The translations under genes were made by a program, and so were the position numbers. From the NCBI GenBank assembly GCA_000934665.2, contig JYFJ02000417.1, positions 1 through 64,000 of the forward strand: a stretch of DNA of 64,000 nt, written 5' to 3'. Positions 1-64,000 of the stretch are shown here, piece by piece. Within the stretch, counting starts at the first letter, position 1. Each line of letters begins with the position of its first letter. The stretch comes from Catajapyx aquilonaris. Lineage: Eukaryota. Below the pieces are notes generated by a model. That model was not told where the DNA came from and did no database searches. It was given only the letters and a program-made list of their open reading frames with translations.

Positions 1-194
1 AAAATATGGTCCGCCATCTTTGATGATACACGTGCGAATCAAAGATGGCGGATCCTGATTTTGCCTGTACCCTATTTATACCTCGTTGGCGTTGCCCCCG
101 TTTTAAAATGGCCGCCAGCCTTGGCAACGGCCCCAAACAGAGAGACGCGAACATGAAAGGCGCCGACAGAAGTTTGCGCCTGTTGTGCTCCCTG
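1..194. mobile_element. Fold-back MITE, truncated by the window edge (same family as 7314-7679 and 9212-9670)
   Basis: Centre ccgccatctttgat...atcaaagatggcgg and right arm ending tgctccctg match the two complete copies. Confidence 0.8.
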
Positions 195-1517
195 ACATTT
201 CAGTGTTGCCAAATAGTCAGAAATGGTCTAGGGCGGGTTTAATGGCGCCTCCCCTTCGCTATATCAAATCACCGCAATTTTTTTTATTCATGATCAACAA
301 TGCCATGTCAATAACAAGCACTGGTCCTCCTCCTCCTCATCCTTCAGCTTTCTTTCCCCCCCACCAACTGCCGCAACAATATCGCTTTTGATTGTCACCG
401 CTTTCTGCGCACCACTTGTTGTCTTTTTTTCTCGCATCGCAAGCGAACCAGGGCTCTCAACCTCTCCTAAAAAATATATGTCAGAATCCGACGCGATGCG
501 ACGTGCTATGTTGTTTATTACAAACTCTGGATGTTGCCGGTGTGCATGTCCTCTTTGTTGTGCATGGTTTTCGGACTTTAGAGGTTGGCAGGCACAGTGT
601 TTTTTGAACTAGCTTTAGGTATATATTATACTTGACCCCACACTTGGTGTGATTTCTGCTGAGCCAAATTTGAGCCGAGTTATATTATGTAACTCCGGGT
701 ATACCGGCCCCCTTATTGTTCTGATTGGATTGCAATAATGCTTAGGAGGAGAGCGAGAGCGAGGCGGGCGGTGGAATAGCCTACAACCCGCGATCGGACA
801 GCACTCACTGCATAGGCTGCTACGCCAGGCACGGATCCACGGTGAGTGGTGTGATGGAAAGTCACACATTTACGTGTCTGTGTGTCTGTGTGTTACTATA
901 CTCGACGGTCCACCACTCTATCGTGACCAAACATCTATATTCACTTGTGCTGTCGCGGAAATGAGGGCTGGTCTTTACTATACGCGACGAAGTGGATCGT
1001 GCCTGGCAGGGCCCTGCCAGGCACGGTGCTTCTGATACCTTATTTCCGCGACTGTATGCCCCCCCGATTGGTTTCTGTAGAGCTCTGGCTTTCACACGCA
1101 CTTTTATCACATTTTTATCAGATACGCTAATATTTTAGACCCCCCAACTATTTTTCACATTCTGGGCACTTAGTGCACGTCTTGTCCACCCAACCGGACA
1201 CTCAGATTACAGGACAACTCGAGTTTGCCTGCTAGACACTGAAAGTGTTTCAGCTGTAACAATAAGGGACAATTAACTGATGCGCTCTTTTTCAGATATT
1301 AAACATATTTTTTTTTGCCCAGTATTTTTGCCAAGTTGATGGTTCGAAATTATTGTGTAGTACTTTGTAATCAGATTAGACAATGGGGGTATTTTTCAAC
1401 GTCAACTTTAGATTAAAAATAGCATATAATTTTGTGTTGATTTGCATAATATGTCGTGTGGTGAGATGTTGTTAAAGTGTGTAAAGTGCTGATGGGGGCG
1501 ATGGGTGAAACGAACAG

Positions 1518-2392
1518 GTGTCGCTGAGTCTGACGGAGGAGACGAGGAGCAGCCACGTGGAGATGATCGAGAGAGCGGAGATATCCAACCTGGTCAGGTC
1601 CAGGATGGACAGCCTGAGCCTGGCAGCCATGGACTACGACGACGTCTCGGAGAAGAGGAGCAGCCTCTCGTACGTCATCATTAACCCGAGCTGCGACCTC
1701 AAACTGCAGGAAGGAGACATCATGTGAGTTGCTGGCGATGGAAGTGTCGTAGGCTGTATCCAACTGACTGCATACTTTTCAGCTTCTTGGTGCGACCGAG
1801 TCCATTCTCGGCTCAGAAGACGTTCGAGCGTCACAACAGCAGGCGTCGATCGCATATCAGCTTGTGCGCAGAGCAGCGTCGCCGTCCGTCGTCAGCGTCG
1901 GCTACGTCGGGCGGCTGCAGGGCGTCGCTCCCGTCGAAAGCCAACTCCCTGTCCCTGCCCGAGAGCCCCTCTGCGTCCGCCCTGGCCGCTTCTGGACTAT
2001 GCGGCGTGGCCAGGGCCCGATCCAACTCGCTACGAGTCGACGACATCCTGCTGCGACGCTCCAACTCGCTACGACAGGGCCTGGCGCCGCCGTCGTCCGC
2101 TCACCGACGCCTCTCAAGCTTCGAGGAACTGGGGCTGCCCCTGACCGCGCCCCTGCCCCTGGTGCTAGACCCTTCCCCATGCGGGATCAGCAACCCGCTA
2201 CCCCCACACTCATCATCCTCCTCTTCATCATCCCCAAACTCCCACTCCCCTCCCGCCGCCGCAAGCGTCGCCCCCAATGGCAACGGCACCCCAGTCAAGA
2301 TCTCCCTAAACGGCAGGATCGGCCTGGAGGTGACCCCTCCCGACGACCCCGCCGCCACAAACACCGACACCCTTCAGGGCACCATCGTCTGA
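1518..2392 (+). CDS. SLO2: Last two exons (1518-1723, 1783-2392) of a Slo2/KCNT sodium-activated potassium channel
   Basis: Spliced peptide ELSNLVR-like EISNLVRSRMDSL...SLSYVIINPSCDLKLQEGDII FLVRPSPF resembles the KCNT1/2 C-terminal motif (SYVLINP...DIVYLIR). 59-nt GT-AG intron; C-terminus GTIV is a class I PDZ-type motif. Confidence 0.85.
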
Positions 2393-2599
2393 CCCACCGC
2401 AGAGGGTCAGACGATGGGACGCGGCCGAGTCGCGTCTGTGACCGCGACGCGTCCGGGTTGAAGCAGGGGGGCAGCCAATCCCCTGCCTCGAGGCGGACCT
2501 CACAACAGTGGCCGAACATGCGGAAAACTTGCCAAAAACACCCGAATCAGGCAGCGCTACAGTTATCGTGACTTGAGCCAAGTTTCAAAACGGTTGAGC

Positions 2600-2740
2600 C
2601 ATGAAATGGGCGGTTCTATATGCTCATTCCAGGGCCATCAGGATCTGGCAACTGTGAAGTGGGCCGTTTTATGCCAATTATGATCTGGCAACCCTGAAGT
2701 GGGCGGTTCTATGCCCATTCCAGGGCCATCTGGGCCAACA
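2600..2740. repeat. Tandem ~40-50 bp repeat (ggcaaccctgaagtgggcggttctatgcccattccagggccatc)
   Basis: Three degenerate units; the same unit recurs at 3350-3500. Confidence 0.75.
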
Positions 2741-3349
2741 GTGTGGAAAATCCCTCTCGTTACGCACAGTGACGTGGGCGGAGCCTCGGTCGCTCAAACC
2801 AATCAGCAGTTCGGTCACTGTTTATCAATGACGTCACGGCCGCTCGCTTCCCCCCAACTCCCCACCCCCTACCTGATGTGTACGGGTATCAAAATGAATC
2901 CGGGGAATCAACTGGATAGCAGGGTAACCGCGTTAGTAGTGGGGAAAACGTTATTTCCCGGACTGTATCGACGAATATTTCCCGGACGGTGTGAGGACCC
3001 CCGCGCCCCCCATCCTCCCCATCCCTAACCATCAAATTGTGAAAACTGTGAGAGGCACCTGTACCTTTCGAAGAAAAAAAAATGGAACCAGTGAGGACCA
3101 AAAAGTGATCCGTAACGTAACGGACAACGAAAAGAAAAATGACAAAAAAAAAACAAATCAGAACCAATGGACAGACACCTTTGTACAGAAGAACATTTTT
3201 ACTGCTAGTGGCCCCCTGTGACCTCTCCCCCTTACGTGGCCTTCGCTCGCTCACTTAACAAGCTCCGCCCCTCCTTTCCCTTGTCGTATTCACGAAACCC
3301 TTACAATGTACTATGGGCGACCAAAAGGTTGGGTCAGAAAACGGGTTGA

Positions 3350-3500
3350 GCCCCTGAAGTGGGCGGTTCTCTGCCCATTCCAGGGCCATTAGGATCTGGC
3401 AACCCTGAAGTGGGCGGTTTTATGCTCATTTCAGGGCCATCAGGATCTGGCACCTGTGAAGTGGGCGGTTCTATGCTCCTTCCCGGGCCAGCTGTGAATT
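3350..3500. repeat. Second block of the ~50 bp tandem repeat
   Basis: Three units of tgaagtgggcggtt(c/t)t(a/c)tgc...gggcca, with decayed units to ~3670. Confidence 0.75.
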
Positions 3501-5021
3501 AATTAGTTCTGGCAACTGTGCATCGAGGCTTGCTCGTCGTTCCAGGGCCAACTGGCAACATTGTGGAAATATGTTATTGGTCGCGGCAATCCTGCAGCCA
3601 TAGTCCTCATTCTGGGGCCGTCTGAGGGTGATATGGCAACCCTGAAAAAACAGCCATTTTTTATCCTGGCAACCTCGCGTATGAATCAGGCTAAGAGTAC
3701 CGTAGCGCTGAAGGCGGAATGACCTACGATAGGTTCTTTCAGAGCTACAGTTATCGTGACTTGAGTATAAAATGTATCTTTGGTCCCGGCAACCATGCGT
3801 AGACAGTCACAATGCTCATTCCAGGGCGCTCTGGCAACTCTGCTGAAATTCTGGCAGCCATTTGTGAAACAACTGTCCCAAACTTTTTGTCGCTCGTAGT
3901 ACCGTAATATGGGATGAAAATATGCGGACAGGTGTCCACATCTTTTTGTCCTGTATAGTAAATTTGCCCTGCATGCGACATGCCCCGCCCATCCCTCCAA
4001 GCTGCCCGCCCTCCCCGTCGTAGTTTGGCCACATCCCGAATCAAAAATTTTAAAAACGACGACGAGCCTACGACGCCCGTCTTAACTACAGTCCCCCCAA
4101 CTACATACTAAGTACTAATTAGACTCTTTAAAAAAAAAGTGCAGCAGCAGTTTGAGTATAGCCAATTAGCTTTCATTTTGTGGTTTGTCCTAATAGTTGT
4201 GGACATTGCGTGGACAAACCCGTTTAAAACCAGTGAGATCTAAGCCCCTCCCTCTTTTAAAAAAATGAGATAAGATGCAATTACGCATGTGATAATTTGC
4301 CCCCCATGCCCCCCCCCCCACCCCCACCCATCTCTATTTTGATCTATTTTTAATCCAAAGTGTTAGGCTATTCGCTTCCCAGTCATCCAATAGCGAGGAA
4401 GAATCAGAACCTTCTTAGCCTATCACGTGTGTCCTGTGTGGATAAAAGACCCCGCCCCCTCATCGACCCCTCCCTTTGGCCCCGCCCTCCATCCGACTAT
4501 GATGTCCCAAATGGAGAGAACCGCACCATGCAATGTATTAATTAACAATTAACCTACCACCCCCCTGAGCCCCTGTACAGAATGCCCAGCAAGAGCCTAT
4601 TTTAGACTCCATCTCCTACCAATTATTATCAATTATTACTATTAAATTTATTATTATTAATAGGAGACCTTTTTCAAGACCGATCTTTCATTCCTTCCTA
4701 ACCCATTTGTTGCAGGTTGGTACTCATCATGTCGTAGCCTCTTAATCATCAATGCTACGAATATTGTTCGCCCCATCAACTATAGAGCAATCTTATACAC
4801 ATATAAAAGGCAAAGTTTGTCGGTTAGTCACATGTTTCTCTCCCTCTCCCCCTCCCAACTACTCCCCACAGTTGGCTGCTCTCACATAATGATACTGTAT
4901 AAAAGACAAAGTTGGTTTAGTTGTTTGTCCATGGCAACATTGCCCTGGCAACATATCGCCTTGGCAACAAACCATGGAAACAGGCCGTGCGGAGAACGAA
5001 GAGCAATCTTACATAATTATA

Positions 5022-5480
5022 CAGGGTGTTAATCCTAAGCATGTCACCAGAAAATGTGGTGGTAGAGGGCACAGTGGTGATCATTTTTGCATAATGGAAC
5101 TAGGGGTCGGAAACGCACCCTCACCGAGTCGCTCCGCCGCGTGCCGCACGCCTCTTGCACACTACCTACCGAAAACTTGAAAGGGGCGTAAAGGCCGGTA
5201 TCCACGTACAAGATTCTCGCATACGAGGAGCCGCGAGGAGCCAACTGCGCATGCCCAGATACGAGAAAGTTGAAAATTTTCAACTTTTTCCCCTTTCCTC
5301 GTATCTGGGCATGCGCAGTTGGCTCCTCGCGGCTCCTCGTATGCAAGAATCTCGTACGTGGATGCGGGCCTTAACTCGGTGAGGGTGCGTTTCCGACCCC
5401 TAGTTCCTTATGCAAAAATGATCACAACTGCGCCCTCTACCACCACATTTTCTGGTGACACGCTTAGGATTTACACCCTG
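5022..5480. mobile_element. Tc1/mariner-type MITE with ~105 bp TIRs
   Basis: TA|CAGGGTG...CACCCTG|TA; arms ~5022-5128 and ~5374-5480 are near-perfect reverse complements. Confidence 0.85.
5192..5371. mobile_element. PIF/Harbinger-type palindromic MITE nested in the mariner MITE
   Basis: TAA|AGGCC...GGCCT|TAA (3-bp TAA TSD), ~75 bp inverted arms. Confidence 0.75.
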
Positions 5481-5868
5481 TATAAGGGAAAGATTGTTTG
5501 TCTATGGCAACTAGTTTCCATTGCATCAAACCATGGTAACAGGCCTTGCGAAGAACGGGGCCTGCTGCTAGCCTTACATCTTACTGTATATAAGGGAAAG
5601 CTTGTTTGTTTGTTTGTTTTTCCACAGCAACTGGTTGCCATTGCATGAAACCATGCTGGTAAGAGGCCGTGCGAAGAACGGGCTCGGCTGCTAGTAATAT
5701 TTTTAACCAGCCACTGAGGATGAGCGAGACAATAAGTCTGTTGTTTGCTTCTACGGTGGTTTTATTGTCAGTCTGTGGTTGGCTGCAGGGTCTGGGCCAA
5801 TCACGGCTCGACACGACAATAACCTGCTGATGAGGTCACAACGTCGTGTCTGTAGGTCGTCCTCTTCT

Positions 5869-8800
5869 TCAGTTGGGTTTGGGCACGTTCTGCACGTAAG
5901 TTCCGATGAGGTTTCCTGGAGGGTCGTAGTTGGCCACCACAACCAATCGGCCTGACTTGCCCTTGGCGAAGGCCGCGCCAACTTCCTTGCTGCCCTTCCA
6001 CACCACCTGGGTGAAGTGACCTTGAAAAAAGCATAAACGAAGGTTATAGTGACGCGAACTGTAAGTAGCACAAATTAGCCTCCTCCCTCTGCCTGATGTG
6101 CGCACCCACATTCGCGCAGCTCCATTGTGCTGCGCGAACTGCGTTGCGCACTCGGTGGTGATGCCTCACAGGATAATTTGAGCTTCAGATCCGCTCTCAT
6201 CATCCATCAGGATTGCCAATGTTGCATAATTTTGGCCCAAGTAGCGAGTAGTCCTTCAACTATAATGCTGCATGGAAACCACTTTCCCCGTCCGGATTGA
6301 CTGAACCTGCGGAGGACTAATGAGTCCCGTTATGCTCGTTATGGAAACTTGCTCGCGGGGCTACCACACCAAAAAACACCTTCATTTCTTTCATTGCCTC
6401 CTTTTTTTTCTTTTTCTTTTGAGTGACTTGATCTCGAACCAGTTTCGGTCGCTTTTGTCGCCCTGCTGTCTTTTGCCCGCCAAGCTAAGCTCGTCCCATA
6501 TTAAGAGTTCATGGCAGCAAGTTCACTCTTGCAAACCCACAACAGGTTGCTGGGGTCAACAATGATGCCTATATTCAGCAGGTTCTTAGCAAAAAAGCCG
6601 TATCTGCCACCCTGGTGGGAGTGGTGCCAATTTGACCGGGATTTCAGCACACTTTTTTTTTTTTTTTTTTGCACACATCAGTATGGGGAACCACCCGCAG
6701 ACATATGTTACCTGGCCACTTGATTCAGAGTGTTCAAGGGAGGAAGCTATGTCACTCTGATTGGAAAACAATGTCAACGGGTGGTCCGTTGGCAACCGTG
6801 CCAGAATCGTGCAAATCGTGGTTTGCAAGTCTCAGGTTCCAGTTTCCGCCCATCAGAAGACTTCTTAACAAAACCGGTAAACTATAACTCTTAGCAGCTA
6901 CTGCGTGTCGCTATAGGCTTATACTCTTTACTTAACGACCCGATTTAACGATTATACTTTGTATGCCCCCAAAATGGCCGACCAGTAGCGGACCCGTTGC
7001 CAAATTTTGGCAACGCTGCTTGCCTCCCCTCGCCCCACCAACTTGGACGTAGTACAATAGGCCACTACCAGTTGGCGCACATGCTCTCCCTTTGCCCACT
7101 CCTGCCGCTCTCAGGGCAAAAGTAGTACTCATGCACGTTGGTGATGAGTCACCCCGCGGACAAAGTCCACCAGGGTGCTATGCTACCGTCCTCTCATTGT
7201 TGAACGGGGAAAGTGCTATGGTAAATTCTACGCGGATTGTGCATTCTGTATATGATTAATAATGAATTAAATAATCATTGTCTGTGCCTCTGTCCGAGGT
7301 TAGTCATCAGTAGCAGGGAGCATATACAGGTACTATACACAATAGGAGCAAACATTCGATTTCCGCGTCTCTCTGTTTGGGGCGTTGCCAAGGCTGGCGG
7401 CCATCTTGAAGTGTGGGGAACGCCAACGAGGTATAAATAGGGTACAGGCAAAAATATGGTCCGCCATCTTTGATTCGCGCGTGTTCTTGCCGTGTAGTTG
7501 CCATGGCCGCCACAACCATCAAAGATGGCGGACCATATTTTTGCCTGTACCCTATTTATACCTCGTTGGCGTTCCCCGCACTTCAAAATGGCCGCCAGCC
7601 TTGGCAACGGCCCCAGAGAGACGCGAACATCAAAGGCGCCGACAGAAGTTTGCGCCTCTTATGCAGTATATGCTCCCTGTCAGTAGTGTCATCCATGTGA
7701 GACGTATGGTACTACGTCCACTGTGCGGCGGTGTTGCCAGGCTTTGGTCACAGGTATCATCCACAGAAGTGGCTAGGAGTGACTCGTCTGTCCCTATAGA
7801 CGCGTTGACTCATCACCTAGATGCATGTAGTTGCCACAGGACACAACAGCAGGTGCACTCACTGTCAGTGGACAGAGATGTTGGGACACACTTCAACGGA
7901 GGCGAGACACCTGGTGGGCTTTGTCCGCTCAGTGACTTAATTGTGCAGTGTTGCCAAATTTTGGCAACGAGTTCTGATGAATTTTTTACGAGTGCGCAAC
8001 ACAGTTTGCGCAAATTGTTTCCAACGCTACGCTACGCTCGAAGAGGGATTTTGCGACGTTTCCAAGGCTCTGGAGGCTGTGGAGTTGGCCCCTGAGGAGT
8101 AACCGATATGGCAACGTTGTTGTCGGGATAATGGACTTGCGCGAGTGTGGATGCGCACTCGGTTGACCTCATAAAAAATTCATACATAGTGCTACATAAA
8201 TTGGCTAGGCGTAACTTTGTCCCTACAAGACCTAGGTGCATGTAGTTAGTTGCCACGTGGAGAGGGATGATGCGCGCCTTCTGGATGTGGCACATCGTAC
8301 TACGTGCAAGTGAGGGGCCGGGCAGTGTTGCCACATTTTGGCAACGGGTTCTCTAGCTACTAGTCATATAGTATAGAATAGACTAGGCGTGACTTTGTCC
8401 CTACACGTGTTGACTCATCATCAAAGTGCATGTAGTTGCCACTTTCCCCGTGGGATGGCAGTAGTGTGCAGAGAGGGGGGAGAGATACGCGCCATCTGGT
8501 TGAGGCATATCGTACTGCGCGTCCAAGTGGAGGGGCGGACCAGGCAGTGTTGCCAAATTTTAAATTAGATAGAACCGGTACCTGTTCCCATGGACCTGGG
8601 CTCTGCTCCGAAGACATGGTCCTTGATCTCAGAGTACCAGGAGTCCACGGCGTCCTTTGCGTTTGGTTCAAAGTTCGGGTCAGAGTTCCAGGCGCAGTAC
8701 AGGTTCTCTCCGTACTTGTGCTCAGTCCTGTGCTGGAACTTGTTCTCCAGGGCCAGCTTACGGGCCCACTCCAGGGCGTAGTCGCACAGCTGGAATAGAA

Positions 8801-11800
8801 GACATAAGGTTAGGTTATAGCTGAGTTGCGCCTGCACGTCTCGACCGCGTCTAACGGAGCTGACCTCGTCCCCCCGATCCGTCTTGGTCAGTGCTCATCG
8901 ACGGTGACGAATCTGATCACTGCAAAGTCACGCCTCCGGGAGTCAAAAAGGAAAGGACCTCATGCAAATTGTGCTTCCAAACTCGTTTGTCATATAATGG
9001 ATGATGCTTCTATACACGCGTGACCAAAGCACAAGTCACAACCGATCAAACACTGCATCTGGTAACCCACATTCAATCTGGCCACACTGCCATCTAATTA
9101 ACAATCCATTGTTGCGATTGTCCTTATGGTATAACAAAATCTGAGCGGGCTGTAATGAGATGGCCGCGTGTAGTCAACGTAGTGCCATATTCATCACACA
9201 GACGGCGTCACCAGTGAGCATATACTATACATAAGAGGCGCAAACATTCGATTTTCGCGTCTCTTTGTTTGGGGCCGTTGCCAAAGCTGGCGGCCATCTT
9301 GAAGTGTGGGGAACGCCAACGAGGTATAAATAAGGTACAGGCAAAAATAGGGTCCGCCATCTTTGATGGTTTTGGCGGCCATGGCAATACACGGCATAAC
9401 TTCCTTTTTTAAATTGAATTTTGCATGTTCACTTACCCATTCCAATATCGAATTCAAATTCGCGCATGTTTATTGCCGTGTATTGTCATGGCAGCCAAAA
9501 CCATCAAAGATATAGCGGACCCTCTTTTTGCCTGTACCCTATTTATACCTCGTTGGCGTTCCACACACTTCAAAATGACAGCCAGCCTTGGCAACGGCCC
9601 CAAACAGAGAGACGCGGACATCAAAGGTGCCGACAGAATTTTGCTCCTCTTATGTAGTATATGCTCCCTGGCGTCACACTCAGGGTAGTGATGACTCACC
9701 CCGGACAAACAGAGGCACAAAACCAATTCAATTAATAAATCAGTGTTTTTCCTATAGTTATATAGAAGCTATAAATATTAGCTAGTAATTATTGTTCCGA
9801 CATGGTAATCAGATGCAGGAATAGAGGCTTAATGTGTGTAAATATTGTAATTATTATATTTAGCAATGCAAAAAAATTATTTGGGTGATGCGAAAAAAAG
9901 TGTGTGGGTCGATTGTTTATTGGCGAGTATCTAACGTTGGCGGAAATTGGGCCAAATAACAGGTTTTGCGTTATCATTACCATTTCGAGCAACTAAATAT
10001 CGCCCGTTAATTTACACACAAAAAATGTGCAAATTTGATGCCAATTTTTATGCAATAAATAGGCGACATTCGCGAATTTTCAGCTATTTTTTTTACAGAT
10101 GAAAGAGGGCGGCTCTCTAATATATACTATAAGGGTGTTGCCCCAATCCGCACGATATCGGAGCATAAATCCTCCGTAATTGTCACTACACAGTTGGCAC
10201 ACCTGCCCAAAAGTTGTCGCCCGAAGCTGTGCAAAAATAATATACTACCTCATAATTTATTTGCACGACAACAAACGATGTGCAAAAGAAGCTTACAACA
10301 ATGTGATGGTTGGATATTACACGACAAGTAGTGTTATCACCCCTGCTATGATACAGCCTACGACACTTCCATCCCTGTATATACACATACCGTTTGGCTG
10401 AGCTGCAGTGGTCCAACCCCGTGCTTCTTCCTGTACTCGTTGTGAACTCTGAGCGAGTCCTTGGCGAACTCTTCCTGAGTTGGTTCCGCCTTGCTCTTGG
10501 CGGTCTGCTGCTTGTTGGCGCCTGCACCAGTGGCGGAGGAGCCGTTGGCGGCCGGCAGCTTGGCCCTCTGCTGATGCTGGTCCTTTGTGGCCTGTCCCAG
10601 GGCGCGCCGGAATTCCTCTGGAAGCTTGCTCAACACAGACGTCGATGTCTTCACAGACTCGCTGCCGTCGACGTCGACAGTCCTCTCCTCTGTCACAGTC
10701 TCCTGCTGCTCGGTACAGACCACGTGTGATAGTCAGTGGAATCGCACCCCAGGAAGGAAATGCTTACAAGGAAGGATTTCTGGTGGATTTCGGAGGATTG
10801 TAGGGACTTCTGGAGGATTCCAGGGAATTTGGGGGAATTCAGGCGGAATTCAGGGGATTTCAGGTGGATTCAAGGGATTTCTAAGGAATTCGGGTGGATT
10901 CCAGGGAATTTGGGGGATTTCAGGTGGATTCAAGGGATTTCAGGTGGGTTCAAGGGATTTCTAAGGAATTCAGGAAGATTCCATGGATTTCTAAGGGATT
11001 CAGGTGGATTTCGGGGAATTCAGGAGAATTCAGGTGGATTCCAGGGGGACTCAAGTGGATCTCTGAGGATTTTCCTTGGGATATCTGGAGAATAGAGGTG
11101 GATTCCAAGTATTTCGGGTGGATTCCAGGGGATTTCAGGCGGATGGATTTCTGAGGAATTCAGGTGGATTCGAGGATATTTCGGGCGGATTTCTGGGGGG
11201 GGATTCCGGAAGGACAACGTGTCGTAAGATCGGACATGTTGACCGACCTGTGTCCCATAGACAACTGGTGCTGGCAGGCGAAGAGAGACATGAGGAGAGA
11301 AGGCATGCAGCAGCAGCCCTGACCTACTCACAACTTCTCTGCTGTGCTGTTGTGTCCCCCTCACCAAAACCACCTGCGAGCTAGACGCCCACCCACCAAC
11401 CAATGAACCTACTTTTCCCTCTTTGGCAAAAGCAGTCATCCTCCATCGACTGATCAGATAATATCTATTCACTCCCTCTCCGATCTTATCAAGCCTCTTC
11501 TCTCTTTCATCCACCCACGCTCGCCTAGCCATCACTCAACCTGTCCTCATGTTGTAAGGAGATGGATGGGGGGAAGGCAACCCCTTCTAATTACATCAGA
11601 CCAGACAGGACACTCCGGTGTTACTAATCAGCCAGAACATGCTAATCAGTTTGGACAGAGTGCGCACCCTCATTCGCGCAGCTAATGCTATATGCTGCGC
11701 GAATAAGGGTGCGCACTAACCTATATAACATTGTCTGACCTGCTCCTGTCCATCGCTGGTGATGATGGTCCGAGTCTTCTTGACCATCGTGACCCTCTGG

Positions 11801-11877
11801 ACTCCGCTGGTGCTAGAGGTCACCTGTCTCATGTTGACCAGTCGCCTCACATTTCCGGCAGTGGTCTCCTCGCTCAT
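5869..11877 (-). CDS. GLIPR2: GLIPR2/GAPR-1-like CAP (SCP) protein, copy 1, with long N-terminal extension. Exons ~11877-11740, possibly ~11373-11332, ~10710-10391, 8789-8582, 6020-5869
   Basis: LRVHNEYRKKHGV, YGENL..AW, AVDSWYSEIKD, GHFTQVVWK, VVANYDPPGN are CAP signatures. The three 3' exons have GT-AG borders; 5' exons are less certain. Confidence 0.85.
7314..7679. mobile_element. Fold-back MITE with 7-bp TSD (TCAGTAG), probably P superfamily
   Basis: CAGGGAGCATAT...ATATGCTCCCTG termini, ~160 bp inverted arms, TCAGTAG at 7307-7313 and 7680-7686. Confidence 0.85.
9212..9670. mobile_element. Fold-back MITE with 7-bp TSD (GCGTCAC), same family
   Basis: CAGTGAGCATAT...ATATGCTCCCTG termini; GCGTCAC at 9205-9211 and 9671-9677. 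Confidence 0.85.
10770..11210. repeat. Intronic minisatellite of ~10-bp units (ggatttcagg/tggattcaag variants)
   Basis: Dozens of degenerate tandem units; the overlapping ORFs are low complexity. Confidence 0.9.
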
Positions 11878-13537
11878 CCTGCTCTGTTCTTCGCTGACCC
11901 TTTCAACCCCTGACCTGCACGTACGGATTGCAAAGCACAGAAGAAGATTCTCAAGGATCGCACCCTGATTGCACCATTCTGCACCCAGATTAAATCGCTA
12001 TCGAAGAGATCTGCACATATTGACCCAATAGTGTTCCCGGAACGCTCTATCTCCACCACCTGGCAACAATCGCGAGGCTATAGTGATAAACATATTTTTA
12101 TATGTCGTAACTCTTGTTGGATGGTCGAATCCGTAACAAACGCGACTATTATACACGGGGTAAAAACTGATGATGAATCAACAACCGGCGGCTTATTCTT
12201 TGGCAGTTCATGAAAATTCATTGGGAAAATGGGGAGTGTCACCCGGATATCAAAATTCAAGTCACGATCACTTATCGGAACAAGATGATGCTTGTACAGG
12301 ATGACTCAGTTTGTCTCTCGAAACACTATATGAAACAAACATGCAATAATTGTTGAATGCACCTACACTCACCTATAGTGATTGGTGATCTACCCTGAAG
12401 TTCACTAGAGGTACTATCGGTGACTAATTTTTTTCAAGTAACGCAGGATGTTGCACTGTTTATTCTCTGCCGGTTATTGTTTCTTTATCCATAATCGCCC
12501 TGTAAAACATTACTCACAAGGTCGCCCCATTTCACAAGACTCGTCAATTTTTTCCCCTTCAGTGCCGGTTGGTTGCTGGAGCGAACAATCGGCGAACGTC
12601 TTTCCTTGAACCGGGCTTTATTTTATTCGATACGTGGGGCATATTTAATCCAGCTGATAACTAATATCTTCAACTGAGCAATTTCTATTTCTGCACATCC
12701 CAAGCCTGATGCCCGACCCTCCCTGTACTATGTGACATGATAGCATGTTGCTTAACAATAGCAATGCGACTAACGCTCAAAGTCCAAGGATGATCAGTAC
12801 AGAAGGATCCGATATAGGGCAACAATGTGGCATAACTCACCAGTACACACCTGCTCCTCTGTACACCACCTGTTAAACCGGCTGTACAGCACACTTCTAG
12901 CGATAGACGTGCTACGAATAGAATCATAGTTTTGCAGCCGGTATCAGACAGTATCGCAATGCGCAGCTTCCTTCCGGATTATATTGGCTCCGATTCCTCT
13001 CCGGAACAGCAATAATAGCCTCGATAGGCGCGTCTACCAGAAAAATGCAATAGTCCCGGAAGAAGTTTGTCGCATGCTGGGCATCGATATCTGCGGGGGG
13101 GAAACCCACGAATTGTTCTCTCCAGCAACCATGGGGGACCACCCATATTTTTTTAAATAAAAAAATACATAATATGAGCTCCCAACTGACCTGCTGTACA
13201 TGTTGCTTGAGACTCAGGCTCGTTCGCACCAAACTAATAAGCTCAATAATATTTCTTTAACGCACCCAGCACCCACCCAATTCATGCTCCGGAAGCTCCA
13301 TATGTCATTTTATTAGTGTACAAAAGCCGGCATATTTTTTTCTCCCCATCGCCCTTTAAAGCCAGCCTTGGACTCTTGTTGAGTCAGTTTCCTCCGATAG
13401 TATAAGATATACGATTTCACCCACAAATACATTTCATCAACAATGATGTGTGGCAGGATATATAAATAGATGAACGTTGGGGTTGCATACTTCTACGATT
13501 TTAATGCCAGTTTACATATTATTCCAAGGCGTGTGAA

Positions 13538-14409
13538 TCACGTGGATGATGGGGCAGCAGCAGGTAGCACGTTCTGGACATAGTTGTTGGTGACATTTCC
13601 AGGCGGGTCGTAGTTGCACACCGCGATCACCTTTCCTCCTTTGCCTCGAGCAAAAGCAGTGCCCAGATTCTCCGTGTCCTTCCACACAACCTGGGTGAAG
13701 TGACCTGCAAAGAACGTTACACTTGAAAGAAGCGCTACATATCGTGATAAAGCGATTCAACAGGCTGCCTTTGTAACTCCCTCGGGCCAACGCTTTGAAA
13801 TGAATGTCTCAGTGGTACTGACCAGTCCCAGCTGGTGCCTTCTCGACACCGAAAGTGTACTGTTTGATCTCGTTGTACCATGAGTCCACTGCTGCTTTGG
13901 CGTTTGGCTTGAACTTCGGATCGGAGCTCCAGGCAGTGAACAAGTTCTCTCCATACACGCGATCTGGTCTGTGCTGGAACTTGTTCTCCTTAGCCAGCTT
14001 CGTGGCCCACTCCATCGCGTAGTCGCACAACTAATCAAATTATTAAAATGTCACACGTCCGAAATTAATAATTGTTCGGGGGTTACAAATGGCCATCCCC
14101 CTCCCCCATCCAATTCATCATTTTGGACAGTGACCGATCGGTTACAAACGAATCGATTGACTTCTCAATGGCCACAACTCAATCTCTCTGCTGCTTTATT
14201 GGAATTTGCAGGTACAGCACTTACCTTCTGGTTGTGGTTAAGTGGAGGTACGCCATGCATACGTCTGTACTCGTTGTGTACACGCAGCGCGTCCTGCACA
14301 AACTCTGCCTGGATCTGTCGTGTATAGAGTACACACCTTTATAATTACCCACCCTCCAAAAAATAACTATAGACACTGCGATACATACCTGGGCTTCTGG
14401 CGTCGCCAT
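13538..14409 (-). CDS. GLIPR2: GLIPR2/GAPR-1-like CAP protein, copy 2 (compact). Exons 14409-14389, 14314-14225, 14030-13823, 13704-13538
   Basis: MATPEAQ|IQAEFVQDALRVHNEYRRMHGVPPL..|LCDYAMEWA..YGENL..|GHFTQVVWKDT..VCNYDPPGN; intron positions match copy 1. Confidence 0.92.
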
Positions 14410-15154
14410 TTCGAAGAGCAACAATGGAATGTTCAACAATGCTCTGCTGCCACGCAACTGAGCAGACCGAAACTGCCCTTTTTGTTATATACACTCCCAT
14501 TTAAATAACTATAACGTACTTACGGTTAGCAGCAAACCAGGCTTACTTCCCCAACTTCCGCGCATGCTAATTGAAATTATATAGTGTACATAGCACTGTT
14601 CTTACCGGATACTTCATGATCGCTACATTACACGTGTGGCACGATCTCACCCAATATTTAACCAAGTATTCGCATTATCATAATTGAAGAAGGAAACTGC
14701 TGAAAAGGCGTTTAATTAGCTGTCAACATCGGGCATAAATTATACGCTCATTTTGTGTCCTGATTTGCATAAGAGCATTTCCAATCATAGCTCGCCAACA
14801 TTGGGCAAATGTTCGGTTGCGCACGGGCGTAACAACACATTATTTTAATTAAAGTCGATTCGAAGTACTTGTGGGCATACACCGGCATACATACTCGTTC
14901 TTATTAGGCGCGAATATTTCTCAATCGATTTAAAGTGGCGCCGTTGAGCAGGGTTGCCAATATGTTATCTCAATCTGTGTACACTTAATAATTAAACTGT
15001 ACTTGTAAAAAAAAATTAGTAGTTCATAATTGACAAAAAAAAGTAGCGCCTTTTTAAAAGCAGGATTGCCAAGAGACACATTGGCAATCCTGGTTTTTGC
15101 TTCCAACCAATCAGCGCTCGACACCTGAAATCGAACGAAATCATAAAAAAAAAG

Positions 15155-15921
15155 ATGGCGGCTCCCGGCAGCTGGATTTTCCTTCTGTCCACATTTATGG
15201 TGAGAAAATATCCGCATAAAAATCACTTTAAAAAAACATAACCTGCCCATATGCCATGCAGGAAAATATTTGCAAACATTGCGCACATAAATATGGCAGA
15301 AATTATTCTCAGAACGTACACAGGTTATTGTACGGAACCAACCTGTTTTAATTGTCATTTTGTACTGTTAATAATTGCAAGGTGTGGACATGCCGGAGCA
15401 TGTGCGAATCGTTGGGTGAGACTTATTCGGCAGAGGATTGCTGGTCGCTTGGTCTGAACCGAGCGAATCTGCCATGCTCGTCCTGCGTTCAGCTGGACCA
15501 GTTCGGTCTTCCGGATCTTCTGAAAGAAAACTGCGGACGGTGCTGCACAAAAGATGATCAGGATGAGAGGACGGGACAGAAGAGGTACGCTTCGGCACAG
15601 CTCGAAGTGTGCGGATGAAAATTGGGTGCCTTCCCGCAGGTGCAAGGTCAGTCGGATTGTTCCGCCTTACGTCCAAACATGTCTTAAATGGAATGTTTGT
15701 CCCCCGCAGCTTTTGTGAAAAGCGAGCGCCCGGGAAGGTTCCCCAACCTGCGCATCAAGTACGTGCGTGGGTCGGATCCTGTAATTAAGCTTATGGACGA
15801 GCATGGCGGGGTCCAGGAGACGCTGGCGATCGACAAGTGGAACACAGATTCAGTTGAGGAGTTCCTCCGAACATACCTCCTGTCCGAGGATGAGTGGCGG
15901 GCTGGATCCAACCAACTCTAA
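15155..15921 (+). CDS. SELENOF: Selenoprotein F (Sep15). Exons 15155-15199, 15382-15646, 15710-15921; Sec codon TGA at 15616-15618
   Basis: Signal-peptide-like start, Cys-rich CSSC/CGRCC region, LEVCG-U-KLGAFPQVQAFVKS, YVRGSDPVIKL, IDKWNTDSVEEFL. Confidence 0.97.
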
Positions 15922-15996
15922 GCCGTTCAAATCATCAATATAATGCGGGGAAAGCGTCAATTCCAAAGTGCGGGACTGAACACGCTCATGTTACGC

Positions 15997-16040
15997 ATGA
16001 CGTGTGGACCATAAAGCCGACAGGTCGGGTCCACGCTGAA
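15997..16040 (+). promoter_or_regulatory. Eukaryotic SECIS element (form 2) in the SELENOF 3' UTR
   Basis: AUGA-C, helix GUGUGGACC/GGUCCACGC, unpaired AAA, apical ministem CCGAC/GUCGG, 3' UGAA quartet; AATAAA at ~16093. Confidence 0.92.
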
Positions 16041-16323
16041 TTTCCCCCAACATGGGCAGGTCCGTTCTCGCTCCTGGGAATTATTTTCTCGAAATAAAAC
16101 TATTTGTAACAACGTCACAATTTTTTTTTTAATTAAGTAAAGGGGGAGTTGCAGGATGGGGGTTGGACCCACGGCCCCAAAACGGGTCAATAGGTCATCC
16201 GAAGTGTGGATCCAAACCCCGCCCTTTCTAAGCGGGAACCAGACTTGGCTCCAATTGAACATTCGGAGCCCTTGCTAGACTAGAACGGGGTATGATTGTT
16301 GGAAAAATAATTGATGGGGGGTG

Positions 16324-16900
16324 TTACTGAAAGTTCTCTTGGGGAGGCGGACCGTTGAAGGGGCTTCCTCCAGGTTTAGGCGGCAGGATGGATGGGTCTT
16401 CCAGTGTGGGCTGGACAGGTCTGAACTGGTCGGCCGTGAGCCGGGTGAAGACGATCCCGACTCCTTCTATGAGGGCCAGTAGCACTCCGCCGATAACTGC
16501 GCTTCCGGCCATCGCTGGGAGGCCGTTTCTGGCAGCCAGAATTCCGCCGGTGGCCGCCCCGCTTATGATCGAATTCCATGGATCTTCCTTCTTCCGCAAT
16601 CCAACCTGTAATTGCATCGTGTGATTATCCTTCCCAATTGCGTACACCAGCTGGACTTGCCAGGCAACAGTCGATTGTGCTGAACATCCCGCCCCATACG
16701 GCGAAGTTCCCGCCGATGATGGGTGCCCGTTCCTTGACGGCTGCGATGGACCCCAGCATCCTCCTCCTGGCTCCACTCGGTGCGTTCCGGAAGCCCTTGA
16801 TGGCCTGGAAGATTGAGCCGCCCAGTGCCCCCATCATGAAGGCCCCGCCGCAGTCGTCCACCACCCGCCATGGGCACGGCTCACGTGCATACTCCTCCAT
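16324..16900 (-). CDS. TIMM17: Mitochondrial import inner membrane translocase Tim17. Exons 16900-16661, 16605-16324
   Basis: [21 protein letters not shown]...[16 protein letters not shown]...[25 protein letters not shown]. Confidence 0.97.
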
Positions 16901-17797
16901 TGCAGCTCAGCCTAACTGCAACACCCACAATTAATCAGTAATAATTACTGATTGTAGTTTGGGAACAAACTTGGAGCAAATATTAATTATTAATATTTGC
17001 TCCAAGTTTGCCCCAAATTAGAACAGAACCACTAGAACACCGCAGTAACTTATCCAGATTGTTACATCACACATCCTAACTACAAACCAGCAGTTTCCCA
17101 GCACGTGTTGACCTTGTTGCGACCTGGTCTGACCTCTCTGAAGCTGTGTAGGGTCACAGGTCACCTTGTTTAATCCCGAGCTGACCCAAAAAATGTGACC
17201 AAAAATTTACCACACGAGTTCGGCCATATTGGAATCAAAGATGGACGCCAAGCTTCCTGCCATCGCCGTTTGGCGTCGCTCACCCCTCGAGCACATTCCA
17301 ACCGAATTAATTAATAACAATTAATATAATTATATAAAAAAATCCACATTTTTAATACCGCATTTTAACAGCCACAATTCGAGTTTAATTTGTACTGGAA
17401 CAGTTTGTTGATTTTTTTTTTTTTTTTTTTGGAACGAGTCGCCATTTTGGAAGCTTCGCCTTTTGTGTTCTTTTTCCCGGCTTGGGAGCGTCGATTTCCA
17501 GTGTTTCTCTGGTTAAATTCGGAGCCAAAACCAGGTAAGAACTGGTTGCAGGAGAGGTCAGAGGTCAGGTCGGGCCAGGAAAAGTCGAAAACATGGGGGT
17601 GGTGCCCAAAGGTCTGTTCGAATATGGAAAAAAACAAAAATCGAATTCTCTGGAAAATAATACAGATGATAATAATAATAATGGCAGTGTTCAAATATGA
17701 ATTAAAATAATCAGGGCCCACATGCAGTGTTCGAATATAAATGTGTTCAAATATGAATAAAAATATAATAATGCAATGTATGTTGTTGCAGTGAAGA

Positions 17798-20700
17798 ATG
17801 TCGGGGTACCACAACATGGGTGGGCGTATGGGCCACCAGCAGAACTATCGTGGAGACGAGAGGAGGCCGATTGACCCCTGGGAGAGTGGTCCGCCGTTGG
17901 GTGGACCCGGTGGTGGAGGGATGCTGGGCTCGGGGCTTCTGCCAAACCCGAACGCAGGCGGGGGCGACCAGAACAGGCAGGCCAGCAGACTGCTCAACCA
18001 GATAAACCAGATAAACTCGACTGAGGCGCAACTTGCGATCGCAAACAACTTACTGAGCCTGGTGCTCCAGCCGGCCCAGCATGCGCAGCAGCAGCAGCAG
18101 CCGTTGCTCAACCTGGCCGCACTGACTCAGCTTGGAAACAGGAACATGTCCAGCGGGATGGATCTGGACGGAAGGGGCTTGCTGGGGGACGGGCCGGAAT
18201 ATCGGGCCCAACGTGAAGTTGCGATTTACGACCAGCATCAGCAGTATGAGTATGAGATGCCCCCAATGCACCACCAGCAACAGCAGAACCGAGGGTTCAG
18301 GGTAAGGGCATGTTACGGTTGCCATTTTGGGAGCAGGTCTTGGGCGCAGAGAGTCGTCTTCTGTTGATGTCCTCTTGTCTTCTGGAGAATTTCACACAAA
18401 TGGGAACAAGCAGTGTGTGGTTGAATGTATTCTTCATTCAGATCTTGGGTCGATTAGCTGTGCAGAATTCCTACACCATCGGGGCAGCCTAGATGATCCA
18501 GCACAATTTCTGTGCCACTGATTTCATGCTCGACCTTTGTGGGGCGGGCAATTCTATCAGATTCTATGCTTCACACTTCTTCTGATCTAGAAGTTCAGTT
18601 CAAAACCATATCAAAAGATACGCTAGCCTCACACAGTTCAGATTTTATAGACAGGTTTGCACAAGGTGCTAACACAACGTTCCGTCACACGCATGAGTGC
18701 AAGCATCGACTGTAAAGCGAAATCCCTTACACTTTTAAACGTATTCCGACATTTCTTCTCGTCATTATGCTGCCCCTTTCCTTTGCGAAAAAAAATCTGC
18801 TTTCAAGCAGGAGTTGATATGGTTTTGAATGTGAATAGGTACCAAGGTGTGTGTGCGTGTTTCAGGGCCCGCCAGATGGGCCAGGAGGGCTAAGGGGCAT
18901 GCAGGGAGGATATCACGGAGGAAGAGGAGGTGGTATGGCCGGAGGGAAGAGGAATTCCAGAGGAGGCCCTGCCCAGGGCGGAGGAGGGCAAGGGAGGCGC
19001 CCGTACAGCCAGGCACAGTCTTCTGATCGATCTGGGTTCAAAGGTGGGATGCAGCAGGGGGGTGGGTCCCAACGGGGAGGAGGCCATGTTGGCCCAAAGG
19101 TCTCGCCCAGCAAGGGAGGAAAGGACCAGAAGATCAACCCAGGCCGACCAGCCCAGCAGAGCAAGCCTAGGTAAGGGGCTAACCACACCGCGGTCAGTCT
19201 CGTCTGACCAGGTGGAAATATATTTTACCATTGAGTCCCAAGCATCGTTACATTTTCATCTCCTTCCTGCTGCTGGGATTTCCACAGCCTCAATTCCTGC
19301 TTTAAACTTACTTCCAAGAGTTGAAGGAATGTGTGTGTGTGTAATTCATATTAAACTTCTGCGATGAGTTTAGTCCTAATTGAAGCTTCTTAAGTTTTGA
19401 TGTCACATTCCCAATATGATCTGGGCAATGAACAAATTTAAAAAAATCAATATTTTTTAAACTTTGAAACTCCCCACTTTGCCAAATGGCAGCTTCTTAT
19501 GTACCAATAAACGTAGAGGACTTTCTTGCCGTGGTATGCCTTCCAATCAAAGTGCACACACATAGGAAAATACTTGGGGTGAGAGCCTCGGTCTCGGAAC
19601 AAAATGTGCGTTTCTTCTATATCTGCAAACGTATCATGAGTGTGTGTCACTATGAAGTGTCCTCATGAGTATGTAATAACAAGACATAATGTAAATTCCC
19701 AGCAATCTCATTCAATTGCGGAGGCATTTGTCCGTAAAATGGGTTACCTTCTTGACAGATAAAAAAGATTCACATGTATTCCTTCTCAAGGCCTCTTCAT
19801 TTACTGTGATGAAACATTACACTTTGTCTCTTCAAGACTAACCCGATTCATTCGCAAGAACTTCTAAGCAATGGAAGAAGAAAAAAGAGTGACATGTTTT
19901 TCTGCCACAATGTGACTTCCAAGTCTTATCGCAACACTGATATGGAACAGTTTATTAAGTGCTGGATTTTACGGCCTGTCCGCTGAAGGCTTTCTACTCA
20001 CAAAAGACTTTATCCAACGTGAGATTATTTCCTCGCAATCAATTTCAGTGGTGAGGCCTATTGTCACAAAAATTTATTTCAAGACCTAATCATTTTTGTC
20101 CACTGTACGATTGCCAGGAGTCACGTAGGGACATTAAAACATTGATTACATCACAAGTGGGGAAAAAAATGGAAAGTGGGGAAATATTTCCCAAACGCCG
20201 CTTCAACTGATCCCTCCGTCATCCCTGTGCCTCTCGGCTTCAGTTGGATCCTCGAATAAAAAAAGGACAGTTTCCGCCAACATAAGGCTGCATAAATTCA
20301 GTCTCATCAAAAGGGAGACGATGGCTCCAGCTGCAGTTTAATGGCGACGGACGAGATTGCACTTTGAAGCGTAGAAATGTTGAAGTAATTTTGTAATGCG
20401 TACTGGTCGACTTGTCTACCTTTTTTGGTTGCCTTGTTGCGTTGGTCATGTGCTGAGTCGATTCCTGCAGGGATGGGGCGGAGGAGGAAAAGATGTCGGA
20501 AGGAGGCATGTCTGAGAAGCAGGACCAGGGTGCACCAGATGATGGAAGGACTGCCCACTACTACGGCGTCCCAGCGTCTCTGCTGCACTGCCACGTGTGC
20601 GAGAAGAACATGTGGGACGGAGTGGTGAGTGTTGCAAACCAGTCTTGAGGATAAGCTCCTTGTTATCCCTTACCGTTTCTTCTTCTTCCAGTCCTTTGAA

Positions 20701-23700
20701 AACCACTTGAAGGGCCAGGGCCACAACATGATGATGGACAAGTTGCAGCAGGGGCACGAGATCGAGTGCGAGCTGAAGCGCTCCAAGATTCAGATGGCCG
20801 AAGAACAGAAGCTGAGTAATGCAATCCGGCTGCACAAGTCGGGGAAAGGCCGAGGTGGTGCGGCCATAACACGCGGCGAGTTCTGCCGAATGTGTAACCT
20901 GCAAGTCGTTGGATCGCTGGTCGAGCATCGCAAGTGCTCGTACCATCAGGAACTGAAGCGGTTTCTGCATCCGCATTGCAAGCTGTGCGACAAGGAGTTT
21001 ACGATCAGGATAGCCTGGGAGAAGCACTTGCTTTCGGGTCAACATCTGCGGGTGAGTGATCTTTGCATCAGCAGCATGCAGCATGTACTCACGATTGTTT
21101 TGGTAGGCAAAGGCGACTGACATGAAGAAGAACAAGGCAGAGGAAGCGGAAGTCAAGCCTGACGATGGAGAGAAAAGTGCTAAAGGGGATCCGGAGGGAG
21201 CCAAGCCTCCCAAGCGACCCAAATTGGACGAGTCCCCTGGTGCTGCAAAGTTCAAGCCTCCGGGTGCATCAGCAGCAAAGACCGCCCGCCCTCCTACGGA
21301 CACAAGCTCTCAATCCTCCCACAGAGACCCTATTTGTGAGCATGAAATGAACATCTGTAGACGTAACTCTTGATTTAATTGCCATCTGCTTATCTTCAGG
21401 TGTGTGGGCCGTGCAGGAGATCAAGGGTTGGATCTGCACCAAGTGCCGCATGTTCTTCCGAAGGGAGGGGGAGGCCAAGGATTTGCACTGCCGCAGTCGC
21501 CACCATTACCAGAGCTGCAAGGTCGAGGAGGTAACGTTACATGCTTTTATGGATAATGCTGGCTTCTCACGGACAAACTAGTAATACTGAACTGTCAATC
21601 TTCAGAAGAATACGCCGATCAAGAAGGACGCGGAGGACGCGGAGGATGCGACAGAGGAGGAGAGCATTTCGACCAACAACAACACCCAGGAGGCCAATTG
21701 GGTGAGTTACGATTTATGTCACAGCTGATGAGACATGTTGAACCTCACACATTTTTAGTATGCAACATTATTTTGATGTCGTGCATGAGTTTTACTCTAG
21801 GAGGCTCGACCACTCACGATTTAAAAGTTGTCAGATTAGTTCATGCGCGACGTCTAATTACTTTCAATGTTGGTTTGAGTGTCGTGAGTGTTAGTTCTGC
21901 TTGTTGATTTCATATGCTGCTTAATTTGGGATGTCTTGCGGAATTATTCTTCTGCGAGTGTCTGTGCAGTTTGTTTTATTTTTCTCCAAATTTTTGGGAG
22001 TGGAATTGGTGAAGACCCCCCCGCCATTCACATAACCAGTGTCCCAACATATTCCATGCCAGTATTTGCTCAATAATGTGCACCTGAAGTACATAACGTC
22101 ATCGCACTTTCTGACAAAGGTCAAAGCAGGTTGCAAAAGAAAGTTCTGGAAATTACACGAAACGAAGCTAGTAATGTTCCTTCTGTAGGATGATGATGAT
22201 GATGATGACATCCAGGACGATAGTGGGAATTGGAAGCGTCGAGCTCAAGCCAGATCCGCACCAAATTCAAATGAGCCTGCATCTTCAGAGCAGGTGGGAC
22301 ACACATTACCCGCATTTGTCTCGTTTTGTTTGAACAAAGCCTTTGGGGGTCTTCACTCTCTTGCGTTCCTTTCAAAGCATGTGGAATGCCTTGTCTGTCC
22401 TCTTTTTTTCTTGCATGTTTTCCTCCCTCATGTGTAGTTCTGTGTGGTTTACAGCTTCACAAATTATGTGGCAATTTCACGTGCGATTTACATTTGGGTA
22501 AATCGAATCATAAGTTCAGCTTTTTTGGGGCATAATGGCAGGGTAGACCAATAAATTTCCTTTCAGATGCAATTCGCTTGGCCTGTCGTCTCACCATTGT
22601 TGTCACTGTTCGATAGTAATTATGCCGACAGTTAATCACATGTCTGCGGAAACATTCTGGGGACAAATATTTCCGCAAATTTCTCCCCATCATTCATCTG
22701 CTGCTAGCAACTTCTATGCTGTCGCCACGGATAAAAAGTGTCTTACATTCCAACACCTAGACACATTCATGTCATCGTCATTATTTTTGTCCATCAACCC
22801 TTCCTCTCCAAACGTGTTTTCTAATGTGCTTCATGTGTGTCTCGTCCAACAGCAAACCTTCTTTATTTTCACAATCATTGTTCTAATCCAACTGCGATTA
22901 ACCGAACAGTGTTGATTTCCATTCGACTGATGTGCTGTCCTCATGTGCTGTCCTCGGTCACTTTACAGGCTCGCCATGTCCCAACACTTGCTGGAAAATT
23001 CCAGGTCTGGAACTACTAACGTACGACATGTTCCTGCAAAAGCCGAGAAAGCCAGTGAAGCTATACTTTGGCATGGGAATATTCAAGAAACAATTTTTAA
23101 AAATATGAGAGATCCTGCCTCAGGGTACCACAGGAAATGCTGATCTGCCGCAATTACTGGCCAATTATTTTTCAAATGTTCAACTTATATTCAACTTGAT
23201 CATGAAATGATGGTTTTTTAAAATGTAGTACTAGTAAAGTGAAGAAAAAAAAAAGCCACACAGAAACCACGTTACTTGGTTGATACTTAGGCCGGTAGTA
23301 AGGGAAACTAATTTTTTTGTCTTCTGACCAAGGAGGTTTTAGGTTCTGGAGGGGCCCTTAGATACCCTGGCCATGCAAACGCATAACGCCAGTGACAAAC
23401 TCCGCCCCCCTCTGGCGGCCATTGGAACGATGACGCGGCAATTCAAATCACTAAATTCCCGGAAACCTGGTTTCCCTCTCCCCTTCCCTTCAAGGCTGAA
23501 TCAAGCCGTTACGGGCAACATCTACTACACACTGTACGTACTCCTGTCATACTCCCATAATGACTTGGAAAAAGTGTGACTTACATTTTTGAACTCCATG
23601 GTGTGAAGCAGCCAGGAAGCAACATATCAGGGGGGGATATTAAGACTGTGGAAGAAGAAAGAAACCCCCATGCCAAGTTGTAAATTTTTATTAGACATGA

Positions 23701-26136
23701 ATTTATAGGCCTACCTACAGATTTTGATTTATTATCATTCTGTTTAGCAGTGTCCGATATGTCCTTAACTTGGTGACTGCTCTTCCCTCAAATTGAGTGA
23801 GCTTGCTTACATACATATATTGCATCACGGGAAGGAAACACAAGGCCACCTCGATTTTTGTTTCGCAATAATTACCTGACACACTTGAGTTACATGATCG
23901 TCACAAAATGAGCCACGGACTGTGGCATCATTGTCTGCCTTGAAGAGTGCTCCAATGCATTCTTGGCATTTTATTACTCTACACACTCTTCTGACCGCAA
24001 ATCCAGTTATGTAAGGCACAACCTTTTGGGCATACGGTGTCAATACTGAAATGCCAGACATGAGATCATGATCCTGCAGAATCTTAGCCAGTTCTAACAA
24101 ATCCTTCTCAACAGTTTCTCTACTGCTGGTAAGACTGCTTGGTACATGTAAAATGTTAACGTCATCAAATTGCAAGCAGTTTCCTGCACGTGAGATTTGA
24201 ACCTCATTTTCTTCTACGAGCAAGCGTTTATAAGAAGATTGGAATTGTCAAACAGTTGGATTGTTATTCCACGCTCCTCTTGCCCTTATACATCCGGAAA
24301 AAAAAATCTCCAGATGGTCCTGTGACAACTTGTAGGTCAGCAAATAGTTAAGAGAGGTACTATCAGGCAATACAAAATCCCTGTAGATCTGTCTAATACT
24401 ATGCATGTCAACGATTAAGCCCAAAAATCCTGTCTTTTTGCTACTTGAGCGGACAGACTGTCCCGCACCGGTAGCTTCAGGCAAGCTGTCATCATCGGCT
24501 ACACCAGTTCCATAATCAACATAGCCCGCAACTTTTTTCCCGTCAAATTCTACTCGCTGCTTCATCTACTATTAGTGAGACAAATAATTCCTTTTGATCC
24601 CTTGAACAATTTTGCACAAACCTGTGGACTTCTTCAAATGCCTCTTTGGTGAACCCAGGTGCCCCCGTCAATTGACGAATACCATTTGCTCATCGTTCGG
24701 GGGCAAGGCAAGCAAAGGTTGGATTTTTTTCGTACGTCATTGTATGCAGCAGGGGAGTGGAAGTTGAAAGCGAATACTCAAAGCTGGAGGATACTTTTTA
24801 GGCAACGTCCCTGACACACTCTTCCGCTGCAACCACTTGAAGAGCTCACATGTTTCATCAGGCAGAGACTTGAACAACGTGTCATTTGCACTGTCCGACA
24901 ACAGGTTAACATCTTTTAAGTGTTTCACCACATCCTGCAGGTTTGTAACCCCTACTCTCCAACTGTCGCACCTTCTGATGCAAATATTTTATTTTCTTTC
25001 TGTACTTAGTCAGCAGGCCTTCCGTTGTGGTCGGTTTTCTCTTCAGAGATGCCTTCCCTGGTGAATCCTGCTGAGGTACAATGGGGGTGGTTGATGCTGT
25101 TCTTCAATGCTTGACGCTTCCTCAGCAGGGATGATGATGTTGTCCGACACTGCAGTTATGTCCTCTGCGTCTTGGTTCAATCTGTCACAAATTGGTTGGA
25201 TGGTGGAAATAGCAGCAACACCTTGCAGTACTGGTTGGCGCTCTCAGGGAGGGTTGCGTTTCAATTTCATGGTCTACGTGCATGCAAGGTAAAAGTGAAT
25301 GAGGTCCATGTTACATGACTGTAACCGACCCACCACCTTGCCAATCCCAACGTGGCGGACCGGCCACGGGTCCCGCAATGAGGATGGCTTTACCCATTTC
25401 CCCACAAGGCTCCTCCAGAACCTAAAACCTCCTTGCTTCTGACGTGTAGTTGGATCATCCATTGCTGACGAGCATGATGATGCTAATGTGTGGTTGAACA
25501 TTCCAGCCTGAGAAACACGATGGGGAAGCTGATGCGGAGAAGACGACGGACGTGGTGGTGAAGACTGAAGTGAATGACGGAAAGAAAGGCACTGCGGCCA
25601 ACAGAAGGGGATCTCGTGGCGTCTCACAAGACAGGACGACCCAAGCGTTGGACGACGCCGGGTTTTGGGAAACGATCAACCCAACTCTTGAGAGCATAAT
25701 GTTGGAATCAATGAACACAGAAGACGAAAGCAACGAGGGCGAATTGGATAGCACCAATCTGGAACCGGAGGATCCTCTCCCGGACGATCCACTCCCGAAG
25801 GATCCGCTCCAGCCCTCGCCACAACAGTCGGATAAGGTGGATAAGCCGGCCACTGAGAGCGATAATGAGGAAGACGCCACGTATGATCCAAGTGCTCCGT
25901 CGGAACCATCGCCTCCGCCTGTCCCGCCACCAGCTCCGACCAATGACGAAATGGAAGCTTGTGCCGAGAAGGAAGAGCAGGTGCAGTCACCTCGTTCCGA
26001 GTCTCCCTCTGCTCTGATCGCGGATGCAAAGCCGCCAGTACGAGGACGCGGAAAGGCAGTCCGTAGCCGAGGTTCCCCCGGAGTGCGGGGATCTCCAAAC
26101 AGGGCATTCCGGGGACGTAGGAAGAAAGCTGCTTAA
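17798..26136 (+). CDS. Pep: Pep-like (protein on ecdysone puffs) matrin/U1-type zinc-finger protein. Exons ~17798-18301, 18866-19170, 20471-20624, 20692-21051, 21107-21335, 21400-21530, 21606-21701, ~22189-22293, 25507-26136
   Basis: Gly/Gln/RGG-rich N-terminus; HCHVCEKNMWDGVSFENHLKGQGH, CRMCNL..EHRKCSYHQELKRFLHPHCKLCDKEF..HLLSGQH resemble Drosophila Pep fingers; acidic and RG-rich tail; consistent splice phases. Confidence 0.85.
23760..25050 (-). mobile_element. Degenerate, internally deleted P-element/THAP9-like transposase in a Pep intron
   Basis: Fragments LPKKYPPAL, MKQRVEFDGKKVAGYVDYG, KTGFLG, YLLTYKLSQDHLEIFFS..IRARGAWNNNPT, YITGFAVRRV...CQEC; frameshifts and stops; termini not found. 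Confidence 0.9.
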
Positions 26137-26483
26137 ACTTTTTCCTTACTTTTTAAGCCCAACTCATCTCGCTTTTAATCCAGTTGCGTCTACATGCGGA
26201 AATGGATTAGTAGCGACATGAGCTGTGCCGTTGCATTATCAGAACACTTGAGGTCATATTAAAAAACAATGTCAAATGACAAAAATTGTGTGCTACATAC
26301 CTCAGCAAAATGTTTCATTGCAGAATTATGTAACCTTAAGTGTACTGACTCCTCTCTTCTTGCTGTGGATCAAACCTATCAGTGTACGGAGGATGTGCTT
26401 TTTCTTTGTATTAATTAAATAAGCTTTGCTGCTGTAACTGGGTGATTTATTTGGTGCAAAACGGTGCGAGAGGTAGTATCATT

Positions 26484-27991
26484 TCAGCAGTGGGAGTGCG
26501 AGTTGGATGTGCCGCGTAGGAAGCTGCTGCTGTGCCGGTTGCGGATCTGCCGCTGGAGAATCTTGGCCCTCCAGTGCCTGGCCAGCAGTTCCAGTTCCGA
26601 GAGGTAGGCCAGGGTCTCGCTCTGGTCCACCGCTTCCTGGAGGAAAGGCGATAACGATGCGAGGGAAGCGGATGCCACCCTGGTGCCCTCCGGATGGTGC
26701 GGCCCATGTCCAAGAAGCCGCTCCAGGAGCATGTTTGGAACCGGCGATGATGGTGACGCTAACGATGACGACTCCGGAGCTGACAGTACTTCATCATCCG
26801 TCTTGTCGGCTGGGTCGTCCTCCGTCACTGGCGTCACCGATCGAGTGTCGCAGCTCATCTCGGACGAACCAGGGGACCACTCGGTGCTGCGCCTGTTTAT
26901 TGAACATGTAGGTATGCCACTAAGCAAGCCCATTGTACTTACCTCAGTACGGAGTCGCAGAATGAGACGGATCTGGCGATAGGCTGTGCGCACACCTGCG
27001 AGTGTACCTGTTGTGTGCGTCTCAGGCTCAGCGACCGTGGGTTTGGACGTGCCCTACGTCGCTTCATGGGCGGACTGTGCGACTTGGGTCTGAACTTTGA
27101 CCCGACGGATATGACGGTGACTGCCCCGCGTGGACCATGCCGGTATGACACGCAGCAGGCGTCTGGCGAACCGTAGCCGGATGATGACGATGGGGCTTCG
27201 GGATTATCGCCGGTGGATGACGGACATGGTGATGACACTCGGGATGAAGGCGGGGGCATCAGAAGCTGGCCGGCTGCAGGTCCGAAAGTGGTCATGGGCC
27301 TTGCGAATCTGGTGTCCTGAGCAGTTGGCGGTGTCTTCACTGGTAGCATTTGCGCTGGAAGTGGCGGTGGTGGCGGTACAATAGTGGTGAACACCTCTTT
27401 TGTATGCGGCTTTGTCGGTGGCTTTTGCGGTGAGTATGCAGCCGGTCGCTGTTGTAGCAAGCAGAACGCCAGGTGTGCTGCCAGGAAGGCAGCCACCGAA
27501 GCCACGACGCTAGCGGCGTCGGAAGCGGCACGGGCCAACCGCAGCTGCTCCTCCATCTGCATCTCCAGGTCGGCCGATGGCAGCCGACGTCGGTGCCGCA
27601 TCAAGCGCCACTCGCCCAATTCGACCACGACCACATTGACCAAGCTGAGCGCCAACGATGCGGACGCCAGTGTCAGCTGCACCTGCAAGCGGCTGCTCCC
27701 GCCACCGAAGCTGGACAACGACGCACCCAGCGCCTGCCGCCAACCCAAAGCCACCATCACACCTCCGGACACCAAGTTCTGCAATGGACAAGTACCGTTA
27801 ACATCCCAACTGAAGCCACATAACACGTAACGTACCCACGCTCCGGTCCATATGTTGGACCCCAGCTGCAGCACTGGTACCGGCAGGAAGAAGTAGAGCC
27901 CCACAGCCAGCTGGACGCCCCCGGCGCCCGCGACGAGCAGCGCCGTCAGCAGAAGGACGCGCCTAGGCACCGACCCCGACGACAAGCACAT
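26484..27991 (-). CDS. Uncharacterised membrane protein: N-terminal ~4 hydrophobic helices (CD20/MS4A-like topology) and a long Pro/Ser-rich tail. Exons 27991-27836, 27778-26943, 26892-26484
   Basis: Long ORFs joined in frame by two short GT-AG introns; hydrophobic segments and an LGSNIWTGAW|NLVSG motif; family assignment is tentative. Confidence 0.65.
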
Positions 27992-28153
27992 GACGCCGCC
28001 AACAACCAGCCTCTCCGACGCCTCACTCCGATCTGAAATGAACGAGCCCCCCCCGTCAGGCAGATAAAGACCCAACCCGAGTTGACCTCGACCCAATTTG
28101 ACCCCCATTCGGAAAAGGTCCCGCATTTTAATCCGTTTAAAAAGGCCGGGCGG

Positions 28154-28255
28154 ATGACGTCACCAGTGAGGGCTGTGCTAGTGACGTCACCACAAGTGGT
28201 GACGTCACTAGCGCAGCCCTCACTGGTGACGTCATTTTCATAAGCTGGTGACGTA
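28154..28255. promoter_or_regulatory. Palindromic cluster of CRE/ATF sites in a bidirectional promoter
   Basis: Four TGACGTCA plus one TGACGTAA; CCAAT/ATTGG boxes at ~28332-28390. Confidence 0.65.
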
Positions 28256-28566
28256 ACCGGCGCGGATCGATACCGCGTCGGTTTTCAGCCCTGTTGCTGA
28301 TCCGCGCCATCTTGCTACTCCCTATCTCCTGATTGGTCCGTCTCGCCTCAAAACGCTGCTGGTCCAATAGCGAACGAGGGATTCCCAATATGGCCGACTT
28401 CTAATGCTAATGATACCGGTAGTTGCAATGAGCAATAGTATCGTTCCCGTGTCGTTCGGCCATTTTGGGCGTGGACACCAAAAAAGTGTTGGGCAGTTCG
28501 TGTTGTGTTCCTTTCGGATCAAAAGGGAAGACTCTGGAGGGAGTGTAGCAGCATCGTCGTGTAGCC

Positions 28567-31500
28567 ATGGTCTGGGGCTTCGTCACCTGCGGGCCGAACG
28601 AGGCCCTGGTCGTCTCAGGTAAAAATATTCGTCGCACACAAAAACGTTCGAACAAAAATGAATGAATAGAACGAATGTCATACAAAAGTACAGTATGTAA
28701 TTAGCATCAATGTTCTATTTTTTGAGGGTACTTTACAACGACTATCTTAACGTGTAAATAATTAACTCCCACTGGAGATGCCTAACGAGAGCGCTGTAAG
28801 GTAAACATGCCGACCACACCCAGCCGCAGCCGCACTAATTTTAGCTGCGGACTACGTTCAACTGAAATCAAGCTGCGGAAATAACAATATGCGTTCAGAC
28901 AGTATTGTTAAAATGGATTAAGATTCATTAATAATGCGGGGATGGACGCAGCATCAAATGTCGTGAAATGGTTACGACGGAACGACATTTGATGAATCCA
29001 CCCCCTAGTTTTGTTAATTAGCTCTTAACTACTGTCATAATCAGAGCAATGCAACTAGTATCATATTTAATCTCTCGAGGGGGACACGGTGGCCGAGTGG
29101 TTAGCGCCGCAGCCTTCCACCTCTAAGGTCCCGAGTTCGATCCCCGGGTCGGACGGAGGAGACTTATGTGGATAGAGTTTCGATGGGTTCTCTCCGTGTT
29201 CGCGTGGGTTTTCTCGGGGTTCTCCCGTTTCCTCCCGCAATCAAAATCCATCACATTACAGGCAAATAATTAAAGTCGGTTATTCAAAAGATGATCCCCT
29301 AAGAGGCCCAAGGGGCCTATCACGGGGTATCCATTATTACTGTCATAATCAGAGCAATGCAACTAGTATCATATTTAATCTCCAGTTAATTTAATTAAAC
29401 TTTGAATATCCCGTGATTAAGCATTAATGCGTTAAGTTTGAATACGACGCACACAGGGAGCATAAAATATTGTCAAATGTGATCATGCGTGCTTCTCAAA
29501 CAATGGCGGGAAAGTACTGCAATAAATAGTGCATGAATTTGCATCAATAATGTACTGGCATCGTTATTAGTAGAAGCACCTGTCACTTTAACGGCTGGAG
29601 TGTGCGAAACGTGGCGGATAAAAATAAAGGCACGGACGACCTTGCATGCCATGTTTAATGTTTAAAATAGCTACGTAGGAACTGACATGATATGAATTAT
29701 GTACGACTTGTTACTGGGCTGCTGGGATTAAACGCAATTGCAATTATTTGTGTGTAACAAACACCGATTGCTTACAGGATGCTGCTACACCAAGCCATTG
29801 TTGGTTCCTGGAGGAAGAGCATTCGTTTGGCCTGCGATACAGCGGGTACAAAGGTCAGATTTGGCTTAATTGTACCGTGCACTTGCCATATTTAAAGAAA
29901 AAATGTCATTTAATTTTTAAAAAATTCTGCAGGATTTCTCTGAACACCATGACCCTACAGGTGGACAGCCCGACGGTTTACACAAGTCAGGGCGTCCCCA
30001 TTTCGGTGACTGGAATCGCACAGGTCAGCAACCCTGCCTCGTTTTAAATTCCCGCATGTACTTTTAGACGCTTGATTTTGCGTGTAGGTCAAGATCCAGG
30101 GACAGAACGAGGAGATGCTTCTGGCCGCCTGCGAGCAGTTCCTGGGCAAGCATGAGCACGAGATACAAAACGTGGCTCTCGAGACATTGGAAGGTCACCA
30201 GCGGGCCATCATGGGATCCATGACAGTCGAGGTCAGTTTTGACTTCCAATCTAAAATTTGCATCATCATGTCTTTCTGGCCAGAGGGGAAAATCAATCGC
30301 GGCCAGCATTTTGCCTTGGCAGCTCTCAAAATCAATAAACAGGTTTCCACATTGATCATCAGGAGCGTAAACCGTGTCTCCGGGCAATGTAATCATGACA
30401 CCAAACATGCGACGGTAATGAAATATTGAGTAGCACTCGAGAGGATGAAGCACCAACCAGATAACTTATCACGCTTCCTGTTTGTATAACCGGGGAGGTG
30501 CTCGAGTCGCTTGATATGTCGATGCGTGTCATACAATGGGACAGGAAGTGGTCCAATTTCATGCTAATATTTCCTCCGTCGCGGCGGCGGCGTAACTCAA
30601 TTTGAGCACTTCCTTATTGAAAAAAAACCTAATTTTATTTCCATCCTGAAAATACTGCGAGAGGAAACAATGTTGCTGGGGCAGATGGAAATCTCTCGGG
30701 TAGCACCAAATTGGGGGGGGGGGGTGTAATTAAAGTGCCCTCATCTGCCCCCGTGAGGTTTGGCCTGGTTTCTCGGTGTGTGTTGTTGTTTTGTGTGATG
30801 CCTGTGGGAATTGGGAAGAGGAAGTGGGTGGAATAGGTGGGGGGAGAAAGCCGGGAACTTCCTGTTGGCCTAATTGCGGGTAATATGACGGCACCCAAGG
30901 CCACCAACCCGGTCATAACTAATTACACACTGACAGGCGATCATCTCGAATATTCCGGCATGCGACGGCTAATTTAAACATTAACCCGTTGCACATAAAG
31001 TTATGCTGCGAATCCGCACCAACTTACGTTCCATGATCCGCCTAGAATCCGTTTGCCACCATTGCGTCCTTCACCTTGCCCAGCTCCTTCTTCCTCGACT
31101 TCTCGTGCACGACTGCTGCGGATTAGACCCCAAAGGGCACCCAGAAACTGACAGAATGAGTGGAAACCGGACCATTTTGCTTCCCAGGCTTTCCCTCGTT
31201 CCTCCCACCCTTTTCCTTCACCCTTCTTGCCCCTTGAACTTGCGGCTAGGTTAAGGTGACTTTGGGACATACAAAAATCGATTGTCAACAATTGTGAAAG
31301 CTGCAATTGTTATGAAGCAATCATAAATCGGGAACGAGACAATGTGAAGATCTTCGTATAATAATTTTTTTTAAATGCAAGTTCCGCTTTTGTACATATT
31401 AATTCCCGCTGCTATTCCAGGAGATCTACAAGGACCGCAAGAAGTTCAGCAAGCAGGTGTTCGAAGTGGCTTCGTCCGATCTGGTCAACATGGGAATTAC

Positions 31501-34500
31501 GGTAGTATCCTACACGCTAAAGGACATCCGGGACGAGGAGGTCAGTCGTCTTCGTCATATCCCTTTCGTAGCGAGCTTTAGACCGCTTCTGCTAGATGTT
31601 AATACTCTAGAACTACCCCCTCCCTCTTCTAGAGCACAGTTTAATAATCTCCCCCATGTTTTTTCCTCCCATGTGCATGCTGCCATGGTCACATAAAAGG
31701 GCTCTCGGGTATGTTCGCTTCTTCACTTACTCCCGCAAAGGTGACAATTGCTCACAGTCAACTTGAATCTCGGATCCAACTCAAGTCGAGTACAAAAACA
31801 GCATGTTCGACCATTAGCGAAATAGCATGACTTCAAAATATAATAATTAGCAAGTATCGTAATCACAGCATGTAGTTGGATCTAGATTTTTAATTGATGG
31901 AAGAGCCAGGTTTTATTTTTAAAATTTTTTTTCGAAAAAAAAAAAGGAGTGCGATTACTGAAAACGTATTCTCTCTTTCACATCTGCCCGTCGTTGTTCC
32001 ACAAAGTCCTGGCATTCGTAAGATGCGTTACTTTCTCATGTAGTGAATTCGAGATTGTAGGCTCCCGCATGAAGTCTCGTAGGATTGCAATTAGCTTTTA
32101 AAAAAAATAATTAGTAAAGAAACAAAATTTTCATTTTGGGGATTCCAGGGCAGTGGTTCTCACTTTGTGTGGTCTTGTGTTTATTTTTCTTTTCTCATCG
32201 CTTGGATGCAGCTATTGCGAGCATTCCCTCCCACCCACAGTGCATCGCTCAGTACTGCGCTTTTTTCTATGTAACGTCTGCTTGCATCGTAAGCACCTTG
32301 TTATCTCAACATTACGCACTTATTCGAAAACGTGCATGTGGCTCCCGCTCTGTGCACTTTTGATATGTTCAAATGTGTCACTTCGGATTGGATCTAGTCC
32401 GATACGCAATTCAAACTACTAACACTATTTAAATATCCGGCTGGTTAACTTGACTGCAATTAAAGTGAATATTTGAACCTAGATTTAATTTTGTCAGAAG
32501 CACTCTTAGCCAATTATTTGGGGGGGACGGAACACCAGCTTTGACCGTTTTTTTGGGCACAATTGGTTAATATATCGGCTGCTTTTATAATTCCATGTCT
32601 TCCGGTGGCCTGGTTTACAGAAGGCGAAGGTTTGTTCCTTTGCATTTATACTAATAAATGTGTGTGGCTTCTTTTTTTTTCCGTTTAAGTGTTACATTTT
32701 ATAGCACATTTTGCACTGTTGCATAAAAATGTTTTGCTACGGGAACTTGGTTGCCGACTATTTCACAGTTACGTTAATTAATGGGCAACGTTCTCTCGTA
32801 ATGTTCGACATAAACGTTACAAGCTCTCGTTACAACCAGAGCGATTCATAATGCGCCGCATCCAAGTGGCTCATTTTGAGAACCAGTGCTCTCGAGTCTT
32901 AACTCTGTGAGCAACAACATACACGTACAGTAAAAGCACTCCTGATAATTATTTAGAGAAAGTGTTTCAGGAATAATTGTTAAAGACATTTACAGTAATT
33001 AGCACAACGTTTTGATATCTTTTTTTTTTTTGCACTTTTTATGCCTTCTGTACCTTTTACAACCGTTACGACCTTCCCCATCCAATTTTTTAATTATTAT
33101 TTCATTAAACGAGTCGATTAGCGATGTTCGGGAAAAATTCGTGCCACGAGTGGCCCTGCCTGCTGTCCACATCTAGCGAAAAACTCGAGTCGCCTGAAAT
33201 TTTAGGTACCAGTGGAATCTGCTTTTAATGCGTTTTTGTGAGCTGTTGTGACTCTCGATTTTCTTTCTATAGTAATTAATGAAGGTGGAAAAAAATAATT
33301 ATTTTGAAATGCTACATAATTTGCTCTCACACCAAAGGATGCTGCACCTCGATCAAGTGGGCAACGAGCAGGCACCGGCCCAAGGCGATGCATAGTACCG
33401 TATCCAGTTTCATTTTTTTTATTCTTCCTAACCACTAACCTACTTATTTTAATTCTTATGATTTCAACGTAGTTTTTGCATTACGTTCTTTACCATCACT
33501 GACATTATTTTTTTGATTTAAATTAGCACCGTCTTTTTTTGTTGGTTCGTGAGACGTCAAGTTTTGTGCAGTAGTAGATGAGCTGGTGTGTTTTCAGGGG
33601 TACCTGAAAGCGCTCGGGATGGCTCGAACCGCCGAGGTGAAGCGAGACGCCAGAATCGGAGAGGCGGAAGCTCGGAGGGACGCCACGATCAAGGAAGCAA
33701 TTGCGGAGGAGGAGCGAATGGCCTCGAGATTCCTGAACGACATTGAGATCGCAAAGGCTCAGAGAGACTTTGAACTCAAGAAGGCCGCATACGACGTCGA
33801 AGTCCAGACAAAGGTAACTACGCGATTAGTGCGGCGTAGATGTACGCTAATATGGGAATTTCCAGAAAGCGGATGCGGAGTTGGCCTACGAGCTTCAGGC
33901 AGCCAAGACGAGGCAGCGTATAAAAGAGGAGCAGATGCAGATCAAGGTGGTCGAGAGGGCCCAGGAGATTGCGGTTCAGGAGCAGGAGATCCAGCGGAAG
34001 CAGAATGAGCTGGACTCAACGGTGCGCAGGCCTGCCGAAGCCGAGAAGTACCGGTAAGTGCCTAGTAGGCTGTGCGCCGGCTGCGGATTACCATGGACGT
34101 CATTGCAGGCTGGAAAAGCTGGCCGAGGCGAACCGCAACCGGCTGATCCTCGAAGCGGAGGCTGAGGCCGAGGCGATTCAGGTGAAGGGCGAGGCCGAAG
34201 CGTACGCCATTGAGGTGCGTGCTAGAGCCGAGGCTGAGCAGATGGCGAAGAAGGCGGACGCCTGGAAGGAATACAAGGACGCCGCGATGGTCGACATGCT
34301 GCTGGACACACTGCCAAAGGTACGTATCCGCTCCGGTTCCGGCTGTGTACTAATCGCATTGTTTGGCAGATTGCGGCGGAGATAGCCGCCCCGCTCTCTC
34401 AGGCGAAGAAGATCACGATGGTGTCCACCGGAAAGGGGGAGGTGGGCGCCGCGAAGTTGACGGGCGAAGTGTTGGACATTATCACTCGGGTTCCGGAAGT

Positions 34501-35914
34501 GGTGAAGGCCATAACGGGAGTGGATATTGCCAGGGTGAGTATGTACGGCGGCGGAGGTGGGGGCGGGGGCGGCGGAGGGGAGGGAGGTGGCGGGGGAGGC
34601 GGTGGGATGGGCGCAGGGGGCGGGGGGAGGACAGGCGGAGGCCCCTTTGGCGGGGTGGCCATCTCTCCGCAGACCTCGCATCTGCCCCAACCCACCAGGG
34701 CCTGGTCCTCTCACGGGGATAGCAAGTAACTTTCTTCCACCGCTTTTAATTGGACTGCCATTTTTTTTTCTCTCGTTATAGAAAGGAAGCAACGATCATA
34801 CCACATACCGACGATTGTGAGCGTTTCTAGCTCAGTTTATAATTTAACCGCAGTTTATTGGATTAAATTAATTTTTTTTTTGGTTACATGTTGTTTCCTT
34901 ACTATTTGGGCGTCCAATTAGGCTTTACTGTCACGGGGGGGGTGATGTCTTTTTGCACGCACACTTGTCACTTCGTTGTTTGAGTCTCCATGTTTGGGCT
35001 TCATTGAACGAAGCTTCTGCCATCCAGAACTGCATTTAACCTTTTTATCACTTGTTAACGATCTTGTTAATTTAAAAGAAAGCTCCACCTTCCTGCTCAC
35101 AAGTTGTGCGCGACGATGAAAAAAATTGTTTCTGGATTTTTTGAAGTACAAAAAAAAAAATTGTAATTGCGATGCAGCAGGTGGAGTTTGTATGAATGTG
35201 TGAGTAGCTCGAGCTGTGATTGTACCAGTTTTAATTTTGTGAAAGGAATGTACGTAGGATTCGTACGGTTGGGACTCTTGCTTGGCTATGTAGTATTTGT
35301 TGCGTAGGCTCACTTTTTTCACTTTGTTGTTCTCTCTCGTCAATTGGCTGTCGTACTGAGCAGTTACGTAAAACGCAAACATGGAGATGAAAAGAGTGAC
35401 GCCCAAGCAACAACTATTTGACCCTTTCTTTTTCCTCCCATCCGCTGCGATGGGTTTCCAATTGAAAAATAAACATTTGCAAACAATGTTTGGCCCTCAC
35501 TCATTCGCACTTGTTGCATGGATAGCTTCCTTGCCTCCCTGTCCATTCTCTACATGTTCCGTCTACTTGGCCGCCGTGCGGCCCAAATTGGGACACTTTT
35601 GTAGTTTTTTTGGAAAAAGATTGATGTGTAGAGTGTGGTGTGGAGAAACAAAATCCTGGGCTTTTTAAATCACGCTTCTTTTCCGTGTGGGGTCACTTTC
35701 CTTGGACACATTAGGGCGGAAGACCACCCAAGCTGGACACTAGCATTGCTCCCCTGAAGCAACCGCAATCGGCGCATGTGCATGCGCAGACTCACTCTCA
35801 TGCTTTGGGAAGGTTTCACTGTGCTCCATAAGCCGGGTTTGGGGGAAGGTTGAAAAGGCAATTCTGCGAGAGAGAGCAAAATTGTCCCCTTTGCAGACGA
35901 TCCACACGGCTTGA
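28567..35914 (+). CDS. FLOT1: Flotillin-1. Exons ~28567-28618, 29778-29852, 29933-30022, 30088-30231, 31421-31540, 33598-33812, 33866-34052, 34109-34319, 34370-34534, 35897-35914
   Basis: [111 protein letters not shown] repeats; last exon inferred. Confidence 0.96.
29075..29337 (+). mobile_element. tRNA-derived SINE with a V-domain-like core
   Basis: A box TGGCCGAGTGG, B box GTTCGATCC, core gttctctccgtgttcgcgtgggttttctcggggttctcccgtttcctccc; flanked by a 45-bp direct repeat. Confidence 0.88.
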
Positions 35915-37600
35915 AGACGGGAGGGGGACATGTCGCAAGTGGAGGTCCGGATAGAAGACGAAGATGGAGAGGAAATTGATGACGAGGGGGAGGACGGAGG
36001 CAACTGGAGCCTGCAGGGTCACGCCGTCCTACGCGGATCCTGCAAGTCGCTCAGACGCACCCCAAGCCCCAATTACACAACCGTCACCAGTGTCACACTC
36101 ACGCCCTTGGCTCCCCCGAACAATCCGTTTCCTCGGCCATCTCCACCTCCCACGTTAACCTAAAAGGGTCGCATCATGTCATCGCCATTGACGCTCTGCA
36201 CCGTTCTGCCGTGGATCCCACCGTGAAAAATTGAGCTGCAATGACCTTGACATGACGCGACCTCCGATCCCCCTTTCCCCGTCTATTGTTGCGCCATTTG
36301 CTGCCTTTCGGATCAATATGTAGACACCTCCCCCACCTTTATTTTTTTGCTTCTAGTCGTCACCGCCCTCTTTGACACCACAATTTGCAAGAGCATATTT
36401 TTCACTCTCGACTACTGTTGCGCTGTTTTTTCGCTACAGCGCATCATACTGCGGAACAATTAGCTGGGTGTACGCCCAGCGCTTTGTAATCTCAGGGCGG
36501 CAAATTACCGTAATTTCCATTATTGAATCCTTCCGTGGGCCGCATTAAAAGGGAAAGGGTCCCAACTGGCAAATATTGCGGCCAATACTTGCCCACGTCT
36601 GGTTCCATGGCCTGCCAACTTCCAGCTACTGAGGCCGAGTCCCTAAGTCATGCCCCGCGCTAATTACATTTCCTCGTTAAAGACTCGTTGCTCTTTTCAC
36701 TTTCCATGACCAGCGAGTTGAGCAGCTTCACGTTTTTCAGTCACGACGAGTAGATATTTTTCTCTCCCACTATTATAAATGTACGTTGTATTCGACTAAC
36801 CCTCTCTATTTTTAAATGGTACTTAACATCCCGAAATGTGTCATATGAGAGACGTGTATGTCTGATATCGTATCGTGTTGTGCCAAGCTTAGGTCTTGTG
36901 CCGCGTTCCCTATTTTGGATTCGACAACAATGCGACCGGCTGTAAACGGGAAAAGAAATTCCAAGTGCAACTTATAATAACCATTGTTCAGGTGAAAACC
37001 GCTTGGGCCTTTGCAAAGTTTTTTGCAGAAAACCGCACACAAGAGCAAGTAGTGGTTGTACGTAGCAGTGTGTGTTGTACAATGTACTGTCAAAGCTATT
37101 AGATCTGAAACTATTGTACTCTGAAAGGAATATATACAAAATGATTATATTATATGTGGGTCCGCTTGGAATATTATAATAAGGGACCATTATGTAAAAC
37201 CCGCAAATTATAAAAATGTATGTCACGCATCAGCCGCTTTATTCATCCTGATCCGGTTTAACAAAAATACGCTCCGTACCCTGCAATAAATAAACTACCT
37301 GTACATTACATACAAAAAAACCGCCTGCCCGAATCTACCGCGCCCGTTAAAAAGGTGCGGCAGAAACATTTTTGATACCATACACGGATATGTGTCGTCA
37401 GCAGGGAATATCAGTTTTCTAAAAACAATTCGCACAAAAATATATTCTTGACAAGAGTTACGGCCATCCAGTTAATTACCCGAGGAAGAGTTGATCGCTG
37501 GCTGTAATTTCCCGGATGGCCGCTCAATAATATAGGAATGACTTTCTTTTTGAGACCTCATTTGATACGATGCTCGTGGAAGTGACCACGTGGTTTCTGG

Positions 37601-39601
37601 CTAGACTTTCGGAAGTATGGAGTAAACGTGCCGGTGGATAGAACCTGCGATGTTGGATGACGACCGGTTCAGCGCGAACTTCAGGAAGAGGAGCATTAGG
37701 ATCGCACCGGATGCGATGTACAGAGCCAGGCAGAGCGATACGTCCGCGAGGCTGAACAGCGACGAGGTCAGCTGCTGTTTGGGTTCAACCGAGGGGGATC
37801 GGCGGCCTCGCCAGACCCGCCTGGCTTCCGTCTCCTCCTGTTCGATCCCGCTAAAACTGATCGCATCTCTGCTGTACATCCGCATCAGGAAGCCCCAAAC
37901 CTCCTCCTCGTCCCAGTCACTCCCGCGACGACAGTACGGACATGCTTCAGCGTCCGGAAACAATCCTTTCAGCCGCTGCGGGTCGTCCGTCGCCGACTTT
38001 GCAATCCGGACGCTCACTTTGTTGTGCGCTCGCCATAGCCACAGTGCTGCCTCGCGATTGGTCGCAACCGTCGGCATCTGATCATACCGAGCCATCTCCT
38101 GGAAGTGCGAGGAGCAGTCGGCGCATCCGAAGAAGTACTGGACGTACCCGAGGATCAGGGGCAGGACCGTGGGCGGCCCCAGGGTCGTGAGAGTGTGGAA
38201 GGTTTGCCACAGTCCGCACGGGTAGCCTCGGAGATGCGGCTGGCTGCCACGACATCCCTGCCATGTTTGCGGCGTCGCGGCCCAGGGACGCAACCGCTCT
38301 TCCTCATGCCGCAGGAACGAACCAAGAGCCGCTCCGGAAACGTCCCGACCTTGCGCCGCCAGCCAGTGATCCACCGAGCGCAACCAGCCCAAAACAGGCG
38401 GCCGGCTTGGGAAGTACCTGCCAAAAAACCGCAATTACGAGCCGCACATTTGCAAGTACCACAACTTACATTACGAGCAATCCGACGTATTTCCTTAACG
38501 CTTCGAGCGCATCGCCCTTGATGGTCTTATGCAGCGTGACCTCATGCGATAGCGAGTACTTCAACGCCAGCTCCAGGTCGCCCAAGTACACCCGATTCGC
38601 ATCGAATGGGATTGGGCCCGGTTGCGACCCAGACGGTCCCTGCCCTGCCCCCGAGTCCGCCGATGGACTCTCTTCCGTCCGCAGTCCCAGCTGCCCTAGA
38701 ACCGCCGCCCGGACATCCCCGATGGCGTCCACCGTCTTGTAAGGCACATGCGGGGTATCCCGATGGAAAAACAGGAGCTTGGGTGGGTCAGCACCAGGAC
38801 GGTCGACCCACCGTACCGCGACCTGTCCCCGCCAGCTGTCCAAATCCAACGCAAGGCTGCGACCCAGGTAGGACCTGGCATCCTCCACGATAACGACTAG
38901 GTGGGTAACAGACAGCGGCACGACCCGCCACGCACCGTCCAAGCTCCGGCTATCCGAATTCCTGCAAAGGTAACGACCCATTAAAGCCCGGCTAATAGCC
39001 TATAAAATGTTTGTTAGGCAACTAACGACATGGGCATTAACGTGGGCCAATCTCCGGATGTCCCCCGCTTTTCTTGTTCCTGCAGGAAGTGGACCACGGA
39101 TTCCATCAGGGAATGAGCGTCCGTGGGTCCGATCAGCGGAATGTTGGTTCCCAGCTGTCCGGGTTTTGCGCCACTACCGAAGAGCTTAATGGACGGGTAG
39201 GCCAGGATCTCGTAGTCACGACAGACGCCGTTGTTGTCCTCAGCGGCGCAGTCCATGGCACCGATGCGGACGACCCTCTCCCAACCTGTAAGTAGTACAC
39301 CGTGTCAAGTGCGGTGGTTCATGACCTGGGACGTGACCTCCCCCTGACCTGCCATCCTCCTGGCGAGTCCCTTGTAGGTGGGTGCGAATGCGTGGCAGTG
39401 TCCGCACCAGCTGCTGTAGAACTCCATGGCCCAGGCGGTGGGCGACCCCAGCAGTGCTCGAGGCAGGGTGGTGGAGTTGAGCACCCTGACCCCGTCCCCC
39501 GCCGAGTACAGCTCCTGTCCTGACCTCAGGGAGGCGGCCGGGAGGGCAAGGGTCATCGAGGACAGGGTCAGGAGGAAGAGGAGGAGAAGGGAGCGGGACA
39601 T
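37601..39601 (-). CDS. QSOX: Quiescin sulfhydryl oxidase. Exons 39601-39349, 39285-39027, 38961-38470, 38417-37601
   Basis: Signal peptide, thioredoxin EFYSSWCGHC, Erv domain GCRGS..RGYPCGLWQTFH, FFGCADC, LWLWRAHNKV, CPYC, C-terminal TM helix. Confidence 0.96.
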
Positions 39602-42104
39602 GTTCTCCGGCCGACGATTGTTGTTCGACTGAGCCGTGTTTGGAGTGGCTGGCCGNTACAATGGCACATCACCTGAGTTTCAGTCTCTAATCGCAGGCAC
39701 AAGCGGGCACAAGCCCGTTTCCCCATGCCCAGAGCCTGTCTTTCATAATTGGCGGGAAATTTTGTCATCCCGGTGACGTCACTACCGCTGCGCTATAATT
39801 GGCCCGATCCGTTATGGCGCTACCTGTAGGCTTCTATATACTTTGGGTGGCAGCAGGTGAGTCGACGAGGCAGGGTTGCCAACCAAAGCTTACTGGTTGC
39901 CAACCCCCTCGTGAGAAGTAGCCCGCCCTTTTCAAAATCTGATTTATACACATTATGCAGGAAGTCACGATTGTTAGGTTCAACAATGCGACTGGGGGGA
40001 TTCCATGCGAAAATAGCGCGACCTTGTCAACGCGGAAGGTCGCGCCCGCCTCATAAACACCAAGGCGGATGATCCAATAATAATAATAATAACAACCCTC
40101 CCACAGTAGTTAACTAGCAACTACTACAAAAGGGCTGGTTTTGTTTGCCAAGCACTTTTGCAGGCGAATATTATTCACGGATAACGGGTAATACAGATAA
40201 GAAACCGCGATATGGGGCAGCAGCTTCACCAGGGTCACTCTCTGGAATCCACAGGCCAACCCTGCCAAGAATCGGCTCGTGGCAACAACAATCGTCCTTG
40301 CAACGTACACTATAGACCATGGATATTCAACTGGCGGCCAGCGGTCCGGATCCGGACCGCGACGTAATTTTGTCCGGACCGCGACGATATACAGGACAGT
40401 TTGAAATAGCATTAGAAATTACTAATTCATGATTTTTTTTGGAAAAAGTGCTACCAATTTCATCAAATACACACCCATTCAAATCTCCCACTTTCACCTA
40501 AGCTCGTGTGACCTTCTACCCCCCCCCCCCCNGGGGGGGTTCCGGACCTTCAATGGCCCAGGAAAGGTAAATACTGGACCTTGTCATAAACAAGTTGAAT
40601 ACCCCTGCTATAGACAGTAAACATCACAGTAAACGTGTCAGTAGTGTTCAATAATTCTTTAGTTCCAACAGAATTAGTTCAAGATAATCGGGATTTGGCA
40701 CCAATGCGGGCCATTAGCAACCTGTATAGTAGTGGGCTGGGTCCGGACCGGATCCAGTTGGAATAGTATTGGCTATTTCAAGCAGATTGTAGTAGTTATC
40801 CTGTAGTGGTTCTCATAATATTTATTAGCGCTATTTGTGCTGAGCTTGTTTGAATATCCGGAGAATCCGGACCCGTTCATCCGGACTGATGTATACAGGG
40901 CGCATTATTTGGCGTAACTGCTGGCCGCACAATGACGAGGCAATAAGTGTTGCAATGGAAATATGTCTTCCGGCCATGCAAGTACGCCCGTGTATGTTGT
41001 GTAATAAATGTCAAAGCACGCAGTGTGTGCTTATTGTTGTGTGCTGTCCGATATGCACGAGTTGGCGTAAACTGCGCGTAACTTGTCCTGTCAGCAGCAT
41101 CCATCAGTAGATGTTGCACCGGACAGCACATATTCACTTCGAGGGAATGAATATAAAAATGCCGATCGTTCACTCCAGCAACCGGTCTCAAAGAGGAGAA
41201 ACCTATTTGCTGGTTCCCTTTTTTTTTACTGAACCACCTTGGTGCTTAATATATTGTGATAAAATCCACATTTTTGCAAAGAATAACTGAAGCTCAGCAG
41301 ATTCCAACCTCAATTTCCTCCCCAACCCTTCGCCAAAAAATCGCGTGATATTCCTGGTTCTGCCCACACGAAGTCCTTCCTTTCCTACCCGTCCATCATG
41401 CCGGCATGAAATGTGCAAATAATTTCGCAACACAGTCACGCCCGCCGGTCACGCCTGAAGGGCAACATATTCCGCACAAAAAAAAAAAGAGCAAGAGAAC
41501 TAACTCTTATCACGAATAAATTCAATCTCTTTTCAACCATACCCGCGGCCAGATGGCAGGCACATCCAAGAGAGAGAAGTAACACCACCGTCACGGAGGC
41601 TGAATGCAGGCCATTAGCAACTTGTAGTATAGTGGGCTGGGTCCGGACCGGGTCCAGTTGGAATAGTATTGGCTATTCCAAGCAAGTCTGTCCTCATATT
41701 CGTGTACATTCGTGTTCATATTCGTGTACGTAGTTGTCTCCCCAGTTAACAAAAAAGAGTTGTACAATTTTTATCACAATTTAATACAAAACATCTTATT
41801 AGAAATGCGCCACCTTTAAGGTCATTTTCCAGGCAGTCTGAATACGATTATGAGATTACGATCTGTTAAAAAATCTAGCATTGCTTGAAGCGGGTTAAGT
41901 GGATTGGCCACTCGCTCCTCAGACAAAATAATAACACACAATACCAAGAGTACTCTTGACAATACCCATCCCATGGCCGCAGCCACTGGGAACTAAGACA
42001 TCGAGCACTCCAAAAAAAAAGAAGGGGGGGGGGGGGNGGGGGAAAGAGAGGCAATACTTAAGAAAAATAAATGAACTAAGGATGGAAAATGTCTTCCATT
42101 CTTT

Positions 42105-42420
42105 CTTTTTTGTGTGTGTTTGGTTTTTGTTTATGTACAGATCAGGTGCCTGATCTGTACATAAACAAAAACCAAACACACAAAAAACAGGTGTAAAAAT
42201 GTTGGGTTTTTACACCTGTTTTTAAAAACCGTCCTTCAAAAAACCTACTCTTAATCACAATTGTGTTTAAGAGTAGGTTTTTTGAAGGACGTTTTTTTAA
42301 AAACAGGTGTAAAAACCCAAAATAAGAGACCAGAACCCTAAAGCTGGGCAGCTTTAGGGTTCTGGTCTCTTATTTTGTGTTTTTACACCTGTTTTGTGTG
42401 TGTTTGGTTTTTGTTTACAC
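42105..42420. repeat. Chain of overlapping near-perfect palindromes
   Basis: Hairpins centred at ~42146, ~42203, ~42260 and ~42347 that share arms. Confidence 0.85.
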
Positions 42421-42514
42421 AGAATAAAACTCACAAAAAAACAATAGAAAGGGGTGGCATATAAAACGTATGACAAAAAGTCGTCCTCCCATGAAAAAGC
42501 CATTGGCGCTCTCC

Positions 42515-42900
42515 TCATCCTGACTGGAGCTGTGGAGAGGCGAGCCTCTCCTCGAAGTACTTGATGACGACCTGGGAGTGTTGGCCTGACGGGCTGGGAC
42601 GGGGTCAACTTCATCCGTGCCCTTCCTGTTAGGAGGAGAAAGAAAAATGCACTTTACAAATGCTGACTACACTACAATGTGTACAGTGCAGTTGAATCAT
42701 GGGAAGAAGTAACTGAATAAGGCAAACCAACCACTTCATGAGAAACATGAGTTCCCCGCTGGTCTCTGTAGTAGCTCCAGTGATCCTCTCTGGCTCCAAG
42801 TTCCTCTCGAAGTCTCTGGGCTTGCGTCTGGCCGATGGGATGCACAGCGACTCTCTGTCAGTCCCCTTTCCTTCCTCTGCTTTTGGTCCAGAAGCTGAAC
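42515..42900 (-). pseudogene. HP1/CBX chromo-shadow-domain gene fragment with frameshift
   Basis: [43 protein letters not shown], then PQVVIKYFEERL in another frame; intron retained; no chromodomain seen. Confidence 0.85.
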
Positions 42901-44083
42901 AGGGACACATGCCCCAGCACTACAGCCATGCCATAAATGGGCCATTTCGGAATGTGTAAGAGACGAATAGGATGACATCATGAGAGAAACCGCCGGATTT
43001 GAGGATATGAGGTTATGAGCGCATCTATAGATTGTGGTTCTGTATCGTTTGCAAAGTTTATTGTTTTAGATTAGCCCACAGTGTCTCGCACTTCATCGGT
43101 TCCCATCTATTTATGTGTGTCATACTCCTGGATTTTTTTTCAGTCAATAATCAATGAGGAAAATAACAAGGCCATGTTGACACCATAATCAGGATATAGC
43201 TAGCAATAAATCACTCGTCCTGACTGAGATGCTCAATTATTATTATTATAGTCATACCTCCGACCACATTTTACCATAGGTCAAACCTTGAAATAATAAT
43301 CCTAGAAAACATGACGATGTCTTGGTCGATGTACGCCCTCACGATATGAGCCTCGATCGCGTATATTTTCGAGCTGATTTAATGATAAAGTTATCTGAAA
43401 GATGGGTTTCAGCAGTGGCGTAACTACCATATATAGGGGCAGGTGGGGCGACTGCCCCAGGGCCCCCGAATTTTCCGACGAGTTTTAGAAAAAATTGAGG
43501 AAACCCACAAATCCATAGGCAGTGAGAATGTGAGATGGTTGTATCCCACATGATCCGCCTTATTATTGTAACCCTCCCCCCGCCAGAAGTATAGGGAACT
43601 ATTCTATGAAGTGGTTGAAAGGATCTACTCGTTCTTCGCACACAGCATCAAGCGCTGGCATATATGTTGTCAACTTCAGACATAGTCGTCTCCCCAGTTA
43701 ACAGAAAGAGTTGTACAATTTTTAGCACAATTTAATACAAAACATCTTATTACAAATGCGCCACCTTTATGGTCATTTTAGGTGTTTTCTCTAACTTTTC
43801 AGGCCGCTAGCTGACTAATTAGCTCCCACTAAATATATTAGTGCCGCAGTGCAGCTAAATAAATTCAGCTAACCAAATTCATTCGTGTTCCTGTCTCGCT
43901 GTCTGTTACTCGACTGGATGGGTGCCTTCTACTGAAGCCCACGTGACTAGACCGCCAGCTCTTTAGCAGCAGAATAACTAGCGCACAACAATTAACATGT
44001 AACAATAAAACTGCGCAGATGTCCTGCTGTATAGGGGACGGTAGGCAGCATATATCTATGGGTTATAACAATACCTCTAACGT

Positions 44084-44292
44084 GGGCGACACGGTGGCCG
44101 AGCGGTTAGCGCCGCAGCCTTCCACCTCTAAGGTCCCGAGTTCGATCGCCTGGTCGCGCAGAGGATGCTTATGTGGATAGAGTTTCGATGGGTTCTCTCC
44201 GTGTTCGCGTGGGTTTTCTCGGGGTTCTCCCGTTTCCTCCCACAATACAAAATCCATCACATTACAGGCGCCCTGTAACGGGGTATCCATGA
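44084..44292 (+). mobile_element. tRNA-derived SINE, second copy
   Basis: Near-identical to 29078-29337 over head, core and 3' acggggtatccat. Confidence 0.85.
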
Positions 44293-45184
44293 TTACCTGT
44301 AACGCGATACACGCTCCACCGACATTCGACCGCATGCATCGATCGCTTGTCACTGACAAGAACCATGATATCATTCCAGTCTGTGTTGTTAGACTTTTCT
44401 CTGATCAGGACCGCCAGTTCTCCAGTGGTCCAGGTGGGCCTTGGGGATACGGTCTTTTTTATTCCTCTGAAAAGGACACAGCCGATGTGAATATAGGATA
44501 CAACATACAGTACCATCAACAGGGTGTAAGCCCATTGCTAACTTTGGCAAACATCACAGGGTGGGTCGAGGAGGCCCCATAGGCAAGTATTTTGAGCTTC
44601 GGTACCCAGCATGTCCGGAAATGCCCCCTTCTTCTCTGGCACATCTCTCAAGGTGGACATTTTAACGTTGGCAATTGTCATAATTATTATAAATCAGACT
44701 AACCGTTGGACGGTAGCACGTAAGAATTTTTTTTTTTTTTTTACGGCGATTTCTGTGAAAATAATTTTAGGGACTTCAGAGGACACAAGGTTGGTCACCT
44801 GGGGCTGGAGGAGGAGCAGGCCACCAGAAATGAGCCAGGACCGTTGACCGTTTCAAAAATTCGAAAATCGCGCCACTTGGGAGCAGGGGTGCCAACCAGC
44901 CGATGAATAATTCAGGTTGATTAATTTTTTATACATTCTACTATTATAATTTGTTTGAGACTTTAATTTGGCTGGACTGTCCGAAGCAAGTGGTGTCCGC
45001 TTTTGTCCAGGTTATTCCGATGCTCGCTTGCTTTTCCTTTTTTTTGCGTGTGTCGCCTGGACAAAGATGGCGTCGCCCAGTCTGGTCCTTTGAGGAAGAG
45101 CACGTTGCACTCTTCTTCTTCAGCTCTTCATCTGGGCTTCAAACCTTTGCCTGCGGGGCTACTGTTGAGGAAGGCGCAGAGAAG

Positions 45185-46508
45185 ATGAGCTGCAGGCCGA
45201 AGAGATGGATGCTGCGGGATGAGGTGGACGGGAAGGAAAAGGTTAGTGTCTGACACACTCGTGATGCCTTGAGAGTTGGCTTCAATGACATTGTTCCATA
45301 TGTTCCAGGCCAATGGTCGCTTGCCAGACGAGATTCTCCTCAGGATCTTCTGCCACTTGCCCAAACATGACCTGCTGAAGAGGGCCGCCCTGGTGTGCAG
45401 GGACTGGGCCAGGGTGGCCGTGGACCCTACGCTGTGGAAGGAGGTGGAGCTGCGCGGGTGGAAGCTGACCGCGGAGGACGCCAAGGAACTCATCCGGCAC
45501 ATGACCATGCTCAGGAAGGTGCGGCTGGTCGGTTGGAGGGGTCCCCGTGTTTATAGGGCGAAGTGGAAGAGTCCTGCCGATGAACTGCTGCTCCTCATTG
45601 CATTATCACATCCCAAGTTGGAAGTGCTGGAACTTGAATGGTGTGAGGTTGCTTCCATGGATTGTCTGGAGCAGGTGGCCTCCCGGTGAGTAGGATCCCA
45701 GTTGTTCCAACTGCAATCAAATGTGCTCAGAAATGCTAATGATTATTTCCTTTTCCGTGTATTGAACAGCTGCGCAGACATTAAGGAGCTGGCGGTGAAG
45801 AAGGGCCGTGTGTGCCATGGAAATTATCGCCACATATTCGATGTGTTTGGACGCAGTTCAAAACTGGAGAAGATCACTCTGGAGGATAACACTTTCTTAT
45901 GTTGTCGTCTGGACAGATCCATGGAAAGGGATTGGCCGCAACTGAGGGAAGTCCACCTGTTCCAGGATGTTGACGAAGAGGTGGAGGTGGTGTGCAGGAG
46001 TGCTTCGGGATCACTTCTGAAACTTGGGATTCATTCCAAGGTTGGATCTGAGGCCCTGCTGCATCTGAACCAATGCACTCTACTGGAAGACTTGAGTCTA
46101 AATGTAGAGAAAATAAGCGATCTGAATGAGGCCATTGGAAACCTGAGGAACCTCCGCCGGCTTGCATGCACCGGCTGGCATGCGTGGCCATATTATGGTG
46201 TCATGGACTGGAACTCGTTCTTCTCCATGCAGGAAGTGGTGCTGAAACTAGAGAGGGTTGACTTGGGCAGAACCAAAGGAGTAGACGACCAGTGCCTCTC
46301 TTTGATTGCCACGAACTGTCCTGAACTGATCAGTCTCTGCTTGCTCAGTGACCAGATAACCAAGAATGGGCTGGAACATCTTCTCACACTTGCCAACAAA
46401 CTCAAGTCTCTGGAAATCCTGTTTGAATATCGTAGAGGAATTGACCCCAGAGATTTGAAGGAATTGTGCACCCGTTTCCCAGAAGTAGATGTCGTAGAAT
46501 TGCAGTAG
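45185..46508 (+). CDS. F-box/LRR protein, paralogue 1. Exons 45185-45241, 45309-45685, 45770-46508
   Basis: LPDEILLRIFCHLPKHDLLKRAALVCRDWARVAVDPTLW F-box; AMN1-type LRRs (DDQCLSLIATNCPEL, ITKNGLEHL). Confidence 0.88.
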
Positions 46509-47039
46509 TCCGAAGGGGGCATGGGTATGGCATGTTTGTAGGATCCAGATTTTTATGTTGGATATATTTTGAATTTTTTTTGTGAGCTGGTGAAGCGTTT
46601 GGTACTGCACCAATATATATGTAACTGCCATTTCCACCAGTAATATTTGTACGCAGTGTTGGCCATAAAACGAGGCATATTGCTAGCGACATTATCCAAA
46701 GCAGCAGAAGAAGGAATCGAAGACTTCAAGCCGGGCAAGCAAGATTCCTTCTTCTGCCGCTTCGGAAAATGTCGCCGGCAGTATGCCTCAATTAATGTCC
46801 GCTGAAGAGTGTTTGGGACATAACTGCCATTCCGACCAGTAATTTTGCATTGTTCTCAGGTTTTTGTACTTCTTTTGTATACGGGTAATAAATTGCCAAT
46901 TGAAGCTCACATGCTCCCGTGTCTTCCTCCTGCTTGGCATGAAAGCATGATGAGGACCTTGATTGCTTGCAGAATAAGCCTTCTTGGTGGAGAGCTGCAG
47001 TGGAACGGGGACAGGATATATCCTGTGGACCCAGATTAG

Positions 47040-47545
47040 ACTGGAGGATCACCTGAAGCCTGCAGTCACCAATGGGCTCAAGTCTGTCCTCATATTCGGA
47101 GTGCCGGAGAACATGCCAAAGGTAGCATTACATTTGAATGAATTTCATGTTGATTACTACGACTTTTTGCAGGATGTCAATGCGACTATTGCTGATGTTC
47201 CGGAAACCCCAGTAATTCAGGCCATCAAACGCCTCCGAGAGAATTTTCCTGATCTTCTGATTGCGTGTGACGTGTGTCTCTGCGCCTACACTTCCCACGG
47301 CCACTGCGGGATCCTGCATGACGATGGCACCATTGACAACAGGAGGAGCTTGATACGCCTGGCGCAACAGGCACACGCATATGCTGACGCAGGCTGTGAT
47401 GTCGTGGCCCCTTTGGACATGGTGGATGGGAAGGTGGGAGCCATGACAGACTGGACGGAAGGGTTGCCGTCCTTTCCTACGCTGCCAAGTTCAGCTCCTG
47501 CATGTACGGGCCTTTCAGGGATCCCGCCCAGTCCGCTCCGTCCTT
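47040..47545 (+). pseudogene. ALAD: Partial duplicate of ALAD (porphobilinogen synthase)
   Basis: Highly similar to ~57587-58112 including the intron; 5' and 3' truncated; deletion and frameshift after [14 protein letters not shown] changed to PLDMVDGK. Confidence 0.92.
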
Positions 47546-49901
47546 TCCCTTTTCCTTGTGTATGAACCCTTAGAGATGGAAGGCTGCGGCGCTAGCCACT
47601 AGACAACCGTGTTGCCCGGATAATAAATTCCCAACTGGAACTGATAATCCTATCCGTTAAAAAATGCCTTTCTTTCTTTAAAAAAGTACTGGATGAGCCT
47701 GTACAAATTACTGTATTAATTACATAAAGTCCCGCCCTCTGAAATCCAGGCAGTTCAAAAATTCGTGTGACGATCTGGACAGTCTTCACAAGTCTTTGCT
47801 TCTTCACGCAGAAGTGAGCCGGTTGTCTCGAGGAATTTTTTAGGTTCCAACGCCCACAACAGGCTATTTAAACGTTCTACATAACCACGATTTTTGAGGT
47901 CCTTGTGTTAGGATGGATATTTCAGGTCCAGTGTTCTGCCGACAGAATAAACAAATTCTATAAAAATTTAGAAATGTTTTCTCTCCTCATTAGGCATTAT
48001 GTCAGATGCCACTTTGAAAATCGCCTTCCAGTTTTGCTCATAATTTTGGCTAAATTGAAAAGCCCACTGGCCAATTTTTAAAAATTCCCCATTGTGCCAA
48101 CTAGCATATTATTGCAATAAGTATGCAGCGATTTGAAGCCGCCAGACTGTAGTTTGAGACTGTGTACTTTGTTTGTGGGAAATGTTGCATGCCTCAGTAG
48201 GCAAGTTGTAATGGTGTACTACAGGGTGTACATTCCTTACTGATATTTGGCTGGACATAATAATAAATTGCGCTTGTGGGGAAAGGAGGCCCACCTGGTG
48301 CGTACTTACAAGTCGTTATACAAATTAAATGAAACCAGGTCATTATTTTACATTGTTGTTTGTCCGTATTGTTGAAGTGGGATTGAAGTGGGTGATTTTA
48401 TTTCTTGTCCCTTCAATACTATAAAATAATATTTTGAAGAGGCTTGTGTCCACATCTGTCTACATTCTCTCTGAATAAATTAAAGATAATTTTCTGTTCA
48501 CACCATCTATTTATTTTTATTTTGTATAATGCGTAAGTAAGACCTCTGGGTTACATTTACCCTGATGATGTAGCTCTTACGTGGCCCTGTCTTGTTTTAA
48601 GTAATTTCTATCCGTCACCTGTCTCTTACTTTCTTTTTTTAATTCCGTAGGAAGTGTTTTTGGGATACAGTTGTTGCAATAAGTACGCAGCGATTTGAAG
48701 CTGCCGGACTCTATAGTTTGAGACTGTGTACTTTTCTTGTGGTAAATGTTGCATGCCTCATCAGTAGGCAAGTTGTAATGGTGTACAACCCTGACTTATT
48801 TGGCTGGACATCATAAGTTGCGCTTGTGGGGAAAGGAGGCCCACCTGATATGTACTACTTCCAAGTCGATATGTAAATAAAATAAAATGAGTTCATTATT
48901 TTACATTGTTGTGTGTCCGCATTGTTGAAGTGGGCGTCCGCCTTTGGTTTTATGTGTGTTTTTTTTTAAAGTATAGTTGCCTATGAGATATCGACCTGTC
49001 ATAAGTACTACCTGCAAAGTATATTATTGTTACAGTACTAGAGCAGCGCAACCCCACATTCGTCTTTTCTAATAGGTGAAAATACTGCCCCCACCTTCAT
49101 GCCAAAGACAAGTACGTGCAGAACTGCTGCTTTGTGAAAATGAGACGGTATTGACAGGTCCAATTTCCAATGACTTGCATTGGGGCAATTTGAGTTTCCA
49201 TCCGAATTGAAGCTGAATAGTAATCGAAAAACAATTCGTGCTTTTGCTATAAGATGAAATATGGAATAACTGGAAGAAGAAAACATAATCCAAAAATGCA
49301 CTTGCGTGCCGAGGGTGGTTAAGAGTGGTTGGTACGCCACTTCAATCTCCACCAGTAATTTTGTACTCTTCTCAGGTTTCTTGTACCCCTTACGTACACG
49401 GGTAATGAATTACCAACTGGAGCTGATGAACCAGCATAAAAGCATGCTGAAGAACGCTATTGTTTGCTTGCAGCATAACCAGCTGCTTGGTGGAGAGGCC
49501 AAGGTCCAGAAGGATGCCAGCACAGGCTGGTCACCTGGAAGAGGTCACCAGAACACGGTTCAACAAGGCCCACCATTTCGAAATCCGAAAATCGCGCGCC
49601 TTATCAGCAGGGGTGCCAACACGTCCGTGAATAATAATTATTATGCTTGATTAATTTTTTAAAGCATTCTTCTGCCATTTTAATTTCCTACTCCAACAGG
49701 CTGCAGTGTCCATGTCAAGGGGTGTCCACTCTTGCTGTCCCCTTTTGTCCGATGCTCGCTTGTTTTGCCTATTTTTTTTTTTTTTTTTGTAGCGTCTGGA
49801 CAAAGAAGATTCTGAGCACGTGTCGTCGCTTCTTCTTCTTCTTCTTCGGTTCTTCTGGGCTTCAAACCTTTGTCTGCAAGGGTTCCTGTTGGTGAGGAGA
49901 G

Positions 49902-51218
49902 ATGAGCAGCATGCCGAAGAGGACGAGGTGGATGCTGCGGGACGAGGTGGACCAGAAGGAAAAGGTCTGGTCTGACACACTCGCATCATGATGCTTGTAA
50001 GAATAGGCTTCAATGACTTCGTTCCATGTGTTCCAGGCCAATGGTCGCTTGCCAGACGAGCTTCTCCTCAGGATCTTCTCCCACCTGGGCCAACAGGACC
50101 TTCTGCTGGGGGCCGCCCTGGTGTGCAAGGACTGGGCCAGGGTGGCCACGGACCCTGCGCTGTGGACGGAGGTGGAGCTGCGCGGGTCAAGGATGACCAT
50201 GGGGAGGGCCAAGGAACTCATCCGGCACATGACACGACTGAGGAAGGTGCAGCTGGTCGGTTGGATGGGTCCTCGTCCTAATGTGGATGGACTGCTTCAC
50301 GTCATTGCATTATCACATCCCAAGTTGGAAGTGCTGGAACTCTATCATTGCGAGTTTCTCTCCTTGGATTGTCTGGAGAAGGTGGCCTCCAGGTGAGTAG
50401 GATCGTAATGTACCAACTACGATAACATGTGATCAGAAATAATAACATCGACACATGCTAATGCTTCTCTCCTTTTCCATGTTTTGAACAGCTGCACTGA
50501 CATTAAGGAGCTGGTGTTGAAGATGGGCTGTGCGCCCCAACCGAGTCATCACCACGTATTAGATGTGTTTGCCCACAGTTCCAAACTGGAGAAGATCACT
50601 CTGGACAAAAACAAATTCTCACATTGTCATCTGGACACAACCATGGAAAGGGATTGGCCTCAACTAAGGGAAGTCAACCTCCAGTTGTTAACCAGAGGTG
50701 ACAGAGAGTTGGAGGTGGTGTGCAGAAGTGCTGGAGGATCTCTTCGGAAGCTTAGGATTCATGCCTTCATTGGACCTGAGGCCCTGCTGCATCTGAACCA
50801 GTGCACTCTGTTGGAAGACTTGAGTCTGTATATAATGAATGTGAGTCATCTGCAAGAGGCCATTGGGAGCCTGAGGAACCTCAGCCGGCTTGAACTGAAT
50901 GTATTGGGAATAGATGTGGTCTGGGAATCTTTCTTCTCCATGCAGGAAGTATTTCAGAAACTTGAGAGGATTGACTTGAAGGGATCTCACAATATAAGTG
51001 ATGCCACCCTCTCTTTGATTGCCACAAACTGCCCAGAACTGACCAGCATTTGCTTTGTCAATTGCAAGATAACCAAGGATGGGCTGGAATATCTTCTCAC
51101 CCGAGCCAACAAACTCAAGTCTCTGGAAGTCTATTTTGACTACTATACAAAACTTGACCCCGGAGATGTGAAAGAATTGGGCACCCGTTTCCCACAGGTA
51201 GATGTCGCGGCACTCTAA
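49902..51218 (+). CDS. F-box/LRR protein, paralogue 2. Exons 49902-49964, 50037-50392, 50492-51218
   Basis: Same exon structure and F-box/LRR motifs as paralogue 1; frame is open. Confidence 0.88.
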
Positions 51219-52321
51219 TGGGGGGGGCATAGCATGTCGTGTGGGCGCATATTAGCCTGACATTTCCCCCGTTTGATATTTTCTGAATTTTTATTGTTAG
51301 CTGGTGAAGGGAGTGTTTGGCATATGCCACTGCCATTTCCACCAGTAATTCTGCACTGTTCTCAGGTTTCTTGTACTCCTTTTGTACCATACGGGTAATA
51401 AATTGCCAATTGAAGCACACTTGCTCCCCCGAGATGGTGTCTTCCTGCCTGCTTGGCGTAAAAGCATGACGAGGAACTTTTGCTTGCAGAATAACCCTGC
51501 AAGGTAGAGAGGCCGAGAGATGCATTGGAGGGGAGGGTCCTCCGCTGCTGAGGAGGTCACCAGAAATCAGCCTGCATTACATTAGGACCGTTCACAATTT
51601 TTAAAATCCAAAAGGTTATGAGCTCATCTGGTGATCGGCTTAGATGGTGGTTGTGTATCGTTTGCAAAGTTTGTTTTAGATGAGCCCACAGTGTCTCGCA
51701 CTTCATCGGTTCCCATCTATTTATGTGTGTCATACGCCTGGATTTTTCTTCAGTCAATAATCAATGAGGAAAATGGCAAGGTCATGTTGACACCATCATC
51801 AGGATATAGCTAGCAATAAATCACTCGTCCTGACTGAGATGCTCAATTATTATTAGTCATACCTCCGACCACATTTACCATCTAGGTAAAAACCTTGAAA
51901 TAATAATCCTAGGAATCATCATGAACAAACGACTAGGTCACGAAAACGTAGGGAAAAGTCTGTAAGGCACGTGTACGAGTATTGAAACTTTGTTAAGCTG
52001 AATATAGTGCTTCAACCAATAATTATTATTATAGGAAAATATTTTATCAACACACTTTTCCCTTTCTAAAATATCAGACTAAATTGGTGAATCTTTGAAC
52101 AATTAGACCTTTTTACGTCAACTTGATTGAGAACATCTTTGCTACCACGTACATTTGAATCACTTGATGGTTGCCAATGAAAATAAGTGCATCCTAACAT
52201 GTTTTAATTAAATTAATTCATTGTGTACGGGTTTTTTTGTTGTTGTTTTTTTGGCAAGGGCAGCTAGTTAGCCTGCATTTAATTAGGAGGTCGACCAGAA
52301 CTTGATGCGGCAATAAGTGTT

Positions 52322-52790
52322 TCACATCCTTCCAGGCTGGACTATAGCCCTCAATTGATCCAGGTTTCCAGACCCAAAGTGCAAGCGCACCTTCTTCAGC
52401 TGCTCTGCATGGTGGTGGTTGGACGCCAGTTCCAAAAGGGCCAGCAGCAGCAGGTTGTCCAGACGGCAGCAGAGGACACCGGACAGATATCTCTCACACA
52501 TCTCTTTCAGACGAGACAGATCGTATAGACATATCTGCTGCGACCAACAACTCATGCGCCATGTCCGGCTCCCTGTCGGTGTAAATGTACCTCACTCATA
52601 TTATTATTAGCCAGACATTTTCCAGTTGGATAATCTCTCTGAGCTTCTTTTGTGAGCTGCTGAAGAGTGTTTGGGACATAACTGCCATTCCGACCAGTAA
52701 TTTTGTATTGTTCTCAGGTTTTCCAGGGATTACTGGGTTTTCGTACTCCTTTTGTATACGGGTAATAAATTGCCAATTGAAGCGCACAGC
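52322..52790 (-). pseudogene. Degenerate BTB/POZ (plus BACK-like) domain gene fragment
   Basis: RYIYTDREPDMAHELLVAADM, then frameshifted LYDLSRLKEMCERYLS..LDNLLLLALLELA..HAEQLKK. Confidence 0.72.
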
Positions 52791-55042
52791 TGCACATGCT
52801 CCTCCGAGATGGTGTCTTCCTGCCTGCTTGGCGTAAAAGCATGTGATGAGTAACTTTTTGCTTGCAGAATATGCTTGCCTCTATGGAGAGGTCAAGGATC
52901 CACCACTAGTAGGTCACCTTAGGAGGTCACCAGAAATGAGCCTGCATGCTTCTCAATTGCGGCTGCGAACCAGTCATGTACTGCAGATGCGATTTTTTTT
53001 GGACGAATTTTTATGTCAATTGCGTTGCAGCCGTATTTTGCGTGCCAATTTAGTCGCTTACCGTTACCTAACTCCATGGCTCTGGGTGCCAAACTGTTGC
53101 GAATAATGTCACTTGAGGCCGAGTACCTGTCATGCTGTCATTGTACATAGACGATGGGTGTGGTACAAATTTAACAATTCGCAAAGATGTTTACCAGCGA
53201 AATTAATCTGTTGCGAATTGTATGCAGCGATTTGAAGCTGCCAGAGTGTAGTTTGAGACTGTGTACTTTGTTTGTGGGAAATGTTGCATGCTGCTTAGGA
53301 GGAAAGTTGTAATGGTGTACATTCCTGACTTATTTGGCTGGACATAATAATAAATTGCGCTTGTGGGGAAAGGAGCTGCTGGTGTGTACTTCCAAGTCGT
53401 TATACAAATTAAATGAAACCAGATCATTATTTTACCAGATTTTATACTTTGTTGTTTGTCCACATTGTTGAAGTGGGCGTCCGTCTTTGGTATATTTCAA
53501 TAGTCTTGCCTTCAAAGAAGCTCGACATAACGTAAGCCTAGGTATATTTAGATTATTTGTCCAGGACATATCTACGTCTGGTCAATAGGTTTTGACAGAT
53601 AGTCCAGTACATCCACAACAAGAGCGGTTGTTTGTGAGGGCCGTGGAGGACAAACCTGTTCATTATTATTTGTCCAATACTGTAAGCATGTCGTGTGCTT
53701 GGATGCTACAGGTTCATGGATTATTATTATTTATTCAGTCAATAATAAATGATGTTATTAGGACAATAACATGGTGTTCACACCATAATCAACATAGCTA
53801 ACAATAAATAACTTGACTGAGACGCTCAATTATTATTGGCCATAACCACATTAATCATAGGTCTGGGGAGAAAACCTTGAAATAATAATCCTAGAAAACA
53901 TCAGTAACGAGCAAACGACTAGGTCAGGATAAAAGTAGGGGAAAGTCTGTAAGACACGTACGAGTATTTAAACTTTGTAAGCTGAATATTGCTTCAAAAA
54001 ATTAATTTATTACAAGAAAATGTTTTATCAGCATCCCTTTCGGAAAAATCCAACAAACTGTGGTCTCTTTGAACAGTTTGCATCAACCTTTATTGAGCAC
54101 ATCTTTGATGCCACATTTAGAATCGCTTTAGCAATGAAAACAAGTGCATCAATTATAACCCATGTTTTAACCCAATTAATTCTTCTTTTATGGCAGCGGT
54201 GGCTTACTTTTAGTCTGCACTTCTAGCAGTTCGACCAAAACGTTATGCCGACCGTTATGCCTGGCCATCTTTGCTGGCTCGTTCTCTTTTTTGATGCACT
54301 AAGGGGCACCCTCATGCAGATGTGTACATGGACCATGGACCTCATGCAGGGTGACTTTATTATCGTCTCTTTATTTGCCCCCTTGAAATAAAGGTCTTGT
54401 GGTACGTAAAAACGGAGCCCTAAAGTAACAGAGGAAAGCCGCAGAAGAGAAACCATTTAAATTTCGGGAAGTACCACGATTTCAGCAAATTCCTCTCTGG
54501 CACAGCTCTCATCAAGGTCGACATTCCGTGTACTTTAACGTCGGTTATTTTCATAATTAAATCAGACTAACCGTTGGATATATATGGTAGCGCTCGAATT
54601 TCGCTTTTTTTAAAAAATACGATCTCTCTGAAAATCATTTGAGGGACTTAGGACGAGGAGCCAGCACAGGAGGATGGTCACCACCAGAAATAATGAGCCA
54701 GGACCGTTTGCAGTTTAAAAGTTCGAAAATCCCGCGCCTTGTGAGCAGGAGTGCCAACCAGCCGACGAATAATTCTGTTTGTGATTAATATATTTTTAAA
54801 AAGAAAAACATTCCACTTTGAGCTGGACTAATAAGTTGGCTGGACTGTCCGAAGCAAGGAATGGTGTCCACTCTTGTTGTCCGCTTCGTCCAGATTATTC
54901 CGCTGCTCGCTTGTTTCTCCTCTCTCTTTTGTTTGTGGCGTCTGGACAAAGAAGATTCTGAGCACGTGTCGTCGCTTCTTCTTCTTCTTCGGTTCTTCTG
55001 GGGTTCACTTTCATCTGCAAGGGTTCCTGTTGGTGAGGAGAG

Positions 55043-56413
55043 ATGAGCAGCATGCCGAAGAGGACGAGGCGGATGCTGCGGGATGAGGTGGACCAGAAGG
55101 AAAAGGTTTGGTCCACCGCACTCATCATCATGATGGTGCTTCGAATGGGCTTCATTGTTTCCATATGTTCCAGGCCAATGGTCGCTTGCCAGACGAGCTT
55201 CTCCTCAGGATCTTCTCCCACCTGGGCCAACGGGACCGTCTGAGGAGGGCCGCCCTGGTGTGCAAGGACTGGGCCAGGGTGGCCATGGACCCTACGCTGT
55301 GGACGGAGGTGGAGCTGCATGGGTACTGGCACGTGACCATGGAGAGGGCCAAGGAACTCATCCGGCACATGACCAGGCTAAGGAAGGTGCGGCTGGTTGG
55401 TTGGCAGCGCCCTTATATGAGTGTGATACGTGGGAGGGTCATCCCGACGTCCATGCGGGTGAACTGCTACGTGTCATTGCTGGATCACATCCCAAGTTGG
55501 AAGTGCTGGAACTTCGTCGTTGCGAGATTCTCTGCATGGATTATCTGGAGATGGTGGCCTCCAGGTGAGTAGCATCGTAATGTTCCAACTGCAATTAAAT
55601 GTGCTCAGAAATAACGTCAACACATATGCTAACACATATTTCCTTTTGCATGTTTTGAACAGCTGCACAGATGTTAAGGAGCTGGTGGTGAAGCAGGTCA
55701 CTGTGCGCAAACTGAGGAGTCATCACCACATATTTGACGTGTTTGCCCGCAGTTCAAAACTGGAGAAGATCACTCTGGAGGATATCTCTCATCTGGATGA
55801 GAATAATGTATGGTCATATTGTCATCCGGACAGATCTTTCAGAAGGGCGGATTGGCCTCAACTAAGGGAAGTTGACTTCATGTGCCGCAATTTTGAAAAA
55901 GAGTTGGAGGTGGTGTGCAGAAGTGCTGCAGGATCTCTTCGGAAGCTTAGGGTTAATTCCTACATTAGACGTGAGGCCCTGCTGCATCTGAACCAGTGCA
56001 CTCTGTTGGAAGACTTGAGTCTCTCGGTAAAAAATATAGATCATCTGAAGGAGGGCATTGGAAGCCTGAGGAACCTCCGCCAGCTTGATCTGGATGTATT
56101 GGGATTAGACACGGTCTGGGACTCGTTCTTCTCTATGCAGGAAGTATTTCAGAAACTAGAGAGGATTGACTTGAGCAGATCTAGCAATGTATGTGACGCC
56201 ACCCTCTCGTTGATTGCCAGAAACTGCCCTGAACTGACCAGCGTTCGCGTGGTCAATGGACACATAACCAAGGATGGGCTGGAATATCTTCTCACCCGAT
56301 CCCACAAACTCAAGTCTCTGGAAGTGAATTTTCAATACCATACAGAACTTGACCGCGGAGATCTGAAAGAATTGGGCACCCGTTTCCCACAGGTAGATGT
56401 CGTGGCACTGTAA
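55043..56413 (+). pseudogene. F-box/LRR paralogue 3 with apparent frameshift in exon 2. Exons 55043-55105, 55174-55564, 55663-56413
   Basis: F-box frame (..VRLVGWQRP) and the conserved ELLRVIAGSHPKLEVLEL..VASR lie in different frames; shift falls within ~55410-55450. Confidence 0.7.
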
Positions 56414-57323
56414 TGGGTCCGGTGGACCCAGATTAGCCTGACATTTTCCCCGTTTGATATTTTCTGAATTTTTAATGTCAGCTGGTGAAGAGAGTGTATG
56501 CCACAGCCATTTCCACCAGTAATTCTGCACTGTTCTCAGGTTTCTTGTACTCCTTTTGTACCATACGGGTAATAAATTGCCAATTGAAGCGCACTTGCTC
56601 GGATGGTGTCTTCCTGCCTGCTTGGCGTAACAGCATGACGAGGAACTACTCTTGCTTTCAGAATATAACCCTGCTAGGTGGAGAGGCCAAGAGAGATGCA
56701 TTCAAGACGGGAAGGTCCTCCGCTGCTGAGGAGGTCACCACAGGTAGAGGTCACCAGGAATCAGCCTGCATCACAGTTCACCATTTTTAAAATCCAAAAC
56801 TTGCGCGCCTTGTCAGCAGGGGTGCCAACGGCAATCTGTATAATGATATTTTTTTAGAATAATTATATTTCTTAAAAACAAATTACATCTACGTAGCATT
56901 CCACAATTAATTTTGACAACAACGTCTTGTTGTTTCGTTGATTTTAAAATCCGCAACCTCGCAGGTGACGCAGCGTTGCCAGATTGGAATCCTCAACCGC
57001 GTTGTTGCCAGCGTGTGTACACGTTCAGGTAATTAATTAAAAATATAAGTACGCAATTATCACGCAATTTGAACTCAGGATAAGTACACAGGTCATGTCA
57101 AGGACATTGGGCAAGAACATTACACGCACTGTGCGGTATTGTGTGTTGAACAAGGTATTGAAGCAACAGGTCTTCTTGTCTCTATATATAAGGGAAAGCT
57201 CGTTCGTTCGTTTGATGGCCGTTCGTTCCATTGCAACTGGTTGCCATGACTAACTGTGCTGCGGTTGATCCTTTGATAGCCTGTCTTTTCCAGAGGTTGT
57301 TGTGAGGTGAGGCTGCAAGCAGG

Positions 57324-59510
<2,187 letters not shown>

Positions 59511-60021
59511 TTCAGGTTAGTGCTGCCGATAAAAGATTGACACACCGGATTACGCAACGGTGCACTTTGACCACTCGAGAACGGAATTTTCCAACTGCAA
59601 CCATTTCATATTTTCCTAAGGGTTATTTAAAGTAAATATTATCCGGAAATTATCAGGCCGGCAATACCCCCATCTTATCACCACAGATTTTGTTTAATCA
59701 GGACAATCCATGGATAACGAGGGGGTTGGCAAATACAACCACGTGTTCGTACAAGTTTATTTCCAAACTGGTTCGCTATGTATAAAAAATAACAGCTCAC
59801 AAAAAAGGGGGAGGGGGTCAGCACCAACTTGTCCCTGCCGCAGGAATGCATCGAACGATAGCTGCATTTAACACAACTTATTTCCTGGAAAACCCTGGCT
59901 CATAACCTGTTTTAAACAAACCCAAGGTTTCCAGGGTAAAACATCCGCTGCTAATATCAGTCTTGCATTGTTGAGTCGTTTGGCACACATTTCGTATAAA
60001 AAAAAGACACTTGGTGAGAAC

Positions 60022-62726
60022 TTATTTCTTGGGTTTTGAGCAGCACCGCATTTCAGTGTCCTCCTGCTGGTACGCTCCGTTCTCCCTTCCGCCTGAGCAT
60101 GATATGTGCGGAGGGATGGGCGAAGGCGACTTTGACCTCCCCCTGGCCTCCATGCTTGTGTTTGCACTCCCGCTGGTGCTGCTGCTCGGACTTATGCTGC
60201 TGGAGAGCGTCCCGCCCTCGCTCGTCCCCGCAACGGCGGGCGAACCCTCTCTCTGCGACTGCTGGAGGCAGGCCATTCGTGCGAACGGCTTGGGCGACCG
60301 CAGGAACCCGAAGAGAAGGTAGCCCAACCCAGCGCCTGCGACGACAGCCACGGACATCCAGACGTTGAAGGTCATCACCACCAGCATCAGCAGGTAGGCC
60401 ACCACCGTCTGGATCAGATGAAGCGTGGCTTGCATCGCATGCAAGTAGATGCTGGAGGAAGATACGGAGCATTTGTTACTCACAACCGGTAATCAGGTCA
60501 CACGATAAGTGAAAGCATTGAAATCTCATTTGTTTCCGATAAACTAGTGTAAACTGTAGACAATCAATTTGTGGGGCGTATCTAAACTGTGCGAGTTCAT
60601 TTTTGGTACCGCAGCGCAATATTATTCCGCACACTTTCACGTTTCGTACCGGAGAGTGGGATGCGCTGATAGTTTAAACAAAGTTTGTATGTTTTATGAG
60701 GTGAAGGCAGAGTGTATTTTTGCTATTGTATCCAATATATTGGCTTCGGATATGACTGGTGTTTTCATGGGGCACATTTGGGAAATAATATCCGTCTGCA
60801 AACAGGATTTACAGCAGTGCAATACCATTAATCACATGCCAGTCGCTAACAGTACAAGGTCAAACATATGCCAGACGCACAGTCGGAACCTTCAGGATTA
60901 CGGCAGAGGATTGAAGGGTTTAGTGAAAATCCTTGAAAGCGCAAACATGCCAAGATTTTACAGGGACTGCACGACTCGAATGATATTTCATGCATTGTTA
61001 ATGACACGTTCTTGAGGCGCAACTGATGCGAAGTATTTTGCCTAATCTACCACCCTCTTAAAGGTGGAGTTGGAATGCATATGTTGACATTCACATTCCT
61101 CTGATAACTAGGAATGCGACGGTCCGACTGAATGCATCGGCGTGGATGCTAAAAATTAAAATCAACTAACTTCTGCTTCCTGACTTCGGGAAGCCTGTCC
61201 GGATGCCTCTTTGTGACATGGAAGGTCCTCTGCTCCACCTTTTCACGGAGATGCTCCCTCAGCACCCTCAGACCTTCAAGAAGAAGCGCAACAACGCCCA
61301 GTCCGACGCACAGGAACGACAACCCTGGAACAGCAATCATTTAATAATATGCACGTTTTAATTGAACGCGGAAGTCCTATTGAGACATGTCATTGGGCAG
61401 AGGTCAAGAGGGGAATAAAAGGGCTGCTGGGAGATTCAATGGATGCGGTTGGCGGGACGCCAACTGAAAGCACATGACGGCCACACACACAATATAGAGC
61501 GTCCCTATTGCCAGCAGATAAAAAGCTATCTGCTTTGCCTACTTCTGGGGTCATCTGCTGGGTCGAGGTCACATCAAATCCACTGCGCTTCACACATCCA
61601 ATAGTCTCGCATCCTCATTTACCGCATGTAATTGTTACAGTCGAAGGCCCTCCCACTTGAGAGCTGGTCGTACGATACTAAATTAGCCAATTAAAAGGTT
61701 GCCAACATTTATTCTCAAGCTGAAGGTCTTCAACTATTATTTGAATCAGCATAAGTGCAAATGTTACATATTCAACTATTACTTTTGCAAAAAATAGTGC
61801 ATCCTTTTTTTTTGTTGCCAATTTTTTTTTAAAAAGCATGCAACACGAAGCCGGAAGTAATTCGCAATTTTTTCGCATGTTCTGCAAGGTCATGCATCAT
61901 TGGACTTGGCTGGAGAGAGAAAGCGTCGCAAAAAAAAAAAAAACTGCAAAGCTGATCCATCAACCTCAAATTCTTTTTGTGCACGAATTTGCGAAATTGT
62001 CGCCGCGTAATTCGTCGATAAGGACGACGTCAACAGTTTCGCACAACATTCGCTGAAATCTGGCGAAACGTAATCTAGATTTAAAAAAGCAATGTTTTTC
62101 GCAACTTCAAGTATTTAAAAAAAACAACTGACATGTGCGATCAGTTGTAGTACACACTGTACGGAGTGCTTAAGAAATCGCAAATTGCTCGTGAATAGTT
62201 TAATAGCCCTGTGCTATATTTACGTGCGGTTAACCACCCTGCTGTAATCACACGCATTACAATCGGTCTAAGTACTGCGCAGAGTGCGCGAGGTCAGTGC
62301 AGACATTTCATGAACAAAAGAAATGAAAATAAACCACTAGTGAATGGTATTCACATATTGGTGAACTAAATTACAATACAATAACTTGGTTAATGAAAAG
62401 TAAGTATTTTTATTCAAACGTTGCCAGAGTGAACAATTCGCTCGCCTGCGCATATATTTTTTTGCGTGTATCTCTCTGCTGGTAATTAGCATAACCGGTT
62501 GGAAGGGAGAGAGAGTTTAATTGGAAATGAGTGTGTATAAGTGTACTTCCTGCACACCATTGTGGGACTTATTCTTACCCAGCACAGTGGTGATGTTGAA
62601 GCCTTCGAAGAGGAGGTTGGGGACTTTGAAGTCGACCCAGAAGTACTCGTGCATGCCGCCCATGTCCATCATCATCATCGTCATCCCTCCTCCTCTTCCA
62701 GTCTTGTTCATCTCCTGCTGGTCCAT
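60022..62726 (-). CDS. SLC31A1: Ctr/SLC31 copper transporter. Exons 62726-62579, 61324-61171, 60451-60022
   Basis: Met-rich N-terminus (GMTMMMMDMGGMH), LLFEGFNI, LLEGLR, YLLMLVVM (MxxxM), GAGLG (GxxxG); splice phases consistent. Confidence 0.92.
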
Positions 62727-63194
62727 TTGATGAGACGAGTCTTTTGCCAGGAGGAAACCCACCACCACCAGCAGCCTCGACCGAACCCTGCCGTTCGACT
62801 GATCCAATCTTGTTGGCTCCGGGGGGAAAATCCAAAAGGGACGAAGGTCGGGCTCTAAGAGAGGATCGACAGATGGCCCCACTGGCGCCGGCGCCTCTCT
62901 CTCTCTAGCTATAATGAATGGGGAGGAAAAAAAATTGCACGTGCCATAAAAAGGGGAAAACAACAAAAGTGCATAATACGTCACACTTCCGGTCACGTTT
63001 CGGGTGTGACAACATTGCCATCAAATCACCGCATCACGTGCCCCCAAAGCCTCATTAATAATAAACCCAAATGGTGCATGACTCACGATGACAATTGGGA
63101 GGATAAGTCATACACTTCGCGATTCTTATTGGCAGTCACTTATTTGCATTACATATGGAAAGTTACGAAAATCTATATACAGTTAGTCACGGAA

Positions 63195-63960
63195 AACAGT
63201 TATGGAAATAGTTAAGAGGTTATGAATAAAAACAGATGCTAAAGCTAGTTATGGAAAAGTAGTTATAAAAAAGTTAAAGCTAGTTATGGAAAAGTTAAAG
63301 CTAGTTATGGAAAAATAGTTATGAAGACTGAAGAGTTAATAAAGCTAGTTAATTATGGAAAAGTAGTTATGGAAAGTTAGAGCTAGTTATGGAAAAATGG
63401 TGATGGAAAATAGTTATGAAGACTGAAGAGTTAAAGCTAGTTAATTATGGAAAATAGTTATGAAGACTGAAGAGTTAAAGCTAGTTAATTATGGAAAATA
63501 GTTATGAAGACTGAAGAGTTAATAAAGCTAGTTAATTATGGAAAATAGTTATGAAGACTGAAGAGTTAAAGCTAGTTAATTATGGAAAATAGTTATGAAG
63601 ACTGAAGAGTTAATAAAGCTAGTTAATTATGGAAAATAGTTATGAAGACTGAAGAGTTAATTATGGAAAAGTAGTTATGGAAAGTTAGAGCGAGTTATGG
63701 AAAAATAGTGATGGAAAATAGTTATGAAGACTGAAGAGTTAAAGCTAGTTAATTATGGAAAAGTAGTTATGAAAAGTTAGAGCTATAGTCATAGAAAAAT
63801 AGTTATGAAAAGTTAAAGCTATATAGTCATGGATAAATAGTTATGGAAAGTTAAAGCTATAGTTATGGAAAATAGTTACGAAGAGTTAAAGCTAGTTAAT
63901 TATGGAAAAGTAGTTACGAAAAGTTAAAGCTATAGTTATGGAAAAGTAGTTATGGAAATT
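63195..63960. repeat. AT-rich minisatellite (agttatggaaaa / agttaaagct / gaagactgaag modules)
   Basis: Many tandem units with a ~47-50 bp higher-order period. Confidence 0.93.
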
Positions 63961-64000
63961 TACAAAAATATTTTCTGATGCCATGCCTTTCTCTGCACTA

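Follow-up and report, generated by a model that had tools for sequence, protein, structure and literature searches.

In the Drosophila kelch gene, readthrough takes place at UGA-AUG (UGA-AGC in mosquitoes), and a 14-bp stem with a 268-nt loop is predicted 8 nt downstream (PMC3159437). Pancrustacea are reported to have abundant readthrough, and a centipede is not (PMC5100048); of 87 fly extensions with ribosome profiling, 82 show no similarity outside Diptera (10.64898/2026.07.13.738141). The two fly flotillins are themselves graded in a 2026 preprint (PMC13278127): Flo1 is a tier-2 readthrough candidate with a TAA stop and a 114-nt extension, called by one of three classifiers and, in the accessible part of the preprint, not in the conserved set, and Flo2 is both tier 2 and conserved. 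According to the same preprint, A at position +4 accompanies stronger termination. No paper on flotillin readthrough was found by title or abstract start, and the names and identifiers of Flo1 are absent from file 2 of the supplement to PMC5100048. As for the protein, the flotillin cage has its unstructured C-termini at the narrow end, where they may reach a second membrane; no readthrough form is described in the available text of that report (10.1101/2024.05.09.593390).

The feature presented in this study is an in-frame second ORF past the UGA of flotillin-1 in Catajapyx aquilonaris. As in kelch, the UGA is followed by A, and the 3' partner of the predicted stem is a distant segment within the second ORF; on the other hand, the kelch stem has 14 bp, follows a spacer of 8 nt, and is conserved in 12 species (PMC3159437), whereas the basal helix in Catajapyx has 6-8 bp, starts 4 nt past the stop, and is unstable between folds. 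Fly Flo1, the orthologue, has a last exon with its end at the corresponding position, but it has TAA and a 114-nt extension with a GC3 of 28.9% (PMC13278127), compared with TGA, 249 nt including the stop, and a GC3 of 65% (overall GC content, 60%) in Catajapyx. The Catajapyx stretch shares with the pancrustacean and neuronal extensions (PMC5100048; 10.64898/2026.07.13.738141) a UGA, a long 3' UTR, a GC-rich polar extension, downstream structure, and the absence of a distant homologue; it differs from them in that there is no C at +4, in that the first 100-150 nt are unstable when folded alone, and in being a prediction from one genome. The penultimate exon (34370-34534) aligns with residues 364-417 of human flotillin-1 in the cage structure (PDB 9bq2), and by analogy with that structure, the Catajapyx tail may be placed at the narrow end of the cage.

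All coordinates are those of the window, i.e., the whole 64-kb stretch of DNA that was analyzed. The gene consists of 11 exons and 445 codons in one open frame, and 10 of 10 introns are GT-AG according to the contig joints. Its product is approximately 85% identical over 445 residues to the best named insect flotillin-1 proteins, and its closest named flotillins are those of insects; a Pfam Flot match (E = 0.0005) covers part of the gene. The full-length similarity and the matching C-terminal end indicate that the gene is flotillin-1. The parts of the locus are as follows.

28567 to 34534, forward strand: flotillin-1 coding exons 1 to 10 (contig joints)
28567-28618, 29778-29853, 29933-30023, 30088-30231, and 31421-31540, forward strand: exons 1 to 5
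33338-33394, 33598-33813, 33866-34053, 34109-34319, and 34370-34534, forward strand: exons 6 to 10
34782 to 34820, forward strand: minor alternative last exon of 12 codons plus TGA, which bypasses the UGA under study (contig joint and sequence)
35897 to 35914, forward strand: coding part of the main last exon, TIHTA, and the first stop, TGA (35912-35914), followed by A (sequence and contig joint)
35915 to 36163, forward strand: in-frame second ORF of 82 codons plus TAA, the candidate readthrough extension, with an acidic tract followed by a Ser/Thr/Pro-rich part (sequence, coding score, and contig)
35930 to 35932, forward strand: in-frame ATG, 15 nt past the stop, which opens a rival 77-codon downstream ORF
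36164 to 37310, forward strand: remaining 3' UTR, with AATAAA at 37285 (contig and sequence)

Transcript evidence was taken from the contigs of one public run, which is not on record as RNA; that 14 introns, all bounded by GT-AG when read on one of the two strands, are missing from its contigs implies that it is RNA-derived. The run was used for joints, its depths were not used to rank parts of the gene, and contigs of this kind drop rare splice forms and rare variants. The joint from 34534 to 35897 (GT-AG) is present on a contig spanning 35896-37150 with zero letter differences and zero gaps. Because this joint-bearing contig runs to 37150 unchanged, the stop and the whole second frame lie on one spliced transcript. 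The acceptor ttgcag at 35896/35897 is followed by the codons ACG ATC CAC ACG GCT TGA, and TIHTA-TGA corresponds to the end of insect flotillin-1. Among 120 homologues, 77 (including 2 that read into the intron) end 7 residues past a G-V-D-I motif, as does the Catajapyx gene, mostly with SVHAG or SVHAA; since they share this 7-residue tail length, the Catajapyx stop is at the usual arthropod position. Four long tails among the 120 look unrelated to the Catajapyx extension. The last exon, its TGA, and the in-frame stretch to TAA at 36161-36163, as set out in the original prediction, are all present in the sequence.

The joint to the minor last exon (34533 to 34781) has a depth of 14.9, compared with 166.2 at the main one. 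If translation continued into the intron that follows the penultimate exon, it would add a Gly-rich tail of 64 codons up to a TAA (34535-34729, forward strand); a short tail read from the intron is present at this position in insect homologues. Counting the 34782 exon as well, three C-termini other than the readthrough one are possible. A 19-codon exon at 33338-33394 (forward strand) is spliced in the contigs, and homologues have there either no insert or 3-23 residues, mostly 3-4.

The second frame comprises 82 sense codons (35915-36160), and the stop context is TGA-AGA-CGG. The figure of 83 codons first given for it counts the TAA; the frame is open as claimed. The two other frames do close early (at 35952, and at 35977 and 35980), as had been noted, but reopen for 67 and 83 codons, so the stretch is stop-poor in all frames. 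Of 5000 dinucleotide shuffles each, 833 gave an open run of at least 82 codons when the stretch itself was shuffled, 547 when the segment 35915-36300 was, and 130 when the entire 3' UTR was, i.e., the chance of such an open length is 2.6-17%. Stop-to-stop intervals that long account for 257 of 5157 in the 64-kb window and for 2.8% of 73,460 in 800 kb of the genome. Frame length by itself is modest evidence. The sequence also confirms that the context is UGA-A and not the leaky UGA-C, which, as kelch illustrates, is a tendency of the readthrough class and no requirement.

The tail contains an acidic patch, four Ser/Thr-Pro sites, YTTV, and NPF (36122-36130); we take these motifs, putatively, to be ligands of the AP-2 and EH-domain type. 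NPF, a motif chosen post hoc, arose in 0.7% of whole and 2.5% of blockwise residue shuffles (100,000 each). Past the second stop, 20 further in-frame codons and a TGA (36164-36226, forward strand) lie beneath a strong hairpin and have a neutral coding score; double readthrough through 36161-36163 is possible but unsupported.

Coding potential was scored with a codon-position model trained on 80 genome stretches (800 kb) outside the window. The model is rough: between 24 and 41 kb, it placed 5 of the 11 flotillin exons in their correct frame and assigned another to the opposite strand. It called 35928-36153 as coding in the readthrough frame and made zero calls in the 3' UTR beyond 36163. The 82 codons score +13.1, or 0.053 per base, and eight flotillin exons range from 0.015 to 0.157 per base; the five other frames of the stretch score from -0.7 to -25.7, and with stops masked, the other sense frames reach +2.2 and -3.6 versus +13.1. 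Nineteen pieces of introns and UTRs, matched in length, free of overlap, and scored with the same frame convention, fall between -14 and -69. Shuffles that were both open and at least as high in score numbered 32, 46, and 35 of 3000 (joint p of approximately 0.01-0.015), and among shuffles already open, the score was reached in 6-8% (32/465, 46/577, and 35/556). The first 32 codons contribute 10.9 of the score and the last 50 contribute 2.2; i.e., the coding signal comes mostly from the acidic tract. The five codons before the ATG at 35930 score approximately zero, and the 20 codons past the second stop are about as neutral as the last 50 of the extension. In the genome sample, 24 of 70,951 stops precede such a frame: 12 have an acceptor, 5 score better in another frame, and 7 have neither, these 7 being by eye mostly ordinary exons or ATG starts. 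A three-frame test of 17 putative gene ends, too few for an estimate of readthrough across the genome, gave zero scores of at least 5 in any frame. An ORF-stop-ORF arrangement in locus L146 was rejected as an intron containing a stop and not a case of readthrough.

At the RNA level, a long-range stem that encloses the second ORF is predicted, which is new relative to the earlier account of this stretch. The predicted elements, together with the hairpin that follows, are listed below.

35919 to 35926, forward strand: 5' side of the basal helix, 4 nt past the stop, with its partner at 36143-36151 in some fold windows only
35962 to 35997, forward strand: 5' arm of the long-range stem, which is the acidic tract (pair probabilities of 0.74-1.0 in six of six folds; inverted repeat I3)
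36013 to 36043, forward strand: inner hairpin of 36013-36024 with 36033-36043 (pair probability of 0.92-1.0 in all six folds)
36081 to 36151, forward strand: 3' arm of the long-range stem, which is the Pro-rich tract with NPF (folds)
36166 to 36263, forward strand: second, stronger hairpin, 2-3 nt past the second stop, with 30-nt arms that are 80% complementary (inverted repeat I1)

The stem core (35962-35997 with 36081-36142), which was retained in 6 of 6 folds, begins 47 nt past the stop, and the partner of the 6-8-bp basal helix (35919-35924 with 36146-36151) varies with the fold window. Structure-stimulated readthrough of the kelch/alphavirus type has a conserved stem 7-9 nt past the stop with a distant 3' partner; here, a long-range stem is predicted, with a spacer of 4 nt and a variable basal helix. 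Statistical support for the predicted stem is moderate (p of about 0.01-0.05). Its stability was reached in 15 of 200 plain whole-region shuffles (z = -1.41), 11 of 300 block shuffles, and 1 of 300 peptide-preserving shuffles; in 10, 4, 4, and 2 of 200 local shuffles; in 3 of 200 and 5 of 200 local synonymous shuffles; and in 6 of 200 codon-order shuffles. The same test on four true exons gave 84, 57, 37, and 13 of 100, i.e., no excess stability. When the two arms were tested against each other as a duplex, the result was negative (791 of 1000), with a 5' block that ended at 35980 and so truncated the arm. Folded alone, the first 149 nt past the stop are unstructured (z = +0.35). The hairpin at 36166-36263 was matched in 0 of 500 shuffles (z = -5.2), and further stems follow it. 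The acidic and Pro-rich tracts had been read as protein-like, but the two tracts are complementary to each other as RNA. Because they are the arms of one predicted stem, they are not independent coding evidence; the stem could drive readthrough, or it could itself explain the protein-like look.

Homologues of the tail were not found in any search. A phmmer search of 1.84 billion representatives gave 6 matches, all long proteins with 6-10 matched stretches that we read as low-complexity, and 0 of 120 candidates scored when the tail was compared with longer proteins. The Atlas gave zero usable matches, Pfam gave one sub-threshold match, and tblastn and blastn against 80 flotillin loci gave 0 of 80 (best E = 0.12). 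This absence is expected, since 82 of 87 fly extensions are without a match outside Diptera. No repeat origin of the stretch was seen; it is single-copy in its own genome at the protein and DNA levels. The 80 flotillin loci come from a metagenome scan and have 60-80% identity; the arthropod-type five-codon last exon was recovered at 13 of them, 10 being distinct, and the other 67, which had different tails, ended early, or were ambiguous, were left out. The stop in the 10 distinct last exons is TAA in 7 and TGA in 3, and the second frames past it measure 3, 7, 7, 7, 12 or more, 16, 29, 36, 72, and 88 codons; neither a conserved stop nor a conserved second frame is present among the 13 distant arthropod-type loci, as one would expect if the extension were lineage-restricted. 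Since stop identity and frame length vary among these loci, ancient readthrough at the flotillin-1 stop is not indicated. Loci L011 and L013 have the TGA-AGA context of Catajapyx but differ from each other by a 5-nt indel directly past the stop, and the 88 codons of L032 correspond to 7 in its neighbour L033. Close neighbours interrupt both of the long distant frames (72 and 88 codons), and each of the two is strongly negative under the coding model. From these sequences, long frames appear to arise past the flotillin-1 stop without being conserved.

Among the same loci, L022 (785-895), an arthropod-type flotillin-1, has TAA followed by 36 in-frame codons with EREQLI, presumably a dileucine-like motif, and may be an independent readthrough candidate. 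Its extension has 57% GC versus 41% past the second stop and a score of +3.8, and alone among these sequences resembles the Catajapyx case in kind; its peptide does not match the Catajapyx tail. The length is similar to the 38 codons of the fly. Loci L060 and L036/L038, each with a 7-codon second frame, have a similar predicted hairpin approximately 10 nt past TAA (z = -2.2 and -1.7). The HRFL-like similarity of L018, L031, L032, and L033 is out of register in the alignment and was discarded.

We regard it as about an even bet that leaky termination at the flotillin-1 UGA yields a longer protein; the probabilities that we attach to this candidate and to its alternatives are judgements and not computed values. 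For the extended isoform originally proposed speak the identity of the gene, the real exon, the transcribed frame, and the coding score, and the contig shows a continuous transcript without visible editing or a competing joint; against it stand the A at +4 of the stop and the distant relatives, which do not keep the tail. The main alternative, which we find less likely, is that the stretch is the structured, GC-rich, non-coding start of the 3' UTR, in which a 5' arm rich in purines and a 3' arm rich in pyrimidines form an RNA stem that is a localisation or stability element or derives from an old inverted duplication. Read as codons, such arms would give Glu/Asp/Gly and Pro/Ser, and the GC richness would leave the frame open by chance. 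Each arm is indeed an inverted match of the other, the most stable structure is found past the second stop with more stems after it, so this UTR is structured regardless, and the chance of the open frame is as high as 17%. The neutrality of the codons past the second stop, equal to that of the last 50 of the extension, and the unconserved long open frames past the same stop in L013 and L032 point the same way. The score, however, prefers the readthrough frame over the other five, where pairing needs no three-base periodicity, and the joint chance is only about 0.01-0.015.

The frame might also encode a separate 77-residue protein that starts at the ATG at 35930 by reinitiation, an internal start, or a short transcript and shares the flotillin frame by coincidence. 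The coding call does begin at 35928, at this ATG, with the five preceding codons near zero; nevertheless, we consider this improbable, with no such small protein among the 1.84 billion representatives and a contig that enters the exon via the flotillin joint. Reinitiation after a frame of 445 codons is inefficient. Entry into the frame by a rare splice form downstream of the UGA is less to be expected still. Flotillin-1 already has alternative 3' ends, and in-phase AGs occur at 35924, 35945, 35972, 35987, 35993, 36017, and 36047, but these seven have 2-7 pyrimidines in 12 versus 10 at the used acceptor. The check for a downstream acceptor that the original prediction called for gave 0 of 14 joints within 35897-36163, in contigs that drop rare forms. 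Equally slight is the probability of recoding at the UGA, either to Trp through A-to-I editing or to selenocysteine. The UGA pairs with 36155-36158 at the foot of the long duplex in one fold window (probability of 0.69), but this pairing disappears in a longer window, and the covering contig, of a kind that drops rare variants, has no letter difference. A 5' G neighbour disfavours ADAR editing. The absence of a SECIS downstream, stated earlier, was borne out by an Rfam scan of 34500-37500, with 2 sub-threshold matches, neither a SECIS, and by a pattern search whose single match, at 36252, has the wrong fold.

If termination at the flotillin-1 UGA is leaky, a minority of ribosomes would pause at UGA-A, helped by the downstream RNA structure, and insert a near-cognate residue. 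Near-cognate residues at UGA are Trp, Cys, or Arg. With the tail, this residue would make 83 added residues, i.e., a protein of approximately 528 residues versus 445, and the extension would be lineage-restricted and derived from the 3' UTR. Whether this is readthrough as in other pancrustacean readthrough genes we judge to be evenly poised. More doubtful is a reading in which the 246 bases do double duty: the stem would cause readthrough, its arms would encode the acidic patch and NPF, a few subunits per cage would carry an EH-adaptor hook at the narrow end, and tails may have been gained several times in arthropods (Catajapyx, L022, and fly). The feature is real and better backed than the open frame alone indicated; as a case of readthrough, an already known mechanism, it is a candidate.

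Given that readthrough is common in insects and crustaceans, one more candidate is unsurprising. A tail would matter for flotillin biology because of where the C-termini are, at the cage's narrow end with possible contact to a second membrane; if a sub-stoichiometric share of subunits carried a tail with endocytic-type motifs, cage binding could be tuned. The gene would also add a cellular case in which a long-range stem drives readthrough at the poor context UGA-A. If the frame is untranslated, an unannotated pair of predicted RNA stems at the start of the flotillin 3' UTR remains.

The flotillin-2 paralogue, whose fly counterpart is a conserved readthrough candidate, is at G000:C865:16103-16246 (L168); its last exon was not found within that locus. 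In the window, a sulfhydryl oxidase gene (Erv1/Alr and FAD_SOX) at 37601-39680 on the reverse strand lies tail to tail with flotillin-1. Its contig begins at 37221, and its 3' UTR may therefore overlap that of flotillin-1 around the AATAAA at 37285.
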